Shown here: positions 1 to 64,000 of the stretch, one piece after another
Layout of the letters: each line of letters begins with the position of its first letter
Numbering within the stretch: position 1 is the stretch's first letter
Assembly (NCBI GenBank): GCA_964611205.1
Contig: CAZSZB010000002.1
Coordinates: 10,609 to 74,608 of the forward strand
Direction: 5' to 3'
Length of the DNA: 64,000 nucleotides
Source: an uncultured Candidatus Saccharibacteria bacterium
Lineage (GTDB): Bacteria > Patescibacteriota > Minisyncoccia > Phycocordibacterales > UBA918
Notes under the pieces: generated by a model
Seen by the model: only the letters and a program-made list of their open reading frames with translations
The model's database searches: none
What the model was told of the DNA's origin: nothing
Made by a program: the position numbers and the translations under genes

Positions 1-94
1 AGCATTCACGTGATAAACAGAAAAACTACTGAAGAAAAATACGGTGACTAAAAAAATAATGTACAAAGATTGTTCACGCATGATATCCGTGACA

Positions 95-1180
95 TTATTT
101 TTCTTTTCTCTTAAACTCAAAAGACTTGAAGAACCTCATAATAAACCATATTACCACAAACAAACCTACGAATATTGTAGCAACTATTTTCCAAGGAATG
201 ACCCAGAATGAAATCTGAGCTTCATCAATAATGTCATCATAGCCACGATTTAGATTCAAAGTAGCAGTATAACGACCGAATAATAGATCACGGTTCCAAC
301 TGATTTCTCGAGAACGCAATGATTGAGGTAAAGCAAACCAGGGTTTAAGTTCTACAAAACCAACATCTTCTCCTAGGACATTGGATATTCTTATTTCACC
401 ATAAGGATTAAGGTGTAAAGACCCTTCATTTTCATAAAGTATTTGAAACTCTATAGGACCTTTTTCGTACCACTTTTTATTATTCAAAGTAGAAAAGCTC
501 TTAAGCTCTCCTGCTATTTCTGTTTCTCCAGGCACCGTAACAAAAATAAGTGAACCGATACGACTAATTATAGCTGATCTTGGAGCAGCACCGTCTTCAG
601 AACCGGGATCGGCCTCGGTTGTAACTGTTTTAACTAAAACACTACCGTATTTTCCACCTGCTTCTGCGTCCTTAGGAACAGATACAGTTACCGGGATTGT
701 TACTCGAAGATTCGGTTCTAAATCGAATTTATATTTAGGAACAGAAATATAGTCCTTTAAAGTGTAGGGGCCTCGGTCGTCACCCAAAAGCACAACTGAT
801 TCATTGATATCTGTTGAACCACTAATATCCTCGATATCAATTTCAAAACGTTTGGTTTCTGCCATCCGGTTGGAAATGTTTATATAAACAGTTTTCGTTT
901 GACCTGGTAGTAATTGTAATTCTAACTTCCCTGGACCAAGAACAAAATCATCAAAAACTTTATCGCCAAGTAGAGCTTCTGTTGGGTAAGGATTACTGAA
1001 ATCAGGCAAAGGGTCTGTCTCTACCTCATCCGAAGAAGTAGCATTATTTTGAATTATTTCATTCGTTTCTGAAGCAAAATTGTTTTCCTGTGCAGCTGTT
1101 TGAGACACAGCTATTACCAAAAGAAATAGTAAGGCACTAAGGGAAAGGAGACTTGTATATCTTAGCCAAGAAGCGGTCAT
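95..1180 (-). CDS. hypothetical exported protein with an N-terminal signal peptide and a C-terminal transmembrane anchor
   Basis: 361 aa ORF. Hydrophobic N-terminus (LLSLSALLFLLVIAV..AAQ). C-terminal hydrophobic helix followed by a basic tail (FKRKEK). No recognisable catalytic motif. Confidence 0.45.
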   Translation of the reverse strand: MTASWLRYTSLLSLSALLFLLVIAVSQTAAQENNFASETNEIIQNNATSSDEVETDPLPDFSNPYPTEALLGDKVFDDFVLGPGKLELQLLPGQTKTVYINISNRMAETKRFEIDIEDISGSTDINESVVLLGDDRGPYTLKDYISVPKYKFDLEPNLRVTIPVTVSVPKDAEAGGKYGSVLVKTVTTEADPGSEDGAAPRSAIISRIGSLIFVTVPGETEIAGELKSFSTLNNKKWYEKGPIEFQILYENEGSLHLNPYGEIRISNVLGEDVGFVELKPWFALPQSLRSREISWNRDLLFGRYTATLNLNRGYDDIIDEAQISFWVIPWKIVATIFVGLFVVIWFIMRFFKSFEFKRKEK

Positions 1181-1201
1181 AATTAGTTAAGTAAGACTAA
1201 A

Positions 1202-1909
1202 CTAATTATCTAAAGCAGTCAATGTGGCGGTAGCAACATAAGTACCACTTGGAACTGCTGGAGTTGGTCCATTAGGAATAGTGATCCTGAATTTAACAGT
1301 AGAAGTAGAGCCTGATGCCGGAGTTGGGGCTCCTGAGTAGATTAGAGTGGTGGCCGCGTTTTCATCAGTAGAAGAAGCACCGCGCCAACAGTTATCGACT
1401 GTGAAGGTCGTGTTATTACTTGTCCCACAGTTACCACCAGTATGAGTAAACACACTGGAGACTTCACTGGTATTAGAAGCATTTATTGTAAAACCAAATT
1501 GAGCATTAGGTAAAGAAGTGTCATACCCAGTCGGATAAGAAGACATATCGGAAGAGTAAACATAGTTAGCAATAGTATCGTTACTACCATTTCTCTTCAT
1601 AGCAGTAGTGCTACTAAACTTAATCGTCATATTGTAACCACTAACGTTGTTACTGGTCACACGAACAGATGTTTCCCCCAGAGTAGTACCGCCGGTAAGA
1701 CCGTTTAGAGTACCACTCATGGTGACATCGCTAGCAGTAGCCGCAAAAGCAATAGCTGAGGAAACAGTTTGCGTAACAGTAAATTCATCTGTTACCGCTT
1801 GCCCTACTATTGGTTCAGAAACCAAATAAATAGCGAATATAATGGATAGTATCAGTACAGCTGCAAGCAATGAATCGTAGCTACTTCTAATTAAATTTTT
1901 GATGATCAT
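1202..1909 (-). CDS. Ser/Thr-rich putative cell-surface protein with an N-terminal TM/signal helix (pilin- or WxL-like architecture)
   Basis: 235 aa ORF. N-terminal hydrophobic segment, then a long Thr/Ser/Asn/Gly-rich, beta-strand-like sequence. Sits 22 nt from the upstream exported protein, so likely co-transcribed. Confidence 0.4.
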   Translation of the reverse strand: MIIKNLIRSSYDSLLAAVLILSIIFAIYLVSEPIVGQAVTDEFTVTQTVSSAIAFAATASDVTMSGTLNGLTGGTTLGETSVRVTSNNVSGYNMTIKFSSTTAMKRNGSNDTIANYVYSSDMSSYPTGYDTSLPNAQFGFTINASNTSEVSSVFTHTGGNCGTSNNTTFTVDNCWRGASSTDENAATTLIYSGAPTPASGSTSTVKFRITIPNGPTPAVPSGTYVATATLTALDN

Positions 1910-2001
1910 AAAGAATAAATATTATAAATAATAGTAACTTTTTTTACCAACGGTATCTACACAATACTGCCAAAAGGTGGGGATATTTATATCTTAATAA
2001 T

Positions 2002-2253
2002 TTAAATTAAAATAGTTGCTTGATTATTACTTATTTCTAGTGTTCCTGAATCAATTTGGTACTCTTCTTTTTGTTCTTTGTTAATTTTGATTGTCAGAGT
2101 CCCAGTCTTCAGAGGAGAAATTAATGGCTCGTGATCAGCCATTATTTCCATTTCACCAGCTGCTCCCGGAACATGTACGCTCAAAACTTCACCTTCAAAA
2201 ACAGGAGCATCAACTCTAGAAACTATTAATTTAAGTAATCTTTGTTCGGCCAT
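2002..2253 (-). CDS. atpC: ATP synthase F1 epsilon subunit, short form
   Basis: 83 aa ORF immediately downstream of atpD with a 2 nt gap. Size and position match the N-terminal beta-sandwich of epsilon. Lacks the C-terminal helical hairpin. Confidence 0.7.
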   Translation of the reverse strand: MAEQRLLKLIVSRVDAPVFEGEVLSVHVPGAAGEMEIMADHEPLISPLKTGTLTIKINKEQKEEYQIDSGTLEISNNQATILI

Positions 2254-2255
2254 AT

Positions 2256-3674
<1,419 letters not shown>

Positions 3675-3853
3675 TTATAAATTGATTTTGATAATGGTTT
3701 AATTTAATGTTCTTCATCATTTCCCGGACGAAGGAAAATTATCCCGAACCAAATAAAACATAATCGCTCCCGCTCATTGTTTTATTCGTCTCTCACTCAG
3801 TACCACTGAGTATCCAAAGTCCGTAAGACTCTGGCTACTTAGTACTACGCAAA

Positions 3854-4759
3854 CTATTTCATTGCTTCTACCCCCGCGGTTATTTCTGACACCTCAGCTG
3901 TAATGGCCGTCTGGCGAGCTTTGTTATATTTAATTGTTAAAGCTTTGATTACTTCCTTGCTTTTATCGGTAGCATTCTTCATTGCCACCATTCGAGCAGA
4001 ATGCTCAGACGCTTTGCTCTCCAAAAGAGCATGATAAATAATAATTTCAATCAAGCGTGGTATCAGGGATTTTAAAACCTCTTCTGCTGAAGGTTCGATG
4101 GTATAGGACACAATAGCTGTAGCCGGCTCTATTTCTTCACTAAATTTTCCTTTTTTAGGACGGATACCGCGTAAAATATAATGAATTTCTGCTGGATCAA
4201 GCGGTAGAATAGTACGCTTAGTCGGCAACTGTTCGAAAGTAGAAAGAAAATTCTGATAAATAATTTCAATTTCTTTGTAAGCTCCTGTATTAAATCTGTC
4301 TAAAATAACTTTAGACATTTCATAAATATCTGCCATCGTAACAGCATCCGAAACATTATTATGCTCTTCAATGATTTCAAGCTTTTCGCGACGTGCAAAA
4401 TCCCCGGCTTTGCGACCAATACAAATGACTTCTATTTCTGCTCGGTACTTGTGAACTACCTCCTCGGCTTTTTTAATAACAGCACTGTTAACACTACCAG
4501 CCAAACCCTTATCACTAGTGACAATAACCAAAATCCTTTTACCTTCTTCTTTCTTGGTAGTGTAATTGCTGTGTCTTAAGTCTGGTGAGCTAGCTAGACG
4601 AGAAAGAATTCGCATAGCAGCGTGGACATACGGCCGACCAGCGAAAGCTCGTTCTTGAGCTTTACGCATCTTAACCGCTGAAACAGACTCCATGGCTTTG
4701 GTTACCTGTCCGGTTTTCTTGGTAGAAATTATTTTGTTTTTTACTTGTTTAAGTGCCAT
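3854..4759 (-). CDS. atpG: ATP synthase F1 gamma subunit
   Basis: 301 aa. Lies between atpA and atpD. The N-terminal MALKQVKNKI..TKAMESV motif is typical of gamma. Confidence 0.9.
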   Translation of the reverse strand: MALKQVKNKIISTKKTGQVTKAMESVSAVKMRKAQERAFAGRPYVHAAMRILSRLASSPDLRHSNYTTKKEEGKRILVIVTSDKGLAGSVNSAVIKKAEEVVHKYRAEIEVICIGRKAGDFARREKLEIIEEHNNVSDAVTMADIYEMSKVILDRFNTGAYKEIEIIYQNFLSTFEQLPTKRTILPLDPAEIHYILRGIRPKKGKFSEEIEPATAIVSYTIEPSAEEVLKSLIPRLIEIIIYHALLESKASEHSARMVAMKNATDKSKEVIKALTIKYNKARQTAITAEVSEITAGVEAMK

Positions 4760-4779
4760 AAAATAATGCGAGGATCTTC

Positions 4780-6351
4780 TTAAGCAACAGGTTTGTAGTT
4801 TTGAGGGTGGGCTTCTTTATAGTCTTTAATAGCTTTATCGAGCTTTTCTATTATTTCGTCAGTAAGTTCACGACCTGTTTCAATGTCGGTTAAAATCTCC
4901 TTTCGATCACGTTCTACAAACTCGATAAAAGTCTGTTCAATCTTTCGAGTATTTTCTACTGGGGCTCCAAAGAAGATACCTTGGTTAGCGGCGTAAATAG
5001 CAATCACTTGTTTTTGGAATGGAACCGGTTGGTTTTGGCCCTGTTTCAACAACTCAACATATTTACGACCTGATTCGATACGATTTTTTGTATCTTCATC
5101 AAGATCTGAAGCAAATTGCATAAAAGCCTCTAACTCTCTGAATTGTGCCAATTCAAGACGAATCTTACCTGACACTTTCTTCATCGCTTTAGTTTGAGCG
5201 GAAGAACCTACTCGAGATACAGAAATACCGACATCCAGAGCTGGGCGGATACCTTTATTAAACAAATCAGTATCTAGGAAAATCTGACCATCAGTGATTG
5301 AAATCACGTTAGTTGGAATATAAGCAGACACGTCACCTTCTTGGGTCTCAATAATAGGCAGGGCAGTAATCGATCCACTACCGAGTTCAGCTGAGAGTTT
5401 AGCAGAACGCTCTAATAATCGAGAGTGGAGATAAAAGATATCACCTGGATAAGCTTCGCGTCCCGGCGGACGACGTAGAAGTAGAGACATTTGTCGATAG
5501 GCATTAGCGTGTTTAGATAAGTCATCCAGAATAATCAACACGTCTTTACCTTGCTGCATAAAATATTCACCAATAGCCATGCCTGCAAATGGTGCCAAGA
5601 AAAGAAGTGGTGACGCTTCTGAAGCTGAAGTAGCTACTATTGTTGTGTATTCCATTGCTCCGGCTTCTTCTAACTTAGCCATGATGCTTACAGTTTTTGA
5701 ACGTTTCTGCCCAATAGCTACATATATACAAATTGGTCTTTTTTCTGCTGGCTCGTGTTTCTGGTTGATGATTGTGTCAACAGCAATGGTTGTTTTACCA
5801 GTCTGTCGGTCACCAATAATCAACTCTCTTTGTCCACGACCGATAGGAATCATAGAGTCAATAGCTTTGATACCAGTGTGGATAGGTTCATTAACACTTG
5901 AACGATCCATCACCCCATAAGCAACTCGCTCGATTGGCATGTCTGCTTCCCCTTTTACTGCACCCTTACCGTCAATTGGCTCACCAAGTGGACTGACCAC
6001 TCGTCCAACTATTTCTGGACCAACTGGGATAGAAAGTAGTTTTTCAGTTCGCATTACCCGCATACCCTCTTTTACCCGAGTAGATTCGCCTAGCACTACT
6101 ACTTTAACCACGTCTTCTTCCAAGTTGAGGATCAGACCATAGAGAGCATCCTTAGCAGCAATCGTTTCAGCCAGTGATTTGCCGTCACTATCAGAAAACA
6201 CCACCATTTCCATCATCTGGGCTTCCGAAAGACCGTCAATTTCAGCAATTCCGTCACCAACTGCTGTAACCACACCGATTTCTTTCGGTGCCGATGACAG
6301 GTCGATGTTTTCTATTTCTTGCTTTATTTTATCTATAATGACTGAGCTCAT
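4780..6351 (-). CDS. atpA: ATP synthase F1 alpha subunit
   Basis: 523 aa. Walker A GDRQTGKT. Conserved alpha-subunit blocks. Confidence 0.95.
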   Translation of the reverse strand: MSSVIIDKIKQEIENIDLSSAPKEIGVVTAVGDGIAEIDGLSEAQMMEMVVFSDSDGKSLAETIAAKDALYGLILNLEEDVVKVVVLGESTRVKEGMRVMRTEKLLSIPVGPEIVGRVVSPLGEPIDGKGAVKGEADMPIERVAYGVMDRSSVNEPIHTGIKAIDSMIPIGRGQRELIIGDRQTGKTTIAVDTIINQKHEPAEKRPICIYVAIGQKRSKTVSIMAKLEEAGAMEYTTIVATSASEASPLLFLAPFAGMAIGEYFMQQGKDVLIILDDLSKHANAYRQMSLLLRRPPGREAYPGDIFYLHSRLLERSAKLSAELGSGSITALPIIETQEGDVSAYIPTNVISITDGQIFLDTDLFNKGIRPALDVGISVSRVGSSAQTKAMKKVSGKIRLELAQFRELEAFMQFASDLDEDTKNRIESGRKYVELLKQGQNQPVPFQKQVIAIYAANQGIFFGAPVENTRKIEQTFIEFVERDRKEILTDIETGRELTDEIIEKLDKAIKDYKEAHPQNYKPVA

Positions 6352-6384
6352 AATGAATGATTTATTTTAGTGGATAATTTGTTG

Positions 6385-6765
6385 CTAGGTGGTTAATGCC
6401 CGGTAAAGGTTGACCAACTTTGTTTTATAACTTTTGTCTAATATTTTATTATTAGCTTCTACTAGCCATCCCCCAACTATGGTGGGGTCGATAACAACTT
6501 CTGGTTCACCAGTAGCTGCTAATTCTGCTAAAGCTTCTTTTATTTTAGCTAATTCTTTCTCGTAGACATTGTCGTTTGGAACTACTACTGTAATTTTATT
6601 TGTGCCAGTAGCTTCTAATACCTTCAAAACACCACGCAGAATCGGAGCATAAAGTCTCTGGTGACCTCTTTCTTTAAGAGTGCTTTGTAGTCCTTTTATA
6701 ATTTTATCTAGGCTATCGCCTGTTTTAATTTTTTCAAGAACTGCTGTGATGTAGTTGTCTTTCAT
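6385..6765 (-). CDS. atpH: ATP synthase F1 delta subunit (OSCP)
   Basis: 126 aa ORF between atpF and atpA. Assignment rests on position in the operon and size. Confidence 0.65.
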   Translation of the reverse strand: MKDNYITAVLEKIKTGDSLDKIIKGLQSTLKERGHQRLYAPILRGVLKVLEATGTNKITVVVPNDNVYEKELAKIKEALAELAATGEPEVVIDPTIVGGWLVEANNKILDKSYKTKLVNLYRALTT

Positions 6766-6783
6766 AAGAATGAATACGTAAAA

Positions 6784-7233
6784 CTAAGCTTGCTTATCGG
6801 CTAAGATTTTCTCTGCAGTAAGAACCGCTAGTTTAGCTATTTCAGCCTCACTATCTTTGCGCGCTTGAGTTTGTAGATTGATTGCTTTTTCTTCTGCTTG
6901 AGAAATTATATTTGATGCTTTCTCATCTGCCGCTGCTGTTATAGCTGCAGTTTTTTCATCAGCAAATGTTTTGGCTCTTTTAGCAATAGCTTCGGCTTCT
7001 TTATGAGCAGTTGCTAAAACTGTTTGTTTTTCTCCCTCAGCTTCAGATAAAGCACGGGCCGCTGTCTCTGCGTCTTTAATACCTTGCCGTACTTTTTCTT
7101 CTCTTTCAGCCAAAAGCTTAAGAACTGGTTTGTACAAAAAATAAGAAAGAACTGCCACTAAAATAGTGAAGTTAATGATTTGTACGACAATCAATTTTAC
7201 ATCGATGCCGAAAGCTTGAATAAGTTGTTCCAT
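6784..7233 (-). CDS. atpF: ATP synthase Fo subunit b
   Basis: 149 aa. Single N-terminal TM helix, then a long Ala/Glu/Lys-rich coiled coil. Confidence 0.75.
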   Translation of the reverse strand: MEQLIQAFGIDVKLIVVQIINFTILVAVLSYFLYKPVLKLLAEREEKVRQGIKDAETAARALSEAEGEKQTVLATAHKEAEAIAKRAKTFADEKTAAITAAADEKASNIISQAEEKAINLQTQARKDSEAEIAKLAVLTAEKILADKQA

Positions 7234-7349
7234 AATTTTATCTAGATAACTAGGTTTTAGTTACTGTGTGACTTCCCTGCTTTAATCTAAAAATCTACAT
7301 AATCGAGATTTTCAGACAGTTGTTTAGCTCGAGAATTTGCTTAATTTGT

Positions 7350-7613
7350 TTAAGCAAATTTGATGATAAACGATACAACTAAAGCGAAAATTGCCAAAGC
7401 TTCAACGAATACGATACCGAGGATCATAGTACTTTGAATCTTTGAAGCTGCTTCTGGATTACGGCCGATAGCATCAAGGGCTCGTGATACTAAGATACCA
7501 ATACCGATTCCTGGACCAAGCACACCGATACCGGCGGCTAAAGCCATAGCGATAGATTTGATTGCGTCAGCGCTCATTTCTGAAGCCTGAAGAGCTAATT
7601 CTATTTCTGTCAT
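7350..7613 (-). CDS. atpE: ATP synthase Fo subunit c
   Basis: 87 aa. Two TM helices with a Gly-rich first helix and a conserved carboxylate (E) in the second (..FVEALAIFALV..). Confidence 0.85.
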   Translation of the reverse strand: MTEIELALQASEMSADAIKSIAMALAAGIGVLGPGIGIGILVSRALDAIGRNPEAASKIQSTMILGIVFVEALAIFALVVSFIIKFA

Positions 7614-7676
7614 AATTTAATTCTTTATTAATAATTATTAAGAGTCGACATGCCAATGTAAACTCTATAGTAATTA

Positions 7677-8495
7677 CTAATGGGGCTCAGCTACTGCTAA
7701 CTTTATAAATATTAAAGTCAGGAAAGCAAAGACTCCAGCCTGAATCATCCCGACAAAAGTTTCATAAAGCAGGATAGGTACCGGCAAAATGAGCGGGACA
7801 AAAAACATCGCCACCAAGAGAAGGGTCTTACCAGCAAAAATATTTCCGAATAAACGGAATGAGAAAGACACAATCCGACCGATTTCACTGATAAGCTCGA
7901 TTAGCCCAACTACGAAGCTCATCGGTGACGAAAAGTTTATAAACTTACCGCCATATTTCCAGGCCCCTAAAGCTACTATACCGGCAAATTCTATCACAGC
8001 CATGGAAATAAAGGCGAAAGCAATAGGAATATTTAAGTCAGTAGCAGGAGGATACAAGAAAGGAATTAGATGACCATGTTCATTGAAATAGCCGATTGAA
8101 GTAACTCCGGGGAGAAGTCCTACCCAGTTCATAGTCAATAGAAAAATAAAGATGGTAATCAAAACTGGAAAGTATTTTTTGGCTAACTTCTCACTCTCTA
8201 GAGTTTCAACAACATAATTATATAGACCACCGATAGTTAGTTCTATTATCGACTGACTTTTACCAGGAATAGTCTTTAAAGATCGGTTCAACAAAAAAGC
8301 ACCTACAATAAGTAGCAACATGACCAACCAAGAAGTTAGTAGGGTTGAGGTGATTGGCATATTTCCAATATGACCTAACACGTACGGTGCTAAATGAACG
8401 GAAATTCCTTCGCCTCCCTCCTCCGCTGCTTGTGCAATATTAATGAATTGAAACATATACATTCCGAACAAACCAGAGGAAATGCTTTGTTCCAA
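7677..8495 (-). CDS. atpB: ATP synthase Fo subunit a
   Basis: 272 aa polytopic membrane protein. First gene of the atp cluster. Conserved Arg-containing motif (..FSFRLFGN..). Confidence 0.85.
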   Translation of the reverse strand: MEQSISSGLFGMYMFQFINIAQAAEEGGEGISVHLAPYVLGHIGNMPITSTLLTSWLVMLLLIVGAFLLNRSLKTIPGKSQSIIELTIGGLYNYVVETLESEKLAKKYFPVLITIFIFLLTMNWVGLLPGVTSIGYFNEHGHLIPFLYPPATDLNIPIAFAFISMAVIEFAGIVALGAWKYGGKFINFSSPMSFVVGLIELISEIGRIVSFSFRLFGNIFAGKTLLLVAMFFVPLILPVPILLYETFVGMIQAGVFAFLTLIFIKLAVAEPH

Positions 8496-8754
8496 AATAA
8501 TTCAGGACAATTGAAAATGTGAAATTCTCGTTCAATACGACGGTACCCTCAGAATGTTTGAGAGTCCGGTTATTCACAACTTTGGTCATCCAAAATTACT
8601 TCTAAAAACAAACCAGTTCAATCCAATTTGCGACTGCATATTATCATATTGAAGACGATTGTAAACTTTGACTCTGTTGAAAGAACCTAATCGAGACCTG
8701 GTCTCTAACTTAATTTCTTTGTAAAAGTAGCAAATGGGAGTTCTTAATTTATTT

Positions 8755-8985
8755 TGTGGACCAGACAGGATTCGGTCACTCTCGTGGATATTTTCTTCGT
8801 TCTATGAACTCAAAAATATCTCACTCCCTCGAATCTTACAGATTCTGTACAGGTTTCGCTCTAGCGAGCTGCAACCTTGTAATAAAATCTCCCAGACTTT
8901 ATTACACCATTCGTCGCGGTCCTCGGCTTAAGCCTGCGGACTCCGTCGCGACTCAGTTCGAATCCTGTCAAAGTCTCTCAAAAAC
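8755..8985 (-). repeat. long variant (A1) of the tRNA-linked hairpin element; ends in a third copy of the tRNA-Ala 3' end
   Basis: Read on the minus strand it has GACAGGATTCGAAC, which is the reverse complement of the tRNA-Ala T-arm 3' half. A long GC-rich hairpin follows. Then comes GTAATAAAGTC-TGGGAG-ATTTTATTAC, a hairpin with the family's TGGGAG loop. Then AGGTT..AACCT pairing and a TACAG-AAT-CTGTA hairpin. It ends ..CCGAATCCTGTCTGGTCCACA, which matches 20 nt of the tRNA-Ala 3' end. Confidence 0.5.
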
Positions 8986-9020
8986 AACAAAACCAAAGCA
9001 TTCGCTTTGGTTTTGGTTTT
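8975..9020 (-). terminator. terminator-like hairpin between elements A2 and A1
   Basis: Minus strand reads CCAAAGC-GAAT-GCTTTGG followed by TTTTGTTGTTTTTG. T-rich on both strands, so orientation is ambiguous. Confidence 0.4.
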
Positions 9021-9147
9021 TGTGGACCAGACAGGATTCGAAACATACTGTTTCAGTACAGGTTGTCAGTATTCTTAATGAATTAAGAATACTAGGCAAC
9101 CTCTTCGAATCCTGACGTAAAGCCTCCCAGGCTTTACTTCTGGTCCG
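9021..9147 (-). repeat. tRNA-linked hairpin element A2; candidate structured ncRNA or miniature insertion, built on the tRNA-Ala 3' end
   Basis: Minus strand parses as follows. CGGACCAG-AAG. Then GTAAAGCC-TGGGAG-GCTTTAC, the first hairpin. Then GTCAGGATTCGAAG-AGGTTGCC. Then a 12 bp hairpin AGTATTCTTAAT/TTAAGAATACT. Then GACAACCT, which pairs with AGGTTGCC. Then TACTG-AAA-CAGTA. Then GT-TTCGAATCCTGTCTGGTCCACA. The last 22 nt equal the tRNA-Ala 3' end. The first segments are its reverse complement, split by the YGGGAG hairpin. Confidence 0.6.
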
Positions 9148-9182
9148 AAATAAACAAACCGCAGACAAGCTGCGGTTTATTT
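9148..9182 (-). terminator. terminator-like hairpin directly downstream of tRNA-Ala
   Basis: CCGCAG-CTTGT-CTGCGG followed by TTTGTTTATTT on the minus strand. Confidence 0.5.
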
Positions 9183-9184
9183 TG

Positions 9185-9257
9185 TGGACCAGACAGGATT
9201 CGAACCCGCTGCCTCCTCAGTGCAAATGAGGCGCTCTACCAATTGAGCTACTGGCCC
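9185..9257 (-). tRNA. tRNA-Ala (anticodon UGC)
   Basis: 73 nt cloverleaf, GGGCCAGTAGCTCAATTGGTAGAGCGCCTCATTTGCACTGAGGAGGCAGCGGGTTCGAATCCTGTCTGGTCCA. G3:U70 alanine identity pair. Anticodon loop TTTGCAC. T-loop TTCGAAT. T-stem carries two G.U pairs. CCA is not encoded. Confidence 0.9.
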
Positions 9258-9372
9258 AAACGAGATAGTAAATATTCACTACTGATTACTGAGTCAGAAA
9301 GCTTCGCTTACTGCCCAACAAAATCTCGTAAGTGCCGCATATATTACTACACTCACAAGCAGAGTCAATCAG

Positions 9373-9897
9373 TTATTTCCAAGGCTGATCGCTAGAGTGA
9401 GATTGGAAATCATTTATCGTCAACAAATCATCATCAGACCAAGGGTTATCATTATAATTTAAAACAACCACTCCTTCAGTGTCTGGTAAAGAAACCAGGT
9501 GTGCAGTATCTTTTTCGATATCGTAAACAACCGGCACACAACCTTCGCTGGTCATAGATAGTAATTCACAGTAAAAAATAAATTTTTTACTTGGTGAAAC
9601 CTGAGCGTTTGTTATTTTATGATGAAAACCAACTCTTTCTATATCAGCATCCATAGATAGACTGTTTTTATTAGCACTAAGTATGCGTTCATTGTCACCT
9701 TGCTTTATAAACAAACCAACATCGTTTAGGATTAATTCCCAATCATTTTTTTCCTCCATTACTTTCCCAGTGCTGGCAATCTGCGGTACAGAATTAGGCT
9801 GATTCAGTGACTGATTAAAGGCTATAAAAGCAGTCGTAAAACCAATAATATAAGCTAAGATAATTAGTAGCGATCTCTCAAAACGAACACTTTTCAT
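9373..9897 (-). CDS. hypothetical membrane-anchored or secreted protein
   Basis: 174 aa ORF with an N-terminal hydrophobic helix. No recognisable domain. Confidence 0.4.
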   Translation of the reverse strand: MKSVRFERSLLIILAYIIGFTTAFIAFNQSLNQPNSVPQIASTGKVMEEKNDWELILNDVGLFIKQGDNERILSANKNSLSMDADIERVGFHHKITNAQVSPSKKFIFYCELLSMTSEGCVPVVYDIEKDTAHLVSLPDTEGVVVLNYNDNPWSDDDLLTINDFQSHSSDQPWK

Positions 9898-9957
9898 TAC
9901 TTGAATTATACCAGCTTTTATTTTGGCAATACTTATTTGTCACCAGCTCTTTTCTAC

Positions 9958-10926
9958 TTAAGGTCGAGCAGTCTTCACTAGATGATCTATCAGTTCATTG
10001 TAATTACTACCGATAGCATTAATTGATTTAGGGAAAAGAGACTCTTCCGTCAAACCTGGCAAGGTGTTAACTTCCAAGAAGTAAACTTCTCCATCGGAAA
10101 TGATAAAGTCTGATCTTGAATATTGGGAAAGATTTAGTTGCTTATGAACTTCTAAGGCAGCCTCAGCCAGTTTCTGTTTTTCTGTTTTAGAAAAGCGCCC
10201 AGGACAAATTTCTTCAGTACAACCAGAGTACTTTGCTTCATAAGAGAATAAGGGAGATTCATCAGGCGATATTATTTCTATGTCTGGTAATACATAATGT
10301 TTTTGGTCTCTAAACCCTTCTAATATACCCACCGTTGCTTCCTTGCCTTTAACAAATTCCTCCACCAAAACTTCGCCGTATTTATTAAGTAATTCTTCCA
10401 ACATTGTAGATAATTCCCCTGAATGATGAGCTATCAGAGTATCAACGGAAGAGCCGCCAGAAACAGGCTTAATTACATAATGGGGACCAAAAGCTTGCGT
10501 CAAACCAAAAACTGTTTTCTGTAAATTAGTTACGTCCTGTCTCAAAACACGGGCGTGTTTTGGCATTTTAATACCAGATTCTTTAAGATGTTCTTTAGTT
10601 ATGAATTTATTGATTGCGATAGCAGAGGCATACGGATCACTACCCGTGTATGGCAAATTTAATCTCTTGATCATTCTTTGTACGGTGCCATCCTCCCCGT
10701 AAGAGCCATGTAAAGCTATAAAAACAACATCAACATCAGATAAAATATTTTGTTGATCACGGCAGAGACCATCACAAAGCCATTCCCCATTTTTAGTAAT
10801 GGTTATATCTTTGGTTGAATAACCTAAATCGCGTAGGGCACGCAACACATTAGACCCAGTTTTTAAGGAAACTTCGTATTCGGCACTAGGTCCGCCACGC
10901 AAAACTGCAACCCGATTATATTTCAT
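9958..10926 (-). CDS. ddl: D-alanine--D-alanine ligase
   Basis: 322 aa. Conserved N-terminal block of the Ddl family (VAVLRGGPSAEYEVSL). ATP-grasp C-terminal half (..FLEVNTLPGLTE..). Confidence 0.9.
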   Translation of the reverse strand: MKYNRVAVLRGGPSAEYEVSLKTGSNVLRALRDLGYSTKDITITKNGEWLCDGLCRDQQNILSDVDVVFIALHGSYGEDGTVQRMIKRLNLPYTGSDPYASAIAINKFITKEHLKESGIKMPKHARVLRQDVTNLQKTVFGLTQAFGPHYVIKPVSGGSSVDTLIAHHSGELSTMLEELLNKYGEVLVEEFVKGKEATVGILEGFRDQKHYVLPDIEIISPDESPLFSYEAKYSGCTEEICPGRFSKTEKQKLAEAALEVHKQLNLSQYSRSDFIISDGEVYFLEVNTLPGLTEESLFPKSINAIGSNYNELIDHLVKTARP

Positions 10927-10967
10927 AGGTAAATAATACCATGCAACAATATTCCTAGGTAATAATC

Positions 10968-12209
10968 TTAGTTTAAAAAGTTTTTACGTCTTTTTTGTTT
11001 ATGATAAGTAATAGCAAAGCGGTGGGCGTCAGCGTTAGCTAGAAGAATTTCGTTCTCATATAAAGTTAAGATTTTCTTTGCTGCAATGAGTCGCACTGGT
11101 TTATGACGCTCGTCTTTTACCACGGCGACTACTGGAATAACCAAGCCAGCTTTCTGTAACACCATTTCGGCAACGTTCTTTTGGGCTTTTCCGCCATCAA
11201 CTACTATGATTTGTGGTAATGGCCACTCTGGATGGGTTAACCTGCGATTAAGAATTTCCTTCAAGGCTCCTGGGTCATTACTACGATCTATGGTCTGTAT
11301 TTTAAATTTTCGGTATTCGGACTTTCTAAGTTCTCCTCCCTCGACCACACTCATCACTCCCACCATATCCTCTCCACCTAAATGAGCTACGTCGTAAGCT
11401 TCTATGCGGATGGTTTTTTCATCTCTATATATTCTATTCTCATCTTTTAGCAAAGAAATATCTTCAATGTGTTTAAGAGCAAATATCTTTCTTTTAATTA
11501 TCGCGGCTGTCTCAAAATTCTCTTTCTTTGCTTCTAACAACATTTCTTTTTCTAGTTCTTTTATTATCTCCTTCTTTTTACCAGAAAAAAATAACTGGAT
11601 GAAATGAATGGTTTTTTTATATTCCTTATGATCTGTTTGTTCGGGAAATAATCCAATTTGTCGATTGAAATCTATTTTACCCCTACTTATTTTACTTTTT
11701 TCTTTTCCTAGCGGGTCTTTTGTATCATAGAATTTAAATAGTTTTCGAACTATTTTTAATGCCTCACGGAAAAGGCCAGAGCTGGGAAAAGGTCCGTATT
11801 CATGCAGTATCTCATCAGGAGTAAATTTTTCAGCTAAATCCTTGGCTCTTACCACCAGAACCCGGGGCCATTTTTCATTGGTAATAACTAAATGATTATA
11901 GCTTTTGTCATCCTTGGAAATTGTATTGTACTTAGGTTTATGAGTTCGAATGAGATTTACTTCCAATAACAAAGCCTCCAGCACACTATCAGTTACAGTC
12001 CACTCCACCGTCTTAGCCTCTTTTACCATTCTTTCAATCAACTCAGAACGTTTCTCTTTTAAATCAGTGGCAAAGTAGCTACGTACTCGGTTATTTAAAT
12101 TAGTGGCTTTACCAATATACAAAATCTCTTTTTTTGTACCCAAAAAGAAGTAAACTCCCGGTGTACTTGGTAACTTTTTTTTACTAAGGCTACTTTTTTG
12201 CATAATCAA
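10968..12209 (-). CDS. uvrC: excinuclease ABC subunit C, compact form without the C-terminal HhH domain
   Basis: 413 aa. N-terminal GIY-YIG motif (GVYFF..ILYIGKA..N). C-terminal RNase H-like endonuclease block (YDVAHLGG..YRKFKI). Immediately upstream of uvrA. Confidence 0.75.
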   Translation of the reverse strand: MIMQKSSLSKKKLPSTPGVYFFLGTKKEILYIGKATNLNNRVRSYFATDLKEKRSELIERMVKEAKTVEWTVTDSVLEALLLEVNLIRTHKPKYNTISKDDKSYNHLVITNEKWPRVLVVRAKDLAEKFTPDEILHEYGPFPSSGLFREALKIVRKLFKFYDTKDPLGKEKSKISRGKIDFNRQIGLFPEQTDHKEYKKTIHFIQLFFSGKKKEIIKELEKEMLLEAKKENFETAAIIKRKIFALKHIEDISLLKDENRIYRDEKTIRIEAYDVAHLGGEDMVGVMSVVEGGELRKSEYRKFKIQTIDRSNDPGALKEILNRRLTHPEWPLPQIIVVDGGKAQKNVAEMVLQKAGLVIPVVAVVKDERHKPVRLIAAKKILTLYENEILLANADAHRFAITYHKQKRRKNFLN

Positions 12210-12231
12210 ATATGTAAACCTATTGAAAAGC

Positions 12232-14886
12232 TTATTTCTTTAGGATTTTTTTAAGGTATATACCAGTGTATGATTTTGGATTTTCGGCTACTTCTTCTGG
12301 TGTTCCCTTAGCTACCAATTGACCACCGCCCGCTCCTCCCTCAGGGCCTACATCGATGACATAGTCGGCTGACTTAATAAGATCTAAATTATGTTCAATA
12401 ACCATCACGGTATTGCCACGATTTACCAACTCCTGCAATATTTCAATTAGCTTAGCAACATCTTTATAGTGTAATCCTATAGTAGGTTCATCAAGTAAAT
12501 AGATCGTCTTTAAAGTATGAGGTCGATACAATTCAGAAGCGATTTTTACACGCTGAGCTTCTCCACCTGAGAGAGTAGTAGCACTTTGACCTAAACTTAT
12601 ATAACCTAGACCGGTATTTACCAAAGACGCCAGGCGTTCATAGATAGCTGGTACATCACTGAAAAACTTAGTGGCTTCCTCAATATTCATATTCAATACC
12701 TCATGGATATTCTTACCCTTATAGCGTACTTCCAGAGTTTCTTTAGTGAAGCGCTTTCCGTCACAAACATCACAAGTCACATACACAGTTGGTAAAAAGT
12801 GCATCTCTACAGCTACCACACCGTTACCCTGACAAGCTTCGCAGCGTCCGCCTTTGACATTAAATGAGAAGCGACCCGGCTTCCAACCTCTAGCCCTAGC
12901 TTCGCTAGTTGCAGCAAACATATCCCGAATATGAGTGAAAGCTCCGGTATAGGTAGCTGGGTTAGACCGAGGAGTACGACCAATCGGAGACTGGTCTATC
13001 AAGACAGTTCGACCCAGATATTCTGTTCCTTCGATAGATTTAACGTTATAAGTTTTGGCAGTGCGATAACGCTTTTCAAGACGAGCCAACAAGTTTTTAT
13101 GTAATATTTCATACATAAAGGTAGATTTTCCCGAACCAGAGACACCGGTTACGGCAATCAATCTACCCAACGGGATATCTATATTTAGATTTTTAATATT
13201 AAAAGCTTTTCCGCCTCTGATTTTTATTGAACCTTTTTCTGAACTACGTCGTTCTGGAACTTCAATTTTTCTGTCACCTCTTAGATAATCCAGAGTCAGA
13301 GAACCACTATCGTTATTTTTAGCTTCTAAAAGTGGCTGCAAGTAACCCGCCACCACTATTTCTCCACCATGAACACCCGCTCCGGGACCAACATCAACGA
13401 TGTAATCAGCCGCGAAAATTGTATCTTCGTCATGCTCCACCACTAAAATAGTGTTACCTAAATCACGTAACTCTGTCAGAGTCTTAATGAGCTTGTCATT
13501 ATCACGTTGATGTAGTCCGATAGTTGGTTCATCCAACACGTACAAAGCTCCAACCAAACCAGAACCCAACTGCGAAGCTAAGCGTATACGTTGTGCTTCC
13601 CCACCAGAAAGAGTGTTAGCTCTGCGATCTAGAGTTAGGTATTCAATACCAACATTTTTCATAAACTCTAACCTTTCAATAATCTCACGCAAAGCCGGCC
13701 AAGCTATCTCCTGCTCTTTTTTCGTTAATTTTATATTAGTTATAAAATCGGCAGCTTCAGATACGGTCAAACGGGTAAAGTCCACTATATTTAATCCTAG
13801 TTCGGAAGTCTGATTCTTGAACTTGGTTGTTGAAGAAAGATAAATTCGCAAAGCTTCAGGACGAAGTCTGGCTCCCTTACAAGTCGGACAAACATCAGAG
13901 TTAAATATGCCCACCACCCCTAATCCATTACATTCTTCACAAGCACCATAAGGAGAGTTAAAAGAAAATAAACGTGGTTCTACTTCAGGAAATGATGAGC
14001 CATCAACTGGACAAATAAATTTAGCTGACAAGGTTCGTTCCTTTCCGTCTGGTGATTTAATCTTCACCATTCCACCTGATTGATCTAAAGCAATTTCGAC
14101 CGCTTCTGAAAGACGTTCATGCGAACCTTTCGGATCATCCGTAAATTCACTAACATATATTTCGTCCACCAAAACATCGATATCGTGTCTCTTAGTCTTA
14201 GTTAGGATGATTTTTTCTCGTAGTTGTTTGATTTCTCCATCTATCTTTACTACCTCGAAACCTTTATTGAGAAGATCGTATAAAAGTTGATAATATTCAC
14301 CTTTACGACCAACCACTACTGGAGAAAAGATAGATACTCGTCCCTTACTTAGATTTATACCCATCACCTGTTCATCTTTTTGAGCCTTTTTTACTTCTTT
14401 ATCCTCAATCGATTTAAGAATTATATTTAGAATTTCATCTTGCGATAATTTCTCAATTGCCACGTCCACGTCAAGACAATATGGACGACCAATACGAGCA
14501 TAAAGAATCCTTAAATAATCATAAATCTCCGTAATAGTAGCGACGGTGGAGCGTGGGTTACGACTAGCTGATTTCTGATCTATTGAAATTGCTGGTGATA
14601 AACCAGAGATTTCGTCAACGTCCGGTTTCTGCATTTTATTCAAAAACTGTCTAGCATACGGTGAAAGACTTTCTACATAACGACGCTGTCCCTCAGCAAA
14701 AATAGTATCGAAAGCCAAGGATGACTTACCTGAGCCAGACGGACCAGTAATAGCTATCATTTTATTACGCGGCATTTCTACATCAACATTTTTTAAGTTG
14801 TGTGTCCTAGCACCACGAACAACCAGACGTTTTTCGCCATCGTTTTCCCATTCTGTTTTAGTTGGTTTTTTACTCATACAACACAA
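12232..14886 (-). CDS. uvrA: excinuclease ABC subunit A
   Basis: 884 aa. Two ABC ATPase modules (GPSGSGKSS and GVSGSGKST Walker A; LSGGEAQR signatures). Zinc-finger Cys clusters. Confidence 0.95.
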   Translation of the reverse strand: MCCMSKKPTKTEWENDGEKRLVVRGARTHNLKNVDVEMPRNKMIAITGPSGSGKSSLAFDTIFAEGQRRYVESLSPYARQFLNKMQKPDVDEISGLSPAISIDQKSASRNPRSTVATITEIYDYLRILYARIGRPYCLDVDVAIEKLSQDEILNIILKSIEDKEVKKAQKDEQVMGINLSKGRVSIFSPVVVGRKGEYYQLLYDLLNKGFEVVKIDGEIKQLREKIILTKTKRHDIDVLVDEIYVSEFTDDPKGSHERLSEAVEIALDQSGGMVKIKSPDGKERTLSAKFICPVDGSSFPEVEPRLFSFNSPYGACEECNGLGVVGIFNSDVCPTCKGARLRPEALRIYLSSTTKFKNQTSELGLNIVDFTRLTVSEAADFITNIKLTKKEQEIAWPALREIIERLEFMKNVGIEYLTLDRRANTLSGGEAQRIRLASQLGSGLVGALYVLDEPTIGLHQRDNDKLIKTLTELRDLGNTILVVEHDEDTIFAADYIVDVGPGAGVHGGEIVVAGYLQPLLEAKNNDSGSLTLDYLRGDRKIEVPERRSSEKGSIKIRGGKAFNIKNLNIDIPLGRLIAVTGVSGSGKSTFMYEILHKNLLARLEKRYRTAKTYNVKSIEGTEYLGRTVLIDQSPIGRTPRSNPATYTGAFTHIRDMFAATSEARARGWKPGRFSFNVKGGRCEACQGNGVVAVEMHFLPTVYVTCDVCDGKRFTKETLEVRYKGKNIHEVLNMNIEEATKFFSDVPAIYERLASLVNTGLGYISLGQSATTLSGGEAQRVKIASELYRPHTLKTIYLLDEPTIGLHYKDVAKLIEILQELVNRGNTVMVIEHNLDLIKSADYVIDVGPEGGAGGGQLVAKGTPEEVAENPKSYTGIYLKKILKK

Positions 14887-14981
14887 GCGAACATCTCTAC
14901 ATGATGATAGAGGAAGTCAACGTTTTATTATACTTATATATTATGATTTCACCAGCACCGCAGAAACTTTGGTTCAATAAA

Positions 14982-17018
14982 TCATTTCTTCATACTTTTG
15001 CTTCCCGCTTTTTCTAAATACCCTATTTCATCACGCAGGATAGCTGCTGTTTCAAAATCTAGAATAGCCACTGCTTCTTCCATCTGTCGTCTTTTTTCTT
15101 TCAATACCTTTTTAGGATTCTTTTTGAATAGTTCCATATCTATCTTAAGCAGAGTATCGACTGTTTCATCATGCTCACTACGCATTTGATCTGTGATAGA
15201 TTTTATTTCCTTCTTAATAGTTGTTGGCGTTATGCCGTGTTTTTCGTTGTAAGCAGTTTGTATTTCTCGTCGTCGGTTTGTTTCAGAAATAGCGTATTCA
15301 AGCGCCGGAGTCATTTCATCGGCATAAAGAACCACCCGACCATTAACATTACGGGCTGCTCGCCCAATTGTCTGAATAAGAGCTGTCTCACTGCGCAGGA
15401 AACCACTTTTATCAGCATCAAGAATAGCTACCAATTCCACTTCAGGTAAATCCAAACCTTCTCGCAGTAAGTTAACACCCACCAAACAATCGAACTCTCC
15501 TCTTCGAAAATCATTTAGTATCTCGATTCTTTCTATGGTATCGACATCACTGTGAATATATTTAGTTTTTATTCCTTTTTCTTCTAAAAAGTCAGCCAAG
15601 TCTTCAGCCATTTGTTTAGTCAGAGTAGTGGTTAAAACCCTTGCTCCTCCAGCTATTACTTTCTCCGCTTCACGAATAAAATCCTTTATTTGTCCTTCAT
15701 AAGTACCCTTGCCTGTCACTGGACGCAAATCTATTTCTGGATCGATTAAACCAGTCGGACGAATTATTTGCTCAACTATCTGCCCCTTCCCTTCTGCTAC
15801 TTGTTCCATTTCGTATTTTCCTGGCGTAGCCGTAGTGTAAATCACTTGCCCTACTCGCTCTTTCCACTCAGCAAACTTAAGTGGTCTGTTATCTACAGCA
15901 CTCGGCAGACGAAAACCATGCTCTACTAAAGTATCTTTACGAGACCGGTCGCCAGCGTACATGCCATTTATTTGCGGAACTGTGACATGCGACTCATCGA
16001 CAATAGTGAGAAAGTCTGGTGTGCCATCTTTCTTGTGTGGAAAGTAGGATAATAAAGTATACGGTGCATCACCGGGCTTGCGACGATCAAAGTGTCTAGA
16101 GTAATTCTCTATCCCGTTACAGTATCCAACTTCTCGAATTAAGGCTAAATCATGTTCTGTTCTTCTCTTTAAGCGCTCCGACTCTAGTAACTTCCCTTCC
16201 TTTTTAAACTTAGCCAACTGACTTTTAAGTTCAGCTTTAATGTCTTCATAAGCCACTTTTCTTTCATCCTCTGGAGTAACGAAATGTTTAGCTGGAAATA
16301 AATAAAATACCTCTGGCTCTTCAATTATCTGTCTAGAAATCGCATCTATCTTAGTCAAATGAGATACACTGTTACCAGTAAAATTTAACCTGAAAATAAC
16401 TCTCTCATTGGTTGGCATAATTTCTATAGTATTCCCAACGGCTCTGAACATACCCGGCGATAAATCGGCGTTGGTACGAGTAAAATACATACTCACAAGC
16501 ACCCGTAACATATCAGCTCGAGTAGTTGCAAAACCTTTTTCTATTTTTTGGTGACGTTTTTCGTATTCGGCCGGTTCTCCCAAGCCATAAATACAGGACA
16601 CTGAAGCCACAATGATGACGTCACTGCGCGTCAAAAGCGCCTGAGTGGAAGCATGTCGTAAGCGATCAATTTCTTCATTGATTTGAGCCTCCTTTTCGAT
16701 ATAAGTATCTGAAGTTGGCATATACGCTTCCGGTTGATAGTAGTCATAATAAGAAACGAAATAATGTACAGCGTTATTCGGAAAAAAATCACGATACTCT
16801 TGAGCTAATTGAGCAGCCAGGGTTTTATTGTGAGCGATAACCAGTGTTGGTTTTTGTATTTGTTGGATTACATTGGCCGCTGTAAAGGTTTTTCCTGAGC
16901 CAGTCACACCCAAAAGCGTCTGGTCAGTCATACCAGCCTTTAACCCTTCTACCAGCTTTTTTATTGCCTGCGGCTGATCACCAGCTGGTGTTTTTTCTGT
17001 ACTTAAATCAAACTTCAT
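14982..17018 (-). CDS. uvrB: excinuclease ABC subunit B
   Basis: 678 aa. Helicase motif I GVTGSGKT. DESH box. Conserved UvrB C-terminal region. Confidence 0.95.
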   Translation of the reverse strand: MKFDLSTEKTPAGDQPQAIKKLVEGLKAGMTDQTLLGVTGSGKTFTAANVIQQIQKPTLVIAHNKTLAAQLAQEYRDFFPNNAVHYFVSYYDYYQPEAYMPTSDTYIEKEAQINEEIDRLRHASTQALLTRSDVIIVASVSCIYGLGEPAEYEKRHQKIEKGFATTRADMLRVLVSMYFTRTNADLSPGMFRAVGNTIEIMPTNERVIFRLNFTGNSVSHLTKIDAISRQIIEEPEVFYLFPAKHFVTPEDERKVAYEDIKAELKSQLAKFKKEGKLLESERLKRRTEHDLALIREVGYCNGIENYSRHFDRRKPGDAPYTLLSYFPHKKDGTPDFLTIVDESHVTVPQINGMYAGDRSRKDTLVEHGFRLPSAVDNRPLKFAEWKERVGQVIYTTATPGKYEMEQVAEGKGQIVEQIIRPTGLIDPEIDLRPVTGKGTYEGQIKDFIREAEKVIAGGARVLTTTLTKQMAEDLADFLEEKGIKTKYIHSDVDTIERIEILNDFRRGEFDCLVGVNLLREGLDLPEVELVAILDADKSGFLRSETALIQTIGRAARNVNGRVVLYADEMTPALEYAISETNRRREIQTAYNEKHGITPTTIKKEIKSITDQMRSEHDETVDTLLKIDMELFKKNPKKVLKEKRRQMEEAVAILDFETAAILRDEIGYLEKAGSKSMKK

Positions 17019-17107
17019 GTAGCTGAGTATACAGAGTACAACTCAAAAATCAAAACCCAGCCTCATAATTTAGTATTAGGTCTAATTTGAAAGATTAGCG
17101 ATTATTT

Positions 17108-18373
17108 TTATAATGAATCTGACAAAATCTTCACTCTTAATTTTTTAGTGTAATTCACAATTGTCCAAAGGTTATGCAAACTAGCTAAATGACCACCTAA
17201 GATTTCGTTGGCTTTGAATAAATGGTGTAAATAAGACTGCGTATATTTATTTATCGGACTCTCTCCAGTGTCTAAAGGTTCATAGGAACGAGCGAATTTA
17301 GCATTTTTTAAATTTATCTTTTCTATTACCGGTAAACCAATTTCATCTTTTTTTCCAGTATCGATATAAATAGTTCCTGTCCGACCCAGCCTAGTCGGCG
17401 CTACACAATCAAAGGTATCACAACCCATCAAAACTCCTTGTTTGATATCCTCCGGTTCTCCGATACCTAGCAGATGACGTGGCTTATCTTCTGGCAGAAT
17501 TTCATTAACTACGCGTAGCGATTCTCCTAGGTCTTCCTTACTAAAAGAACCACCTATCCCAAAACCATCAAAGTCCATTGAAGCTAATACCCGAGCACTT
17601 TCTTGTCTTAAATCGAGATGACGACCACCTTGCACTACTCCGTAAATACCTTGTTTTTTAAGAGCATTATAATTTTGCTTATGAGCCATAATGCTCCGTT
17701 TGGCCCAACGGTGAGTTCTGTCCATCGCTTCCTTTTGGTAATCATAATCAGCCGTCGGTGAGGTACATTCATCAAAAGCAATAATGATATCAGCGCCGAT
17801 ATTATGCTGAATATCAATTGATCGTTCCGGTGTAAATCTATGCATCGAACCATCTATGTGTGAAGTAAAAGTAACTCCCTCTTCATCTATTATGCAAAGC
17901 TTACCGTGTTCGGTAGCCATCTCTTTACTGTAAATATTCAAACCCTCCTTCTCGGCCACTCTATCAGTCGCTTCCGCATCTAACGCGAACTTAGTCACCC
18001 CTTTACCAAACGCAGCCCCTAAACTAAAAACCTGAAAACCACCGCTATCAGTCATTGTAGGAAGCTGCCAATTTGCAAAGGTATGCAAACCACCAGCCTC
18101 TTTAATGATTTTATCACCAGGTTGTAGAAAGAGATGATAAGTGTTTGCTAAAGCTACTTCTGCTCCAACAATATCGGTCAGATCTTCCGGTTTAAGACTT
18201 TTTACCGTTGCCTTGGTACCAACAGAGACAAAAGCCGGAGTTTTGATGTCACCATGAGGAGTGCGAATAACACCAGCCCGAGCCAGAGACCCAGGGTGCT
18301 TTTTGACAATCTCAAAACTAACCGGTTTATCTTTCATAGGTACGTACTTAGAGGTACGTACTAAAGTACGCAC
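17108..18373 (-). CDS. tgt: queuine tRNA-ribosyltransferase (tRNA-guanine transglycosylase)
   Basis: 421 aa. Conserved Tgt blocks (..FMPVGT.A.VK.., ..LGIGEPED.., Zn-binding CC..C..H region). Confidence 0.85.
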   Translation of the reverse strand: MRTLVRTSKYVPMKDKPVSFEIVKKHPGSLARAGVIRTPHGDIKTPAFVSVGTKATVKSLKPEDLTDIVGAEVALANTYHLFLQPGDKIIKEAGGLHTFANWQLPTMTDSGGFQVFSLGAAFGKGVTKFALDAEATDRVAEKEGLNIYSKEMATEHGKLCIIDEEGVTFTSHIDGSMHRFTPERSIDIQHNIGADIIIAFDECTSPTADYDYQKEAMDRTHRWAKRSIMAHKQNYNALKKQGIYGVVQGGRHLDLRQESARVLASMDFDGFGIGGSFSKEDLGESLRVVNEILPEDKPRHLLGIGEPEDIKQGVLMGCDTFDCVAPTRLGRTGTIYIDTGKKDEIGLPVIEKINLKNAKFARSYEPLDTGESPINKYTQSYLHHLFKANEILGGHLASLHNLWTIVNYTKKLRVKILSDSL

Positions 18374-18380
18374 CAGATTT

Positions 18381-18920
18381 CTACTGTACGGCGATTAGCT
18401 CAACAGCAAATATTAGAGTCGAATTAGCAGGAATTGGTCCCATGACTTTTTTACCATAAGCTAATTCCGGCGGAATAACTAAAACTCTTTGTCCTCCAAC
18501 TTTCATTCCTAAGAGTCCTGTTTCCCAACCAGCAATAACCTTCCCTTCACCTAATGTAAAAGTTAACGGCTGATCATTATTATATGAATTATCAAATTGC
18601 TGTCCGTTACGCAGGGTACCAATGTAATGAACAGTTACGGTGTCACCTTCTTTTACTTCATTGCCTGTACCGATATGTACATCGTTAATAATCATTTTTT
18701 CTACCTGACCACGCTTGTCTACTGCCATTGCAACGGTATCGCGTAGAGCCTCATTATTTCCTCCTTCAGTAACTACTGATAAGGCGGCCACCTGAGAGTC
18801 GCCATTGTTGTTAGAGCTATTTACAATAGAGCTTGTATTGTCTATTCGTAAAAGAAACAGTGCTAAAGCCATTAAACTAACGCTGGCTAAGATTCCTAGT
18901 AGTTCGTATTTATTTATCAT
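18381..18920 (-). CDS. FKBP-type peptidyl-prolyl cis-trans isomerase with an N-terminal signal/TM segment
   Basis: 179 aa. C-terminal FKBP domain (VTVHYIGTL.NGQQFDNS.....P..F.LG.G.VI.GWE.GL.GMKVGG.R.L.IPP.LAYG). Confidence 0.8.
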   Translation of the reverse strand: MINKYELLGILASVSLMALALFLLRIDNTSSIVNSSNNNGDSQVAALSVVTEGGNNEALRDTVAMAVDKRGQVEKMIINDVHIGTGNEVKEGDTVTVHYIGTLRNGQQFDNSYNNDQPLTFTLGEGKVIAGWETGLLGMKVGGQRVLVIPPELAYGKKVMGPIPANSTLIFAVELIAVQ

Positions 18921-18964
18921 GATTACGCCATATTATTAGATAATGAACAAATTGCAACCCCAAA

Positions 18965-20026
18965 TTATTGACTTAGTCCTTTTAAATCTAAAATACCAGC
19001 TAATATCTGAGGGGTTAGACGAGGGTCGCTGCGTTTGGCTAAAGCCTGTAGAAAATTATCTTTATCTGCGGGATTCATATAATAAGGAGAGCTGAGACTT
19101 CCCATACTGCTCACCGGTAACAATTCTATTTGTTCCTCCTTTTTAGACTTAGTAAGCTTAACCAACAGACCCATCTGTACATCTTCACTAAAATACTGAT
19201 CGAAAATAAAGTTGCCTAACGAATACAAAACTAATTTCCCATTAATGATTTGTATATCTTGTACCACATGCGGGTGATGACCGATAATCAAATCGGCACC
19301 TAAATTTATCCATTCTGTAGCAAGAGCTTCTTGGTTAGCAGAGTGTTGCAGCTCATATTCTTCTCCCCAGTGTACGTAGACGATTTGTTGACCAGCCTTA
19401 GTGTTGGCTTCGGAAAATATCTGTTTCAATTTTTCTTGGTCAGGTATTCTATAGACGGCATAAATTCCGATTAAAGCAATTTTGTCTTTTCCATGATTTA
19501 TATAAGTAACTGTGGTAGAAGGATTCAAAACCTGATCTCCAAAAGATTTAATGTTAGTCTTATCAATTACGCTCTTGGTATGAAGAAAATTCGATGCACC
19601 AAAGTCATAACTGTGATTATTAGCCAAACTCAAATGAGTAAATCCATGATTCTCTAGTAAGGTAAGAGAACTTTCTGGTACTGAGAAGGAAAAAGTGAAA
19701 CTAGCAGTTGGATGATGGACTTTTGGTATAGAGCCCTCAAAGTTACCAACTAAATAATCTAACGAGGAATCAAATTTAATATTTGCTAAAGGATAATTAA
19801 CCCCTTCTCTTTCCATAAGTTTCTCCACATGACGAGCCAACATAATATCTCCAGTAAAGAGAATATCTAAAGGTTTAGAAGTCGACAAAAAAGCCGGTTG
19901 TACATTTTCTATTTTGTTACTAACTGAATTAAGTAAGGTTACTTCCTCTGGAAAATAATTGACTGCCACAACAGAGACAACGACTAGAATCGGAAATGTG
20001 AGAAAGAATAGTGTTTTGTATTTCAT
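18965..20026 (-). CDS. CapA/PgsA-family metallophosphoesterase-like protein
   Basis: 353 aa. N-terminal TM. Calcineurin-like motifs (..LANNHSYDFG.., ..GHHPHVVQ..) typical of the CapA family. Confidence 0.6.
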   Translation of the reverse strand: MKYKTLFFLTFPILVVVSVVAVNYFPEEVTLLNSVSNKIENVQPAFLSTSKPLDILFTGDIMLARHVEKLMEREGVNYPLANIKFDSSLDYLVGNFEGSIPKVHHPTASFTFSFSVPESSLTLLENHGFTHLSLANNHSYDFGASNFLHTKSVIDKTNIKSFGDQVLNPSTTVTYINHGKDKIALIGIYAVYRIPDQEKLKQIFSEANTKAGQQIVYVHWGEEYELQHSANQEALATEWINLGADLIIGHHPHVVQDIQIINGKLVLYSLGNFIFDQYFSEDVQMGLLVKLTKSKKEEQIELLPVSSMGSLSSPYYMNPADKDNFLQALAKRSDPRLTPQILAGILDLKGLSQ

Positions 20027-20054
20027 ATGTTGCGATGAACACGCCCTTTCGTCT

Positions 20055-20468
20055 TTAAACTACTGGATGAAAGAAACCTATTTTGAAAAACCACATAGCA
20101 GCAAACATAAAGATGACTGACAAAATAAAAGAAACTACACATATTTCCAAAATAATTCCATAACTAATATGCCTATTGCCACGAGCTCTAGTAACAGTTA
20201 ACGACTTTGGTGGTATATCCATTTCAATTCCCAATAATTCATTTATGTCAGATGGGCTGAGTTTTGCTTTACCACGAAATAAGTTCTGCACTGCATCAAC
20301 ACGTTTTTCGTGAGTCTTTATGTTCTCACGCCACACGACTAAAGCCGACTGGACGTCACCATTCTTCCAGTTGGCTTTTAAAAGAGCGGACTTAATTTCC
20401 TCATCATCGGCAGTTGGCGAGACTCCTTGTTCTACTAAAATTTTCTCTAGTACTTCTTTAGTAATCAT
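20055..20468 (-). CDS. hypothetical protein with a C-terminal TM helix
   Basis: 137 aa ORF overlapping the upstream AI-2E transporter gene by 4 nt. Likely co-transcribed. Confidence 0.4.
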   Translation of the reverse strand: MITKEVLEKILVEQGVSPTADDEEIKSALLKANWKNGDVQSALVVWRENIKTHEKRVDAVQNLFRGKAKLSPSDINELLGIEMDIPPKSLTVTRARGNRHISYGIILEICVVSFILSVIFMFAAMWFFKIGFFHPVV

Positions 20469-21505
20469 GTTTGATTCTCATTTGTGGCCGCCGATATATG
20501 AGTGGCATAAATTTCCAACAAGACCACAAACAAGCTTAATATCACCGGTCCAACTATAAATCCAACTGGTCCAAAAACAGAAATACCTCCCAACACAGAT
20601 AACAGAATCAAAAATGGGTGTAATTTATTACCGCGACTTATCAAATACGGCCCAAGCAGGTTATCAATCAAACCGACAGCAAGTGACGCCCAGACAGTTA
20701 GACCAATGGCATTCACATATTCTCCTAAAACAATTAGATATATAATCGATGGTACCAAAACAATTGATGTACCGACGCTCGGAATCAAAGCTCCAAAAGC
20801 AGCCATGGTTCCCCATAAGATAGCTCTGTCGAAACCAAAGACATAAAGACCAATAGCCGTTAACACTCCTTGTATCAAGGCTATAGATACTACCCCAGTT
20901 AAAACCGATCGTACTGAAGTCGCCATTCTTCTAAGAATTATTTCATCATCTCCGTCTGGCAGTGGACTGATAGCTACTAGCTTCTTTGTGAAGTCTTTAC
21001 CATCACGGAACAGATAAAACGATCCTATAAAGGCGATAAAGAAAAGGAAAACAGTCGTAGCCGTACCAGCAAAAAAGGCACCTAAGTTTCCAGCCGCCCA
21101 AGCGGTCGCCTGTCTGATGTATTCAGTAAAGTTAAATTCAAAACCAGGAATAATATTTTGAGCAGTTTCTTCGAAGGCATTTATGCTTTCTTCAAATCCT
21201 ATCTGTTGATTTCCGGCTAGGTTATATAGAGAAACAGCTTCGTTAATAAGAGAAGATAAAATAAAAGAAAGTGGGATTACCACGATGACGATAACAATAC
21301 AGGTTGTAAAAAAAGCTGCTAAAGACCTGTTTTGTCTAGGCATTTTAGTAGTAATCTTTTCATAAAGAGGATAACTGACAGTCACGATAATAGCAGCTAA
21401 GGCTAAGGCTGACACAAATGGAGCCATCATTTTCCAAACTAAAAATCCTACTACGGCCATAAAGCCATAGAAGAAAACATACTCCACAATTCTATTAGTT
21501 AACAT
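20465..21505 (-). CDS. AI-2E family transporter (UPF0118/PerM-like)
   Basis: 346 aa. About 8 TM helices. Characteristic AI-2E organisation and conserved Gly/Pro-rich C-terminal TM region. Confidence 0.65.
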   Translation of the reverse strand: MLTNRIVEYVFFYGFMAVVGFLVWKMMAPFVSALALAAIIVTVSYPLYEKITTKMPRQNRSLAAFFTTCIVIVIVVIPLSFILSSLINEAVSLYNLAGNQQIGFEESINAFEETAQNIIPGFEFNFTEYIRQATAWAAGNLGAFFAGTATTVFLFFIAFIGSFYLFRDGKDFTKKLVAISPLPDGDDEIILRRMATSVRSVLTGVVSIALIQGVLTAIGLYVFGFDRAILWGTMAAFGALIPSVGTSIVLVPSIIYLIVLGEYVNAIGLTVWASLAVGLIDNLLGPYLISRGNKLHPFLILLSVLGGISVFGPVGFIVGPVILSLFVVLLEIYATHISAATNENQT

Positions 21506-21918
21506 ATGTAATATTGTAGCAAACTATCTTTATTAATAAAACGAACAAAGACCCAGCAAAGCTAGGTCCTTTGTCATCTATCTAAGGATTAAGAGTGCTT
21601 ATCTGCACTTCTGTAACTAAGGCGGCTGTCTGCAATGTATTGAAAGTTGCTACTGTTGCTGACTCAAAAGCGACAAAAGCATCATTCAGCAAAACTGACA
21701 AACCATAGATAATGATGATAAATCCAATGGCTCTAAACATATTTGTTTAAAATTACTTCCCATTGACCCAGACACGACTAATATCAGGGGAATCTAAACG
21801 ACTCAAGGGAACCTTGGTGACGAACAACTTAACTACCAAAAATATAACACAAATTATTGAAATTGGAAGATTCTATAAAACACCGGGCAGTGCCATGTTC
21901 AATGAACCTAATCTATCG

Positions 21919-22944
21919 TTATTTTAGAGTCTGCTTAATATCTTCGATTTCTTTACCTATCAAGGTTTCCGAAACAGCTAAAGTCTTATTTAGGTTAGAT
22001 ATGACTTCTTTTTCCTTTTTAGTTAACCTGGGTTTTTTATCAAGAGTGTCTATTTGTTCGTAAATCTCATCTCGTAGAGCGGTGAAGATTTTTTGCATTT
22101 GCTCCTGCACTTCCCATGTCTCATTCATTACTTCAATTTTCTGCCTAGCCTGTTCACGTAAGTTATAGATAAGATAGAAAAATAAAACTAGAATCACTAA
22201 GACTAGATTTACAATCAACCAATTGATCCCCAGTGGTGGAGCAATATTAGTATTGCTGGCATTCGTATTTGTAGTATCTGTAAAATTTAAAAGCAAAGGG
22301 ACAATACTGTTGGTTTTATTTCCCGCTTTATCTACTGCAACCACTCTCACAATATGTGATCCTAAAGATACATTATCTAGACTGTAACCTAATTGGGCTT
22401 CTTCTGGAGATATGATGACGGTCTTATGGCCAGAGATGGTGACTTCATAATAATCTATCCCCGACATAGTGTCAGTTGCTTCAAAATATAAAGTTGGTTT
22501 TTCACCTGCTGCATCACTAACTAAACGATGTAAAAATGGCAGTGGTGGAGTATTGTCTATCAGTAATTTCTGACTAGCTACTTCTCCCCACCCTTCATCA
22601 TTTTTAAACTGAACATTCAAAAACCAAGTTCCGTCTTCTAAGTCACTAGTATCTAAAACAAACTCCGAAATTGGAGGCCGAAAAGATGTCATCGGTTCTG
22701 TATCAGATGAAGTTGCTACATCAACGGCTACTGCTACAACATCTTCTGGTAGATCCCAGACAAAAGAATAGGATTTGGCTTCTGGCCAAGAGTTCTTACT
22801 CACTGTTTCCGTCGGTTTTATGACTGGGGTATTGTCAGCAGTAGCTGTATTAAAGAAAATAAAAAAACTCAATGACAAAAACACTGTCATGAGCAACAGA
22901 CGAATAAAACCAAAATAGAATGAACGTAAGGAAGGAACTAACAT
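21919..22944 (-). CDS. hypothetical type-I membrane protein with a cytoplasmic coiled-coil tail
   Basis: 341 aa. Signal peptide. Extracellular beta-rich region. Single TM near residue 240. Charged coiled-coil C-terminus. Confidence 0.4.
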   Translation of the reverse strand: MLVPSLRSFYFGFIRLLLMTVFLSLSFFIFFNTATADNTPVIKPTETVSKNSWPEAKSYSFVWDLPEDVVAVAVDVATSSDTEPMTSFRPPISEFVLDTSDLEDGTWFLNVQFKNDEGWGEVASQKLLIDNTPPLPFLHRLVSDAAGEKPTLYFEATDTMSGIDYYEVTISGHKTVIISPEEAQLGYSLDNVSLGSHIVRVVAVDKAGNKTNSIVPLLLNFTDTTNTNASNTNIAPPLGINWLIVNLVLVILVLFFYLIYNLREQARQKIEVMNETWEVQEQMQKIFTALRDEIYEQIDTLDKKPRLTKKEKEVISNLNKTLAVSETLIGKEIEDIKQTLK

Positions 22945-23003
22945 ATAACTTACATTAACATTATGACATATAAATTAATCAATGTTGTCCAGTTATATCC
23001 ACT

Positions 23004-23405
23004 TTAATCAAATAACAAAGGCAGGCTTAGAATGAGAATTCCATCTTTTAATTTAGCTTGTGCCTGATCAACATCAACCCTGGCTGGTAAAAAAATCTTT
23101 CTTTTAAAATTACCCCAGACACATTCTTCAGTACAAAAATCACCATCTTTTTCTACCTGAGCAATCAAATGTTCTGGTCGTAATCGCTTACCTCTTATTA
23201 TTAAAATATCTGCCTCTCCTTCCACTGACACGTCTATGCTAGACATATTAGCTCCTGCCACCTGAGCGTAGACAATTATGCTATCGGACGCTTGAAAGAC
23301 ATCAACATTAAGACGGGCCAAACTTGGCACAGGAATGCTTTCTTCTGATATTAAATCATTTTTAGTCTGTTCTTTTTTCTTTCTATTTTTTCTAAAAAAA
23401 GACAT
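23004..23405 (-). CDS. Hsp20/alpha-crystallin family small heat-shock protein
   Basis: 133 aa. Alpha-crystallin-domain pattern (..VDVFQ.SDSIIVYAQV.G......V.VEG..L.I.G.R...). Confidence 0.6.
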   Translation of the reverse strand: MSFFRKNRKKKEQTKNDLISEESIPVPSLARLNVDVFQASDSIIVYAQVAGANMSSIDVSVEGEADILIIRGKRLRPEHLIAQVEKDGDFCTEECVWGNFKRKIFLPARVDVDQAQAKLKDGILILSLPLLFD

Positions 23406-23514
23406 GTCTAATCATTCTACCTGATTAATCCTATATATTTATTTATCTTATGCACAAAGACAGCTTATTAGAGACGGTATACACTAATACGACATAAGAG
23501 ACTGTCCCTTTGCC

Positions 23515-24765
23515 CTATTTTGCTACTACCCTGGGGATATCTATCCACACCGTCGTGTAGTGAGGGGAACGTAATTTAGTACTTGTATTAGGCCCGCTTT
23601 TTAAAACCACTCCCTGTCTTAAGGTACCGGCGCCAAAACGGTTGTTCAGTTGGTCACGTATTTTATCTAATTCATCGGATTTTTCCTCAGTAGAGGTAAA
23701 CAAAGTCACGGGTAACATATCTTCTGGGATAAGACCGGAAACTGTTATCCCGACTTTTTTGTAAGGAGTGGTTGCTTCATAAATTTCAGACAATCCTTTA
23801 AGGGCTAATTTGGTCAGCTCGATCGTATCATTCGTAGGTCTCTCTAAAACTATATTACTCGTACTCTTCTTTAAGTTGAAATCACTGTGACGACTAGCTC
23901 TGGCTAAGATATTTATGTTCCCAGCTAATAATTTTTTTGTTCGTAATTTTTTTGCTACTTCTGACACATGAAAAACAAGAGCACTTTCTAAACCTTTCTT
24001 CTCTTTAATAATTTTTGAAAATGACCTTGTGCTAGCAATACTCTTATTTGGCTCTCGACTATTAACCCCTATTTTATGAACACTAATGCCGAGTAATTCA
24101 TCTTGAATACGACGACCACTAATACCAAAATTATATGCTACAAAAGACTTTTCCAAATTCATAAAATCAGCAGCCGTAGTGATATTGTTTGTTCGTAACT
24201 TAGCTGTCATGGCCGGACCTAGATTCCATACTTCTTGACAGAGATAGTCGCTAGCTAATTTATTCCACTTCTCTTCATTAAGTAAACAAACTCCCGTTGT
24301 ATTTTTTTTGCCCAGACTGCTACCAATTTTTGCTAAAGTTTTAGTTTTTGCCGCACCGATAGAAACTGGAATTCCTACACTTTTTATAATTCTTTGTCGT
24401 AAGGACATTAGGTCTTTTTCTGAGATATTGTTTGTTAAGGTAAAAAAAGCCTCATCAACAGAATAAATTTCGCATTCCCCTACTTCGTCAGCCAAAACTC
24501 TCATTACTCGTCTGGAAATATCTCTATATAAGGAAAAATTAGTTGAAAAGAAAGTCACTCCACTCATATCGACTAATTTTTTGGCTTGGAAAAGCGGAAT
24601 ACCCATCGGTACTCCCATAGCTTTAACTTCATTGCTGCGAGCAACTATAACCCCATCATTACCGGAAAGTACCACTACTGGCTTATGTTCCAGATCTGGA
24701 CGAAAAAGCCGTTCACACGAAACGAAGAAGTTATTACAATCCATTAAACCTATCATTATCAACAT
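23515..24765 (-). CDS. umuC: Y-family DNA polymerase, UmuC-like (translesion synthesis)
   Basis: 416 aa. N-terminus closely resembles UmuC (DCNNFFVSCERLFRPDL..KPVVVLSGNDG.IVARS.E.KA.GV.MG.P; IYSVDEAF). Confidence 0.8.
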   Translation of the reverse strand: MLIMIGLMDCNNFFVSCERLFRPDLEHKPVVVLSGNDGVIVARSNEVKAMGVPMGIPLFQAKKLVDMSGVTFFSTNFSLYRDISRRVMRVLADEVGECEIYSVDEAFFTLTNNISEKDLMSLRQRIIKSVGIPVSIGAAKTKTLAKIGSSLGKKNTTGVCLLNEEKWNKLASDYLCQEVWNLGPAMTAKLRTNNITTAADFMNLEKSFVAYNFGISGRRIQDELLGISVHKIGVNSREPNKSIASTRSFSKIIKEKKGLESALVFHVSEVAKKLRTKKLLAGNINILARASRHSDFNLKKSTSNIVLERPTNDTIELTKLALKGLSEIYEATTPYKKVGITVSGLIPEDMLPVTLFTSTEEKSDELDKIRDQLNNRFGAGTLRQGVVLKSGPNTSTKLRSPHYTTVWIDIPRVVAK

Positions 24766-24859
24766 TTTACCATTCTTAGATTTCTAAATGTAAGGATTTT
24801 ATAATTAGTACGTCACCACTTAATGAGAGAATTACTAGATAATTTAAAATAAAATAAAT

Positions 24860-25114
24860 ATGAGTATGCGTAAATTAAGTTTACCTGCTGCGATTTGTGC
24901 TATTGGATTATCAGTAACAATGTTTCTACCAACCATAACTAATGCTTCTTACACGGAAGGTTTCAGTCAAAATAGACTGGAGGAACAAAAAAGGATAGTG
25001 CTATTAGAAATGGTAGATGTATTAGAGGAGGAGGTAAAATTATTACAGATGAATCTAATTAACCACCTAGTCTATCGAGTCGAACAACTTGAAAAGCAAA
25101 TAGCAGCGAAGTAA
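24860..25114 (+). CDS. small secreted protein with a signal peptide and coiled coil
   Basis: 84 aa ORF. Hydrophobic N-terminus. Followed directly by a strong hairpin terminator. Confidence 0.4.
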   Translation: MSMRKLSLPAAICAIGLSVTMFLPTITNASYTEGFSQNRLEEQKRIVLLEMVDVLEEEVKLLQMNLINHLVYRVEQLEKQIAAK

Positions 25115-25150
25115 AAAATAGCCGGCACCCATTGGGTGCCGGCTATTTTT
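25113..25150. terminator. bidirectional rho-independent terminator
   Basis: AAAAAATAGCCGGCACCC-ATT-GGGTGCCGGCTATTTTT. An 11 bp GC-rich stem flanked by an A-run and a T-run. Lies between convergent genes. Confidence 0.8.
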
Positions 25151-25161
25151 AACTAAATTTC

Positions 25162-26391
25162 TTAAAATAGTTTCCAAATATTTTTATCTTCTGAACCGTC
25201 TAGCTTAAAGAAAGCTACTCCTTTGAGACCATACTTTTTAGCTAGATCTACTTTATCTTTAGCAGCCTTAGAATCGCTAACCTCCACATAACGAACTGGT
25301 ATCTCAACTCCAGCGTAAGTAGCTACCAAAAGTGCCTTAGCGGCGGCTTCGTAACCTTTAGGTGTACCTTCAGGTGTTGGTAGTTGGTTAAAAATCTTCC
25401 ATACTGAATCTTCTGGGAAATATGTGATGACCGCTTCTCCGCCTTGGCTACGACCGATTTTAAGATCATATTTTTCAGCTAGCTCAGGTATTCGAGAGTA
25501 ATTCAAACTAGCTACTCTTTTATAATCTCGATACCAATCAGCCGCTACAGTTACATCATATGCTCGACCGTATGTAGGGATACCTAACATTATTTTATCC
25601 TTATCTATACCTTCAAGAGCAAACTCTAAAACATGCTCTACCCAGTCAATATCAGCTACTGGACTATAAGGAACACCCTGACGTTTTTTGTTAAATACTA
25701 TATCGGCTCTTTGCTGATCATAAGCCATTATTTCTATAATATCGCAATGACGATTTATCGCTTCGTAATCATTGGCGTACTTGATCTCAGCCGGAATCTC
25801 TAACCAGCGATGCTCTGGGCGCATTCTTGCCTCAATTGTACAAGCCAAACTAGCTCGACCTAATTCGTCATCTAACTCTTTTAGAAACTCAGAAAAATAA
25901 TCTTTAGTTTCTGACCATTTTTCTTCAAAGTCGATATCAATACCGGCATAATTGTTATCTGTAACAAGCTCTCCGATATCTTTTACTAATCTCTGTCGCT
26001 GCACCTCATCTGAAAGTACTGCATGAATACCCTCTCCATTAAACCAAGCAATGGTTGGAATCACCTCTACTTTATTCTTTTTAGCTTTCTTTATAAGATC
26101 CTTCCAGACTCCTTTTTTAAGATCCGCTTTAGCAACAATCTTTCCACCTTCTTCGACTTCATAAACAAAAGGATAAATGACATCTAACTCATCTACTTGT
26201 TTGGCCACTTTTCTTACTCCATCGTCCTCAGTCCACCACGGAATCCAACCGGCTACATCTCCCTGATAACTAGCTTCGACCAAAGTTGTTGTACCCAACA
26301 TAATGAAACAGCTAACAACTACTAGCTGTATACTTTTGAAAATCTTTTTATTCATACTGTTGATGACGTACGTATTCAACTTCTCTTTCAA
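25162..26391 (-). CDS. glycoside hydrolase family 18 (chitinase-like) protein, secreted
   Basis: 409 aa. Signal/TM N-terminus. GH18 catalytic motif DGIDIDFE (DxxDxDxE). Confidence 0.7.
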   Translation of the reverse strand: MKEKLNTYVINSMNKKIFKSIQLVVVSCFIMLGTTTLVEASYQGDVAGWIPWWTEDDGVRKVAKQVDELDVIYPFVYEVEEGGKIVAKADLKKGVWKDLIKKAKKNKVEVIPTIAWFNGEGIHAVLSDEVQRQRLVKDIGELVTDNNYAGIDIDFEEKWSETKDYFSEFLKELDDELGRASLACTIEARMRPEHRWLEIPAEIKYANDYEAINRHCDIIEIMAYDQQRADIVFNKKRQGVPYSPVADIDWVEHVLEFALEGIDKDKIMLGIPTYGRAYDVTVAADWYRDYKRVASLNYSRIPELAEKYDLKIGRSQGGEAVITYFPEDSVWKIFNQLPTPEGTPKGYEAAAKALLVATYAGVEIPVRYVEVSDSKAAKDKVDLAKKYGLKGVAFFKLDGSEDKNIWKLF

Positions 26392-26415
26392 GAATGCAAT
26401 TTCAGGCCTAAATAT

Positions 26416-27141
26416 ATGATAAAATTACAATTTATGAAGGATAAACGAATATTTTACGGGATTTTATTTACTATTACAGTAACAATCGCAATTATTATCT
26501 TTGCCCTTTACAATGAGGGAGTTTTTTTAAACAAAACCTATCACAATCAACTTTTAGACTACGACATCACCATCCCTAGAGGATACAGGCTGGGAATCGA
26601 ATATATGGCATTTTTAGCTACTTTGGATGATAGGCCATTACGTATAAATACCAATACTTATTTCGATCCTAATACTGCTGAATTAGTGGTTTTAACCAGA
26701 CAGAGTAAAAGCCAAGAAAAAACAAATGTCAGTCGTCTAGATAGTCGCCGCGTCACTAGCCTTGAGCAGGTTTGTGATTGTATTGTGCTGTCACCTATTT
26801 TCAAACCCCAGCAAATCACAGAGATGATAGATGATAAAGAACTTACCAAAGGCTTAAAAACTAAAGCTGGTGAAATAACCTACGCAAACGGTAAAACTAC
26901 CAATATCTACCACTGGAAGCTAGCTACCATCGCTGTTAATGACACTACTCAAGCAGCTACACCAATCAAGGCTGTGAGAGCAGTGTCAGATATTTACTTT
27001 CGAGAACCTCGATCTTTTGCTTTTGATAATGAGTACACCATTAATTACCAGTTAGACGTCTACGGTCTCCAACTAACTAGTTTTGTCCAAAATAATAATT
27101 CTTCTCCTTTCCAAAAAATAGCTCGAGCTATTACTTTCTAA
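26416..27141 (+). CDS. hypothetical membrane-anchored protein
   Basis: 241 aa. N-terminal TM helix. No recognisable domain. Confidence 0.4.
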   Translation: MIKLQFMKDKRIFYGILFTITVTIAIIIFALYNEGVFLNKTYHNQLLDYDITIPRGYRLGIEYMAFLATLDDRPLRINTNTYFDPNTAELVVLTRQSKSQEKTNVSRLDSRRVTSLEQVCDCIVLSPIFKPQQITEMIDDKELTKGLKTKAGEITYANGKTTNIYHWKLATIAVNDTTQAATPIKAVRAVSDIYFREPRSFAFDNEYTINYQLDVYGLQLTSFVQNNNSSPFQKIARAITF

Positions 27142-27146
27142 AATTT

Positions 27147-27596
27147 TTAGCGACTAAACTGACGGACACTGCCCACTACCACTCCCCAGATAGTACAATC
27201 TTCATCCTCAGAGATCTTAATCGGTAGATAATTTACATTTTCTGATACCAGTAAACCTTCTTTACCCGCTGCAACTCGTAGGCGCTTAACCACCATCTCA
27301 CCGTTGACCGCCGCCACAACAATATCATTGTTCACAGCTTCTATTCCTCGATCAATCACCAGAACATCACCTGAAAAAATGCCGGCGCCTTCCATCGAAT
27401 CTCCTTCTACTCTAACAAAAAAAGTCGTAGCCGGATTTTTTACCACCAAATCGTTGATATCTAAAACGTTTTCTACCTGATCATCACCCGGAGACGGAAA
27501 ACCGGCGGCCGGACGTGAAGCATACATAGGTCTAGCATTCTTTTTATTAGTCTTGGCTTTTCTGATATCTTTCACAGTTGTCTCACTTTTAATCAT
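27147..27596 (-). CDS. umuD: UmuD-like S24 peptidase (SOS mutagenesis protein; LexA C-terminal-domain fold)
   Basis: 149 aa. AG cleavage site before GFPSPGDD. GDSM Ser nucleophile. VVKRL Lys. Alignable with E. coli UmuD. No HTH domain. Confidence 0.75.
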   Translation of the reverse strand: MIKSETTVKDIRKAKTNKKNARPMYASRPAAGFPSPGDDQVENVLDINDLVVKNPATTFFVRVEGDSMEGAGIFSGDVLVIDRGIEAVNNDIVVAAVNGEMVVKRLRVAAGKEGLLVSENVNYLPIKISEDEDCTIWGVVVGSVRQFSR

Positions 27597-27675
27597 CCAT
27601 CAATTATAACTTTCTCCGCAATCAAAACAAAAGACTAAACACTCTGTGTTTAGTCTTTTGTAGTAATTATTCTTG

Positions 27676-28734
27676 CTAAATTATCGTTGCCCCAGCAGTC
27701 ACTAGGATATGAATCTGATAAAGTCCCGCCATCATTATTAGTAAGACAAAACTGTAGGCAACCTGAATTGGATTTTGGTATTTAATATCAATCAAAATAG
27801 ATAATAATAGCGAACCTACTACAAACAAAGCAATTACAAGATATAAAATTTGTAGGATTGATCGTGGGCTAGTCGCCAATTTGCTAAGAACATTCGCTTC
27901 TCTGACTGTTTCTCTGGGTTGATTGTCAGCACTAATTGAAGCCGGAACTCCACCAGTAGAGGTGGAAATATGATTCGAGTAGACCGCCACCTGATTGCCT
28001 GAAACATCGATATTTTCAACCGCTGTTGTGTTTACTGATTCTGACAAAACTTCACTCTGTAAATTATTAGTCAAACTTACTTCCCCACCGTTATTCGATT
28101 CGCCTAGGGAAGCTAAAGAGTCATCAGTTCTAGCTGGAATTATTTTTTTAGTTACCTTATCCGTTAAATTTATTCCCGGGGTACCAAACATTTGCACCAC
28201 ATATACTGTTGGATAACCATCGTAGACTCCTTTGGCAGTTCCTACACCAATCTCAGTATATTTGCCGTCCATTATGTTGGCCCGATGAGTCGGAGAATCC
28301 ATCCATGCTTTTACAACAGCATCTGAATCATTGAAATGTATTGCTAGGTTTTCTCCAGCGTGTACAAAATTATATTGCACGTCGTTAAACCAATACCAAG
28401 GAGAGACGCCAGTTGGGCTGAAGTGAGCAAAATACTCATGTTCAGCCATATCTTCTGCTTTGCGAGTGGCTGCCAAATCTAAAGTAGGATTCCTTTTTAG
28501 ATAACTTAGAGAATCTGAAGCTCTCTCTTGGTTAGTCAGATCAACAATTACTGCCGGTAACACTGTCGATACCAGCCAATCCGAGCTAACCCACAGCAGA
28601 GATTGAATATTTATAAAAGCAAACGATAATAAGACCAAAGCAAACATGCCTACCATGGCTGCTTTTTGTAGACTATGAGGAGAATAATCGTTCCCTTCGT
28701 GTGGAATAAAGCAATCTTTCAGGCTCCTTTTCAT
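27676..28734 (-). CDS. CAP/SCP-domain (YkwD-like) protein with N- and C-terminal TM segments
   Basis: 352 aa. CAP-domain motifs (..HEYFAHFSP.G.., ..GENLA....D.D..VKAWMDSP.HR.NI..). Confidence 0.6.
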   Translation of the reverse strand: MKRSLKDCFIPHEGNDYSPHSLQKAAMVGMFALVLLSFAFINIQSLLWVSSDWLVSTVLPAVIVDLTNQERASDSLSYLKRNPTLDLAATRKAEDMAEHEYFAHFSPTGVSPWYWFNDVQYNFVHAGENLAIHFNDSDAVVKAWMDSPTHRANIMDGKYTEIGVGTAKGVYDGYPTVYVVQMFGTPGINLTDKVTKKIIPARTDDSLASLGESNNGGEVSLTNNLQSEVLSESVNTTAVENIDVSGNQVAVYSNHISTSTGGVPASISADNQPRETVREANVLSKLATSPRSILQILYLVIALFVVGSLLLSILIDIKYQNPIQVAYSFVLLIMMAGLYQIHILVTAGATII

Positions 28735-28752
28735 TAAGATTATTATACAACA

Positions 28753-30006
28753 TCAAACTGACTCTCCAGCCACCCGTCCACTGGTCCAACATAACTGGAG
28801 TGAGTATCCTCCACTCGGACGATTAACATGTAAAACATCTCCAATTAAGAAAAGATTATCCACTTTCTTTGAGCGCATAGTCTTGGTATCTATCTCTTTA
28901 AGATCTACTCCACCATCAGATATCACCGCCCAGTCCATCCCCATGGTACCGGTTATAGTAAGCGGCATAGCTTTAATAAGGTCAGCCAAAGCGTAACGTG
29001 CTTCGCGCGACACACTATGGACCTTTTCTTCAAGTAATTCCGGTTCGAGATGGCTACCTACTGCCTCGCTCATACCATGGGGGACAAACTCTTTCAAAAC
29101 ATTTTTAAAAGTTTTATTTTTATTTTGTTCAAATACTCGTAGGATTTTATCTCGCAAAGACCCAACCTCCGTATCAGGATACATATCAATAGTAGCTAAT
29201 ATCGGGCCACCTTTTAATATTTTTTTTACTTCATGGGCAGCGTTAAGAATAAGTGGTCCAGACAAACCAAAATGAGTAAAAAGAATTTTACCTACTTTAG
29301 AAAACCGACCTTGTTCTTTGCTTAAGTCACTACCAAAAGTAATCTTCATAAACGACAAGGTTGTACCTGAAAGCTCTTTAACCCAATCGTCAGCTACAAC
29401 CAAAGGAACAATGTTGGGATTAGGTTCATGTACTGTATGTCCAAATTGTTTTAACCAGTTAATCCCCTCACCGGTCGACCCTGTTTCACTACGCGATGAT
29501 CCACCAGTAGCCAAAATGAAGTTGTTACCACGCAACACTCCATCATTGGTTCTGATAGCTATTAGCTTACCGTTTTCTGTTACAAAATCCTGAACTTTTG
29601 TCTTCAGTTTTAATTCCACATTGTTATCAGTACAGAATTTCCGCATAAAAGCTGTAACGTCTTCTGCATTTTGACTAACGGGAAAGACTCGGTTCCTAGC
29701 TTCAACTGTTAAGGATAAGCCCTCCTCTTCGAAAAAATCCCAAGCGTCTTGCATACCAAATTGGGCAAATGGTGAAAATAAGTATTTAGCAGCTTCACCA
29801 TAATTATCTAGTAACTGTCGAGTGTCTTTTTCCGCATTTAAAATATTACAACGACCACCACCCGTTATAGATAGCTTCTTCCCTAAATCTTTATTTTTTT
29901 CGACTAGTAAAACTTTTTTACCTCGACTGGCAGCGGTGCCGGCGGCCATCATTCCTGCTGGACCACCACCAATTACGATGACGTCATACACATGATCACT
30001 TGACAT
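28753..30006 (-). CDS. HI0933/BaiN-family FAD-dependent flavoprotein
   Basis: 417 aa. N-terminal GxGxxG dinucleotide fold (YDVIVIGGGPAGMMAA). HI0933-like conserved blocks (..ITGGGRCN..). Confidence 0.8.
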   Translation of the reverse strand: MSSDHVYDVIVIGGGPAGMMAAGTAASRGKKVLLVEKNKDLGKKLSITGGGRCNILNAEKDTRQLLDNYGEAAKYLFSPFAQFGMQDAWDFFEEEGLSLTVEARNRVFPVSQNAEDVTAFMRKFCTDNNVELKLKTKVQDFVTENGKLIAIRTNDGVLRGNNFILATGGSSRSETGSTGEGINWLKQFGHTVHEPNPNIVPLVVADDWVKELSGTTLSFMKITFGSDLSKEQGRFSKVGKILFTHFGLSGPLILNAAHEVKKILKGGPILATIDMYPDTEVGSLRDKILRVFEQNKNKTFKNVLKEFVPHGMSEAVGSHLEPELLEEKVHSVSREARYALADLIKAMPLTITGTMGMDWAVISDGGVDLKEIDTKTMRSKKVDNLFLIGDVLHVNRPSGGYSLQLCWTSGRVAGESV

Positions 30007-30023
30007 AACGGGGAAATATTAGC

Positions 30024-30755
30024 ATGATGTGCCGACAAAACAAAGTTATGTCTAAAGAAATACGGATAAATAAAAGATTAGCTGAACTAGGACTATGTTC
30101 CAGACGTGAGGGCGATGACCTAATAAGTAGGGGCCAAGTTTTAGTGAACGGAAAGAAGGCTGTTATGGGTGAGAAGGTATCAGAACGAGACAAAATCGAA
30201 ATTAAAGGCAAACAAATTGAGAAGAAATATCTGGCTTATTATAAAGGTCGCGGCATAATCACCCACTCACCTAGTGAAAATGAAGTTGATATAGCGACTA
30301 GGTTAAAGAAAGACTACAAATTAGAAGACGTGTATCCTATTGGGCGTTTAGACAAAGATTCCGAAGGTCTAATAATCCTAACTAACGATGGTCGTATTAC
30401 TGCTCCACTACTAGATCCTGAAAATAATATCGCCAAAACATATGAGGTGGAAGTCGACAAGCCAGTTAGTAACTTTTTACTTAAACACCTTCAAGCCGGA
30501 GTAAATATTGAGGGTTATGTAACCAAACCAGCTCTAGCTGAGAAAAAATCAGACAAACACTTTCTACTCACTATCTCCGAGGGAAAAAAGCACCAAATTA
30601 GGCGCATGTGTATTGCTTTGGGTTTTCAGGTACAAACTTTAAAGCGTCTAAAGATTGCTAACATCGAGTTAGGGAAACTTAAACCTAATCAATACCGAAA
30701 ACTCACTGGGGAAGAACTTGGTGATTTATTTGCTATTTTAAATATTAAAAACTAG
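30024..30755 (+). CDS. RsuA/RluB-family rRNA pseudouridine synthase (S4 domain + catalytic domain)
   Basis: 243 aa. S4 RNA-binding region (RINKRLAELGLCSRREGDDLISRGQV.VNGK). Catalytic Asp motif GRLDKDSEGL. The true start may be the internal Met at 30051. Confidence 0.8.
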   Translation: MMCRQNKVMSKEIRINKRLAELGLCSRREGDDLISRGQVLVNGKKAVMGEKVSERDKIEIKGKQIEKKYLAYYKGRGIITHSPSENEVDIATRLKKDYKLEDVYPIGRLDKDSEGLIILTNDGRITAPLLDPENNIAKTYEVEVDKPVSNFLLKHLQAGVNIEGYVTKPALAEKKSDKHFLLTISEGKKHQIRRMCIALGFQVQTLKRLKIANIELGKLKPNQYRKLTGEELGDLFAILNIKN

Positions 30756-30756
30756 A

Positions 30757-31023
30757 TTAACTTCTAATCAGTTTTTCTTTCTCACTTTTAGTTAGTTTTT
30801 TCCAGGCTGCTTCTTTGGTAGCAGCAGCTGATTTGTCTGAGCATCGTGTTTGGTAGACTAACTCTACTGGTCTCCTCACCCTTGTATATTTAGATCCTTT
30901 ATCCTTACCAGTCCCTAACCCATTATGCTCGGTTAATCTTCTATCTAAATCAGTCGTAATACCTGTGTACAAGGTCTCATCTGAGCAACGCACCATATAA
31001 ACAAACCACTTACTCTTAGACAT
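30757..31023 (-). CDS. stand-alone GIY-YIG nuclease-domain protein (UPF0213/YhbQ-like)
   Basis: 88 aa. WFVYMVRC.D.TLYTGITTDL.RRL.EHN motif. Confidence 0.75.
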   Translation of the reverse strand: MSKSKWFVYMVRCSDETLYTGITTDLDRRLTEHNGLGTGKDKGSKYTRVRRPVELVYQTRCSDKSAAATKEAAWKKLTKSEKEKLIRS

Positions 31024-31028
31024 AAACG

Positions 31029-31607
31029 TTATTCTGTACGAGGAAACCAGTCAATTAACAACGCTCGTAAACTAAAGGATAGTTCTGCTTCCACGTTTTC
31101 AATAGCCATCATTTCCCACAAATCTAATAATTCTTTATATAACGGAGTATTGTAGAATCTCGTCCCGCAGGAATTAAGTTCGTAAGCTATTCCGTCTAAT
31201 ATCACATTGTAGCGATAACCAATCCCATTGTCGGTGGTCTGACAATAAGGACCTGGTTTTTGTAACTCTAAAAGATCTAACTTTTTAACCATATTCTTCA
31301 ATTTATCGAATTCGGCTCGAGGTATATAACCAGTTACAGGTTCGGGAGTTGGTTCAGTTAAAGAATGAGCTCCTATATAGCGATATTTTCGGTTAGACAA
31401 TAATTCAAAAGACGGACAGACTACTCCTGCCATACCGCACACACCTTCCTGCTCAGCTCTAATAGCAAATGAATTATCTAAAACATTTTCATCTACTGGA
31501 ATCTCATTATTATAATTAGGAGCAAAACCAGTTACATAAACATAGAAGCCAGAAAATAAACCAATCGCAAAAGTAAATGCCAGTACAAAAATTTGTTGTT
31601 TTGTCAT
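31029..31607 (-). CDS. hypothetical membrane-anchored protein
   Basis: 192 aa. N-terminal TM. Cys-containing extracytoplasmic region. Confidence 0.4.
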   Translation of the reverse strand: MTKQQIFVLAFTFAIGLFSGFYVYVTGFAPNYNNEIPVDENVLDNSFAIRAEQEGVCGMAGVVCPSFELLSNRKYRYIGAHSLTEPTPEPVTGYIPRAEFDKLKNMVKKLDLLELQKPGPYCQTTDNGIGYRYNVILDGIAYELNSCGTRFYNTPLYKELLDLWEMMAIENVEAELSFSLRALLIDWFPRTE

Positions 31608-31705
31608 TTTTTAAATTATAACCTGTTTAAATCAACTAAACATATCATATCTACATTTCTTTAATAAAATCGCAATACAAGTTATGATAGTCTCGCACAA
31701 ATACT

Positions 31706-31867
31706 GAGAGATGGCTAAGTGGAGCAAAAGTGAAGTGTTTCACTTTTGCTCCGGTCTTCGAACGAAGTGAGAAGATTGGCCGTTGTGAGCGAATGAGAAC
31801 AGGCCAAAGGAGGAAACGTAGTCGAACGCCTAATGAAGAACAAGCGTTCTTACAAAAACAAGTATAT
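31706..31867 (+). repeat. tRNA-Ser 5'-end-initiated repeat unit C1
   Basis: Begins GAGAGATGGCTAAGTGG, a copy of the tRNA-Ser 5' end. A 14 bp hairpin follows (GGAGCAAAAGTGAA-GTGT-TTCACTTTTGCTCC). Then GGTCTTCGAAC. It shares GTTGTGAG and AGGAGGAAAC with unit C2. Ends in a small hairpin. Confidence 0.5.
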
Positions 31868-32029
31868 GGAGAGATGGCTGAGTGGATGAAAAGCAAACTG
31901 CTTTGCTTTTCATCCGGTTTGCGAACCTGAGAGCAAAAAGGTCGTTGTGAGTTTACGAGCAGACCTTAGGAGGAAACCGAATCGAATGCTTATAATACAA
32001 TAAAGCATTACGTAAAAAAACAAATATAC
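31868..32029 (+). repeat. tRNA-Ser 5'-end-initiated repeat unit C2
   Basis: Begins GGAGAGATGGCTGAGTGG. The 14 bp hairpin GGATGAAAAGCAAA-CTG-CTTTGCTTTTCATCC co-varies with the C1 stem. GGTTTGCGAACC, GTTGTGAG and AGGAGGAAAC motifs shared with C1. Confidence 0.5.
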
Positions 32030-32123
32030 GGAGAGATGGCTGAGTGGATGTAATTGTCTGGGAGACAATTACATCCGACCAGAGGGAGGTGGACGAACTT
32101 GTTCGACCCGAAGCCATCTCTTC
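32030..32123 (+). repeat. tRNA-Ser 5'-end-initiated element C3 with a TGGGAG-loop hairpin and closing inverted repeat
   Basis: GGAGAGATGGCT-GAGT. Then the hairpin GGATGTAATTGTC-TGGGAG-ACAATTACATCC. Then ..GGACGAAC-TTG-TTCGACC... Then AGCCATCTCTTC. The ends are an 11-12 nt inverted repeat of the tRNA-Ser 5' end. The loop is the same YGGGAG as in elements A2, B and C4. Confidence 0.55.
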
Positions 32124-32136
32124 AAAAAGAAATAAC

Positions 32137-32223
32137 GGAGAGATGGCTGAGCGGTCGAAGGCGCACGCTTGGAAAGCGTGTGAGGGTTTACGCCCTCCGG
32201 GGGTTCGAATCCCCCTCTCTCCG
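32137..32223 (+). tRNA. tRNA-Ser (anticodon GGA), type II with long variable arm
   Basis: 87 nt. Acceptor GGAGAGA/TCTCTCC. Anticodon arm CACGC-TTGGAAA-GCGTG. Variable arm TGAGGGTTTACGCCCTCC. T-arm GGGGG-TTCGAAT-CCCCC. CCA not encoded. Confidence 0.9.
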
Positions 32224-32230
32224 CGAATAC

Positions 32231-32262
32231 AAAATAGCACCCTTTTTGGGGTGCTTATTTTG
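32231..32262 (+). terminator. terminator-like hairpin immediately after tRNA-Ser
   Basis: AAAATAGCACCC-TTTTT-GGGGTGCT followed by TATTTTGTT. Confidence 0.6.
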
Positions 32263-32265
32263 TTC

Positions 32266-32397
32266 GCGGAGAGAGGAGTAACTGTCTGGGAGACAGTTAC
32301 GTGGGATTCGAAAAGCTTTTGAGCTATTTTCAAGCTGGCGTAGAAAATAGCCAAAAGGTATACAGTCCATGTAATGGACGAATCCCCCTCTCTCCGC
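32266..32397 (+). repeat. tRNA-linked hairpin element C4, built on the tRNA-Ser 3' end
   Basis: GCGGAGAGAGG-AG. Then GTAACTGTC-TGGGAG-ACAGTTAC. Then GTGGGATTCGAAAAG-CTTTTGAGC. Then hairpin TATTTTC..GAAAATA. Then GCCAAAAGG. Then hairpin GTCCAT-GTA-ATGGAC. Ends GAATCCCCCTCTCTCCGC, copying the tRNA-Ser 3' end. Same architecture as A2 and B. Confidence 0.6.
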
Positions 32398-32474
32398 TAA
32401 ATTAAAAACCCCCATATTGCCAATTAATCTAGCGGGGGTACTATAGTGAGTAATACAAAATAATAAATTTTATT

Positions 32475-32957
32475 ATGAAATTAGTCTATGTGTCTTTGGT
32501 GGTTGTCATTATATTCATTGTCGGGGTTTTTACCTTCAGCAATTATTTAGATTTCAACACAAATACTGATAACGATACTAAATCAACCGAAATTGAAGAG
32601 GAAACTCCTAATGTGGACGAGGTTGATGAAGATTTAATCTTAGTCACTAATCCAGAACCAAATACAGTGGTAGATAACCCAATTACCATAACCGGTGAAG
32701 CCAGGGGATACTGGTTTTTTGAAGCTTCCTTCCCTATCGTAGTGACAGATTGGAAAGGTTTAATAATTGGTGAAGGTTATGCAACAGCTGACAGTGACTG
32801 GATGACTGAAGACTACGTACCTTTTACAGCTACAGTCTCTTATGATCTACCAGCCGATACTCCTTATATGCGAGGCTATCTTATTTTAATGAAGGACAAT
32901 CCTTCAGGTTTACCAGAACATGACGCGGCTATAGATATCCCCATTCTCTTTGAATAG
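32475..32957 (+). CDS. hypothetical secreted or membrane-anchored protein (possible Ig-like beta-sandwich)
   Basis: 160 aa. N-terminal TM/signal helix. Acidic low-complexity linker. C-terminal beta-rich domain. Confidence 0.45.
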   Translation: MKLVYVSLVVVIIFIVGVFTFSNYLDFNTNTDNDTKSTEIEEETPNVDEVDEDLILVTNPEPNTVVDNPITITGEARGYWFFEASFPIVVTDWKGLIIGEGYATADSDWMTEDYVPFTATVSYDLPADTPYMRGYLILMKDNPSGLPEHDAAIDIPILFE

Positions 32958-32991
32958 AAACTACACTTAATAATCTTCTTTTAAGAAATCA

Positions 32992-35328
32992 CTATAAACC
33001 AGGCTCCTCTATTCGAAGTCCAACATTAGAAACTGCTGACGGAGTATGAGCGGTGATCCTCTTTACTAAAGAGAAATCATGAGCGTCGTACACTTCTATT
33101 TCATTAGCAGTCTGCGAGACGACATAAACATATTTACCATCAAAGGTAAATTCAGGGTGCCAAGAACTTTCCCCGGCCACAGGTATTATTGTCTTAACTA
33201 TCTTATTAGTACGGGCATCAATTACATAAATTTCGTCGTGATGATCACCAAATGCAGTATCGGCCCAAACATACGGATAGTCAGGGTTTTTGTGGTAGGA
33301 TCGAATAAATAAACCTGGACCAGCTGTTTCAATATAAGCGATGGGCTTCCAGATCTTGGTATCGATAGCAGTGATTAGACCTTCTCCAATAGCTGGTACA
33401 TAAGTAGTGGTTCCCCAAGTAGCTCCCGGTCCAGTGTGTGGAGTATCACCGGTTTGTACCTCGGCTACTTCAGTCCATGTTTTAGTATCTAAAACCCAGA
33501 CTTTATTTGCTCCCATAGCCGCAACTATATAAAAGTTACCATCAGGAGTTAAGTAAGCATCATGTAAAGGGGTTTCATTTCCTCCGATATTCCAATATTT
33601 GTTTTTTACTGGAAATGATTCATCTGTTGCGTCAATAACCCAAACACTGTTTAAATCCTTTAGAGCCACAATAATGCTGCTACCCTTTTGAACTACTGCC
33701 CCTACTCTAGATTCTACTTTTTCACCATTCAGTTCTCCAGTAGTAGGGATGGTTTTAAGAATTTTCATTGTCTTAGCATCAATTATTACCACATTACCGG
33801 GTGCGTAATTTCCAATAGCCAAATATTTTCCATCATCTGTAAGAGCGGTGCCTCGAGAGTTGTCTCCTACATCGATACTAATGACAGGATTGAAGGTATC
33901 TAAATCAACTTTGGTCAACCAACCATCGCGCGAAATAATGTACATATATTTTGCATCAGGTGAAAAGACAGAAGTGTGTGGTTGGAAGCCAATATCATGA
34001 ATACGACCTAACTCATTATGAGTTCGGCCATCAAGAAATAATAATTTCTCTGCATCCTTCTCTACTACCATCATTAATTCCCGATTATCCCAACTACCGG
34101 CCTCAACATATAATTCTGCATAAGGTTTTAATTGGGTCTTTTTTTCAACCGGATTACCATCTGGGACAATTGTTACCCCCTCATCGATTCTTCCTATATA
34201 CATCCGCATCATCTTATCGCTGACTCCACTACCATGATTACGATGATAGTTGATACTGGCGTCAGTACCACAATTAAAAGCGGCCGGATGAAGCTTGGCT
34301 TCAGGAGTAGCATCAAAGACCATATTATCTATCACTAACCAGCAACTATCCTTGGTATTGTTACTTTGAACTTCACTAAAATCAAAACCGACGCTTCCGA
34401 TGTGATAAGAGCGCACTCTGTCGCTAATACCATCAGGACTCATTTCTTGGTAAGCGGTTGTTATATCTTTACCACATTCATATAATTCCGGATATTTCTC
34501 AGCCGCAGGAGTAACATCGTATACTTCACCGGCTATCACCACCCAACATTCTTCTATATTGGATCGCTTAGCTACCTCAGAGAGAGGGAAAGTCGGATAA
34601 ACAGTAGCGCCGGTCACTTCTTCAGATGACTTTTCTATTTTTGAATCGCTATTTTTAAAAACAACAAAATAATAAGTCGAAAGTGTAATTGCTAATAAAA
34701 TTATTAAAAAACCACCAACTTTATATATAGTATTCTTTTGTATTTTATTTAAAATACGACTAATGACAGAAATATAGAGATATCCTATAAACAACAAAGC
34801 TAAGAAATATAGCGATATGGCTAACCAGAAGCTTATTTCAGCTCGAAACAAAGCGTGATGAACCACCAAAAATAACCAGGATACTATTGAAACAATTACA
34901 CTGATAGCAAAATAAGTAGCTATATTTTTGTCTATTTCTTTTTCTTTCTTATCATCTAGCTTAGACTTAACTGCCGGCAGTAACCAGTAGTGAACCAGAA
35001 AAGTATTAATTACCAAGATCAGAGCCACCACCATGCTGGCCTGAAAGATTCCCAGTCTGAGCATAGCTTCATACGACATTGTAAATAAACCGATGCCGAA
35101 AAAAGCATAAAGTAACAAACCTGCCCAAACAACTGTATAGCTACCATTTATAATGTGATACTCATCACTTGATATATGACGGTCTTTTAAAACAGTAAGT
35201 AACGACATCCCGTTTAAAAGAGTGGCGCCGGCTCCGATAGCTAAACCAATAGAAAAAAATATTAAATAAATGTCATGCAAACTGACAACAGAAAAAATGC
35301 TCATACTGCACACAATTATAGCAAACAA
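32992..35328 (-). CDS. large polytopic membrane protein with two degenerate cytochrome-b5-like repeats and a C-terminal YVTN-type beta-propeller
   Basis: 778 aa. About 8 N-terminal TM helices. Two repeats resemble the b5 fold start (ECWVVIAGEVYDVTP.. and SCWLVIDNMVFDATP..) but lack the HPGG/His ligands. C-terminal ~400 aa has repeated beta-propeller blade patterns (YVxxxxxxxIxVID..T.K). Confidence 0.55.
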   Translation of the reverse strand: MFAIIVCSMSIFSVVSLHDIYLIFFSIGLAIGAGATLLNGMSLLTVLKDRHISSDEYHIINGSYTVVWAGLLLYAFFGIGLFTMSYEAMLRLGIFQASMVVALILVINTFLVHYWLLPAVKSKLDDKKEKEIDKNIATYFAISVIVSIVSWLFLVVHHALFRAEISFWLAISLYFLALLFIGYLYISVISRILNKIQKNTIYKVGGFLIILLAITLSTYYFVVFKNSDSKIEKSSEEVTGATVYPTFPLSEVAKRSNIEECWVVIAGEVYDVTPAAEKYPELYECGKDITTAYQEMSPDGISDRVRSYHIGSVGFDFSEVQSNNTKDSCWLVIDNMVFDATPEAKLHPAAFNCGTDASINYHRNHGSGVSDKMMRMYIGRIDEGVTIVPDGNPVEKKTQLKPYAELYVEAGSWDNRELMMVVEKDAEKLLFLDGRTHNELGRIHDIGFQPHTSVFSPDAKYMYIISRDGWLTKVDLDTFNPVISIDVGDNSRGTALTDDGKYLAIGNYAPGNVVIIDAKTMKILKTIPTTGELNGEKVESRVGAVVQKGSSIIVALKDLNSVWVIDATDESFPVKNKYWNIGGNETPLHDAYLTPDGNFYIVAAMGANKVWVLDTKTWTEVAEVQTGDTPHTGPGATWGTTTYVPAIGEGLITAIDTKIWKPIAYIETAGPGLFIRSYHKNPDYPYVWADTAFGDHHDEIYVIDARTNKIVKTIIPVAGESSWHPEFTFDGKYVYVVSQTANEIEVYDAHDFSLVKRITAHTPSAVSNVGLRIEEPGL

Positions 35329-35377
35329 CTTCTACAAATAAGTAAACTAACCTGCCGATAACTAACAATCTACCTAC

Positions 35378-35953
35378 CTAGGACTTACGATGTCCTAGGT
35401 TAGTTTTTTTCCAGCAGCTGACTAGATGATCGTCAACCAGACCAACCGCTTGCATATAAGCGTACATAATTGTGCCACCGACAAAAGTCATACCACGTTT
35501 TTTAAGATCTCGGGCCAAAGCTTTACTTTCAGGGATGTTGGTAGGAATTTCTGCAGCAGAGCGCCAATGATTGATGATTTGTTTTCCGTCGACAAATTGC
35601 CAAAGATAAGTACTAAAAGTACCAAACTCTTTTTGTATCTCAATAAAAATTTTGGCGTTGGTACGAACCGAAAAAATCTTTAATCGGTTGCGTATAATTC
35701 TCTCATCTTTTTGTAAAGACAGTAATTCCCCATCAGTCATCTGAGCTATTTTGACAACATTAAAATTATGAAAAGCTTTTTTATAACCGGCCCGTTTTTT
35801 AAGTACTGTTTCCCAAGATAAACCTGCTTGCGCACCTTCAAGGACCAAAAACTCGAAGAGTTTTTGGTCCTTGAAAACTGGCACACCCCACTCTGTATCG
35901 TGATAGTTTTTCATGTGCTCTTTATCTCCAACCCATGGACAACGATTCTTCAT
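35378..35953 (-). CDS. tag: DNA-3-methyladenine glycosylase I
   Basis: 191 aa. Tag-family blocks (CPW.....Y..YHD.EWG.P; LEG.QAGLSW..VL.KR..Y; zinc-ligand Cys/His positions). Confidence 0.8.
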   Translation of the reverse strand: MKNRCPWVGDKEHMKNYHDTEWGVPVFKDQKLFEFLVLEGAQAGLSWETVLKKRAGYKKAFHNFNVVKIAQMTDGELLSLQKDERIIRNRLKIFSVRTNAKIFIEIQKEFGTFSTYLWQFVDGKQIINHWRSAAEIPTNIPESKALARDLKKRGMTFVGGTIMYAYMQAVGLVDDHLVSCWKKTNLGHRKS

Positions 35954-36139
35954 ATTTATTGATATACCAACTGACCAGCACTTCTTTCAGAAGCTGTTCA
36001 GGTTGTCGCTATTCTTTACAGAACAGCTGGCAACCTTCTACAACAGTCCCACTCTTTATCACGATAATGAGCATAGATTTCTTTTCCTGGTTTATTACCA
36101 AAACATCAACATCTTTATCTATTATTTAATTATAGGTCA

Positions 36140-37033
36140 TTAACCTATATCCATGCCTCGTAATTTTGCCACCCGGTCAGCAGCCGGTGGATGAGTTTGA
36201 AAAAGTCCTCCAATTTTTTGCATAATGCCGCGACTTCCTTTGTAAGGATCTGAAATAAATAGATGAGCAGTGGCAGTAGATGCGTGTTTCAACGGTCTTG
36301 GATCTGCAGAAATTTTTTCCAAAGCTGAAGCTAGGCCTTCAGGATAACGGGTCAATAATGCTCCAGTGGCGTCTGCTAGATATTCTCGTTTTCTTGAGAC
36401 TGCCATTTGTATTAATTTTGCAGCCAAAGGAGCTAAAATAATTCCCACCAATCCCAAGATCATAAACCAGGGTGAACCTTTACGGTCATCATTACTAAAA
36501 TAAAGACTTCTAGTAAGAAGATCAGCTAAAATTGCTACAAAACCAGCCAGTACCACAGCCACGGTCATCACTAACATATCGCGATTACCGATATGAGCCA
36601 TTTCGTGAGCTACCACCCCCTCTAATTCGTTGCGGTCTAATATCTGTAACAGACCAGTGGTAACCGCTACTACAGCGTGTTCTGGATTACGTCCGGTAGC
36701 AAATGCGTTTGGTGATGGATCGTTGACTATATATACCGCTGGCATTGGTAGCCCGGCCGTGATAGCTAGGTTTTCTACCACATTGAACAGTTCCCTGTTA
36801 CTTTCTAGAGTAGCTGGTTTAGCATTAGTCATTTTTAATACTAACTTGTCCGAAAACCAGTAACTACCAACATTCATCACTAAGGCAAAGATAATCGCTA
36901 AATATAAAATAGCTGAATTTCCCAAATACCAAGCCACCGCGTAACCAATGGCTATCACCATCACTAAAAACACAGTCATTAACAACCAAGTCTTACGGAT
37001 ATTTTTAGCTTGTTGTGTATACAGGGTTGCCAT
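36140..37033 (-). CDS. htpX: HtpX-family M48 zinc metalloprotease
   Basis: 297 aa. HEXXH motif (VAHEMAHIGNRD). Multiple TM helices. Typical HtpX arrangement. Confidence 0.85.
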   Translation of the reverse strand: MATLYTQQAKNIRKTWLLMTVFLVMVIAIGYAVAWYLGNSAILYLAIIFALVMNVGSYWFSDKLVLKMTNAKPATLESNRELFNVVENLAITAGLPMPAVYIVNDPSPNAFATGRNPEHAVVAVTTGLLQILDRNELEGVVAHEMAHIGNRDMLVMTVAVVLAGFVAILADLLTRSLYFSNDDRKGSPWFMILGLVGIILAPLAAKLIQMAVSRKREYLADATGALLTRYPEGLASALEKISADPRPLKHASTATAHLFISDPYKGSRGIMQKIGGLFQTHPPAADRVAKLRGMDIG

Positions 37034-37039
37034 TTTCTT

Positions 37040-37624
37040 CTAGAAACTCACTTTCACCACCTCTCTCTCAACTGATCCTTCTTCTAATTCAAAATATTCT
37101 TCCTCCTTAAAGCCAAACATATTTCCAACTATGTTACTTGGAAAAGATTGTAATTTAATAGCTAAATCTCGAACATTTGTATTGTAAAAACGTCGAGCTG
37201 CTTGAATCTTATTTTCAGTATCAGATAATTCTGTTTGTAATTGAGAAAAGTTTTGACTAGCCTTTAAATCTGGATACGCTTCAGCCACCGCTAACAACTT
37301 ACTTAAAGCTCCTGACAAAGCATCTTCTGCCCCAGCCATAGCTGTAATTTGCTCTGGTGTGATGTTAGCAGGATCGACATGAATTCTGGTCGCTTCAGCT
37401 CTAGCCTGTGTCACAGCCTCTAGTGTCTCACGCTCATGGGACATATAACCCTTTACAGATTCAATGAGGTTGGGAATCAGATCATAACGACGTTTTAGTT
37501 GGACATCTATATCTGCCCAAGCTTCTTTTGTTCTCTGTGTTAAACGAACAAAACCGTTATAAGCAGCAATTGTCCACACAGCGATTATCGCTGATACGGC
37601 TACTACAATCCATAGTGCAATCAT
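37040..37624 (-). CDS. lemA: LemA-family membrane protein
   Basis: 194 aa. Single N-terminal TM. Conserved LemA region (..AWADIDVQLKRRYDLIPNL..). Confidence 0.8.
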   Translation of the reverse strand: MIALWIVVAVSAIIAVWTIAAYNGFVRLTQRTKEAWADIDVQLKRRYDLIPNLIESVKGYMSHERETLEAVTQARAEATRIHVDPANITPEQITAMAGAEDALSGALSKLLAVAEAYPDLKASQNFSQLQTELSDTENKIQAARRFYNTNVRDLAIKLQSFPSNIVGNMFGFKEEEYFELEEGSVEREVVKVSF

Positions 37625-37725
37625 ATAATTTGTAAATTATTTATCTTATTTAATTATCTATAATTATAACAAATATTTGCTTTTTTGGCAGAAAAGTCTA
37701 AAGTTGTAAAAAAGGAGGAAACAAG

Positions 37726-37980
37726 ATGACAAAATTTGTGGCCTTTGGATCTTTGGAAAACGGTGCAGAATTTTTGGCAGAGGATAAGAGGTGGCGCAAA
37801 ATACAAGGTGATCTTTTTCACAACGCTATCACTGTGGAAAGCAGAAGGTTATTTGAAGCTTTTCGTTTTGATGCAAGGAGGTTGGTCCAGCTACCTAGTC
37901 AGGAGTCAAATATTCTGTACTTCCCATCTCGGGCACTAATAGTGTCCAGACATCATGCTAAGGGCGGCGAATCAACGTAA
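37726..37980 (+). CDS. small hypothetical protein with a consensus ribosome-binding site
   Basis: 84 aa ORF. AAGGAGG sits 7 nt upstream of the ATG. A strong hairpin terminator follows immediately. It occupies an otherwise empty ~415 nt gap between lemA and groEL. Confidence 0.55.
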   Translation: MTKFVAFGSLENGAEFLAEDKRWRKIQGDLFHNAITVESRRLFEAFRFDARRLVQLPSQESNILYFPSRALIVSRHHAKGGEST

Positions 37981-37990
37981 GAACCAAAGG

Positions 37991-38021
37991 AAAAGGGCGA
38001 TGATTCGCCCTTTTTCTTTTT
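37991..38021 (+). terminator. rho-independent terminator of the small gene
   Basis: AAGGGCGA-TGAT-TCGCCCTT followed by TTTCTTTTTC. Confidence 0.7.
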
Positions 38022-38039
38022 CTAATCTATTTTATATTG

Positions 38040-39704
<1,665 letters not shown>

Positions 39705-39710
39705 TTAAAT

Positions 39711-40037
39711 TTAGCCAATAATCCCCAATACATCAGCTTCTGATACTACCCAGTATTCCGCTTTATCAATCTCGACTTTTTCACTCCAACTTTTAAAAAG
39801 TACTCGGTCTCCTATTTGAACCTCAATCTTAATATGATTACCTGAGTCGTCTTTTGCGCCAGGCCCAACCGCTACCACCACACCCTGGTCACCTTTTTCC
39901 TTAGCTACTGAATCAGGAATAATAATGCCAGAAACTGATGTGTTTCCAGATTCCTCATCAGTTAATGGGCGAATTACAATTTTGTCACCTAACGGTTTTA
40001 TTTTCACATCTGACATACAAAATTTAAATATTATCAA
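39711..40037 (-). CDS. groES: co-chaperonin GroES (Hsp10)
   Basis: 108 aa. IKPLGD..V.R mobile-loop region. Lies 9 nt upstream of groEL. Confidence 0.9.
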   Translation of the reverse strand: MIIFKFCMSDVKIKPLGDKIVIRPLTDEESGNTSVSGIIIPDSVAKEKGDQGVVVAVGPGAKDDSGNHIKIEVQIGDRVLFKSWSEKVEIDKAEYWVVSEADVLGIIG

Positions 40038-40055
40038 TAATCCAATAAGAATTAT

Positions 40056-40077
40056 CGGGTAAGATTTAAATTACCCG
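40056..40077. promoter_or_regulatory. inverted repeat between the groES promoter and start codon; candidate operator or 5'UTR structure, not CIRCE
   Basis: CGGGTAA-N8-TTACCCG. Lies directly downstream of the predicted -10 element. Does not match the CIRCE consensus TTAGCACTC-N9-GAGTGCTAA. Confidence 0.4.
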
Positions 40078-40084
40078 TGTTGTC

Positions 40085-40113
40085 ATTATATATAAAGATT
40101 TAACAGAGTCAAA
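40085..40113 (-). promoter_or_regulatory. sigma70-like promoter of groES-groEL
   Basis: Minus strand reads TTGACT, a 16 nt spacer, then TATAAT. Near-consensus -35 and -10 hexamers about 45-75 nt upstream of the groES ATG. Confidence 0.6.
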
Positions 40114-40177
40114 AACAAGCGATTTTTAGAGAATTACCAGACTTCCTCAGACTTACTATTGCCAAAACTCTACCTTC

Positions 40178-40438
40178 TTGCTACTATCGTCTCACATGGA
40201 ATTCATACAAAATGCAGTGCTTCCAGTACTCCCGTATGTACAATTAATTCTCTCCATCCTGCTAGTGGCTGCGATTCTCTTACAGCAACGCGGATCGAGT
40301 CTTGGGGGAGCTTTTGGAGGTGATAATTTTAGTGCAACTTTCCACAAAAGACGTGGTAGTGAACTATTTCTGTTTCGAGCAACTATCGTGTTAGCGGTAC
40401 TTTTCGTTTTATCTACTTTAATAACTATCTTAGCTTAA
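40178..40438 (+). CDS. secG: preprotein translocase subunit SecG
   Basis: 86 aa. Two TM helices separated by a Gly-rich loop (LLQQRGSSLGGAFGGDNF), as in SecG. Confidence 0.65.
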   Translation: MLLSSHMEFIQNAVLPVLPYVQLILSILLVAAILLQQRGSSLGGAFGGDNFSATFHKRRGSELFLFRATIVLAVLFVLSTLITILA

Positions 40439-40567
40439 ATTCACTCAATTTAGTTTTCTCTCCAAATAAACTTATATTAAATAGGCTTCGTAAACTGTAA
40501 AGCTTAACTACTTGTTCTCATTTGATTTGTATTTTGCGTGGTCAACTAAAGTGACTTCTAATAACAC

Positions 40568-42307
40568 ATGAACCAGACAAAAACACCAAGATTTAATCTT
40601 ATTAAAAAATACTTTTCATTACTAGAAAATCGTAAACCTAGTGATAAATTCTTTTTGCAAGCTTCTTTGTTAGCTTTTATCATCGCTTCTGTATATTTTG
40701 TATACATTTTAAATGAACGATATACAGTATCAATACCAACTAGAGGTGGTGTTTTGGTAGAAGGAATAGTAGGAACTCCTCGTTTCGTCAATCCAGTACT
40801 GGCCACCACTAGAGCCGATAAAGATATCGTTGAACTTGTCTACAGCGGTCTATTGAAGATAAATAGTGAGGGAGACTTAGTGCCAGACTTGGCTGAATCA
40901 GTTGAACTTTTAGAGAATGGTCAAACCTATCACGTCAAATTGAAAGATAATATCTACTTCCATGATGGATCAAAGGTTACAGCCCGTGACGTAGCTTATA
41001 CTATCGCCTTAATCCAAAATCCGGACTTAAAAAGTCCCCTGCGCGGCAACTGGGAAGGAGTCTTGGTAGAGGAACTAGGAGAGAAAGAACTTAATATTGT
41101 CGTCTCTAAACCCTACACTCCTTTTATAGAAAATTTGAAGGTGGGAATCATCCCTAGAGAAATATGGGATAACTTACCAACTGAGCAATTACCTTTTAGT
41201 CAAAACAACACAAATCCCGTTGGTTCTGGACCATACCAGATTACAAACACTACCTACAATCAATCAGGCTTGATTACTCACTACACTTTAAAAGCTTCCG
41301 ATAGTCACAGAAATCTTACTAACATAGAAAAGTTGGAACTATATTTCTACACTACTGAAGAAGAATTATTAACAGCTCTCAATGCTGGTAAAATAATGAG
41401 TACCGCCAGCTTGGGTGCGGAGAACTTTTCTTCGATTAACATGGATAAGTTTGCTATCTCTAACCACGAGCTACCGCGTACTTTCTCAATTTATTTCAAC
41501 CAAAACAAACTGCCTGCGCTACGATCTCAAGCAGTCAGAGAAGCTTTGCAAATAATGATAGATAAGCAAGATTTAGTTGATAAAGTTCTCTTAGGCAATG
41601 GTATGGTAACTAACTCACCTATTCCAGCCGGCTACGAAAAGCAAAGCCTAGATACAGAGAACCAAGAGGCTGAGCAAGACTTCGACCCATTAACTAAAGC
41701 TAGTAGCATTTTAACCAACGATGGCTGGACAAAGAATGAATCCGGAAACTGGATTAAAAAAACAGACGATTCAGAAATGGAATTGGCGATTGAAATAAGC
41801 ACTGCTAACAGTCCTTTTTTCAACGATACGGCTGAATATATCGCACAAAGTTGGCGGGATCTGGGAGTGATAGTTAATGTAGCTCAATTTAAACAAACAG
41901 ATTTGGTGCAGGCTATTATTAGACCGCGCAGTTTCCAAGCTTTATTATTTGGCGCGGAACAGGACCGTATCATCGATCTTTATCCTTTCTGGCATTCATC
42001 ACAGAAAAATGATCCTGGTCTTAACATTGCTGGCTACACCAGTATTGAAGTAGACGCTCTATTAGAAAAGGCTCGAAAAGCAACGAGTTCAGATGCTCGT
42101 TTCGAATTAAACCAAGAAGCTATTAAGCTCATAAAAACTGACTCTCCAGCTATCTTTTTATTTACCCCGACTTTCAGTTACGTTCACGATAAAAACTTAC
42201 TTTTAAGCATACCGCCTAGATTAAGTAATCACAGTGACCGCTTTTCAGATATAGGTTCATGGTCCGTATCGACTGAGAACATTTGGCCTGTGTTTAAGAG
42301 AGATTAG
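40568..42307 (+). CDS. ABC transporter substrate-binding protein, family 5 (oligopeptide/nickel type), membrane-anchored
   Basis: 579 aa. N-terminal TM. SBP_bac_5-like conserved segments (..LVPDLAES.E.. , ..HDG..VTA.DV.YT..). Confidence 0.7.
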   Translation: MNQTKTPRFNLIKKYFSLLENRKPSDKFFLQASLLAFIIASVYFVYILNERYTVSIPTRGGVLVEGIVGTPRFVNPVLATTRADKDIVELVYSGLLKINSEGDLVPDLAESVELLENGQTYHVKLKDNIYFHDGSKVTARDVAYTIALIQNPDLKSPLRGNWEGVLVEELGEKELNIVVSKPYTPFIENLKVGIIPREIWDNLPTEQLPFSQNNTNPVGSGPYQITNTTYNQSGLITHYTLKASDSHRNLTNIEKLELYFYTTEEELLTALNAGKIMSTASLGAENFSSINMDKFAISNHELPRTFSIYFNQNKLPALRSQAVREALQIMIDKQDLVDKVLLGNGMVTNSPIPAGYEKQSLDTENQEAEQDFDPLTKASSILTNDGWTKNESGNWIKKTDDSEMELAIEISTANSPFFNDTAEYIAQSWRDLGVIVNVAQFKQTDLVQAIIRPRSFQALLFGAEQDRIIDLYPFWHSSQKNDPGLNIAGYTSIEVDALLEKARKATSSDARFELNQEAIKLIKTDSPAIFLFTPTFSYVHDKNLLLSIPPRLSNHSDRFSDIGSWSVSTENIWPVFKRD

Positions 42308-42334
42308 ATTAGATAAGAATATTAAAACAATTAT

Positions 42335-44284
42335 ATGAATTCATCAGAAAATAAAAATCATTCAAGCCAACAACCAAAACGAGATCCTCGACAGAATACT
42401 CGTCGTTTTGGTAATCAGCCAGCTAGCAACAGCACGAGAAAACACACTTTCAAGAAAACTACTCGTAAAGTAACTAAAAAAACAACCAGTAAAAAACGGG
42501 GGAAGAATCCTCGACATAACCAACGTCGTCGGAGCATGACTAATCCTGCCCTAACCCACCGCCTAGCGACTACCGATGATAAAGCTCCAACTTTGCCAGA
42601 AGTAACTGATGAGGATACCGTTCGTATCATTCCGCTGGGTGGTGTAGAAGAAATTGGTCGCAATATGACAGTGGTAGAAACAAAAGATGACATTATTGTG
42701 TTTGATGCTGGCTTTCAATTTGTTTCTGCTGAGGCTAACGCTCCAGGAGTAGATTATATTCTTCCTAATACACAGTACTTAGAAGAGAGAAAGCACAAAA
42801 TTCGAGCCCTGGTAGTCACTCACGGTCACCTAGACCATATTGGGGGTATTCCCTTTTTGATGGAAAGAATCGGAAATCCACCAGTTTACACTCAGTATTT
42901 GACCTCTCTGATGATTCTCAAGCGCCAAGAAGAATTTCCTCATCTAGAACCTATTGAGATGACAATTGTAAAGGAGGGAGAGCACTTTACCGTTGGTAAA
43001 ACGAAAATTAAAACTTTTCCAGTTACCCACTCTATTCCTGATGCTATGGGAGTTTCAGTTGAAACTAAACATGGTGACGTTGTTATAACTGGCGACATAA
43101 AATTAACTCATGAAAATGGTGAGGTAATCAAAGAAGAACGTGAAGCTTGGGAAAAAGTCGGTAAAAATAAAAACATTTGTCTAATCTGCGAATCAACCAA
43201 TGCTGAAAAAGAAGGTTGGTCAGCTCCCGAAGGAGTGGTTCTGCACAATCTTGACGAAATCATACGAAATGCAACCGGACGGTTGATTGTTGGTACTTTT
43301 GCATCTCAGTTCGATAGACTTTTCGCTATCATCAATGCTTGTGAAAAATACAATAAAAAAGTAGTCCTCGAGGGACGAAGTATTAAAAACAACGTCGACA
43401 TTGCCATGACTGCAAAATTGCTGGAGCCAAAACCGAACACCTTCATTTCAGCTAATGATATGTCTAACTATCCAGCAGATAAAATAGTTATCCTATCTAC
43501 TGGAGCTCAGGGAGAAGAATTTGCTGCTCTGATGAGAATGGCTACTAATAACCACAAGTATATCAACCTCACCGAACGAGATACCGTCGTATTATCATCT
43601 TCAGTTATTCCTGGTAACGAAATAGCGGTTCAGAAATTAAAAGACAACTTGTTCCGTCGTGATGTGCGAGTAGTCAATTACCGTAGCGCTAGCGTCCACT
43701 CATCCGGTCACGGGAACGTGGGAGAGCTAATTTGGGTAAACCAAACAGTTAAACCAAAATTCCTAGTTACAGTACACGGACAACATTCAATGTTAAAAAG
43801 CCATAAATATGCTGCTATTGAAAATGGCTTCCCTGCTGAAAACATCGTTGTCCCAGACAATGGATTCTTAATCGATATCAAGAACGGTGAGGAACTTACT
43901 GTCCAAAAAGATAAAGCCCCTAGCGCTCCAGTGATGGTAGACGGGTTTGCAGTAGGAACTAAACAAGAAGTAGTGCTGCGCGACCGTCAGTCCTTGGCCG
44001 AAGATGGTATGTTCGTTATTATTGCGACAGTAAACACAAAGACTGGTAAATTAAGAAAATCTCCCGATATTATTTCTCGCGGTTTTATTTACCTACGAGA
44101 AAATCAACAACTGTTGTCCGAGGCTCGAGTTCTGATTAAAAAAACAGTTGAGAAAAATACCTCAGGCATGCAACCAATTGATCTTGATATGGTTAAAGAT
44201 GAACTGTCTGATGTAGTCAGCGGGTTCTTGATGCAAAAAACTCATAAGACACCGATGGTGATCCCGGTACTTATTGGTATATAA
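42335..44284 (+). CDS. rnj: ribonuclease J with a ~95 aa Lys/Arg-rich N-terminal extension
   Basis: 649 aa. Metallo-beta-lactamase motif HGHLDHIGG. Beta-CASP and C-terminal domains. The canonical RNase J start (IIPLGGVEEIG.N) begins near residue 99, after a basic low-complexity region. Confidence 0.85.
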   Translation: MNSSENKNHSSQQPKRDPRQNTRRFGNQPASNSTRKHTFKKTTRKVTKKTTSKKRGKNPRHNQRRRSMTNPALTHRLATTDDKAPTLPEVTDEDTVRIIPLGGVEEIGRNMTVVETKDDIIVFDAGFQFVSAEANAPGVDYILPNTQYLEERKHKIRALVVTHGHLDHIGGIPFLMERIGNPPVYTQYLTSLMILKRQEEFPHLEPIEMTIVKEGEHFTVGKTKIKTFPVTHSIPDAMGVSVETKHGDVVITGDIKLTHENGEVIKEEREAWEKVGKNKNICLICESTNAEKEGWSAPEGVVLHNLDEIIRNATGRLIVGTFASQFDRLFAIINACEKYNKKVVLEGRSIKNNVDIAMTAKLLEPKPNTFISANDMSNYPADKIVILSTGAQGEEFAALMRMATNNHKYINLTERDTVVLSSSVIPGNEIAVQKLKDNLFRRDVRVVNYRSASVHSSGHGNVGELIWVNQTVKPKFLVTVHGQHSMLKSHKYAAIENGFPAENIVVPDNGFLIDIKNGEELTVQKDKAPSAPVMVDGFAVGTKQEVVLRDRQSLAEDGMFVIIATVNTKTGKLRKSPDIISRGFIYLRENQQLLSEARVLIKKTVEKNTSGMQPIDLDMVKDELSDVVSGFLMQKTHKTPMVIPVLIGI

Positions 44285-44311
44285 ATTGGCATATAAATTC
44301 TCATAATTAAA

Positions 44312-44346
44312 AAACAAACCCTCGTTTACACGAGGGTTTGTTTTTC
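44312..44346 (+). terminator. rho-independent terminator after rnj
   Basis: AAACAAACCCTCG-TTTACA-CGAGGGTTTGTTTTT. Confidence 0.8.
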
Positions 44347-44382
44347 ATATGCTAGATTTTATCAGGGGAAAAGCAAATTCAA

Positions 44383-45603
44383 ATGATTTTTACGCGGTAC
44401 AATATAAACTATATGCTGATTGATCAATGTCATAAATTTACCAATAAAATAATAGAGTTTTGGTATATTTACCCACTGTCTGTATTGTTTGTTTTCCACA
44501 TTTCTTTGGTTGCATACATCAACTCCAGTTACATGGAGCAGTTTATGTCCACCGAGGGAGTAAGTATTCTTTTCACTGTCAGCTCAGCTGTTTCGGTACT
44601 GACCTTTTTATTTTTTTCGCACGCTTTGAAAGCCGCCGGCAATGTGAAGCTAACACTCATTCTGGCTGTAATTGATTTACTTTGTTTGATTATACTAGGC
44701 TTAAACCCAGAGCGAGCTATTGCTATTACAGCCTTCTTTATATTTTTAGTGACCAGTCCTCTGCTATATTTAAATATCGATATATTTTCTGAGGCTTTAA
44801 TCGGTCATGATGAAGAATCTACTGGTAATAAACGCGGTCTTATTTTAGGGTTTATCTCCCTTACGGGAGTTTTGGCCACTGTCTTGGTGGGCCTTATCAT
44901 GGATGGGCACACTAATTTTAGTGCTGTTTACTACACAGCAGCAGGTACTTTAGTTCTGTTTATTGTTTTTTTGCTTACTACTTTCAGTGATTTTACCGAT
45001 CCTGATTATGATATATTTCAAATTCGTACTTCCCTGCGCACCATCTGGCTGAAACCCAATATACGTAATGTGATGTTTTCCCATTTTCTTTTGCAGGTAT
45101 TTTTCATTTGGACAGTCATATATTTCCCGCTTTATCTATTTACTGAAATGGGTTTTGCCTGGGATAAAATTAGCTACATATTAGCATTTGGCTTACTAGC
45201 CTATGTCTTACTCGAATGGCCAATTGGTATCATCGCTGACCGCTGGTTCGGCGAAAAAGAAATAATGACTCTGGGTTTTTTGATACTTACCATAAGTGTT
45301 ACTAGCATAAGCTTTATTACTTCAACTAGTATTTTAGCTTGGATGTTGATTATGTTCGCTACTAGGGTAGGTGCTGCCTGTGTAGAAGCCACTACAGAAA
45401 TTTATTTCTTTAAACATTCAGACGGTGATGATGCTGATACTATAAGTTTTTTCCGTCTATTAAGACCTTTGGCAGCCGTAGGTGGTACGTTATTAGGAAG
45501 TGTAGCTCTACTCTATCTACCATTTCAAATGATATTTGTGGTCTTAGGCTTTTTCCTAATCCCTGGATTATTCTTTTCTTTTAATATCGAAGATACTAAA
45601 TAA
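44383..45603 (+). CDS. putative MFS-type transporter
   Basis: 406 aa. About 12 predicted TM helices. The true start may be an internal Met near 44533. Confidence 0.5.
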   Translation: MIFTRYNINYMLIDQCHKFTNKIIEFWYIYPLSVLFVFHISLVAYINSSYMEQFMSTEGVSILFTVSSAVSVLTFLFFSHALKAAGNVKLTLILAVIDLLCLIILGLNPERAIAITAFFIFLVTSPLLYLNIDIFSEALIGHDEESTGNKRGLILGFISLTGVLATVLVGLIMDGHTNFSAVYYTAAGTLVLFIVFLLTTFSDFTDPDYDIFQIRTSLRTIWLKPNIRNVMFSHFLLQVFFIWTVIYFPLYLFTEMGFAWDKISYILAFGLLAYVLLEWPIGIIADRWFGEKEIMTLGFLILTISVTSISFITSTSILAWMLIMFATRVGAACVEATTEIYFFKHSDGDDADTISFFRLLRPLAAVGGTLLGSVALLYLPFQMIFVVLGFFLIPGLFFSFNIEDTK

Positions 45604-45610
45604 CAAGCAG

Positions 45611-46300
45611 CTACAGTTCATAAATCATATCCTTGCGCTCAACCACAATCTTCCAGCCCAAACGTTTAGCTTCATTATATAAAGTTTGATTAGGATTAAA
45701 ACAAATAGGATTCTCCACTAATTCCAACATAGATATATCGCCTTCTGTATCGCCTATGGCAAAAGATCCCTCCTTTGTGAATTCATTAGATTCAAACACC
45801 CTTTTAACTATATTTGCCTTGTTTTGAATCAGGTGTTCATCCACTACTACACCAGTAAATCTGTCGGTGGGTCCGATCTCATAAATGCGACCATAAACTT
45901 TATCAAAACCATAATTTTGACAAAATTCGTCTAAAATAACTTTCGGTGATTGTGAAATGGCTACCGTATAATACCCTTCCTGCTTAAGCTGTTGTAATAA
46001 ATTTTTAGTGTAAAGATAAATTTTTCGGCTGTGTCTAGCCACCACTAGCCTGCCTAAATCTGCCATATCACCATAATAAACTCCTTTGATATGATTAAAA
46101 AAGGTAGTTATCATTGCATCTATATAACTTTCGTAGTCACCTTCCCTGTTAAGCCAAGAATGAAATTCATCATTATATTCATCGCGGGCAGAAATGGGAA
46201 ATTTTCCCTCATCGATCAATTGCTCTACTAATTCAATGAATAGACTCGAGCGAAAAAATGTACCGTCTATATCAAAAAAAGCAACTTTTCTCATAATCAT
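45611..46300 (-). CDS. HAD-superfamily hydrolase (subfamily IB-like)
   Basis: 229 aa. Motif I FFDIDGT. C-terminal GD.EGD motif. Confidence 0.7.
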   Translation of the reverse strand: MIMRKVAFFDIDGTFFRSSLFIELVEQLIDEGKFPISARDEYNDEFHSWLNREGDYESYIDAMITTFFNHIKGVYYGDMADLGRLVVARHSRKIYLYTKNLLQQLKQEGYYTVAISQSPKVILDEFCQNYGFDKVYGRIYEIGPTDRFTGVVVDEHLIQNKANIVKRVFESNEFTKEGSFAIGDTEGDISMLELVENPICFNPNQTLYNEAKRLGWKIVVERKDMIYEL

Positions 46301-47193
46301 TAATCTACCATTATAAATATCGATTGCAATTCTCGATATTCATTTTGAGTCAAAATTGTTTTACGATAAATACCTTCCTTGGGCCAACCGACCTCAGAAA
46401 TAGTAATTCTGTAGTCATCAAAAACAGACTCAATAAAGGCTAGCTGGCCAATATCGTCCACTATGTACTCCATTACTGCTAGTGGTTGGGGTGAAATGCT
46501 TATATGAATATTGGATTGACCCCGAAGTTTCTGTTGCCATGTTCCAGGAATACGGGAGGAATTTTGTTGCCATTTTATGAATTTATTGTTTTGTAGTAAT
46601 CTGTAGAAAACGTACTCAGCACTAGTTAAAGATAAACCAGCTCGTGCTCCAGAAAACTCATCGGCTATCAAGGCCCGTAACTTAATGGTCTCAACATTAT
46701 GGGCAGTATAATCATTTCCATTAACAAATTGGGGTTGGATATCACTCTGATTGCGAACCAGAACATCTTTTAAAACCCAGCCATTATAATCATCAGTTTT
46801 TACCTCCGCCCATCTACCCCCTAATTTTTCTAAAATAACTGTTTGTCCGTATGACAAAGGACAAATGACTGAATCAAAAGTTATTACTGGATCACTGTAT
46901 AGGTATACTTCGGTCGAACCAATGAAGTATTTTTCACCATTTACAAAATTACTAATGGAGGTCGGTTTTAATCTGATTTCATCACCTGAAAATAAAAGCC
47001 CCTGCTCTTGATTGTTAGCAAGGGTATTTTGCAAAGCTAAAGTCTTAGGAATCTTATCTGTATCTGTGTTTTTAATTACTCCGAATAAGCTAGTGTACAC
47101 AAACTTCCATAGATCATCTATAACGGCCAACCAAACATTCATATTAAGAGTATAATAACACTTTCTTGTTAGAAAGAGACAAACAAAAAACAC
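46300..47193 (-). CDS. hypothetical protein
   Basis: 297 aa ORF. Its stop overlaps the start of the HAD gene. No recognisable motif. Confidence 0.4.
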   Translation of the reverse strand: MFFVCLFLTRKCYYTLNMNVWLAVIDDLWKFVYTSLFGVIKNTDTDKIPKTLALQNTLANNQEQGLLFSGDEIRLKPTSISNFVNGEKYFIGSTEVYLYSDPVITFDSVICPLSYGQTVILEKLGGRWAEVKTDDYNGWVLKDVLVRNQSDIQPQFVNGNDYTAHNVETIKLRALIADEFSGARAGLSLTSAEYVFYRLLQNNKFIKWQQNSSRIPGTWQQKLRGQSNIHISISPQPLAVMEYIVDDIGQLAFIESVFDDYRITISEVGWPKEGIYRKTILTQNEYRELQSIFIMVD

Positions 47194-47250
47194 ACCTGAG
47201 TATGCTTTTTGTTTACTATTATTCTAGTATTAGTTGAATAGTATTACTTT

Positions 47251-47454
47251 TTATGAGGGACAGAATTTTTTGAAAGTGATAAGCATGTACACTGCAGAGA
47301 TACCTACTACAATATAGATTAGTCTCTCTAACCAATCCACACTTCCTAAGAGCATATTCACCAAGTTTAGGTCGAACAAGCCGACTGTCAGCCAATTCAA
47401 ACCACCGATTATTACCAGTAAGACTGGTAGAGTATTTAACATTTTATTGTCCAT
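47251..47454 (-). CDS. DUF378-family small membrane protein
   Basis: 67 aa. Two TM helices with the conserved IIGGLNW motif. Confidence 0.6.
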   Translation of the reverse strand: MDNKMLNTLPVLLVIIGGLNWLTVGLFDLNLVNMLLGSVDWLERLIYIVVGISAVYMLITFKKFCPS

Positions 47455-47514
47455 ATAAAATTATGTTATAAATAATACTAATAAACCCTAATCTCACTAT
47501 ACAATACAAATCAA

Positions 47515-48639
47515 CTATTTATTACTAAGCAGTTGATAAAGCCTGGTGACTATAATACCCACTGAAAAGGCTGTAATTAATAGAATCAAAGCCGGGCCAA
47601 TTATCGGCAAGATAATAATCAGTTGCAATACAGCAGTACCAACAAACAACCATAGCAGAGTAACTTGTATCTTGCCTGTAAAGAATTTAGCTAAATAAGC
47701 ACCGCTGACAATACTAGATAGAGCATAGCCAGTTGCTAATAGTATAGCAGCAAGACCAGCTGTCATAAGTCCTACCAAAAATCCCAATACGGTTAATATC
47801 AGAAAGATGGCTGCTAGTGGCATAAATATAATCACAGCAAAACCAATCAGAGTTTTGGTTATATGATGATTGTCTGTCCGCTTTAATAAATTAAGCAGAT
47901 TACGACTAAACAATAAATATAATGTTAACGAAGTAAATAACGTTATCAAAAAAGGTACTAAATTGATCACCATCTTACTGTCCTTGTTTTGATTGTTTAC
48001 AAAAAGTTGGCGCTTCTGAACATCTCCTTCGATGGTGACCTCAGGAGCTCTTACTAAAGTTGAATTACTAGCATAAGTCACATTCCCAACAATCGAAGCC
48101 TGGCTTCCCAGTGTTAATTGTTTATGGATATTAACATCAACGTCTTTGCCGACAGAACCATTAATAGTGAGGTTTTGACTAGTGCCGTGAATAGCTCCAT
48201 CTACCTTACCTTCAATAATGCCTGAGCGGCCGAAAAAATAAATATTTCCTCCGATATGAGCTGAGGAGAGAACTTTTAGATTACTGGCAATGACAAAAAG
48301 GTCGCCTTCTATGTCGTTAGCTATAACTACTTCTCCCGATAATATTCTGACGTCATCCTTAACCGTAGCGTGTATTTGTGAGACTCCACTTAGAATTACC
48401 AAATCTTCATTAACCACACCGTTAACTGTTACTGAACCTCCCAAGGCATACATATCGCCCAAGACCTCTCCGGACATACTGGTGTTGCCTAAGGGACCAA
48501 CGGAGACATAATAATCACCTTTAATAGATTGTGATTTCTCAACAGATATAGCATTACCAGTTCGAACAACAGTTTCAGCCAGCACTGAATAAGGTAAGAA
48601 TATGAGAATTAATATAAAGATGTAGTTGTATAATTTCAT
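47515..48639 (-). CDS. secreted bactofilin-like beta-helical repeat protein with C-terminal TM anchors
   Basis: 374 aa. Signal peptide. About 200 aa of ..G.V.GDV...G..-type beta-helix repeats. 3-4 C-terminal TM helices. Confidence 0.45.
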   Translation of the reverse strand: MKLYNYIFILILIFLPYSVLAETVVRTGNAISVEKSQSIKGDYYVSVGPLGNTSMSGEVLGDMYALGGSVTVNGVVNEDLVILSGVSQIHATVKDDVRILSGEVVIANDIEGDLFVIASNLKVLSSAHIGGNIYFFGRSGIIEGKVDGAIHGTSQNLTINGSVGKDVDVNIHKQLTLGSQASIVGNVTYASNSTLVRAPEVTIEGDVQKRQLFVNNQNKDSKMVINLVPFLITLFTSLTLYLLFSRNLLNLLKRTDNHHITKTLIGFAVIIFMPLAAIFLILTVLGFLVGLMTAGLAAILLATGYALSSIVSGAYLAKFFTGKIQVTLLWLFVGTAVLQLIIILPIIGPALILLITAFSVGIIVTRLYQLLSNK

Positions 48640-48641
48640 AT

Positions 48642-49385
48642 TTAACTCTCTAGTTCCTTTCTAGCCAGCTCATCATTACTTATTTCTTTGGCGATAGCAG
48701 CTTGTTCCTTTTGCTGAATTTCTGATTGTTTTTTGATGGTTGAAGTAGCTATACCTTGCTTATCATACAGATTCATCAATGAAAAACTAACCATAGCCGC
48801 GAAAACTACTCCAAAAAGATTCATTATGAGCAACACAGAGGAGCCTTTAATGACAGCAACATCTAGATAAGCGATTCCGACTCCTACCACTGCTAAAGGC
48901 GGGATAAGAGCCACTGAAATAGCAACGCCAGGCAAGGTTGAGCTCCACTCTGGATTAGCTAGAGCAAAAGCTACAGCCGCACCGGATACCACAGCCACTA
49001 GGAAGTGAATCAGGGACGGCGTTGTGCGACTCAATATTTCGGCTGTCATCAGTCCGTCACCTAAAAATAAAGCAGCTAAGATTGAACAGCCCAAACCTAT
49101 TGATAGGGCTTTTCCTAAGGTAAATAATGATCTTTGTAAAACAATTGTATTAGACATAGAAAGTCCGAGCGCAACTCCAAGTATAGGATACAAAACTGGA
49201 GCAATTAACATGCTCCCTATAACAATCGATGTACTATTAATAATGACCCCAAAAGTAGCCATAATAACCGATAGTGCAGTTAAGTAGAAAAAATCAAAAT
49301 TTGGTGTACTACTTTCCATCAACTTCCTGACCACCGCAGCTTTATCTTTATCTTCAATGACTCTAAATCGTGCTAGAAAATCCAT
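48642..49385 (-). CDS. DUF389-family integral membrane protein
   Basis: 247 aa. Hydrophobic core with a TIGR00341-like pattern. Charged C-terminal tail. Confidence 0.5.
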   Translation of the reverse strand: MDFLARFRVIEDKDKAAVVRKLMESSTPNFDFFYLTALSVIMATFGVIINSTSIVIGSMLIAPVLYPILGVALGLSMSNTIVLQRSLFTLGKALSIGLGCSILAALFLGDGLMTAEILSRTTPSLIHFLVAVVSGAAVAFALANPEWSSTLPGVAISVALIPPLAVVGVGIAYLDVAVIKGSSVLLIMNLFGVVFAAMVSFSLMNLYDKQGIATSTIKKQSEIQQKEQAAIAKEISNDELARKELES

Positions 49386-49468
49386 AATTTATTTATATAT
49401 TGGCAAACAGTGACATTATATCATGATAAAAACGTACTTAACGCCCTTTTACTGAAAAACAGCGGAGC

Positions 49469-50470
49469 CTAGTTGTTTGAAAATAAACCTTTACCCATTT
49501 CCCACATTTCTGGGTCTCCTTGTTCTTTCAACCAATACCACCATTCTGCTCCCCATAGATATTGTTTTTCTAAGTGTGTTTTTTCTGCATATTCAAGAAT
49601 AGAAGCAAATTTCTCTGGATTCATACGAGTATATTGAGTTTCAATATCAACATCCGTGACCGGCTCAATCAACCAAGGTTCTATCGACAACTCTATTAGC
49701 ATCACTTCTTTGGGATTTAAAGCTGTGAGTATTCCGGTACGCAGACGATACCAAATTGGTGGCAAAATGGTTCTGAATTGACCTAATTCTGGATTCCAGA
49801 AATAGACATAGACACTAGTCCCGAAAGCATCAGCTTGTTTGTAAGGCTTCCACCAAGTACCTAAATTACCGCTATCTGTAACGAGCAAAGGTCTAGTGTT
49901 GTCTAGTGTTCGGAAATACTCTATCTCATACTCGAAAAATTCTTGATCAAAAGGACCACAATGATCTTTAGCAAAAACTTCTAAGTAAGGCTCATTTTCT
50001 ATTTGCCAATATTTTATAACTGATCTGTCTTTATAACGATTAGCAACAACTTTCATGTAATCAAGTAACTCTGCTTGTTGTTGTTCCCAAGTTTTATCAT
50101 CAGCCCAGTCGGGAATATGGCATTCTGGCCACCGTGGCAAACGGCGACCAACAGCTAATATAACATCAGCTCCAACTTCTTCTGCTCTGTCCAATTGATA
50201 ATCCAAATCAGAGAAATCATAAACTCCATCTATTGGCTCTACCATCGGCCAGTGCGCTGCTAACCGAAGATGTCGTACTCCAAGATCATCCAAAATAGCG
50301 TCGTACACAACCTTTGGTTCCAATCCTAAATCTCTAGTATAAAAAGTATTGAAGGACATACCGTACTGGATCCTCTCAGGCTTATCTCCAGCTATCAAAA
50401 ATCCTCCAACGACGACAAGCAGTAACCCGGCTAAACCTAAGGCTATCAATATTTTATATAGAATTCGCAT
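49469..50470 (-). CDS. clan GH-A glycoside hydrolase (GH5/GH113-like), membrane-anchored
   Basis: 333 aa. N-terminal TM. Catalytic acid/base NEP motif (WQIENEPYLE). TIM-barrel-like pattern. Confidence 0.55.
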   Translation of the reverse strand: MRILYKILIALGLAGLLLVVVGGFLIAGDKPERIQYGMSFNTFYTRDLGLEPKVVYDAILDDLGVRHLRLAAHWPMVEPIDGVYDFSDLDYQLDRAEEVGADVILAVGRRLPRWPECHIPDWADDKTWEQQQAELLDYMKVVANRYKDRSVIKYWQIENEPYLEVFAKDHCGPFDQEFFEYEIEYFRTLDNTRPLLVTDSGNLGTWWKPYKQADAFGTSVYVYFWNPELGQFRTILPPIWYRLRTGILTALNPKEVMLIELSIEPWLIEPVTDVDIETQYTRMNPEKFASILEYAEKTHLEKQYLWGAEWWYWLKEQGDPEMWEMGKGLFSNN

Positions 50471-50496
50471 ACAGGTATTATAAAGGGGTTATGTTT

Positions 50497-51429
50497 TTAT
50501 ACAAACAAAATTATGAATCCTATGAAAATAATACCTACATAAATAGTTTTTCGTATGATAGTTTTTAGATCAAATTCATTTTCACCAGCTGTTTCTGGTA
50601 TTAGACGACCAATAAAAATGCCGATAATGATGATGAACACATATTTCAATCCATCCAGAGCTTGAACTACTGCTACCTCACCTAAGTCAGTAGCTTTCAA
50701 TATCAAAAAGGAAGCAACTCCAGCCATCATTTTATTCCCCAATATAAGGAGGCCTCCTTTTTTACCAGTCTGTTCTGTCTGTTTCTTTATCTTTTCTAAA
50801 TAAGCGGGGACTAATAATAACGATAGAGCAAAAGCAAAGAAAGCTATCCGTGACCAGAAAAACCCGTCATCAAAACTAGTTTCGGTAAACAGACCCTTCA
50901 TTGCTATGTAATGGAGAGCAAAGAAAATACCACTATGTAAAGTACGTAAAGCAGTGGAGGCAGAGAAGCGCATTTGGGATACTAAGGCAGTACCCAAAGC
51001 TAGAATAGCGATACCCCAAATAAAATTATGAGTTAAGCTGGTGCCTAAAAATAGGTAGGCCATTCCGAATGACGAAATGGCTGAAACCGCTCCAATTACA
51101 GGCATCACATCAGACGCATCCGCTTCCTTCAAACCGTCATACATAGACACCAGAGCCATAAAGAATGTGTAGGCGGCCAAAAATGACATTCCTACTACCT
51201 GTATAGTGGGGGACTGTACATTCTTCAAAGACGGAGCCCCTAAACTATCTAGACCAGGAATAAAACCAAATAAGTAAACCGCAATCCAGCCACCAGTAAT
51301 AAGGCAAGAATAAAAAGCATACACAAACGGTCGTGGCAACAACTTTTCATCACTGACGATATGCTTATCTAGCAAAGCAACAATAGCGTTGAGAAATTGA
51401 CCGAAGGTGGCAAGTATTATCCAATTCAT
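50497..51429 (-). CDS. polytopic membrane protein (DMT/EamA-like, uncertain)
   Basis: 310 aa. About 10 TM helices. Confidence 0.4.
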   Translation of the reverse strand: MNWIILATFGQFLNAIVALLDKHIVSDEKLLPRPFVYAFYSCLITGGWIAVYLFGFIPGLDSLGAPSLKNVQSPTIQVVGMSFLAAYTFFMALVSMYDGLKEADASDVMPVIGAVSAISSFGMAYLFLGTSLTHNFIWGIAILALGTALVSQMRFSASTALRTLHSGIFFALHYIAMKGLFTETSFDDGFFWSRIAFFAFALSLLLVPAYLEKIKKQTEQTGKKGGLLILGNKMMAGVASFLILKATDLGEVAVVQALDGLKYVFIIIIGIFIGRLIPETAGENEFDLKTIIRKTIYVGIIFIGFIILFV

Positions 51430-51501
51430 TATTTAGTATTATCCCATTATTTTTTTGGTTGCTTGTGGGTTTATGCCCATAAAGATATCTGGCTTGAAAA
51501 A

Positions 51502-51541
51502 TTAATCACCGCTTTAATGCCGGCATTAAAGCGGTGATTAA
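51502..51541 (-). terminator. perfect 20 bp inverted-repeat terminator after the GH1 gene
   Basis: TTAATCACCGCTTTAATGCC|GGCATTAAAGCGGTGATTAA followed by T-rich sequence on the minus strand. Confidence 0.7.
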
Positions 51542-51573
51542 ATCTTTCATTGCAAATGAAAGGTTTTTCTTTG

Positions 51574-52845
51574 TTAAAGGCTGTTCTTTTCTATCAATTC
51601 TTTATAGATCCAAGCAGACGGTCGGATTTTTCGTTCTAAAGTCTCATAGTCGATTTCTACCAAACCAAATTTTTTCTCTATACCCAAAGCCCATTCATAA
51701 TTATCAATCAGTGACCAATACATATGACTACGAACATCCATACCTCTCTCTAGGGCTTTTTTAGTCGCTTCAACTTGCTTGGTTATGTAATCTGCTCGGT
51801 ATTTATCCTCCGCATCAGCTATTCCCGCCTCTGTAATATAAAGTGGTTTTTTATACCTCCACAATATCTGTAGTGCTCCATAAATTCCTTCTGGATAAAT
51901 ATCCCAATCCATATCAGTTTTCTTATAAATTTCCTTATCTCCAAATTTTTTATGGAAATAATAATTAAGGCCGATAGAATCACAGTACTTATATGTGCGT
52001 CGCATAAAAATATCAGTCCAGAAATAATTAGCTAAGCGAGCTTTTAAAATATTAAGAGGATTCCGGTTGGAGTGGAAATAAATAACATGCTTCACTACCC
52101 CTACATCGAGTCTAGGATTATTTTTCTTAATAGCCGTATAGGCTGCATTATGTGCCAATGCAAGATTCTTCATAACTCGCCAGTATAGGAATAATGGCTT
52201 GAGTCCTTTAGTAGATTCTGGCTCAAAAATCTTTCCTGAGTTTGTTATTGAGACCAGGTCGGTTAAGGCAAAGCGTTTAAATGGCGGCCAACTTCCCCGT
52301 AACCAACCATTGCTACCAAAAACATTAGGTTCATTAATGGTGGAGAAATTATGACAAAATTCTTCCAATGATGAAGCTACCTTACTACAATAGCGAGCAA
52401 AAATTTCTGGTGAATCTTTACGCTCAAAACCACCCGATTCTGAGAACCATAATGGGAGTGTAAAGTGCCAAAGAGTTACAAAGGGTTCTAAGTTACGAGC
52501 TCGGAGAGCTCGTAACACTTCTTTATAGTGCTCTAACTCAGCTTCATCGAACTCTCCTTCTCGAGGTTCTATTCTGGCCCACTCGATAGATATGCGATGG
52601 GCATTATGTCCCAGTTCTTTAGCGATATCAAAATCCTTTTCGTATAAATTATAATGATCTGCCAATCGTCCAGCCGGTGGCACTCTATCTTCTTTTGCCG
52701 CCTTAGCCCAATCAGTATTTTCAATATTACCTTCTACTTGGTAGGAGGCGGTGGCAGCGCCCCAATAAAAACCTTCCGGAAATTTTTTCATAGGCAAATT
52801 ATAGCAGAAATCCGCGCCCTGATGGTGGGCGCGGACTTGATTCAA
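51574..52845 (-). CDS. glycoside hydrolase family 1 beta-glucosidase-like protein
   Basis: 423 aa. N-terminal GH1 signature (FPEGFYWGAATASYQVEGN). Acid/base NEP (TINEPNV). Nucleophile region ITEAG, a variant of the usual ITENG. Confidence 0.85.
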   Translation of the reverse strand: MNQVRAHHQGADFCYNLPMKKFPEGFYWGAATASYQVEGNIENTDWAKAAKEDRVPPAGRLADHYNLYEKDFDIAKELGHNAHRISIEWARIEPREGEFDEAELEHYKEVLRALRARNLEPFVTLWHFTLPLWFSESGGFERKDSPEIFARYCSKVASSLEEFCHNFSTINEPNVFGSNGWLRGSWPPFKRFALTDLVSITNSGKIFEPESTKGLKPLFLYWRVMKNLALAHNAAYTAIKKNNPRLDVGVVKHVIYFHSNRNPLNILKARLANYFWTDIFMRRTYKYCDSIGLNYYFHKKFGDKEIYKKTDMDWDIYPEGIYGALQILWRYKKPLYITEAGIADAEDKYRADYITKQVEATKKALERGMDVRSHMYWSLIDNYEWALGIEKKFGLVEIDYETLERKIRPSAWIYKELIEKNSL

Positions 52846-53306
52846 ACGAAGGTTGCTTTACCAACCGAATCGACAAAGATCTTCATTTCTGAGTACCCCA
52901 AGATCAGGGGTTGGTCATGACCGTAAGGGTCATAAAAAGATGGTTTGCGAACCATCCCGTATTCGTTGACGGTGACCACCCAGAAAGGTTCAGGTCCCAC
53001 TCGCATAGCGAACAAGCGAGTTTTAAGCGGGAGCCAAGTTGTCATGGCCATTGCTTCCCCTTGGGGTTTGGACCAAAAGACACACGGGCGACATTCCAAG
53101 GGACCCAACGATGAAAGAAGAACCCATCTCTGATTTTTTCTCCAGTTGGGATCAACTTGTTTACTTGTATCGCGAACCAAGGGAATCTTCAACACATCAA
53201 GATCCTCAGCCGAAGAGAAAAGTAGAGGCGCCCGCCATCTTTTATGCAACCAGTCGTCTTCGGTCACGAAATTGAGGAACCGAGTAATAAGAGCATTTTT
53301 CATCAT
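52842..53306 (-). CDS. hypothetical protein in a GC-rich patch, translationally coupled to the GH1 gene
   Basis: 154 aa ORF overlapping the GH1 start by 4 nt. Local GC is clearly above the window average. Several overlapping antisense ORFs are an artefact of the higher GC. Confidence 0.4.
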   Translation of the reverse strand: MMKNALITRFLNFVTEDDWLHKRWRAPLLFSSAEDLDVLKIPLVRDTSKQVDPNWRKNQRWVLLSSLGPLECRPCVFWSKPQGEAMAMTTWLPLKTRLFAMRVGPEPFWVVTVNEYGMVRKPSFYDPYGHDQPLILGYSEMKIFVDSVGKATFV

Positions 53307-53352
53307 CCTTCTCCCTTTGGATGGGTTCTTTGCCTAAATTACAATACTTACA

Positions 53353-54078
53353 TTAAAAGTCAATGTTTTTAAAGCTTTCTGGAGCTAAATAGCTATACCA
53401 CTTCTGATAGAGTTTAGTTGTGGCAATAACATTTGCCATACTATGATGAGCGATATCAAGAAATTTCTTCTGCCGATAAAATTCCGGAACACTATTATTT
53501 TCGTTAATCTGTCTTGGGCTATCTATACCATAAGCGCGACAGAACATATGAAGTGAAGGCCGGCGACGCATAGCTCCATAAAAAGTTAACTGATCTTGCA
53601 AATCTACATGAGAAATATTCTGTTGTAATGATAAATAACGGCTATTCATCAGATTTTTAGTGGGGAGCAAATTGTGGACAAGCGAACGATGTAAGATGAA
53701 TGGAATAACAAACGATCGGCCACAGAAAGTAACAAAAGTATCATAACTTTTAGCACCTTCCCAAAAATCCTCCAAAATGTTTTTCTCGTTGCTTGCTTTA
53801 AGAACAAACTCATCGACCTTTTTGTTCTCAATCTTTCCTTCAGCAGTATAGTAAATCACTCCCTTTTTTCTCTCTAAGTCGTATAAACCTAACGTAATTA
53901 CTTTGCCCGTTAAGGGAGAAAAGCGTAAATTTTCTTTTACGTCTTTTATATGCTTTGCTCTATCAGACTCTCCCCTTTTTGACTGCTCAATCCAATATAT
54001 TAAATTATCTTGAGTTACTTCATCAATATCTTCCCAGTTTTCCCCAATCGTTTCAATACTGACTATCAAAGTTGCCAT
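53353..54078 (-). CDS. RNase H-like fold protein resembling the PolB-type 3'-5' exonuclease domain (YprB-like), possibly degenerate
   Basis: 241 aa. Exo-I-like SIETIGE where DxE is expected. Later Y..D-type motif (RAYGID). Confidence 0.45.
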   Translation of the reverse strand: MATLIVSIETIGENWEDIDEVTQDNLIYWIEQSKRGESDRAKHIKDVKENLRFSPLTGKVITLGLYDLERKKGVIYYTAEGKIENKKVDEFVLKASNEKNILEDFWEGAKSYDTFVTFCGRSFVIPFILHRSLVHNLLPTKNLMNSRYLSLQQNISHVDLQDQLTFYGAMRRRPSLHMFCRAYGIDSPRQINENNSVPEFYRQKKFLDIAHHSMANVIATTKLYQKWYSYLAPESFKNIDF

Positions 54079-54080
54079 AT

Positions 54081-54839
54081 TTATTCACCGACAAAGTTCT
54101 GTGGTGTAGCTCGGTAACAGTTTAGAATCTTATTATTTTCGGAACTCAGATAATATCGATATTGTCCTGCCAACTCAACTCCACCACACTCATCTACAGT
54201 GCCTGAGTAATTTCCATAAACTGGAAAGCCGTCCCGAGCATAACCAACCAAATCACCAGCTGTCTTTGAACGATAAACTATTGCGTCAGAATTAAACAAT
54301 AAACCACCCGATACTGTGACTCCCACGATAGTATCTGACACACAAGTAGAATTCGCAGCTGGGGATGGGCGTAGAGGCAATAGTAAAAGGGTTTTAATAG
54401 AGTTAGTTGAGCCAACTACTTGTGCTTGGCTGTTGTCTAAATCCTCACCGGAAGTGATATGGACAACCTGTCTCACTCCTTCTGTTTCTCTAACCTTCAC
54501 TCCCTCTCTAGGCCAAGCTCTCGCTAAAGTTAAGTTGTCCCTTTCTGTACATTTTTCACCTGTATTAATAATCACCTCCTCCTCTATTTCTTCAGTTGGA
54601 GTAACGGCCATAACTATCTCTTCACCTTTAATAGCTTCTCTCAAATGAGCAATGGTTGAATTCCTATCAATTTTTGGTTCTTCATAAATCACTGCCTTAG
54701 TCGATATTTCTTGGTTATCAAAAATAACCTCAGCTAAAGTGTTAGCTGCTTTAGTGTCTCTATCTAAAGTAAACATTATTGCTAATAGCAAAAATATAAC
54801 TACTAGTACAAACAATAATAAGTCTTTTGTGTTGAGCAT
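54081..54839 (-). CDS. hypothetical membrane-anchored extracytoplasmic protein
   Basis: 252 aa. N-terminal TM. No recognisable domain. Confidence 0.4.
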   Translation of the reverse strand: MLNTKDLLLFVLVVIFLLLAIMFTLDRDTKAANTLAEVIFDNQEISTKAVIYEEPKIDRNSTIAHLREAIKGEEIVMAVTPTEEIEEEVIINTGEKCTERDNLTLARAWPREGVKVRETEGVRQVVHITSGEDLDNSQAQVVGSTNSIKTLLLLPLRPSPAANSTCVSDTIVGVTVSGGLLFNSDAIVYRSKTAGDLVGYARDGFPVYGNYSGTVDECGGVELAGQYRYYLSSENNKILNCYRATPQNFVGE

Positions 54840-54898
54840 AGATGGTTACATAATACCAAAGGCCGGCGAGCTTCGCTCGCCGGCCTTTGTATAAACAA

Positions 54899-56233
54899 TT
54901 ATTTTTTCTTAGTAACTTTTTTAGTTTCTCTAGTTACTTTTTTGGCCGCCGCCACGCCACGTCTATTATTTACTTTAATGTTTATCATCTGCTCGATTCT
55001 TCTAATATCAGCCAGGAGTTGTGAACGCTCACTGTTATATAGGAACAGAGTGAAAATTGCTCGCCCACCATTACGTGAAAAAACAGCTCGATCTCCTACT
55101 TTTTTGTTAACTATAATTTTTTCAAACGAATTAAGCGATTCAATCTTTTTTATACCTTTTGTTTCAGTTATTATTCCTTCTTTGCCAGCGAAATATTTCA
55201 TATAAGCTGCAAAGCCTTTACACTTTTTAGGAATGACTACTTTGCGTGGTATTCTCACCGCAATATCATTCATATTGTGATTGATGTCACAGCTCATCTT
55301 ATGAAGAACGTCTCGAGCACCGCCAGCTCGGGGACCAATTTCTATAATTTTCCAATCATCATCAACTTTCATCAACTCAACATGAGTTGTGGTACTTCGT
55401 AAACCTAGCGCGTGAATGGCTGTCTCAGCAACTGATTCAGCTTTTTCAACAGTAGTTTTTTTAAGAGCAGTCGGAGTAATCTGTAAGTAGTTATAGAAAT
55501 CATCATGACCTATTTCCCGGGCTGTTTTCTGCCTGACTAAAGGACAGTGTTTTACCACACCTCTCGAATCGACGTATGAATCAAGTGAATAAAGGTCTCC
55601 TTCTAAAAACTCTTCCGCTATGACCTTCGGTATTTCTTTGCGCTCATCTTTATCATAAGCTACTTTCAATTTTCTAAACAAAGTTCGCAGAGTCTTGTCT
55701 AGCTCATCTTCATGATAGCAAATGGTCACAAACAAACTTCCGGCTAAACTAGCTGGCTTTACAATCATCGGAAATCGTACCTTATCGATAACTCGTTTTC
55801 GTTCATCTTTAGTGTTGCTTTTTACCCAAGTGAACCGCGGTGTATTTTTAGAGTCATACAAATTTAGACGTTTACGCATTTCATACTTATCAGTTGCCCA
55901 AGCTAACGATTCGGTAGATGGCGTTCGAAGATATGGCACATGAGGTAAGACCTGGATGAATCGAGCTATGTGTTGTTCATAGCGACAAGTAACAGCTAGT
56001 AACTCATCCTTGTAGGGCAACAGAGCCTGAGCAATCTTCCAAGGCTTAGAAAAATCACACTCTACAACAATATCGTAATCAGGTGTTTCAGTTGGTTTCT
56101 TCAGACGGGAATCACGAATATTCATTATTCTATAATGTTTGTCATTAGACTTGGCATAAGCACGGACATCGTCAATCACAGCCTGACGAGTACCCATTAC
56201 ATACAATATTATGTTTTTAGGATTCTTTTCCAT
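54899..56233 (-). CDS. ATP-grasp fold ligase with a Lys-rich C-terminal tail
   Basis: 444 aa. ATP-grasp core (..FPMIVKPASLAGS..; ..IAEEFLEGDLYSLDSYV..; ..HVELMK..IIEIGPRAGG). The last ~25 aa are Lys/Arg-rich (RRGVAAAKKVTRETKKVTKKK). Confidence 0.6.
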   Translation of the reverse strand: MEKNPKNIILYVMGTRQAVIDDVRAYAKSNDKHYRIMNIRDSRLKKPTETPDYDIVVECDFSKPWKIAQALLPYKDELLAVTCRYEQHIARFIQVLPHVPYLRTPSTESLAWATDKYEMRKRLNLYDSKNTPRFTWVKSNTKDERKRVIDKVRFPMIVKPASLAGSLFVTICYHEDELDKTLRTLFRKLKVAYDKDERKEIPKVIAEEFLEGDLYSLDSYVDSRGVVKHCPLVRQKTAREIGHDDFYNYLQITPTALKKTTVEKAESVAETAIHALGLRSTTTHVELMKVDDDWKIIEIGPRAGGARDVLHKMSCDINHNMNDIAVRIPRKVVIPKKCKGFAAYMKYFAGKEGIITETKGIKKIESLNSFEKIIVNKKVGDRAVFSRNGGRAIFTLFLYNSERSQLLADIRRIEQMINIKVNNRRGVAAAKKVTRETKKVTKKK

Positions 56234-56396
56234 TATTTAAAAAAATATAACCTGATAAATTAATGCAAATCAGGCCTTTAGATGAAAAGCATACTATAAA
56301 AAACCGTTTTGTATAGACCGCAACACAGCACAGAGAAAAATCAACTCTTGACAAGAAAAAACATCTATCCGATTTTATATGCTATAACTACCTACT

Positions 56397-57290
56397 ATGC
56401 GACATACTAAATATAGAATTGGTGTTCTGACTAACCTTCTGGGCCCCTCCATGAACGACCTTATGGCTATGGCTGATAAAAATGGAGTAGTTTTTGAGCA
56501 AATCAGTTATCCAGCCATTCCTTTGGCCGGTTTTCACAGTAGCGAACTAATTAGACACATTTGTTCTTATGACATTGTTTATTATCGGACTGGTATGCAA
56601 GGCTCAGTCATTACCGAATTAGCTAAAATCTTAGAAGAAAAGAATATTCCCTGCATAAACGGTACTTTAACTCATCCTTTTATTCATAAAAAAATCCGCC
56701 AAGCTCTCATTGCTGATAGATATAATATTTTACAGCCCAAAAGCTTTGTGATGAACAGTTTAAATTATGAAGATATCTCTTCTGTTTTAGGTCCAAGCTT
56801 TGTCGTAAAACCTGATATCGGATCTAAAGGTATAGATGTAACCCTCATAAACTCAAAGACAGAGCTAGATACCTTTATCACAACAAAAACTAAAAAAGTT
56901 TATCTTTGCCAAGAATATTTGGACAATGCCGAAGAGTATCGTGTCTATGTAGTAGGTCAAAAAGGAGTAGCGACCTACAAGAAAATCTCCCACGGAAGCG
57001 ATTTTCGAGCTAACTTACACGCTGGAGGCAGTATGGAGGAAACTGAAGTGAAGATGAACAAACCCTTGATTAAATTTGGAGAAGAAATAGCTCAGCACTT
57101 TGGAGTTGATATCTGTGGGATAGATATCTTAGTTAAGAATGATCAGCTCTATTTCTTAGAACTAAACTTACAGCCCGGTTGGGAAAATTTAGAAGAAATA
57201 ACTGGTACTAATTTATGCCGAGAAACAATTCAGTACACCCTTGATCGTGCTCACAAGAGTAAGCCTTGGTATAAGAGACTGGGAAAATAA
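56397..57290 (+). CDS. RimK/GshB-like ATP-grasp ligase
   Basis: 297 aa. ..FVVKPDIGSKGIDV.. ; ..EYRVYVVG.. ; ..GIDILV.NDQLYFLELNLQPG.. typical of RimK-type glutamate ligases. Confidence 0.7.
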   Translation: MRHTKYRIGVLTNLLGPSMNDLMAMADKNGVVFEQISYPAIPLAGFHSSELIRHICSYDIVYYRTGMQGSVITELAKILEEKNIPCINGTLTHPFIHKKIRQALIADRYNILQPKSFVMNSLNYEDISSVLGPSFVVKPDIGSKGIDVTLINSKTELDTFITTKTKKVYLCQEYLDNAEEYRVYVVGQKGVATYKKISHGSDFRANLHAGGSMEETEVKMNKPLIKFGEEIAQHFGVDICGIDILVKNDQLYFLELNLQPGWENLEEITGTNLCRETIQYTLDRAHKSKPWYKRLGK

Positions 57291-57291
57291 A

Positions 57292-57978
57292 TTAAATACC
57301 AAATTCTATTACTCCTTTGTTGTCGCTATTCTCAGGCGTTTCAGTAGTACCATTAACTGCCACCTCAATCTGATCTCTAAAATCCTGAAGACTTTCGATA
57401 ACCATCGGTTCACCGTTTAAAAAGAAAGTAGGTGTACCAGAAAGGCCTAGAACACGGGCTTCTTCAAATTCTGCCTTTACTTTATCTTCTAAAATAGAAG
57501 ATTTCAGGTGTCTTTTAAACAGATCTGTATCAAGACCTAAGTCCTCTGCATACTGGATAAAGTAAGTCCGTGCACTAACCGGACTAGATGACCACTGCGT
57601 TTGGTTTTCAAACAATTTATTAGCCATAGCAAAAAACTCTCCTTGTTGTCCGGCTGCTTCAGCTGCTACGGCTGCCGGTATAGCGTGTGGGTGAATAGAA
57701 ATAAGAGGAAAATGCTTATATTCAAATCTAATATTCTCTCCGTAGGTTGCAATAACATCTTCCACAATCGGCTGGAATTGAGCACAAGCGGGACACTGAA
57801 AGTCACTGTATTCAATGAGAGTGACAGCAGCGTTTGGGTTACCTAATATATGTTCTGATAAAACCACTCCCTCATTAGCACTCTTCTTTGACACACTTGC
57901 GGCATAGAAAGCACCTACCATAAGGAGTACGGCTGTAGCAATTATTATCTTCCAACTATGTTTTTTCAATGTTTTCAT
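57292..57978 (-). CDS. DsbA-like thiol:disulfide oxidoreductase (thioredoxin fold), membrane-anchored
   Basis: 228 aa. N-terminal TM. CPAC active-site motif (YSDFQCPACAQF). Confidence 0.75.
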   Translation of the reverse strand: MKTLKKHSWKIIIATAVLLMVGAFYAASVSKKSANEGVVLSEHILGNPNAAVTLIEYSDFQCPACAQFQPIVEDVIATYGENIRFEYKHFPLISIHPHAIPAAVAAEAAGQQGEFFAMANKLFENQTQWSSSPVSARTYFIQYAEDLGLDTDLFKRHLKSSILEDKVKAEFEEARVLGLSGTPTFFLNGEPMVIESLQDFRDQIEVAVNGTTETPENSDNKGVIEFGI

Positions 57979-58067
57979 ATTTTATATTGATTGATTATCC
58001 TAAATATATCATAAATCCGTACCCTAAACAGCAACTAGAGACCCGGTCTCTATATATCCTTTCGTGT

Positions 58068-58268
58068 TTATAAACTATTTAATAATGAAGCGTATTCATT
58101 AATAGCTTTAGGAACAATAAATAACAAAGCGGCTAAAGGCAAAACAAACATTATTGCTGTTACCCAAACCGTGATAGTTATATATTTTCTGGTCTTCTCT
58201 ACAGAAGCTAAAATGGTATCAATTTTTTCCTCTAAGATCTGTAACTTCTCCTGAGTTGTTTGCTCCAT
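58068..58268 (-). CDS. small membrane protein
   Basis: 66 aa. N-terminal charged helix then one TM helix. Confidence 0.35.
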   Translation of the reverse strand: MEQTTQEKLQILEEKIDTILASVEKTRKYITITVWVTAIMFVLPLAALLFIVPKAINEYASLLNSL

Positions 58269-58273
58269 ACTGT

Positions 58274-59242
58274 TTATTCTTTTACTACATTAGGCGGTGT
58301 TTCGTCATTAAAGAAAGCAATAATATTTTGCGCTGCCATCTCAGACATCTTGTTCCTAGTTTCTTCACTAGCAGAGGCGATATGTGGAGTAACGACAACA
58401 TTATCGAGCTCATTAAGACCTGGTGCTAGAGCCGGTTCATTTTCATAAACATCTAGACCTGCCCCCTTAATAGTTTTGTTACGTAAAGCTTCTACTAAAG
58501 CAGCTTCATCTATTACCGGACCACGAGAAGTGTTGATCAAATAAGCCGAAGGTTTCATCATTGATAAACGCTCTGTGTTTATCAGGTGATGAGTCGAATC
58601 TAGTAATGGCACATGGACTGACACTATGTCAGCTTCTTGTAATACAGCCTCTACTGTATCTCTATATTCTGCTCCAAAAGCTTCAATATGCTCCCTTGGT
58701 TTAATATCATAGTAAACAACCCGCATATTGAACCCTTTTACCAACCTTTCTGCTACACCAGTACCAATTCGTCCCGCACCTAATATACCAAGTGTCTTAC
58801 CCTTAAGATCACTACCGAGCAAGAGTTCTGGAGCCCAAGCTTCATACTTACCAGCACGTGTAAACCGATCAGCTTCGGGAATCCGTTTAGCTACAGACAA
58901 TATTAAGGAAACCGCGTACTCCGCTACAGTATCTGTTAGAACGTCCGGAGTATTGGTCACCACTACCTCACTTAACTTAGCCCCTTCTATATTTATATTG
59001 TTAAACCCAACTGCATAATTAGCCACTATCTTAACGTTTGGAGCAGCTGTAAAAACCTCTTTATCTATCTGATCAGTAAGAAGACTCAGGACAGCGTCAT
59101 AGGGTTTCTTACTAAGTGCAGTGAGTAATTCTTCTTTTGATAAAACTCCATCTTTTTCACTAATATCTACTTCATGCCCAGCAGCAGTTAAAAGACTAAG
59201 TCCTACTTCTGGTATTTTCCTAGTTACAAATATTTTAGCCAT
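58274..59242 (-). CDS. D-isomer-specific 2-hydroxyacid dehydrogenase (glyoxylate/hydroxypyruvate reductase-like)
   Basis: 322 aa. NAD-binding GILGAGRIG. Catalytic R/E/H signature region (..NTSRGPVID.. ; ..LDVYENEP..). Confidence 0.85.
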   Translation of the reverse strand: MAKIFVTRKIPEVGLSLLTAAGHEVDISEKDGVLSKEELLTALSKKPYDAVLSLLTDQIDKEVFTAAPNVKIVANYAVGFNNINIEGAKLSEVVVTNTPDVLTDTVAEYAVSLILSVAKRIPEADRFTRAGKYEAWAPELLLGSDLKGKTLGILGAGRIGTGVAERLVKGFNMRVVYYDIKPREHIEAFGAEYRDTVEAVLQEADIVSVHVPLLDSTHHLINTERLSMMKPSAYLINTSRGPVIDEAALVEALRNKTIKGAGLDVYENEPALAPGLNELDNVVVTPHIASASEETRNKMSEMAAQNIIAFFNDETPPNVVKE

Positions 59243-59271
59243 GTCAGAATTATAACAGACTGCGATAGAAC

Positions 59272-59307
59272 AAAAAGCACGGCGGCCCTGGGGCCGCCGT
59301 GCTTTTT
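59272..59307 (-). terminator. rho-independent terminator after the cupin gene
   Basis: AAAAAGCACGGCGGCC-CTGG-GGCCGCCGTGCTTTTT. A 16 bp GC-rich stem. Confidence 0.8.
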
Positions 59308-59318
59308 AAAACCGACTA

Positions 59319-59714
59319 TTACTCAGTGGTCACTCCGTCGAAATGCTCTTCTTTTTCATCTGCCTTGGTGGCTTGGACAGTACCATCTTTATGTTCTGGT
59401 GGAGAATAAAGAGTATATAACTTAAGAGGTTTATCACCAGTGTTGATTACGTTATGAGCTACACCAGCTGGAACTATTACAATAAAATCATCCTCCAGCT
59501 TATGTTCTTCAACCTTGTTAAGCACTACTTTAGCCTCCCCTTCTTCTACACGAATGAATTGATCGTGTCCATCATGAACTTCTTCTCCAATTTCATCACC
59601 GGGAGCAATGTTCATTACTACCAACTGCATATTTGCTCCAGTGTACAAAACTCGACGATAGTCGTTGTTATTTTCTGTCTCTTCTTCAATGTTTACAATG
59701 TATCCTTTTTTCAT
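59319..59714 (-). CDS. cupin-domain protein
   Basis: 131 aa. Cupin motifs (G.E.GEEVHDGHDQF..V..G and ..P.G.AHNV.N.G). Confidence 0.6.
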   Translation of the reverse strand: MKKGYIVNIEEETENNNDYRRVLYTGANMQLVVMNIAPGDEIGEEVHDGHDQFIRVEEGEAKVVLNKVEEHKLEDDFIVIVPAGVAHNVINTGDKPLKLYTLYSPPEHKDGTVQATKADEKEEHFDGVTTE

Positions 59715-59781
59715 AATTGATATTTAGTTTATGGATATAACTACATTATAACACTTATCCCAATATATAAATTTTCCTCTA

Positions 59782-59802
59782 TACCTTAGTCAGACTAAGG
59801 TA
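59782..59802. promoter_or_regulatory. perfect 21 bp palindrome TACCTTAGTCaGACTAAGGTA; candidate operator, copy 1
   Basis: 10 bp arms with a single central base. Lies about 70 nt upstream of the cupin start codon. Confidence 0.5.
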
Positions 59803-59843
59803 TAAAAAAAATTAAAAGTTAAGAAATTAGGCCTAAATTAAGA

Positions 59844-59864
59844 TACCTTAGTCTGACTAAGGTA
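59844..59864. promoter_or_regulatory. perfect 21 bp palindrome TACCTTAGTCtGACTAAGGTA; candidate operator, copy 2
   Basis: Same arms as copy 1. Its start is 62 bp from copy 1, about 6 helical turns. Confidence 0.5.
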
Positions 59865-59873
59865 AGAAAGAGT

Positions 59874-59912
59874 AAAAAAACAAAGTACGGGTAGACCCCG
59901 TACTTTGTTTTT
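59874..59912 (-). terminator. rho-independent terminator after the 59937-60683 gene
   Basis: AAACAAAGTACGGG-TAGA-CCCCGTACTTTGTTTTT. Confidence 0.75.
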
Positions 59913-59936
59913 AGACAATCTTTGCCTTACAGATTT

Positions 59937-60683
59937 CTATTCACCCTGAAGGTGGAATAAATACTTTACGTTTACCCCTGCTTCAGTCATTTCTCCCTTT
60001 ACAACCACTTTAGAGGCTTCAGTAAATTGATCTGGACTACAAGCGATTTCGGTTCCACCTTCTTCAACACACTTACTAGAGGCATCAAAGAAAAGTGGAG
60101 CGGTGTGACCCATTACACCATCCTCTTCAAAAACTAAATGCCAGTATTTAGAATCAAGTGGTGGTGGTACGCTTTTTAGAAGATAACCATCCTTCTCGAA
60201 ACTGTATTCTCTATCTGGAGCAGTTTCACCACTGAGACATTCAATTTTTGAAATCTGCCATTCCCCATCTACAGCTGTTAGTGACATAATAGTCTGTTCT
60301 GGAGCTGCAGTTTTACCGATCCTTCCTAACACCTGAACTTGAGCTTTATTATCTTTGGTAAACAACAACTTTGCTCGAATAGCATCTGGAACACCAGCCT
60401 GACACAATACAGGATCCATTTCCGAGTCCTTATTTTCTTCCAAGTAAGCTTTCACTTCTTCTGAAAGTACAGAATCTTTAGCTAATCCTGTCTCATACGG
60501 AGTTGAACTGCTTGTAACAGCTTCTATCCAAGAATTATAAAAGTTCAAAACGGCGTCTTCAGGAGCCTGATCCGGTATTTTTGTTGAGTTATCATTTGTC
60601 TTATTGCCAACCAGTGACCACACAACCAATACAATAACTACAACAATTACCGCCAAACCTATAATTTTATATTTTGTCTGCAT
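59937..60683 (-). CDS. hypothetical membrane-anchored extracytoplasmic protein
   Basis: 248 aa. N-terminal TM. No recognisable domain. Confidence 0.4.
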   Translation of the reverse strand: MQTKYKIIGLAVIVVVIVLVVWSLVGNKTNDNSTKIPDQAPEDAVLNFYNSWIEAVTSSSTPYETGLAKDSVLSEEVKAYLEENKDSEMDPVLCQAGVPDAIRAKLLFTKDNKAQVQVLGRIGKTAAPEQTIMSLTAVDGEWQISKIECLSGETAPDREYSFEKDGYLLKSVPPPLDSKYWHLVFEEDGVMGHTAPLFFDASSKCVEEGGTEIACSPDQFTEASKVVVKGEMTEAGVNVKYLFHLQGE

Positions 60684-60795
60684 AAATAAATATTACTTAA
60701 ATTTACTGATAAGAATAACACATTATTCTTAAAATAATACTTCTAGTTCACGTTATAACCAGCATTATATCTACACAGAAATAATATAGGAGAAA

Positions 60796-61140
60796 TTAAA
60801 CATTATCCTGCTCCTCTAAACTTTCACGAGCTTCATAAGGTTCTACGTCGCGATTCATAACGATTAACTTCACTATCCCCCAAGCTGCTACCCAGTAGAC
60901 AATCATCGCCAACACAGAGCTTATTTCTAGGACACTCCCACCGACTGCCGGAGTACCGAAAACATACTGGAAAGGGGCTATGAAGATATTGGACGTTGCA
61001 TAAATGAACTGGGTAAATCCTGCTCCAGAATTTGCTGCTAATAATTTCAATATTATTCTAAAGGCTATCAGCGCTTCGATAACGTAGAATACATACCAAA
61101 TAAATCTAGTGATACGATACATCTGTTCTTCTTTAGTCAT
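60796..61140 (-). CDS. hypothetical small membrane protein (3 TM)
   Basis: 114 aa. Hydrophobic throughout. Acidic C-terminus. Confidence 0.4.
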   Translation of the reverse strand: MTKEEQMYRITRFIWYVFYVIEALIAFRIILKLLAANSGAGFTQFIYATSNIFIAPFQYVFGTPAVGGSVLEISSVLAMIVYWVAAWGIVKLIVMNRDVEPYEARESLEEQDNV

Positions 61141-61740
61141 ATTTTAATAATTATTTAATAAAATTTGAAATAATTGTTAGTTTGATTCCCTATCATTATT
61201 GTCTTGAGTAGGAATATTTAATTCAACATTGAGACCAGCATCGTTTTCTGGCTGATTATTCTTAAAGAACCAAACTATTCCGAACGCTATAAGACCAAGA
61301 ATCAAAATTAGTATTACAGTGTTCATGCTTGAATTGTTCATAATAATTTATTATCTATTAACTATATATTTAATAATAACACTAACCAAACCACCATACT
61401 TAATATAGACACCCCAATAAGACTAGCAATTATTAGATAATTACCTGTTTCTTTATGAAGAAACTTCAAGAATAAATTAGTTACTGATTTCTTAATCAGC
61501 TCTATATTACGAGTTATAGTTATAATTTGTATCATAGTGAGAGAATGACGCTTTAAACACTATTTTCAAGTGTTTTGAATCTGATAATAGAGTGGCTTAA
61601 TCCTTCTTATACCTACCTTACACCTGTCATTTATTTACACAAGCTTTCCGTATATTGCAGGTAAAAATTAACTCTTGAATTAACTCCGGAGTTAATTCAG
61701 TAAATATCAATGTCACGAACACATCTAGAAAGATATTACT

Positions 61741-61760
61741 AAAAACACTTCCGTGTTTGC
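61741..61760 (-). terminator. terminator-like hairpin downstream of element B
   Basis: Minus strand reads AAACAC-GGAA-GTGTTT followed by TTAG. Confidence 0.35.
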
Positions 61761-61780
61761 GTCGTACCGATTGCTGCCAG

Positions 61781-61903
61781 ACTAGGACTCGAAACTTACA
61801 GTTTCAGTACCCGTTGTCATTATCTTTCATTCTTCAAGATAATAGGCAACGGCTTCGAATCCTAACGTAACAGTCTCCCGGACTGTTACTAGCTTGGCAG
61901 CTC
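61781..61903 (-). repeat. tRNA-linked hairpin element B, built on the tRNA-Gln 3' end
   Basis: Minus strand parses as follows. GAGCTGCCAAGCTAG. Then GTAACAGTC-CGGGAG-ACTGTTAC. Then GTTAGGATTCGAAG-CCGTTGCC. Then hairpin TATTATCTT..AAGATAATG. Then ACAACGG. Then GTACTGAAACTGTAAGT. Then TTCGAGTCCTAGTCTGGCAGC. The last ~21 nt are identical to the tRNA-Gln 3' end and the first segment is its reverse complement. Confidence 0.6.
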
Positions 61904-61910
61904 TAAAGCA

Positions 61911-61935
61911 AAACCACCCTCCTCGGGTGGTTTGT
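61911..61935 (-). terminator. terminator-like hairpin directly downstream of tRNA-Gln
   Basis: ACCACCC-GAGGA-GGGTGGT followed by TTTTGCTTT on the minus strand. Confidence 0.5.
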
Positions 61936-61943
61936 GCTAAGAG

Positions 61944-62014
61944 CTGCCAGACTAGGACTCGAACCTAGATAACATGGACCAGAACCATGTGTCCTACCAT
62001 TAGACGATCTGGCA
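61944..62014 (-). tRNA. tRNA-Gln (anticodon CUG)
   Basis: 71 nt, TGCCAGATCGTCTAATGGTAGGACACATGGTTCTGGTCCATGTTATCTAGGTTCGAGTCCTAGTCTGGCAG. U1-A72 first pair as in bacterial tRNA-Gln. Anticodon loop TTCTGGT. T-arm CTAGG-TTCGAGT-CCTAG. CCA not encoded. Confidence 0.85.
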
Positions 62015-62154
62015 ATGGTAATAATTTGATTTATATCATTCTTTGAACTTTTTCAACAAAAATAATGAAAAATATTCAGATTCAATATAATTTAAATGTT
62101 GACGTAAAGAATGATGGCCATTATATTGCCATATTTTTGTGACTATTCAAGCAA

Positions 62155-62769
62155 CTAATCCCGCACTATCCGCCAGTTTGGTTTTTCATTTGTAATATAT
62201 TGTACGTGGGTCAAACTAGCATTCTTCATTTTAATGATTTTTATCAAAGTTAAAGCGGCCTGCCAAGGCAATAATGCTCTCTTTCTGTTCATATGAACCA
62301 GAAATAAGTTAATGAATACTGAATGCGAAACAATTATAATTCGAGCGTCCGCAGGTTGAATGACTAGAAATTCTTTAGCCTTAGTTATACGATTCCTGAA
62401 AGCTCGATATGATTCTCCTTTTTTTCCACATTCATTGTCACCAGAGTAACCACAGAACCAAAGAATTAGATAGAAAATGGATTTAAAACTACGATGATGA
62501 TTACCATACAGCCGCTGTGGACGACATAATTCTGTAAACAAATCACTGGTCTCAATATCCAAACCAGTTTGTTTGGATATAATCTGTCCAGTTTCTAAAG
62601 CTCGCATTCTTTGGCTTACGAATAAATGGGTGGGATCTAATTCTTTTATCACAGTAGCTACTTCACTGGCTTGCTTGCGACCCAGTTCAGTTAAAGTAGT
62701 ATCTTCCTGCTGATGACGACGCGCTAAATTACCATCCGTCTCCCCATGCCGCACAAAATAAATATCCAT
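62155..62769 (-). CDS. histidine phosphatase family protein (phosphoglycerate mutase-like)
   Basis: 204 aa. N-terminal catalytic RHG motif (FVRHGETDGN). Later His-containing motif (VSHSVFI). Confidence 0.75.
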   Translation of the reverse strand: MDIYFVRHGETDGNLARRHQQEDTTLTELGRKQASEVATVIKELDPTHLFVSQRMRALETGQIISKQTGLDIETSDLFTELCRPQRLYGNHHRSFKSIFYLILWFCGYSGDNECGKKGESYRAFRNRITKAKEFLVIQPADARIIIVSHSVFINLFLVHMNRKRALLPWQAALTLIKIIKMKNASLTHVQYITNEKPNWRIVRD

Positions 62770-62775
62770 AAAAAA

Positions 62776-63810
62776 CTATCCTTGGCAGGTTTCAATTACA
62801 GCTAACTCTAAAGGTAATTGGGGTAGTGGTACTTTCCCTGTCTGTTCCGCCGCTGTTAAAAAACGCATAAGCAAATGTGAGTTAATAGCTCCAACTGATT
62901 CACTCGCTAGACTTTGCAGTCTCTCAGCTTCCGTTGCACTAAAATTGGCGAGAATACTTTCTGCATTTCCGGGAGCATTACGTAGCAGAATAACAGCCCG
63001 CAATCTCTCCAATAGAAGTCTGACGAATAATTTCATATCCACCTGTGATACTACAGCTTCATTAATAGCTTTGATGGCTGATTCTGCATCTTTAGTATTA
63101 AGAGCCGTTACTAATTGCTCTAAAATCTGTAACTTTGGAGCACCGATAATCTCGGCCACTTCATCAGCCCCACCAATCGTATCCCCAGAGGCTAAAATGA
63201 CTTTCTGAGTGATGCCCAAAGCGTCACGAAAAGAACCATCCGCGGCTATCGCTATCAAGTCGGCAGCATCATGACTCAACTTAAAACCTTCTTTTTTAGC
63301 TACTTCAGTTACGACACCATTCAACATCTCTCGCGATGGTTGTCGCATAGTAAATATCTGACAACGTGACAAAATTGTATCCAACAATCTATCTGGTTCT
63401 GTAGTAGCCAAAATAAATATCACATGAGCTGGTGGCTCCTCTAAGGTTTTCAAAAGAGCATTAAAAGCTTCCTTGGTAAGCATGTGTATCTCATCGATTA
63501 TGTAGACTTTTCGTTTACTTTCATAAGGCATAGTATGAACGGCTTCTCGTAAAGCTCTAACATCATCTATCCCTCTGTTGCTGGCTGCATCAATTTCGTA
63601 CACATCTACTGCTTTAACTCCGATTTCTTTAGCAAAGATACGAGCTAAGGTGGTTTTCCCCGTTCCTCTACCTCCAGCAAATAAAATAGCGTGGGGAATA
63701 TTATCCTTCTTAATCGCCCCCTCTAAAACTGTTACGATATGATCCTGACCTTTAACATCCTTAAAGGTTTCTGGCCGATATTTACGATATAAAGCAATAT
63801 TTTCTGACAT
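62776..63810 (-). CDS. dnaX: DNA polymerase III gamma/tau subunit, compact form (AAA+ clamp-loader ATPase only)
   Basis: 344 aa. Walker A GGRGTGKTT. DEIH Walker B. SRC motif (SRCQ). No long C-terminal tau extension. Confidence 0.85.
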   Translation of the reverse strand: MSENIALYRKYRPETFKDVKGQDHIVTVLEGAIKKDNIPHAILFAGGRGTGKTTLARIFAKEIGVKAVDVYEIDAASNRGIDDVRALREAVHTMPYESKRKVYIIDEIHMLTKEAFNALLKTLEEPPAHVIFILATTEPDRLLDTILSRCQIFTMRQPSREMLNGVVTEVAKKEGFKLSHDAADLIAIAADGSFRDALGITQKVILASGDTIGGADEVAEIIGAPKLQILEQLVTALNTKDAESAIKAINEAVVSQVDMKLFVRLLLERLRAVILLRNAPGNAESILANFSATEAERLQSLASESVGAINSHLLMRFLTAAEQTGKVPLPQLPLELAVIETCQG

Positions 63811-63883
63811 AAAGATGATTATAACAGATAATAAAAAAGACGAGTCTTTTACCCGTCTCTTTTATTATTTTCCTAAAACTATT

Positions 63884-64000
63884 TTTTGGCTACTTTTTTT
63901 GTGGCTTTCTTGACTGCTTTTTTTGTGGCTTTTTTAACAGTCTTCTTCGCTGCGCTAGCCTTCCCTGTCATTTTATCTTTAATTTGTTTTCCTTCTTTAA
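63884..64000 (-). CDS. C-terminal end of a Lys/Ala-rich basic protein (histone H1-like or basic tail), truncated at the window edge
   Basis: The minus-strand frame reads ..KEGKQIKDKMTGKASAAKKTVKKATKKAVKKATKKVAKK and stops at a TAG near 63884. The start lies outside the window. Confidence 0.35.

Follow-up and report, generated by a model that had tools for sequence, protein, structure and literature searches.

The region between the tRNA-Ala(UGC) gene and atpB carries two small structured units, A2 and A1, which we regard with moderate confidence as non-coding, non-autonomous insertion cassettes at the 3' end of the tRNA gene, belonging to a Patescibacteria-wide family. Members of this family have an ordered architecture, arms matched to the adjoining tRNA, a fold conserved on the tRNA strand, precise presence/absence alleles and a lineage-specific occupancy, and as a class of folded non-coding cassettes they apparently have not yet been described.

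The sequence TGTGGACCAGACAGGATTCG is found as exact matches at positions 8755, 9021 and 9183 of the plus strand of the window (the whole 64-kb stretch of DNA analyzed), the last falling within the tRNA-Ala(UGC) gene. No further match occurs in a search allowing up to 3 mismatches, and none is expected from 100 shuffles, so that the three exact copies of the tRNA-Ala 3' end reported in the earlier note are real and not due to chance. Identity between the tRNA and A2 extends over 25 nt (TTCGAATCCTGTCTGGTCCACAAAA, 9180-9204 and 9018-9042), whereas the tRNA end plus trailer is identical to A1 over 27 nt (8748-8774). The start-to-start distances of the repeats, 162 and 266 nt, delimit two units stacked behind the tRNA gene, A2 and A1, each consisting of a hairpin resembling a terminator, the tRNA 3' end in reverse complement, a core of several hairpins and a new copy of the tRNA 3' end. 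The features of the tRNA gene and of the A2 unit are as follows.

9341-9368, minus strand: promoter-like site for tRNA-Ala, TTGACT-16-TAATAT (consensus scan)
9184-9257, minus strand: tRNA-Ala(UGC) gene (ARAGORN; Rfam tRNA, 68.5 bits)
9180-9204, minus strand: repeat copy 1, named X, the last 25 nt of tRNA-Ala from the T-loop to C74 plus AAAA
9147-9179, minus strand: L1, terminator-like hairpin AAATAAACCGCAGC-TTGT-CTGCGGTTTGTTTATTT, first part of the A2 unit (sequence)
9021-9146, minus strand: element A2, type A (fold, covariance model R1, motif matches)
9140-9146, minus strand: A2 5' arm, GGACCAG
9117-9137, minus strand: A2 P2 hairpin with a TGGGAG loop
9104-9114, minus strand: A2 T-arm complement, CAGGATTCGAA
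9043-9103, minus strand: A2 core hairpins P3ext, P4 and P5
9018-9042, minus strand: A2 3' arm, which is repeat copy 2

A stretch similar to the promoter-like site, TTGACT..TA(A/G)TAT, precedes tRNA-Ala in the relatives L057, L060, L063 and L067. The terminator scan places the L1 stem at 9156-9178, on the plus strand only. The A2 fold (-62.9 kcal/mol, z = -10.8) is far more stable than those of shuffled sequences, and A2 matches R1 with 115 bits (E = 6e-27).

Judged from its sequence and predicted folds, A1 is a composite, namely a type-B cassette (a second scaffold type) that appears to have received a type-A mini-core. Its parts are listed below.

8755-9020, minus strand: whole A1 unit, 266 nt, made of L2, A1 and repeat copy 3 (same-species comparison)
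8988-9015, minus strand: L2, terminator-like hairpin with a 12-bp stem and T run, first part of the A1 unit (terminator scan)
8956-8969, minus strand: A1 T-arm complement GACAGGATTCGAAC, the reverse complement of the T-arm 3' half
8908-8955, minus strand: A1 hairpin B1, type-B scaffold (fold)
8818-8913, minus strand: type-A mini-core nested in A1 (R1, 31 bits, E = 4e-6)
8879-8905, minus strand: P2 of the mini-core, a TGGGAG-loop hairpin
8851-8878, minus strand: short P4 of the mini-core
8831-8850, minus strand: P5 of the mini-core
8775-8830, minus strand: A1 hairpin B2, type-B scaffold, GAGATATTTTTGAG..GAACGAAGAAAATATCC (fold)
8748-8774, minus strand: repeat copy 3, the A1 3' arm, identical over 27 nt to the tRNA end with its trailer

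In A1, GACAGGATTCGAAC pairs with CGAATCCTGTC of repeat copy 3, and the whole folds with -87.2 kcal/mol (z = -7.6 against shuffles). The mini-core has no T-arm complement between P2 and P4, and a homologue of it is found in L038 at 700-790. B2 is the part of A1 most clearly similar to type-B elements; B1 shows only modest similarity to those behind tRNA-Trp, tRNA-Tyr and tRNA-Leu (L003, L005 and L007). The TGGGAG-loop hairpin, the AGGTT..AACCT pairing, the GTACAGAATCTGTA hairpin and the exact reverse complement of the T-arm 3' half that the earlier note had read in A1 were all recovered (the first at 8879-8905, the last, GACAGGATTCGAAC, at 8956-8969), and A1 lacks a full acceptor complement, as had been stated there. 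Its view of A1 as a variant with an insertion also holds, the R1 match and the type-B alignment placing a type-A mini-core inside the second scaffold type. An influence of A1 on atp transcription, which had been proposed as well, finds no support: the promoter-like site of the atp operon (8638-8665, minus strand; TTTACA-16-TAATAT with an extended -10 (TG), consensus scan) lies downstream of A1 and of all other cassettes, and in a strain without A1 the promoter-like sequence is identical and the leader differs by one base.

The boundaries of the units are also those of natural alleles, which we called from junction-spanning contigs only. The 266-nt A1 unit is precisely missing in two independent contigs of the same species, L049 and L053 (the stretch of the latter extends 6 nt into atpB), with the empty-site junction ...GTTTCGAATCCTGTCTGGTCCACAAAA|TAAATTAAG within the repeat; the intergenic region measures 910 nt in the window's contig versus 644 nt in L049. 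Likewise, a 170-nt unit behind tRNA-Gln is precisely missing in the same-species contig L081, and two further alleles of that locus diverge immediately after the tRNA end between identical flanks. All alleles diverge at this point, with hairpins present, and the exact cleavage points are not placeable within the repeat. One identical cassette was found after three different left contexts. Most same-species short-read contigs retrieved for the Ala, Ser and Gln loci have an end within the tRNA or the units, but we rejected such assembly breaks as evidence of polymorphism, given that palindromes alone can break de Bruijn graphs. Syntenic relatives have no unit, a single unit without P2, or an inverted arrangement. 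Taken with the same-species contigs lacking A1 and the Gln alleles, this occupancy indicates that the tRNA-Ala locus is not a fixed ancient structure. A three-copy arrangement common to relatives at tRNA-Ala/atpB, which the earlier note had named as the finding that would speak against nested insertions, was not seen, in favor of its reading.

All three tRNA genes of the window carry a following unit whose arms fit their own tRNA, and tRNA-Ser is in addition preceded by units of a mirror-image type.

32225-32398, plus strand: sister unit behind tRNA-Ser(GGA) (R1, 127.5 bits; fold z = -8.1)
61772-61942, minus strand: sister unit behind tRNA-Gln(CUG) (R1, 108 bits; empty-site allele)
31704-32124, plus strand: three mirror-image 5'-type units upstream of tRNA-Ser (sequence, folds; R1, 29 bits)

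The tRNA-Ser unit consists of a long hairpin continuing from the tRNA 3' end and then a type-A element (32267-32398) with Ser-matched arms; the tRNA-Gln unit consists of a terminator and then a type-A element (61772-61900) with Gln-matched arms. Each 5'-type unit begins with a copy of the tRNA-Ser 5' end (GGAGAGATGGCTGAGTGG) and terminates in an A/T-rich, -10-like stretch, and the last one (32030-32124) has a 3' arm complementary to the 5' end of the tRNA as well as a TGGGAG hairpin; a homologue of such a unit is found in L038 at 400-560. The Ala, Gln and Ser cores of this genome have diverged from each other. None of the units contains a cloverleaf (D, anticodon and T arms), ARAGORN and Rfam calling only the three true tRNAs, and in the folds the T-loop sequence within the elements sits paired in a long stem.

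About 40 additional units were found in Patescibacteria MAGs and metagenomes, the host groups by MAG title being Paceibacteria, Saccharibacteria and Parcubacteria. Units of this layout follow tRNA-Tyr, Ala, Ser, His, Asn, Trp and Leu and frequently form tandem arrays of 2-5, so that with tRNA-Gln at least eight tRNA types carry the ordered architecture. Unit sizes are uniform (120-270 nt) and gene fragments are absent. The outer 12-16 nt of the arms, which are inverted repeats, vary with each tRNA. In 11 of 17 distinct pairs the 3' arm is identical to the final 14 nt of the tRNA upstream, in 13 of the 17 the agreement covers at least 13 positions, and the 5' arm pairs with the tRNA end over as many as 14 bp, in continuation of the terminator stem. 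The Ala 5' arms read GGACC (A opposite U70) where the tRNA 5' strand reads GGGCC (G3), which identifies them as complements of X rather than copies of the 5' strand. Identity to the tRNA starts at T54-C56 in the units of the window, and only from the T-stem 3' strand in the CGAAATTCC subfamily.

The fold of the family is conserved, with 96.6% of cells paired among 39 elements compared with 73% for shuffled and 35-47% for slid alignments, and compensatory changes are seen in 27 of 33 pairs in the same elements. On the tRNA strand G:U outnumbers A:C (15 versus 4), and the T-arm complement retains GGATTCGAA opposite TTCGAGTCC in Gln and L057, both of which point to a single-stranded fold of that strand. 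The loops and junctions contain invariant motifs (UAC.G, UGUAA, YGGGAG and tandem-GA apical motifs), and the units invariably run in the direction of the tRNA. Modules (P4 types, P5 types and arms) are shuffled between copies, and the arrays include decayed, chimeric and nested copies.

Neither the gene table (±10 kb) nor 29 further ORFs of the window contain a recombinase, transposase or reverse transcriptase, in agreement with the earlier note, which had remarked on the lack of a recombinase near the repeats. Among the scanned ORFs of the 64-kb window there is no match to Y1_Tnp (Y1 HUH), an IntI-like gene is absent from the gene table and scanned ORFs of the window, and no related autonomous IS with the same ends was seen. 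Large serine recombinases, which do not require long repeats, were considered as mobilizers and kept as a lead only, none being present in the window; further leads only are an IS30-like ORF (identified by eye) beside the L024 array and serine recombinases in L088, L013 and L006. With Rfam 15, only tRNA passes the gathering threshold over the whole window, the region 8400-9400 gives weak chance matches only at E ≤ 10, and no ribozyme, tmRNA or known sRNA appears in these searches of the window. Readings of the core as hammerhead, twister or box C/D RNA were dropped because the core lacks the consensus boxes and Rfam gives no match. Pattern scans of viral contigs yielded one true element, in L088, on a contig that resembles a bacterial chromosome with an integrated island; 20 other loci from these scans do not match R1. 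The tRNA-Ser 3'-end pattern matches 70 loci on viral contigs, and the L088 contig has no second copy. Neither unit has a blastn match among annotated phages and plasmids, and a full-text literature search gave no description of these elements, the nearest paper dealing with group I introns in Patescibacteria tRNA genes (PMC13011429).

On the tRNA strand, a cassette comprises a terminator-like hairpin, X' (the reverse complement of the tRNA 3' end, usually split by P2), a conserved multi-hairpin core and X. On the insertion-cassette reading, its insertion would leave the tRNA with an intact 3' end and a cassette-supplied terminator, and its terminal X would restore the target, allowing more cassettes to stack and producing the three repeats; gain and loss would be precise at X. 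We infer that the cassettes move as units, via a trans-acting enzyme or recombination through X, and that X' either hides the duplicated tRNA end within read-through RNA or represents the element's own recognition sequence for X. This reading is favored by the exact, non-chance repeats, the tRNA-matched arms, the conserved fold and the precise empty sites, as well as by the identical cassette in three left contexts, the patchy occupancy in relatives, the shuffled modules and the 5'-type mirror units. Against it, no mobilizing enzyme was identified, no circular or free form was seen, the divergence of the copies in this genome gives no sign of a recent burst, and the only true element from the viral scans lies in a contig resembling a bacterial chromosome. 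In addition, the alleles could come from repeat deletion and homologous exchange between strains without dedicated transposition, and the reading gives no account of how both arms come to match a new tRNA. It is conceivable, though rather unlikely, that the cassettes represent a new self-targeting mobile class in which X', in the form of folded single-stranded DNA or of RNA, serves as a programmable guide. X' would then pair with both the tRNA gene end (target) and the cassette's terminal copy (donor end), and a host or trans-encoded enzyme would cut and join at either terminus of the tRNA gene, with no element-encoded protein.

The strongly conserved core, including the tandem-GA motifs, could mean a cellular RNA function rather than a selfish one. 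The units would then be structured small-RNA genes, e.g. a tRNA-linked RNA that RNase P and 3' processing at a tRNA-like closing stem free from read-through transcripts, with the repeat as the needed tRNA-identical 3' end and the alleles as repeat-mediated deletions only. The compensatory covariation, the invariant loop and junction motifs, the constant co-orientation with the tRNA, the excess of G:U over A:C on its strand, and a closing stem similar to an acceptor plus T minihelix with the discriminator after it would all fit such genes, but we think them unlikely: a generic stem would be enough for processing, yet the arms copy the adjoining tRNA; units are missing from close relatives and even from same-species strains; different cassettes occupy one site, and arrays hold decayed, chimeric and nested copies; the terminator-like hairpin before each unit leaves no space for its own promoter; and no Rfam family matches. 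Dedicated mobility would also be dispensable if a hypervariable islet behind tRNA genes were swapped between strains by ordinary homologous recombination following uptake of DNA; palindromes and repeats would then stem from local template switching at terminator hairpins and from duplication, and gene conversion would homogenize the inner modules. The multi-allelic tRNA-Gln locus with its identical flanks, the modules exchanged among copies, the lack of a recombinase in the gene table and scanned ORFs of the window and a 5' arm that forms a perfect complement extending the terminator stem, as quasi-palindrome correction by template switching would give, agree with this scenario. We nevertheless find it improbable, since independent local accidents would not yield one recurring order of parts (hairpin, X', P2, T-arm complement, core, X) at eight or more tRNA types across several Patescibacteria groups, and it sits poorly with an identical cassette in three left contexts and with mini-cores nested in other elements.

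Scars of large integrase-bearing elements (prophages, ICEs) deleted after tRNA integration, i.e. CIME-like attL/attR remnants, would likewise leave tandem direct repeats of a tRNA 3' segment that start in or next to the T-loop; classic att repeats reportedly run from the T-loop to the tRNA 3' end (Williams 2002, Nucleic Acids Res). Moreover, an island with two large serine recombinases adjoins the tRNA-Ser array in L088 and a recombinase homologue adjoins tRNA-Leu in L013. The uniform units of 120-270 nt without gene fragments, a core that is conserved and covarying across several Patescibacteria groups, a complement of the repeat in every unit (needless for att scars) and DNA without a match in phage or plasmid collections nonetheless make this origin highly improbable. 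The description of the repeats as att-like in the earlier note is apt in that they mark insertion/deletion boundaries, but not in the sense of plain att scars, because the units carry the repeat's complement and a covarying core.

Several known systems share part of these properties. We know of no cognate integrase for the units, which are non-coding (162 and 266 nt) and encode none themselves. Integrase-less integrative elements of tRNA genes (CIMEs) and their tandem accretion have been reviewed (PMC5704250). Like CIMEs, the units show direct repeats of the tRNA 3' segment and precise filled and empty alleles (A1 and Gln units), together with an intact tRNA, tandem stacking and no integrase within the unit; unlike CIMEs, they measure 120-270 nt rather than kilobases, are gene-free, and possess a covarying folded core, the repeat's reverse complement and a mirror version at the tRNA 5' end. 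MITEs and small structured repeats (REP/BIME, Correia/NEMIS, BOX, RUP) are short, non-coding, non-autonomous and hairpin-rich, and the units resemble them in being modular, mosaic, intergenic and co-transcribed with neighboring genes. However, the arms here copy or complement the adjacent tRNA end and are locus-specific, in contrast to terminal inverted repeats common to a whole family; a short target-site duplication is lacking, the sole flanking repeat being the 20-27 nt tRNA end; and placement is strictly at tRNA gene ends in a single orientation.

IS200/IS605 elements and their PATE/REP derivatives transpose as single strands by means of HUH Y1 transposases. The units may share with them insertion beside a specific sequence without its duplication, subterminal hairpins, strand specificity, mobilization in trans and an internal guide that base-pairs with the cleavage sites of its own strand. 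The guide-like segment here, however, is 14-20 nt rather than 4 nt and could by itself pair with the flank as well as with the element end, and no Y1 transposase was found in the window. Integron attC sites, including those of CALINs, are recombination sites folded from single strands, and their arrays can lack a nearby integrase. As in such arrays, the units are separated by imperfect palindromes and conserve structure over sequence, but the palindromes are made of tRNA ends, the units are mostly non-coding and no IntI was found in the window. IS110-family elements encode bridge RNAs, structured non-coding RNAs that make site choice programmable. An RNA encoded by the present elements could similarly pair with the target and its own end, but with one long stem instead of two internal loops, and neither an IS110 recombinase nor an Rfam match was seen.

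If mobile, the cassettes would be the smallest known elements homing to tRNA genes, and the gene would be repaired on insertion by a new 3' end and terminator, or by a new 5' end and promoter-like stretch. Arms that fit whichever tRNA precedes suggest recognition by base pairing over a fixed protein site, which would be of interest for programmable insertion. The family constitutes a large unannotated class of structured sequences in Patescibacteria, whose genomes are tiny and in which every intergenic base is expected to be under pressure, and its units may mislead prophage and island callers that rely on att sites.

The window contains one further copy, a solo mini-core with neither arms nor a tRNA.

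35965-36067, minus strand: solo mini-core (R1, 30 bits, E = 7e-6)

It is intergenic; one neighbor is an adenine-glycosylase gene (Pfam Adenine_glyco), the other an HtpX-like gene recognized by eye alone.

The sequence TGTGGACCAGACAGGATTCG occurs in three exact copies on the plus strand of the window, starting at 8755, 9021 and 9183; no near-matches were found in the window and shuffles predict none, which bears out the earlier note's claim of three exact tRNA-Ala 3'-end copies. The last of these lies inside tRNA-Ala(UGC), where it reads CGAATCCTGTCTGGTCCACA on the tRNA strand and spans the 3' part of the T-loop, the 3' strand of the T-stem, the 3' strand of the acceptor, the discriminator and CA. 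Identity extends beyond the 20-mer (25 nt for the tRNA versus the A2 copy at 9021, 27 nt for the tRNA versus the A1 copy at 8755).

Features behind tRNA-Ala, in tRNA-strand order.
9184-9257, minus strand: tRNA-Ala(UGC)
9147-9179, minus strand: first terminator-like hairpin, directly after tRNA-Ala
9021-9146, minus strand: element A2
8988-9015, minus strand: second terminator-like hairpin, between A2 and A1
8755-8969, minus strand: element A1, followed by the atp leader

Read from the tRNA, A2 opens with a 5' arm, GGACCAG, which is perfectly complementary to the acceptor 3' strand and carries an A in place of the G3 of the tRNA. It continues with hairpin P2 (TGGGAG loop), GT, CAGGATTCGAA (the complement of the 3' half of the T-arm), the long hairpin P3ext/P4, the short hairpin P5 with a UGUA-type loop, and the tRNA 3'-end copy. 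The predicted folds of A2 and A1 reach -62.9 kcal/mol (z = -10.8) and -87.2 kcal/mol (z = -7.6), respectively. Judged from its sequence, A1 is a composite: R1, our covariance model of the type-A element, matches it at 8818-8913 (31 bits, E = 4e-6) through P2, a short P4 and P5, no T-arm complement separating P2 from P4, and the parts flanking this mini-core resemble elements of a second scaffold type (type B), most clearly in hairpin B2. In contig L038, a mini-core homologous to that of A1 is nested within another element's P2 loop. A further mini-core stands alone at 35965-36067 on the minus strand (R1 30 bits) and consists of P4/P5 and a degenerate P2. It has neither arms nor an adjacent tRNA and is flanked by an adenine-glycosylase gene and a gene that looks HtpX-like by eye.

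Downstream of both tRNA-Ser(GGA) and tRNA-Gln(CUG) in the window, a hairpin is followed by a ~130-nt element that has in common with A2 the P2 hairpin (YGGGAG loop), the GT-..GGATTCGAA stretch and the core, and whose outer arms match the 3' end of its own tRNA. The 5' arm of the tRNA-Ser unit prolongs the terminator stem, so that tRNA end, trailer and arm make a single long hairpin. Upstream of tRNA-Ser there are three mirror-image units whose first part repeats the tRNA 5' end; the final unit closes with the complement of the tRNA-Ser 5' end, 13 nt upstream of the gene.

Mirror-image (5'-type) units upstream of tRNA-Ser genes.
Window, 31704-32124, plus strand
Contig L038, 400-560
Contig L088, 10913-11030

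In these 5'-type units the tRNA 5' end, covering the acceptor and the D-arm, is present in direct copies, the core is conserved (GGTCGTTGTGAG..CGAGCAGACC..AGGAGGAAACC..TCGAA), and the unit ends A/T-rich and -10-like directly ahead of the next copy.

RNAalifold predicted 33 pairs for 23 elements, with compensatory changes in 25 of the 33; by our own tally, this set contains 15 G:U pairs versus 4 A:C mismatches. When 39 elements were aligned to R1, an alignment fitted to the model, paired cells amounted to 96.6%, versus 73% for shuffled and 35-47% for slid partners, and changes on both sides were found in 27 of the 33 pairs. In the T-arm complement of the tRNA-Gln unit and of a relative's unit (L057), GGATTCGAA is kept opposite TTCGAGTCC. 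This conservation and the excess of G:U over A:C point to a selected fold on the tRNA strand, as RNA or single-stranded DNA.

Scanning species-representative genomes with the core pattern GGGAGN{3,5}TTACGTN{1,3}GGATTCGAA gave 12 loci, 10 of them in Patescibacteria MAGs (Paceibacteria, Saccharibacteria, Parcubacteria); the other two, in Chloroflexota/Dehalococcoidia MAGs, match in non-element sequence and were treated as chance. JGI metagenomes yielded 35 loci, about 24 of which are true elements, and four pattern scans of viral contigs yielded one, in L088. The cassette layout (terminator-like hairpin, reverse complement of the tRNA end, core, tRNA-end copy) recurs behind tRNA-Tyr, Ala, Ser, His and Asn, frequently in arrays (at least three units in L011, five in L024), and arms of this kind are also closed by type B, the second core type, behind tRNA-Trp, tRNA-Leu and tRNA-Tyr. 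Rfam 15 holds no family matching the elements, and annotated phages and plasmids gave no DNA match. The tRNA-Ala units belong to a family of tRNA-end cassettes that is widespread and of which our literature search found no published description.

We compared the tRNA-Ala locus among contigs from other samples with identical AtpB. Two of these contigs (L049, SRR30309628; L053, ERZ926210) have a tRNA-Ala-atpB spacer ~266 nt shorter than that of the window: the A1 unit (8755-9020) is exactly absent and the A2 repeat joins directly to ACAAAATAAATTAAG. Assembler collapse was ruled out because the junction k-mers are unique to this allele. At tRNA-Gln (window region 61700-62014), same-species contigs (L078-L086) present at least four alleles with identical tRNA and upstream flank, namely the 170-nt unit seen in the window, a precisely empty site (L081) and two other inserts (L080, L085) that diverge directly after the tRNA-Gln end, ...GGCAGC. 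One of these two inserts carries a degenerate tRNA-end copy. The precise absence of units at the repeat, in L049, L053 and L081, agrees with the proposal that the repeats are insertion/deletion boundaries. An identical cassette was also found behind three different left contexts (L028, L016, L030).

The three-copy arrangement is not conserved in relatives, compared by synteny of a small ORF, tRNA-Ala and atpB, which speaks against the ancient fixed locus that the earlier note had named as the alternative. One (L057, AtpB 79% identity) has a single unit without P2 and a repeat-linker-T-arm complement block on both sides of the core; L060-L062 (76%) and L063 (74%) have a plain terminator only; L067 (77%) has an inverted tRNA-Ala, a partial tRNA-Ala pseudogene and a weak element. 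The window is part of ENA metagenome contig k141_743972 (165,888 bp), and gene content points to a Patescibacterium; homologues of its AtpB include a Kaiserbacteria protein (67% identity). In L067 (7540-8075, minus strand), tRNA-Ala is followed by a P2-type hairpin in inverted orientation (loop TCCCAG) and by a partial tRNA-Ala duplicate that spans D-loop to T-arm; inverted P2-like hairpins also occur ahead of tRNA-Ala(GGC) in L033, L035 and L047. The empty site of L060 keeps a small TGGGAG-loop hairpin (GGATTGCTGGGAGCAAAC; 9935-9960) after the native terminator, and this flank is also found after a chimeric element in L045.

These data are most simply read as a non-autonomous cassette family that inserts at the ends of tRNA genes and leaves the gene functional. 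A 3'-type insertion would leave the tRNA 3' end intact and supply a terminator; a 5'-type insertion would leave the 5' end intact, the cassette closing in an A/T-rich -10-like stretch. The terminal target copy would permit stacking, and together these would account for the threefold repeat as well as for arrays, empty sites and loci with several alleles. Real weight is also given to a structured RNA that serves the cell, with deletions mediated by the repeats, and to a hypervariable islet shaped by homologous exchange. Under the cassette reading, the reverse complement of the tRNA end may mask the duplicated end in read-through RNA, letting the real tRNA fold correctly, or may be the element's recognition sequence for its target and its own end. 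Such recognition is the only simple route we see to matched arms, many tRNAs and both gene ends with no protein per target. Movement could proceed by a recombinase acting in trans, by single-strand HUH-type transposition, or by DNA uptake followed by plain recombination through the repeat. We see an appreciable chance, though well below even, that the cassettes work by a guide-based mechanism, which, if true, would be new.

As the earlier note had stated for the vicinity, no recombinase was found, nor any transposase or reverse transcriptase, in the ±10 kb gene table or 29 other ORFs of the window, and the tRNA-Ala units can be rated a variant of the theme of att-flanked, integrase-less insertions. 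That note's reading of the repeats holds in part. A promoter-like site with an extended -10 (8638-8665) lies downstream of A1, and the atp leader of the A1-less strain is identical save one base; we found no indication for the note's suggestion that the cassette could influence atp transcription. Read-through from the cassettes into atp is possible.

In L088, two large serine recombinases lie beside the tRNA-Ser array, and their homologues adjoin tRNA-Leu in L013 and occur in L006; large serine recombinases near tRNA genes are a lead rather than a link. The L088 island (4576-10469) also encodes ParB and a DNA methylase, and its edge (10425-10469) bears an 18-9-18 palindrome made of a half-site that resembles a tRNA end and the inverted complement of that half-site. 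The L013 homologue (segment 4939-6623) lies between 140-nt inverted repeats, 99% complementary, the first of which opens in the last 6 nt of tRNA-Leu(GAG); the segment may be invertible or IS-like. In L024 (1759-2118, minus strand; 106-828, plus strand), a 119-aa ORF with no Pfam hit separates cassettes of the five-unit array, and an IS30-like transposase ORF (by eye, HYEGD motif) adjoins the array.

ARAGORN repeatedly called a tRNA-Ser with the unusual anticodon ACT (A34; loop TTACTAA) in related Patescibacteria loci, usually with a 5'-type unit upstream of the gene.

ARAGORN calls of tRNA-Ser(ACT), by contig.
L016: 110-197 and 2597-2684
L018: 477-564
L030: 11754-11843
L038: 564-653
L042: 1803-1890
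L048: 2139-2226
L088: 10531-10618

In L008 (~4850-5000), a tRNA-like 3' end (..GGTCGCAGGTTCGAATCCTGCCCGGGGAGCA) without an ARAGORN call probably belongs to a tRNA-Asn with an intron, like those that PMC13011429 describes; in the element that follows, the 5' arm matches that end and the 3' arm comes from another tRNA. A short GC-rich repeat (..CCACCACGCGCTCCGCGCG..) recurs beside cassette arrays in L008 (~5200-5310), L038 (1-110) and L043.

Follow-up and report, generated by a model that had tools for sequence, protein, structure and literature searches.

Our best reading of the element that follows tRNA-Ala in this DNA, here called A2, is that it may be the Patescibacterial counterpart of the tRNA-linked repeats (TLRs) of Escherichia coli, forming a structured module in the tRNA-Ala 3′ trailer. 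We give a probability of about one half to the proposal that A2 is a TLR-like structured RNA that is transcribed by read-through from the tRNA promoter and is bounded by tRNA-end sequences. Base pairing in helices P2-P6 of the element is under selection across 22 copies. The tRNA-linked repeat design itself is not new. In Patescibacteria, an unrelated lineage with very small genomes, it stands behind most sampled tRNAs and has a conserved, covarying core. Below, "the window" is the whole 64,000-nucleotide stretch of DNA that was analyzed.

Architecture of the tRNA-Ala locus

The features of the locus are as follows.

9341-9368, minus strand: promoter-like site TTGACT-16-TAATAT, 5′ of tRNA-Ala (consensus scan, a weak pattern match)
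9184-9257, minus strand: tRNA-Ala(UGC), from ARAGORN, an Rfam tRNA match of 68.5 bits, and the sequence; CCA is not encoded
9180-9204, minus strand: source of the repeat, the last 25 nt of tRNA-Ala including trailer (sequence)
9152-9182, minus strand: T1, a terminator-like hairpin between tRNA-Ala and A2 (inverted repeat I11 and sequence)
9024-9146, minus strand: A2, a type-I tRNA-linked structured element (MFE, covariance model R1, covariation of P2-P6)
9139-9146 with 9024-9031, minus strand: A2 helix P1
9117-9137, minus strand: A2 helix P2, loop CUGGGAG
9103-9114 with 9032-9043, minus strand: A2 helix P3
9097-9102 with 9060-9065, minus strand: A2 helix P4
9067-9094, minus strand: A2 helix P5
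9045-9059, minus strand: A2 helix P6
9018-9042, minus strand: A2 direct repeat, 25 nt, exactly the tRNA-Ala 3′ end (offset 151, length 25)
8988-9015, minus strand: T2, an intrinsic-terminator-like hairpin with T-run, 3′ of A2 (scan: 12 pairs, then TTGTTTTTGA)

A hairpin-rich element had been predicted 3′ of tRNA-Ala, and A2 is real and far above chance. It is ~123 nt long, begins 37 nt past the tRNA on the same strand, and has an MFE of -62.9 kcal/mol (folding z -10.9); covariance model R1 matches it at 9024-9147 with 105 bits. Its terminal 25 nt, TTCGAATCCTGTCTGGTCCACAAAA (9018-9042), are identical to the tRNA and trailer sequence at 9180-9204 and run from the T-loop to the discriminator, plus CAAAA. 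This match is slightly longer than the 22 nt originally claimed. The inverted cap split by a hairpin, another part of the original prediction, is exact for GGACCAG (9140-9146), the reverse complement of the tRNA-Ala acceptor 3′ strand, but only approximate for its second segment, GTCAGGATTCGAA (9104-9116), in which 12 of 13 positions agree with the reverse complement of TTCGAATCCTGTC. These two segments are separated by the CUGGGAG hairpin (9117-9137). Folded in this manner, A2 would be closed by a long helix whose 3′ strand copies the T-loop-to-discriminator portion of the tRNA and whose 5′ strand is its complement. A proposed long-range pair survives as AGGTTG/CAACCT, but its CC and GA bases are unpaired and form an internal loop. 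A K-turn in the P4/P5 internal loop was considered and rejected because GA is present on one strand only.

The tRNA-Ala 3′ end, T1, and the A2 5′ arm together form one long imperfect palindrome, in which the T-run of T1 adjoins the 5′ arm. This arm has two pairing options, namely the end of tRNA-Ala itself across T1 or the A2 3′ arm. A terminator scan called the T1 hairpin on the plus strand at 9156-9178. The site at 9341-9368 is the sole promoter-like match that the consensus scan gave 5′ of the tRNA-Ala/A2 unit; there is no room for a promoter after T1, and T2 follows the element.

Covariation and conservation of the core

Helices P2-P6 were evaluated in an alignment of 22 diverged sequences, and the shared core with compensatory stem changes that had been described for the window is clearly evident: 31 of the 38 pairs show compensatory changes. 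In the alignment 93.9% of cells are paired, whereas sliding the partners leaves 36-46%; the covariation score of 0.55 falls to 0.07-0.12 under the same control. None of 500 shuffles matched any observed measure of pairing or covariation. Several loops and junctions are conserved as well (CUGGGAG, GAAR, GUACYG, and U-GUA-A), and the differences between the tRNA-Leu elements of loci L008 and L010 are compensatory.

The strong covariation of the core argues that the tRNA-linked repeat design is selected and is not debris. A partial duplication of the 3′ end is the classic scar of tRNA-targeted integration, and crossovers commonly fall in the T-loop, where the repeat starts. Both facts would suit a neutral origin, in which the elements are decayed attachment-site duplications from phages or islands once integrated at tRNA 3′ ends. 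However, neutral decay would not leave such strong covariation or conserved loops, which effectively refute it. The uniform element size (about 125-190 nt) and the presence of the same core behind many different tRNAs in distant Patescibacteria also speak against it, as does the inverted copy, which integration scars are not expected to hold.

The strand on which the structure acts is less sharply indicated. G:U combinations outnumber A:C (24 vs 11), and the sense MFE is -56.5 kcal/mol compared with -54.1 kcal/mol for the antisense strand (p = 0.02). Because this strand bias is modest and most pairs are Watson-Crick, a DNA hairpin would also be compatible with the pairing data.

Additional copies in the window

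Five further features related to A2 are present.

8748-8970, minus strand: A1, a rearranged second unit after A2 (sequence, hairpin scan, partial R1 match 8819-8913)
61773-61901, minus strand: element B, 3′ of tRNA-Gln(CUG) (61943-62014) (R1, 113 bits)
32266-32397, plus strand: element C, 3′ of tRNA-Ser(GGA) (32137-32224) (R1, 118 bits)
31706-32125, plus strand: three mirror-image units 5′ of tRNA-Ser (repeats D1, I7, I12; folding; partial R1 match 32040-32104)
35980-36043, minus strand: isolated P4/P5/P6 core in an intergenic spacer, lacking both arms and a tRNA (R1 match 35980-36037, E 9e-7, model positions 47-116)

The copies predicted at tRNA-Gln and tRNA-Ser are therefore genuine by their R1 scores, and their arms are locus-specific. 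The arms of B copy the tRNA-Gln 3′ end, with a direct repeat of 21 nt, and its helix P3 has three G:U pairs on the minus strand; C has a direct repeat of 19 nt and a terminal stem of 11 bp. Folding z is -6.3 for B and -8.8 for C, and MFE values among the elements range from -52 to -67 kcal/mol. The long palindrome of tRNA end, T1, and 5′ arm recurs in the B and C regions (I1, I2). Pairwise identity among A2, B, and C within this genome is only 52-69%, but it reaches 78% between C and L022 and 77% between B and L021.

A1 has the order GACAGGATTCGAAC, GC-rich hairpin, CUGGGAG hairpin (8878-8906), P4/P5-like module, P6 with a UGUAA apex, extra sequence, and finally 27 nt that duplicate the tRNA-Ala 3′ end (8748-8774). 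Cores are module-shuffled in A1, L018, and L040, which weighs against the TLR-like RNA reading. Each mirror-image unit opens with the first 15-18 nt of tRNA-Ser (GGAGAGATGGCTGAG...), with U1 starting near 31706 and U2 at 31868; U3 (32030-32125) contains a CUGGGAG hairpin and terminates in an inverted copy, AGCCATCTCTTC. The 64 kb contain five hairpins with a CYGGGAG loop, every one of them next to one of the three tRNAs, and GGATTCGAA was seen 7 times versus 0.47 expected.

Occurrence among Patescibacteria

Related genomes carry homologous elements beside their tRNAs, as expected for the family originally suggested, and these genomes are other Patescibacteria. In a search of a genome collection, 9 of 11 matched loci were Patescibacterial, and the remaining two were chance matches within coding sequence. 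False positives of the pattern scans were a Dehalococcoidia coding sequence (L009, L014) and the coding sequence of L019, L020, L038, L039, and L046, which, judging by eye, we take to be GNAT-like.

A tRNA was scored as occupied if 10 nt or more of its 3′ end recurred exactly within 450 nt, and the whole repeat measures 15-72 nt. By this measure 18 of the 25 distinct tRNAs in the fetched loci are occupied, with their 3′ end repeated exactly at a distance of 125-340 nt downstream; the chance of such a copy is about 4e-4 per tRNA. Several core types are found behind Patescibacterial tRNAs in these loci. The high tRNA occupancy, the other core types, and the mirror-image elements 5′ of tRNA-Ser had not been noted originally. 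No described Patescibacterial counterpart was found in the literature.

Tandem units and DNA-level rearrangement

Units occur in tandem as A2+A1 in the window, as at least three in L015, and as five in L025, and the unit boundaries of these arrays fall at the repeat. Locus L002, from a near-identical strain, is precisely without one 266-bp unit, A1, which is bounded by the direct repeat. Strain comparisons gave no further clean indels at loci B and C, and contigs break inside or beside these elements. Repeat identity passes the mature tRNA end by 0-9 nt, and by 28-58 nt in L030 and L015. Such an extension suggests duplication of DNA, not a function of the RNA, and thus runs counter to the TLR-like RNA reading.

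Alternatively, the element could be a recombination cassette that operates at the DNA level. A unit of repeat, T1, inverted arm, and core would be a small integrative or mobilizable module and would insert at a tRNA 3′ end via a folded hairpin site that recreates the double-stranded tRNA end, much like integron attC or the CTX-phi attP(+) hairpin, with the recombinase encoded elsewhere. The arrays with repeats at their unit boundaries, the unit that is present or absent between strains, the repeat that runs past the mature tRNA, and the long palindrome are all in keeping with this mechanism, as is an IS30-like ORF that adjoins the L025 array. Furthermore, triloops of the GNA type (GC-GAA-GC, U-GUA-A) are a common feature of stable DNA hairpins too. 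We regard such a cassette as an unlikely explanation. A Pfam scan of the 50 ORFs in the 64-kb window found no integrase, transposase, or reverse transcriptase, just as originally reported, and no tyrosine or serine recombinase domain. The arms differ with each tRNA, and so a single recombinase would need structure-based or guided recognition. Moreover, the copies within the genome are old (52-69% identity), most sampled tRNAs are occupied, compensatory evolution of the tRNA-Leu elements in related loci implies long residence under selection, and viral contigs scanned with the P2 hairpin gave no matches.

An empty site had been put forward as a sign of mobility. The 266-bp polymorphism is indeed precise at the repeat, but it does not decide for mobility because recombination between the 25-27-nt direct repeats explains it equally well. 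A transposon that copies its target's end, as originally entertained, fits poorly with the identity of only 52-69%, the occupancy of most sampled tRNAs, and the compensatory tRNA-Leu differences. MITEs and REP/BIME are likewise small, hairpin-forming, intergenic, and repeated, but the terminal repeats of the present element differ per locus, near-identical copies are absent from the genome, and association with tRNA ends is frequent. A MITE or other non-autonomous transposon is poorly supported, in view of the Ala-, Gln-, and Ser-specific arms and cores that are 52-69% identical within the window.

The elements are like integron attC and CTX-phi attP(+) sites in that imperfect inverted repeats vary in sequence but keep their structure and that cassettes follow one another in tandem, each bounded by a short direct repeat. 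In contrast, the elements described here have no integrase nearby, have arms of about 20 nt that are tRNA-derived rather than a conserved 7-bp core site, and carry only a terminator as cargo. An integron cassette or att site is not supported, as no site-specific recombinase of the tyrosine or serine type was found in the window. A retroelement primer-binding site was also dismissed, given that no CCA complement lies 5′ of the 5′ arm.

Relationship to E. coli tRNA-linked repeats and other RNAs

The tRNA-linked repeats of E. coli, reportedly described by Egan & Landy in 1978 and Rudd in 1999 and treated again by Stenum et al. in 2021 (PMC8144298), include RttR/rtT in the tyrT-tyrV operon and rrA/rrB/rrF in rrnA/B/D. 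The 3′ end of a TLR repeats 18-19 bp of the upstream tRNA or 5S 3′ end, and there are 1-5 tandem units per locus (PMC8144298). The rrA/B/F RNAs lie between T1 and T2, are made by read-through, and are processed (PMC8144298). The suggestion that the elements in the window belong to a previously undescribed kind consequently cannot be retained, as the E. coli repeats share their hallmark (PMC8144298).

The likeness extends to several particulars. A2, B, and C are positioned directly 3′ of a tRNA gene on the same strand, as TLRs are for tRNA or 5S genes. The 3′-end identity is 18-19 bp in E. coli and 15-27 here (A2 25, A1 27, B 21, and C 19 nt), and the 1-5 tandem units per E. coli locus are paralleled by A2+A1, L015, and L025. 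Units are 178 nt in E. coli and 162-266 here, and the repeat begins in the T-loop. Each unit at the E. coli tyrT locus has a direct copy, AATCCTTCCCCCACCACCA, and an inverted copy, GGGGAAGGAT, which are paired in the RttR MFE structure; an inverted copy likewise pairs with the tRNA-derived end in the Patescibacterial elements. Finally, A2 is flanked by T1 and T2, much as rrA/B/F lie between two terminators.

There are also clear differences. Rfam searches (gathering threshold and E up to 10) matched only tRNAs, with rtT, tmRNA, Y-RNA-like, and T-box entries all absent, and there is no detectable sequence homology between the E. coli TLRs and the Patescibacterial elements, which counts against the RNA reading. 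The Patescibacterial elements have covarying cores that are common to different tRNAs and distant genomes, and they occur at most sampled tRNAs rather than at ten loci. In Patescibacteria the inverted arm generally extends as far as the very end of the acceptor strand, and mirror-image 5′-linked versions exist.

A true acceptor/T-arm mimic would have a 7-bp acceptor stacked coaxially on a 5-bp T-stem, an unpaired discriminator, and a closed T-loop. A2 branches after 7-8 bp, as tRNA does, but the branch is 9-11 bp in for B, C, L007, and L021, such that P2 sits 7-11 bp from the end among the elements. Pairing of the 5′ arm frequently extends to the discriminator and one base beyond (C, B, L021), and in L021 and L012 this arm matches the tRNA plus trailer better than it matches the element's own 3′ arm. 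Both the variable geometry and this better match weigh against the TLR-like RNA reading. Like plant mitochondrial t-elements, mascRNA, and the tRNA-like domain of tmRNA, the elements have an acceptor-like terminal helix made of their 5′ and 3′ ends, which could recruit tRNA end-processing enzymes. They differ from these RNAs in that they have no closed T-arm, no Rfam tRNA or tmRNA match, and a variable branch point and discriminator pairing; this variability also led us to reject a strict tRNA minihelix mimic.

The E. coli 3′ETS-leuZ RNA is another functional RNA that derives from a tRNA trailer and is co-transcribed with its tRNA (PMC8144298). It differs in having neither a tRNA-end copy nor a conserved multi-helix core, and it sponges RyhB and RybB and needs Hfq-type sRNAs, none of which were found here.

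Possible expression and function

If A2 is a TLR-like RNA, it would have no promoter of its own. Transcription would come from the tRNA promoter, passing T1 by read-through or, where T1 is lacking, running on directly, and would stop at T2. Lacking its own promoter, the element should be present at a level that follows tRNA transcription. The spacer between tRNA and element is only 16-20 nt in L030, L031, and L037-Lys, where T1 is absent, and with so short a spacer any transcript from the tRNA promoter would be a joint one. Counter to the RNA reading, T1 looks like a competent terminator. Because only 14 of 25 downstream genes share the direction of the element, the element appears to go with the tRNA and not with the next gene, and a leader of the downstream gene was rejected for the same reason.

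It seems reasonable to propose that the tRNA-derived terminal helix stabilizes the RNA. Given that the element has the same 3′ sequence context as the tRNA, the enzymes that mature tRNA 3′ ends could cut it back to a defined small RNA, and the conserved core loops might then bind a protein or RNA partner. Units may multiply, vanish, and swap cores via homologous recombination at the direct repeats and the near-universal T-loop sequence. CsrA was sought as a partner since GGA-type loops recall CsrA sponges; homologues of CsrA and Hfq were not found in the window or the fetched loci, which are a fraction of any genome. An H/ACA or box C/D-like guide was rejected because ACA and C/D boxes are absent and there is no constant unpaired target base.

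Terminator-like hairpins bracket the element, its stability is high (-52 to -67 kcal/mol), and a solitary core exists in an ordinary intergenic spacer. In addition, 11 of 25 elements face a convergent gene, as would befit the end of a transcription unit, and an RNase J gene is present in the window. These observations might be reconciled with a purely cis-acting architecture that yields no functional free RNA, wherein the hairpins reinforce termination or insulation after highly transcribed tRNAs or shield ends from exonucleases such as RNase J. We find this unlikely, because the invariant loops and junctions (CUGGGAG, GAAR, GUACYG, GUA) and the multi-helix layout exceed the needs of a terminator or stability hairpin, and because it leaves the copying of the neighboring tRNA by the arms unexplained.

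A role that uses those arms directly is an antisense or mimic RNA specific to each tRNA. Together, the 5′ arm and P3 strand complement about 19-20 nt of the T-loop-to-acceptor segment. They would anneal, in cis or in trans, to the cognate tRNA, pre-tRNA, or 3′ tRNA fragment, with the 3′ arm as a competitor, and so supply each tRNA with a sensor, sponge, or guide. The arms do match each tRNA across lineages: between L008 and L010, the changes in the tRNA-Trp arms track those in the tRNAs. The complementarity is bipartite and split by a hairpin, like guide-RNA pockets, and the 5′ arm can pair either with the tRNA end across T1 or with the 3′ arm. However, the target segment is buried in the acceptor and T stems of the tRNA, the 3′ arm holds the antisense strand in a very stable helix, and the position of the unpaired target base varies between copies. 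We also know of no partner protein, and overall we judge this function to be very improbable.

A wider and speculative reading gives most sampled Patescibacterial tRNA genes a cognate "shadow" RNA, with a 5′ arm antisense to the last ~20 nt of the tRNA, a 3′ arm that mimics them, and a core that recruits a lineage-specific protein, as a genome-wide system for sensing, quality control, or guiding on tRNA 3′ ends or fragments. Its counterpart would be a structure-recognized DNA recombination system that writes cassettes behind any tRNA. That one or the other of these exists seems to us quite unlikely.

Utility and annotation

Whichever role applies, the TLR-like elements of Patescibacteria offer a second lineage in which to approach the E. 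coli TLRs, which have been known since 1978 without an accepted function. The present analysis provides covariance model R1, conserved loops that can serve as bait for partners, and predictions of RNA ends. Co-culture with a host is possible for some Saccharibacteria. In these organisms, RNA-seq, end mapping, and deletion of a unit are feasible, and the results might account for the elements of Patescibacteria and E. coli alike.

Annotation is affected too, since the elements may break assemblies near tRNAs and do yield spurious ORFs. Several contigs terminate at or inside elements, and the spurious ORFs at 8756-9115 and 32044-32322 overlap elements in the window.

Anatomy of the element behind tRNA-Ala

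The original prediction placed a structured element 3' of tRNA-Ala, capped by the end of that same tRNA. This is confirmed by the caps, by the predicted fold, by two sister copies of the same layout, and by the clustering of shared motifs at tRNA genes, and the arrangement is non-random. The relevant features are listed below in window coordinates; helices are numbered P1 to P6, arms are the tRNA-derived terminal strands, and the core is the remainder.

Features of the window
9184-9257, minus strand: tRNA-Ala(UGC), one of three tRNA genes in the window
9152-9182, tRNA-Ala strand: T1, a terminator-like hairpin between tRNA-Ala and A2
9024-9146, tRNA-Ala strand: A2, the element that follows T1
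8988-9015, tRNA-Ala strand: T2, a second terminator, after A2
8748-8970, after T2: A1, a second, rearranged unit whose last 27 nt copy the tRNA-Ala end
31706-32125 (approximate), plus strand: U1-U3, a tandem row of three units that precedes tRNA-Ser, each opening with the first 15-18 nt of that tRNA (GGAGAGATGGCTGAG...)
32137-32224, plus strand: tRNA-Ser(GGA)
32266-32397: C, laid out as A2, with arms copied from tRNA-Ser
35980-36043, minus strand: a solitary P4/P5/P6 core that lacks tRNA-derived arms and has no tRNA close by, matched by R1, the covariance model of CUGGGAG-hairpin (type I) elements (E 9e-7)
61773-61901: B, laid out as A2, with arms copied from tRNA-Gln
61943-62014, minus strand: tRNA-Gln(CUG)

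The 3' end of A2 is TTCGAATCCTGTCTGGTCCACAAAA (9018-9042), whose 25 nt are identical to 9180-9204, the T-loop-to-discriminator segment of tRNA-Ala plus trailer. The direct copy therefore stands as first described, except that its length had been given as 22 nt. The 5' start, GGACCAG, is the exact complement of the 3' strand of the tRNA-Ala acceptor. A hairpin at 9117-9137 carries the 7-nt loop CUGGGAG and is followed by GTCAGGATTCGAA, 12 of whose 13 positions agree with the complement of the T-stem/T-loop part. In the predicted fold (-62.9 kcal/mol, z = -10.9), terminal helix P1, side hairpin P2 and helix P3 lead to a three-way junction with P4/P5 and P6. The long-range core pair noted previously corresponds to P4; its pairing holds, and the bases CC/GA fall in an internal loop. 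As proposed, A2, B and C have a core in common and ends specific to Ala, Gln and Ser, respectively. All five CYGGGAG-loop hairpins in the 64 kb adjoin the three tRNAs, and GGATTCGAA occurs seven times in the window versus 0.47 expected.

Homologues and covariation

Homologues in Patescibacteria were found both in a genome collection and in metagenomes. A strict-motif scan of the former returned 11 loci, nine of them in Patescibacteria MAGs labeled Paceibacteria, Saccharibacteria or Parcubacteria; the other two lie in a Dehalococcoidia coding sequence, where the motif matches by chance. A P2-hairpin scan of the latter returned 31 loci, of which about 26 are true elements. No Rfam family matches the elements.

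We aligned 22 diverged elements with MAFFT and derived a consensus with RNAalifold. This consensus contains P2, P3, P4/P5 and P6, with compensatory changes at 31 of 38 pairs, which bears out the compensatory stem changes originally noticed. An independent count found 93.9% of cells paired versus 36-46% after partners were shifted by 1-3 columns; covariation scored 0.55 versus 0.07-0.12 with shifted partners, and none of 500 shuffles attained any of the observed values. Selection for pairing in this family is as plainly observed as its anatomy and distribution. Because of the covariation, the notion that the elements are neutral integration scars is effectively excluded. The conserved unpaired positions are the CUGGGAG loop, a junction GAAR, GUACYG, and the P6 apex U-GUA-A. 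There is also a strand signal (24 G:U versus 11 A:C; sense folds better than antisense folds by a mean of 2.4 kcal/mol, p = 0.02) that modestly favors the expected direction.

Occupancy of tRNA genes and variety of cores

Of 25 distinct tRNAs in the Patescibacterial loci fetched, 18 are followed, 125-340 nt downstream, by an exact repeat of their own 3' end, where chance predicts about 4e-4 per tRNA. Ala, Tyr, Trp, Leu, Ser, His, Glu, Gln, Asn, Lys and Cys are among them. Measured whole, the repeats span 15-27 nt, or 42-72 nt in recent duplications, and decayed copies lie behind several of the remaining seven tRNAs. The sole sampled tRNA with an encoded CCA, Leu(GAG) at L017 4860-4944 (+), has no downstream element, although this is a single case. 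Behind tRNA-Thr in L028 (2709-2944, +), tandem units hold a CUGGGAG hairpin between a D-arm-like piece and a tRNA copy of about 50 nt (anticodon loop to 3' end), a far longer repeat than at other loci.

Many tRNA-linked elements carry, instead of the CUGGGAG hairpin, another structured core that we call type II (GAAAGACGGAGC...GCGAG...). Examples lie behind tRNA-Trp, Leu and Tyr at L008 3690-3830 and 4900-5078, L010 2663-2842 and 3838-3977, and L037 12630-12828. These cores also have a hairpin with loop GCGACGGC or GAGUGACGAC, and their arms are tRNA-derived as in type I. Part of A1 (8910-8956) resembles a type II core. Shuffled cores are found in A1, L018 and L040. Thus, the constant features are position and tRNA-derived arms; the cores belong to several families.

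The arms track the tRNA across lineages: the tRNA-Trp acceptor stems of L008 and L010 differ, and the arms differ correspondingly. The tRNA-Leu elements of these two loci are clearly related, with compensatory differences. An element with tRNA-Ser-like arms in a different metagenome shares 78% identity with C, and a tRNA-Gln element from elsewhere shares 77% with B. L022 and L026 share their arms but not their cores. This is the pattern of long-established residents that are under selection and now and then exchange cores.

U1-U3 are mirror forms of the 3'-linked elements. U1 and U2 are homologues of about 160 nt whose hairpins differ by compensatory changes; U3 contains a CUGGGAG hairpin; it closes with the tRNA-Ser 5' end in inverted copy, and the stem includes a G:U pair. 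Similar 5'-linked copies precede tRNA-Lys and tRNA-Cys in L037. The solitary core is located between genes for an M48 peptidase and a methyladenine glycosylase. Mechanically called ORFs of 92-133 aa that cross elements (8756-9115, +; 31953-32354, -; 32044-32322, +) are almost certainly spurious and risk being mis-annotated as genes.

Gain and loss of units

A near-identical strain (L002, Logan SRR30309628) lacks precisely the 266-bp unit T2+A1 (8775-9040), and the gap edges are two copies of CGAATCCTGTCTGGTCCACAAAA, the tRNA-Ala 3'-end repeat. Contigs L003-L005 stop a few bases past the tRNA-Ala 3' end, and L006 stops within the tRNA. L015 and L025 hold tandem arrays of three to five units. 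In L025 (972-2334, -, and 106-828, +), an array of five elements with no tRNA by ARAGORN adjoins an ORF that is presumably IS30-like, judging by eye from its translation; UAAAC replaces CUGGGAG in the P2 loop of two units.

The missing unit and the arrays establish that whole units are gained or lost at the repeat. A precise empty site of the kind sought as a sign of mobility therefore exists, but it does not single out a mobile element, since homologous recombination between direct repeats of 25-27 nt is enough to explain it. Unit turnover is also what a DNA-level hairpin recombination cassette would produce; beside the sufficiency of ordinary recombination, we consider such a cassette rather unlikely. 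The suggestion of a miniature insertion element that copies tRNA ends fared poorly, as the copies look like old residents: cores only 52-69% identical within one genome (A2, B and C), with compensatory divergence, do not fit a recently active transposon. Pfam scans of the 50 window ORFs found housekeeping genes only, with no integrase, transposase or reverse transcriptase, in agreement with the first reading, and among viral contigs the P2 motif gave no match. An 88-aa ORF for a stand-alone GIY-YIG nuclease domain (30757-31023, -) is located some 680 nt upstream of the repeat cluster at tRNA-Ser.

Likeness to E. coli tRNA-linked repeats

The tRNA-linked repeats (TLRs) were first seen in E. coli in 1978 as a 178-bp unit present in 3.14 repeats after tyrT, with no function known; there are 22 at ten loci, one to five per locus (PMC8144298). 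Three of these, rrA, rrB and rrF, sit in rRNA operons between the two terminators; they are made by T1 read-through and undergo processing. In vitro they bind Hfq and CsrA. In the authors' suggestion, the repeat at the 3' end brings about the end processing that 5S undergoes (PMC8144298). In the tyrT-tyrV-rttR region of MG1655, each tyrT-locus unit has both the 3' end AATCCTTCCCCCACCACCA and its reverse complement GGGGAAGGAT, and the two pair in the minimum-energy fold of RttR. Hence the cap with one inverted and one direct copy, the most striking part of the window finding, is already present in a known TLR, and the suggestion of an undescribed kind of family overstates the novelty.

The window elements are TLRs by descriptive definition and match the E. 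coli design, but not by homology, because there is no match to rtT in Rfam. Unlike E. coli TLRs, they have a conserved, covarying core common to different tRNAs and distant genomes, they lie behind most sampled tRNA genes of a very-small-genome lineage, and they have 5'-linked mirror forms. It is well supported that they are a structured variant of the TLR design, new and widespread in Patescibacteria, and they may bear on the unexplained TLRs of E. coli.

Proposed mode of action

We propose, with a probability of about 0.5, that the elements act as TLR-like RNAs that would be co-transcribed with the tRNA and have a tRNA-derived terminal helix and partner-binding loops. The T1 T-run and the 5' arm appear to leave no space for a promoter between them, and in L030, L031 and the tRNA-Lys locus of L037 a 16-20-nt spacer takes the place of T1. 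The simplest reading is therefore that transcription would begin at the tRNA promoter and end at T2, as for rrA, rrB and rrF. The spacer (L030 1389-1404; L031 near 2265-2281; L037 near 625-642) is conserved as AGTGAACGAAGTGAAC or similar and resembles the P5 apex motif GUGAGCGAAGCGAAAC. Of 25 downstream ORFs, only 14 run in the same direction as the element, so it belongs with the tRNA unit and not with the next gene.

The terminal helix would stabilize the RNA and present the tRNA's own 3' context to end-maturation enzymes, and the conserved loops would bind a putative partner. A purely cis-acting architecture for termination or stability could occupy the same place between T1 and T2; set beside those loops, we find it improbable. 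Perhaps the arms instead make a tRNA-specific antisense or mimic RNA, given their complementarity to the tRNA end; this seems quite improbable. The helix geometry is not that of a strict tRNA mimic: the branch point lies 7-11 bp inward of the terminus, and the discriminator is often paired. Repeat identity extends beyond the mature tRNA end, as expected of DNA duplication. This extension and the non-mimic geometry, together with expression that is predicted, set our estimate for the TLR-like RNA.

Two fetched loci also contain group I introns (L012 4720-4957; L013 2922-3234) and a third contains a LOOT RNA (L011 2502-2623), all unrelated to the element. A tRNA-like 3' end comes directly after the L012 intron and is itself followed by an element; we read this site as an intron-containing tRNA gene.

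Follow-up and report, generated by a model that had tools for sequence, protein, structure and literature searches.

The three structured units (C1, C2 and C3) that precede the tRNA-Ser gene in the window (the whole 64,000-nt stretch of DNA analysed here) are, by their anatomy, part of a superfamily of modular elements matched to tRNA ends. Our preferred reading, held tentatively and with a little less than even confidence, is that C1–C3 are three non-coding, independently folding tRNA-end cassettes that arose by insertion or duplication at tRNA ends. They carry a tRNA-end copy at the edge and covarying modules, and they adjoin the cognate tRNA on the same strand. As a sequence-only reading of this DNA had stated, tRNA-Ser is bracketed on both sides by end-matched structured units, with C1–C3 upstream and a 3′-type unit, C4, downstream (Table 1). 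No description of such a cassette family was found in Rfam or in the literature searched; the tRNA introns of Patescibacteria treated in PMC13011429 are group I introns of the anticodon loop and are not the cassette units.

Table 1. Features of the window that bear on the tRNA-end cassettes (Y, copy of the tRNA 5′ end; Y′, complement of Y)
Feature	Position	Strand	Parts and remarks
Small GIY-YIG gene	30757–31023	opposite	700 nt from the array and outside it
Sigma-70-like promoter match	31661–31688	+	TTAATA-16-TATGAT; consensus only, 9/12
C1, 5′-type unit, C1/C2 subfamily	31705–31867	+	Y 31706–31722; P1 31721–31752; P2 31751–31779; P3 31776–31807, loop GUGAGCGAAUGAG; AGGAGGAAAC 31808–31817; P4 31824–31849; then A-rich linker to 31867
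Perfect 14-bp inverted repeat, C1	31721–31752		
C2, second unit of the C1/C2 subfamily	31868–32029	+	Y 31868–31885; P1 31884–31915; P2 31914–31941; P3 31938–31967; AGGAGGAAAC 31968–31977; P4 31985–32009; A-rich linker
Perfect 14-bp inverted repeat, C2	31884–31915		
C3, 5′-type unit, C3 subfamily	32030–32123	+	Y 32030–32047; GGG-tipped hairpin H1 32046–32076; purine-rich GAGGGAGGUGG 32082–32092; T-loop-palindrome hairpin 32091–32108; Y′ 32112–32123; 114 bits with model R1
Perfect 14-bp inverted repeat, C3	32046–32076		
A-rich linker (AAAAAGAAATAAC), Y′ to tRNA	32124–32136	+	Loop if Y′ pairs with the tRNA 5′ end
tRNA-Ser, anticodon GGA	32137–32224	+	ARAGORN; Rfam tRNA model (56.2 bits)
Intrinsic-terminator-like hairpin	32231–32261	+	After tRNA-Ser
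C4, 3′-type unit	32267–32396	+	X′1 32267–32276; H1 32278–32300; X′2 32303–32312; H2 32313–32359; H3 32365–32379; direct copy of tRNA 3′ end 32379–32396; fold z −8.6
Ala-1, 3′-type unit after tRNA-Ala	9023–9146	−	Same plan as C4
Ala-2, second, larger 3′-type unit after tRNA-Ala	8757–9020 (start approximate)	−	H1-like hairpin 8878–8906; different inner module; second tRNA-Ala 3′-end copy 8757–8775
3′-type unit after tRNA-Gln	61774–61900	−	

The 5′-type units upstream of tRNA-Ser

Each of C1, C2 and C3 opens with an A-rich leader and the first 15–18 nt of tRNA-Ser (Y), with a perfect 14-bp hairpin behind each tRNA-end copy. The sequence GAGAGATGGCTRAGTGG occurs exactly at 31706, 31869 and 32031 (0 matches expected, 100 shuffles) and with one mismatch at 32138, within tRNA-Ser; the start-to-start distances are 163, 162 and 107 nt. 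According to the sequence-only reading, all three units open with the first 17–18 nt of tRNA-Ser. The tRNA-end copy is indeed present in all three, but the exact match to the neighbouring gene covers only 15 nt (GGAGAGATGGCTGAG), after which C1, C2 and C3 read TGG where tRNA-Ser reads CGG. As the units have T16 and the tRNA has C16, they are not local copies of the adjacent tRNA. In this assembly, C1 additionally has T for G at 31705 and A for G at 31718. Its tRNA-end copy is intact in a strain variant (locus L027), which differs by eight changes, all within C1 and none across a ~1,180-nt flank; one of the eight is a G–C to A–T compensation in hairpin P1. That the array is an assembly artefact is unlikely because an independent 165,888-bp contig contains the same 6.5-kb sequence, which also recurs in part in many runs.

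Predicted folds of the units are much more stable than those of shuffled sequences (z=−4.9, −3.4 and −6.4 for C1, C2 and C3). The 14-bp hairpins described earlier for C1 and C2 proved to be perfect inverted repeats, and the motifs that the two were said to share (AGGAGGAAAC and GTTGTGAG) were recovered in both. C1/C2 and C3 represent two different conserved subfamilies, and the suggested search for 5′-end-type units upstream of other tRNAs was positive for each, with homologues on other metagenomic contigs. C1 and C2 both comprise four hairpins (P1–P4) and invariant single-stranded GUUGUGAG, GAGCAG and AAAGGAGGAAAC. Homologues of this type were found at loci L029, L035 and L037, with a fragment at L031, all directly upstream of tRNA-Ser genes. 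Double changes affect 15 of 42 stem pairs compared with 6.8±1.6 in shuffles (0/500), slid controls collapse, and 95% of stem positions are still paired at 27% sequence divergence. The hairpin apex UGUGAGC..GCGA is common to P3 of C1/C2 and H2 of the 3′-type units.

C3 is closed by a clamp of 12 bp between Y and its complement Y′ (AGCCATCTCTTC), confirming that the unit ends with the complement of its own 5′ end, and further contains a long GGG-tipped hairpin and a compact T-loop palindrome. The TGGGAG loop that the sequence-only reading took as the family hallmark is present and recurs downstream (GTCTGGGAGAC is exact at 32056 and 32284), but it is better described as a GGG triloop closed by U–A or C–G, which sits inside a near-perfect palindrome. 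The proposed mirror relationship between C3 and C4 holds, as both have a closing helix of tRNA-end copy and complement, followed by a GGG-tipped hairpin; the H1 module is common to C3 and the 3′-type units, and the second hairpin of C3 (GGACGAAC-UU-GUUCGACC) is a compact form of the C4 T-loop palindrome. C3-type homologues are present at L030, L040 and L029, again immediately 5′ of tRNA-Ser genes. The inner 37 nt hardly vary among them, and covariation is seen in the H1 stems and between Y′ and Y. In the alignment, 95.5% of cells are paired and 7 of 30 pairs have double changes (2.8±1.2 in shuffles), while model R1 matches the four C3-type units and nothing else strongly.

The candidate promoter is the only promoter-like site upstream of the array and would place the transcription start ~10 nt before C1. 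Between 31400 and 32600, the only + strand terminator (32236–32255) lies after the tRNA, with none in C1–C3, whose hairpins lead into mixed or A-rich sequence, unlike intrinsic terminators. The terminator hairpin forms a longer palindrome (32214–32276) with the tRNA 3′ end and X′1. An internal promoter for each unit was considered and rejected; none was found, and the TATAAT-like strings end 1–4 nt before the tRNA-end copy, which is too close.

The earlier view that none of C1–C3 is a functional tRNA was supported. ARAGORN found no tRNA in them at default settings, with introns allowed, or at score thresholds of 90% and 85%; at 80% its sole call, on the minus strand and overlapping tRNA-Ser, was spurious. 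The Rfam tRNA model did not match the units at E≤10. Across the whole window, the Rfam gathering scan returned three tRNAs and no other family, and the E≤10 scan of 31500–32500 gave only chance matches far below threshold. Known RNA families (ribozymes, introns, HEARO/omega RNAs and Y RNA) were ruled out by the lack of an Rfam match. Judged by eye, the GUGAG..CGAAAC apex is one core nucleotide short of a hammerhead, and threading a 3′-type unit as an HDV-like ribozyme left the required P1 absent. A further 10 kb of the source contig on either side contained no additional tRNA.

The six ORFs that cross the array have no Pfam match, in agreement with the earlier view that they are unlikely to be genes; ORFs 32044–32322 and 32054–32281 read through tRNA-Ser. 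A protein-coding role was rejected, since the start codon after the AGGAGG-like motifs is not conserved among C1, C2 and L029 and there is no Pfam match. The 30 annotated ORFs of the window are all housekeeping genes except for the small GIY-YIG gene, and none encodes a recombinase, transposase, reverse transcriptase or Cas protein. This lack of recombinase-type genes counts against the cassette reading.

3′-type units and distribution of the family

The 3′-type units begin with the tRNA 3′ end in reverse complement, interrupted by a GGG-tipped hairpin; inner hairpins come next, and the same 3′ end then recurs in direct orientation. They lie downstream of ~19 of 26 tRNAs at the sampled loci, including all three tRNAs of the window; such prevalence estimates are biased because the loci were found with a pattern taken from the units. 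Within sequences chosen in this way, the family flanks most tRNA genes of the sampled Patescibacteria, and tRNAs of L001 and L002 that lay outside the selection also have units. A consensus of 17 units shows compensatory changes in 25 of 34 pairs, and the length between the repeats is uniform (123–170 nt). H1 and H3 are unlike each other. X′1 is the Watson–Crick complement of the tRNA 3′ strand and does not reproduce the 5′ strand, as seen from A3 opposite U70 in the Ala units and nucleotide C4 opposite G69 in the Tyr units.

A strict pattern matched 8 of 185,579 species genomes, all of them Patescibacteria MAGs, and there were 13 metagenome matches. All occurrences found were in genomes labelled as Patescibacteria or in metagenome contigs without a label, and no units were found in the viral, phage and plasmid collections. 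A phage or plasmid origin was rejected: only the tRNA body matched, and scans of viral contigs gave nothing genuine, the 39 matches of the loosest pattern not being hairpins.

Proposed origin and possible role of the cassettes

The cassettes would arise as DNA inserts or recombines at a tRNA gene end, an event seen directly only in a relative that carries a GIY-YIG gene (L002). There, a 79-aa GIY-YIG ORF displaces the original upstream region and nt 1–28 of tRNA-Tyr and is followed by an intact tRNA-Tyr, while the site is empty in the syntenic L001 and L006. The plan of a homing-endonuclease insertion is seen at tRNA-Tyr in L002/L028; C1–C3 do not follow it, since none of their ORFs has a match, GIY-YIG or otherwise. 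A GIY-YIG link as a general rule was rejected, as phmmer over the sampled loci returned only the window gene (outside the array) and L002/L028. Incoming DNA would bring a substitute tRNA end, leaving the tRNA intact and the displaced end in place as a direct repeat. Repeated events and unequal crossing-over could then build arrays such as C1–C2–C3. We infer that transcription probably turns the array into a ~430-nt leader of the tRNA-Ser precursor, which is then processed off. The complement (Y′ in C3, X′ in the 3′-type units) would clamp the extra tRNA-end copy, which could then not rival the acceptor helix of the tRNA itself.

The cassette reading draws on mosaic units, arrays and degenerate copies, and on the filled site of L002 beside its empty counterparts. 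Arrays of two to four units, each with its own terminator, occur at L007, L032 and L038; the tRNA-Ser(GCT) units of L030, L031 and L040 contain mixed H1, H2 and H3 variants; and the tRNA-Tyr units of L001 and L002 have a common H1 and unrelated inner modules. An identical terminator-plus-unit follows three different upstream sequences (L029, L034 and L035), a sequence pattern that suggests recent movement or rearrangement, and truncated or degenerate copies are present at L003, L006 and L029. The nearest homologues of the flanking Gmad2 protein are at most 72% identical, and their loci lack a tRNA. Among the sequences compared, in which the only close relative was the same species, no empty site for C1–C3 themselves was seen, which counts against the cassette reading. 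Contig breaks were considered as signs of copy-number polymorphism; they are probably assembler effects, since they coincide with palindromes and repeats.

Because the loops are conserved and the stems covary, the object of selection is likely to be a folded single strand, either RNA or single-stranded DNA. The folding molecule could be RNA or either DNA strand, since the stems are almost all Watson–Crick and the sense strand is predicted to be only ~2 kcal/mol more stable than the antisense strand. Paralogous units within one genome have many compensatory changes and invariant loops, which counts against the cassette reading; this pattern points to selection acting on every copy over a long time and suits a host function no worse than a selfish element.

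A host function is the essence of the leading alternative, which we regard as possible but unlikely: the units would be cis-acting domains of the tRNA precursor, serving as an RNA switch or scaffold. As a switch, the tRNA-end copy, its complement and the tRNA's own end would permit two mutually exclusive pairings, as in an attenuator. With the cassette closed, the tRNA would fold and be processed; with the complement on the tRNA end, maturation would be blocked or redirected, and the choice between the two would depend on a factor bound to the GGG-tipped hairpin or to the GA-rich apex. Alternatively, the units would be stable small RNAs whose tRNA-like ends are cut by RNase P and 3′ processing enzymes. 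In the modelled fold of the whole transcript, Y′ pairs with the tRNA 5′ end and Y of C3 or C2 pairs with the tRNA 3′ strand, and this captured fold is predicted to be more stable than the modular one (−121.6 versus −109.4 kcal/mol). On the 3′ side, the distal copy is modelled to close the acceptor and T stems, with predicted energies of −140.3 versus −126.6 for Ser, −111.3 versus −94.6 for Gln and −111.6 versus −109.7 kcal/mol for Ala. These are nearest-neighbour predictions that ignore co-transcriptional folding, which weakens their support for this alternative. A host-functional RNA would also fit the loops and junctions that stay invariant while stems covary, even among paralogues of one genome, the 12-bp C3 clamp, which has the length of the acceptor plus T-stem stack, the units at all three window tRNAs and at the unselected tRNAs of L001 and L002, and the G–U pairs of C3-type units (4–5 on the sense strand, 0 on the antisense strand). 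However, the 3′-type units directly follow a strong intrinsic terminator and have no promoter of their own, so most transcripts would lack them. The very patchy distribution (8/185,579 species genomes, strict pattern), the degenerate, truncated and chimeric units and the module swaps among related genomes likewise argue against a host function.

Doubtful, and weaker still, is a specific form of RNA device in which a tRNA-specific antisense segment and a conserved protein-binding hairpin toggle between self-pairing and capture of the tRNA. Such a device would capture the acceptor/T region (3′-type) or the acceptor/D region (5′-type) of the neighbouring tRNA; in 3′-type units, the antisense segment would be bipartite and split by the hairpin at a three-way junction.

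We consider it improbable that the units are scars or minimal att sites, in which the direct repeats would be attL/attR blocks of integrated elements since deleted and the hairpins arm-type protein-binding DNA. At T-loop-class tRNA integration sites, the identity block typically runs from the T loop to the tRNA 3′ end, and the 3′ direct repeat spans just this segment; the tandem arrays also look like tandem integration. Against this, unit length is uniform (123–170 nt between repeats), the 30 annotated window ORFs include no integrase remnant, and nothing alike was found in the phage, plasmid and viral collections. Covarying stems with fixed loops indicate a folded single strand and not double-stranded protein-binding sites, and the inverted tRNA-end copy is foreign to ordinary att sites. 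The position of C1–C3 on the 5′ side of the tRNA is atypical for att-site duplication.

Decaying pseudogenes, i.e. drifting remnants of tandem duplications of tRNA-Ser, are very improbable: the unit starts resemble tRNA-Ser, the order P1, P2, P3, GGAGG..UCGAA is loosely like that of the D, anticodon, variable and T arms, and Y of C1 has two mismatches in this strain, but this would not account for 95% stem pairing at 27% divergence with 15 double compensations, for homologues with the same invariant motifs next to different tRNA-Ser isoacceptors in other organisms, for T16 unlike the adjacent tRNA or for the lack of any match to the Rfam tRNA model even at E≤10. Intron-like insertions in the D loop (5′-type) or T loop (3′-type) of enlarged tRNA genes, with the outermost end copy as the real exon, have next to no credibility in spite of modelled equilibrium folds that are cloverleaves with a structured D-loop or T-loop insertion, as a complete conventional tRNA is encoded without splicing, the units are too small for group I/II introns and match no Rfam intron or ribozyme, ARAGORN with introns at default thresholds finds nothing, and we know of no bacterial enzyme for such splicing.

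If the cassette reading is correct, tRNA genes in at least some candidate-phyla-radiation bacteria are systematically bracketed by cassettes of copies and complements of their own ends. The cassettes create spurious ORFs and could mislead tRNA and pseudogene annotation, and their perfect palindromes probably explain short-read assembly breaks at these tRNA loci. From the invariant GGG, UGUAA and GA-rich tips of the covarying hairpins, at least one binding partner is predicted. If the units are an RNA device, tRNA maturation or tRNA-end surveillance would be programmable for each tRNA in reduced genomes; alternatively, each would be a small mobile element folded into hairpins, in which one strand forms a double-stranded mimic of the tRNA target. 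The cassette reading raises the questions of how each tRNA is targeted and the matching complement gained, and whether very small genomes tolerate the units or exploit them for control of tRNA maturation.

Comparison with known systems

Several mobile elements share part of the cassette anatomy. Prophages and genomic islands partially duplicate the tRNA as att direct repeats, and their replacement end keeps the tRNA intact. The cassettes resemble them in the tRNA 3′ direct repeat from the T loop, the intact tRNA and the tandem arrays, but they are 100–170 nt, non-coding and without an integrase, and they have an inverted tRNA-end copy, covarying hairpins and a 5′-end version (C1–C3). Free-standing homing endonucleases insert at a gene end and bring a replacement end, e.g. 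the GIY-YIG ORF at atp6 in Allomyces mitochondria. The displaced 5′ fragment, GIY-YIG ORF and intact gene at tRNA-Tyr of L002 follow the same scheme, whereas C1–C3 have no ORF and the GIY-YIG gene of the window lies outside the array on the other strand. Like REP/BIME, ERIC, BOX and Correia/NEMIS elements, the cassettes are short, non-coding, multi-copy, modular, near-palindromic, probably co-transcribed with their neighbours and of uncertain function; unlike them, they are tied to tRNA genes, show neither a short target-site duplication nor terminal inverted repeats in common, and are each locus-specific, because the terminal helix is made of the neighbouring tRNA end and its complement. Compared with a MITE, the cassettes do have inverted repeats, but these are built from the local tRNA end and its complement and so differ from locus to locus; no short duplication was identified, and the copies have diverged with compensation.

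The anatomy gives no clear support to retrons, integron attC sites, IS605 ends or omega/re-RNA guides. Compared with IS200/IS605, H1 and H3 differ from each other, the window has no TnpA/TnpB or IscB, and there is no common target-adjacent motif because the bases before the tRNA-end copy belong to the variable T-stem strand. Read against integron attC sites, the H1 foot (AGTAAC...GTTACGT) is one position off GTTRRRY, and no integrase was seen.

Structured RNAs offer further parallels. An acceptor-like closing helix and a T-arm-derived hairpin are shared with mascRNA, viral tRNA-like structures, the tRNA-like domain of tmRNA and HDV-like theta ribozymes, and the cassettes adjoin a tRNA in the same transcript orientation, as tRNA-adjacent theta ribozymes do. 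In contrast to tRNA-like structures, the T loop of the cassettes is not free, being paired or interrupted; in contrast to tRNA-like and HDV-like RNAs, there is no Rfam match, and a terminator lies between the tRNA and the 3′-type units. Nanoarchaeum split tRNAs, with their complementary leaders and trailers, similarly join tRNA-end fragments to pairing sequences, but here a complete tRNA gene is present and the fragments (nt 1–18 or 54–73) cannot assemble a tRNA. Finally, trp-type attenuators lack an obvious counterpart for the leader peptide, ligand or terminator decision in the cassettes, where the alternative is tRNA folding; even so, the three segments (copy, complement and tRNA end) allow 1:2 or 2:3 pairing as in an attenuator, with equilibrium and modular folds predicted to differ by 2–17 kcal/mol.

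An array of structured units upstream of tRNA-Ser

The sequence GAGAGATGGCTRAGTGG, for which no matches are expected by chance, occurs at 31706, 31869 and 32031, at the head of units C1, C2 and C3, and with one mismatch at 32138 within tRNA-Ser(GGA), the sole tRNA of the array region. The three tRNA-Ser-like starts noticed in the sequence-only reading stand, but identity to the tRNA covers 15 nt rather than 17-18 nt, with TGG following in C1, C2 and C3 versus CGG in the adjacent tRNA-Ser. The repeat extends ~17 A-rich bases upstream of every copy of the tRNA 5′ end (Y), at spacings of 163, 162 and 107 nt. The hairpins and end pairing described in that reading were also recovered: a perfect 14-bp inverted repeat follows each of the three Y copies, and the terminal AGCCATCTCTTC of C3 (Y′) complements the C3 5′ end. 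In predicted fold stability all three units greatly exceed shuffles (z = -4.9, -3.4 and -6.4 for C1, C2 and C3, respectively). Shine-Dalgarno-like purine tracts (GGGAGGUGG in C3, 32082-32092; AAAGGAGGAAAC in C1, 31808-31817, and C2, 31968-31977) are kept in all homologues, with no conserved start codon after them.

Compared with window 31705-31800, a conspecific strain variant (L027) has eight differences, all within C1, and its flank is identical over ~1,180 nt. The first base of C1 and the A at 31718 depart from tRNA-Ser in this assembly and match it in the variant, where the tRNA-like start is intact; the variant also carries a compensatory G-C to A-T change in hairpin P1 of C1, together with an altered P1 loop and a single difference in the loop of P3. 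In many sequencing runs, contigs of this species stop at 31707, 31807, 31866, 31915, 32262, 32303-32311 and 32396; as these ends coincide with perfect palindromes and repeats, they probably reflect breaks made by the assembler, not true polymorphism.

Neither ARAGORN (default, introns allowed, lowered thresholds) nor the Rfam tRNA model (gathering score and E<=10) called a tRNA in C1-C3, in keeping with the earlier claim that they are not tRNAs and ruling out intron-containing tRNAs, and no other Rfam family came near threshold. The ORFs over the array had been judged unlikely genes, and indeed none of the six has a Pfam match and two run through the tRNA. The hairpins are likewise ruled out as terminators, the sole terminator-like site on the + strand lying after the tRNA. 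Since the sole promoter-like site immediately precedes C1, consensus scans suggest, as the simplest reading, that the tRNA-Ser transcript begins with C1-C3 as a leader of ~430 nt.

Positions of the features discussed, in the window or in related loci (Patescibacteria MAG or metagenome contigs, L handles)
Feature	Locus	Position	Strand
Module B	window	8757-9020	-
GIY-YIG-only gene, 88 aa	window	30757-31023	-
ORF, 192 aa	window	31029-31607	
Promoter-like site	window	31661-31688	
C1	window	31705-31867	+
C2	window	31868-32029	+
C3	window	32030-32123	+
tRNA-Ser(GGA)	window	32137-32224	
Terminator-like site	window	32236-32255	+
3′-type unit C4, after tRNA-Ser	window	32267-32396	
Module B, downstream of tRNA-Trp and tRNA-Leu	L001 and L002		
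Module B, downstream of tRNA-Tyr	L002		
GIY-YIG ORF, 79 aa (flanks 6280-6720)	L002	6390-6629	-
Group-I-intron-like sequence and tRNA 3′ part	L004	~4729-5030	+
tRNA-Ser(ACT)	L029	110-197 and 2597-2684	
Hairpin downstream of first tRNA-Ser(ACT)	L029	~270-315	+
tRNA-Ser(ACT)	L030	477-564	
Tandem repeats at contig end	L033	~1560-1618	+
tRNA-Ser(ACT)	L035	11754-11843	-
tRNA-Ser(ACT)	L037	564-653	
tRNA-Ser(ACT)	L040	2139-2226	-

Related units at both ends of tRNA genes

Units built on the tRNA 5′ end do occur elsewhere, as the sequence-only reading had envisaged. Three related loci (L030, L040 and L029) have a C3-type unit immediately before tRNA-Ser; in these units the inner CCGACC..GGAGGxGGACGAACUUGUUCGACCCGA is nearly invariant, the stem of the long hairpin covaries beneath an invariant GGG tip, and Y′ and Y change in concert (A-U to U-A). 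In the alignment 95.5% of cells are paired, with double changes in 7 pairs versus 2.8±1.2 in shuffles, and a covariance model built on C3 and its three homologues matched exactly these four units strongly (91-114 bits) and C1/C2-type units and 3′-type hairpins weakly. C1/C2-type homologues precede another tRNA-Ser in L029, L035 and L037, with a fragment in L031. Here GUUGUGAG, GAGCAG, AAAGGAGGAAAC and GUCGAACGCC are invariant and P1-P3 covary, double changes affecting 15/42 pairs versus 6.8±1.6 in shuffles (0/500) and slid controls collapsing.

In L029, L030, L035, L037 and L040, ARAGORN called well-formed genes for a tRNA-Ser whose anticodon is ACT (loop TTACTAA); a serine tRNA with A34 is unusual in bacteria. 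These genes have 5′-type units and lack 3′-type units.

Downstream of each of the three window tRNAs (Ser, Ala and Gln) come a terminator-like hairpin and, beyond it, a 3′-type unit, of which tRNA-Ala has two. The unit starts with the reverse complement of the last ~20 nt of the tRNA, divided in two by the hairpin AGUAA-stem-(C)UGGGA(G)-stem-UUACGU, continues with a long variable hairpin (H2) and a short one with loop UGUAA (H3), and ends in a direct copy of the tRNA 3′ end. The complement is tRNA-specific and is the Watson-Crick complement of the 3′ strand, not a copy of the 5′ strand; in the Ala units, A3 opposite U70 indicates the former. In some units, the slot flanked by the inverted T-loop half and the tRNA 3′-end copy holds an alternative inner module (module B), which contains GGAGC..GCGAG motifs and a hairpin whose loop is GCGACGGC/GACG.

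A pattern built from 3′-type units matched 8 of the 185,579 species genomes searched, each a Patescibacteria MAG, and 13 metagenome contigs, with no match in viral contigs. In the matched loci and the window, ~19/26 non-redundant tRNAs carry a 3′-type unit, which is not an unbiased frequency because the loci were selected by the unit pattern; they include tRNA-Trp and tRNA-Leu genes outside the search pattern, and perfect copies of the tRNA's last 14 nt lie 123-170 nt downstream. The consensus of 17 aligned units shows compensatory changes in 25/34 pairs.

Some loci depart from this plan. In L004, a group-I-intron-like sequence precedes a tRNA 3′ part without an ARAGORN call, and the 3′-type unit is a chimera whose complement fits the local tRNA and whose distal copy derives from a different one. 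In the L029 hairpin, a partial tRNA 3′-segment copy is joined to its complement (GTTCGAATCCCTTACAGGTGTAACCTGTAAGGGATTCGAAC), and the usual inner modules are missing. In L033, the spacer between tRNA and unit is a direct repeat (AGTGAACGA), not a terminator hairpin, and tandem GGATGGTAAAGGGGACAG repeats directly follow the unit.

The GGG-tipped hairpin is common to C3 and 3′-type units, the UGUGAGC..GCGA apex to P3 of C1/C2 and H2 of 3′-type units, and the second hairpin of C3 is the T-loop palindrome in compact form. Because modules are common to the classes, C1-C3 belong to one modular superfamily with two subfamilies.

Alternative pairing and the origin of the units

When leader and tRNA-Ser were folded together, Y′ was predicted to form 12 bp with the 5′ end of the tRNA itself, closing a 13-nt loop, and the 3′ acceptor strand to pair with Y of C3 (centroid) or C2 (minimum-energy fold), 12 kcal/mol below the modular fold, in which each cassette closes on itself. 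With terminator and C4, the predicted fold keeps the cloverleaf, the distal copy closing the acceptor and T stems and the proximal 3′ end pairing with the complement via an extended terminator, and is more stable than the modular fold by 14 kcal/mol; the tRNA-Gln unit behaves alike (17 kcal/mol), tRNA-Ala marginally (2 kcal/mol). At equilibrium, each unit would thus read as a structured D-loop or T-loop insertion between direct repeats; co-transcriptional folding would close each cassette first.

This predicted capture of tRNA ends, and loops that stay invariant while stems covary even between paralogues, would suit a host function, either as a switch of three segments controlling tRNA maturation or as small RNAs on a tRNA scaffold. 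We rate this main rival as somewhat less likely than the insertion reading below; against it stand the placement of 3′-type units behind terminators, a patchy distribution and the existence of decayed copies.

We tentatively prefer, at somewhat less than an even chance, to read C1-C3 as small, non-coding insertion cassettes. Such a cassette would insert or be duplicated at a tRNA end, supply a new end in place of the old one, and keep the displaced copy clamped to its complement. A coding relative provides a filled site: in L002, the GIY-YIG ORF lies between displaced tRNA-Tyr nt 1-28, moved along with the original upstream region and broken by a 24-nt GC hairpin at the D-loop position, and an intact tRNA-Tyr. 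L028 has the same arrangement, and syntenic L001 and L006 are empty sites without the insertion. This directly shows that DNA bringing a replacement 5′ end can enter these tRNA genes, the displaced end remaining. Arrays of 2-4 units, each with its own terminator, occur in L007, L032 and L038; units at near-identical tRNAs are mosaic, an identical terminator-plus-unit stands behind three different upstream sequences (L029, L034 and L035), and truncated copies are found among related loci.

C1-C3 may have arisen like the L002 site. Their T16 is as in other tRNA-Ser genes, unlike the adjacent one, so they are not local copies of it. The window is a housekeeping chromosomal region, with no recombinase, transposase or reverse transcriptase among its 30 annotated ORFs; on the opposite strand, 700 nt separate C1 from the GIY-YIG-only gene upstream of it, and a 192-aa ORF without Pfam match lies in between. 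Selection would act on the folded single strand, which may be RNA or either DNA strand. Stems are almost all Watson-Crick, the sense strand being on average only ~2 kcal/mol more stable; in C3-type units, however, 4-5 G-U pairs form on the sense strand, against none on the antisense. C1-C3 would be transcribed as a leader and then removed by processing, the complement presumably neutralising the extra tRNA end.

The analysis establishes the anatomy of the cassettes, their conservation and covariation, module sharing and mosaicism, and one filled-versus-empty site of a coding relative. We regard them as a variant of tRNA-targeted insertions or structured repeats, itself new, with a small but real chance that they are something categorically new acting on tRNA ends. 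No description of tRNA-end cassettes was found in Rfam 15 or the full-text literature searched, an absence there that is not proof. Their closest known counterparts are att duplications at tRNA genes, homing-endonuclease insertions bringing a replacement gene end, structured intergenic repeats (BOX, ERIC, REP), tRNA-like processing signals and attenuator-type alternative pairing; the cassettes differ from all five in joining a locus-specific tRNA-end copy and its complement to shared covarying hairpins, at both ends of tRNA genes.
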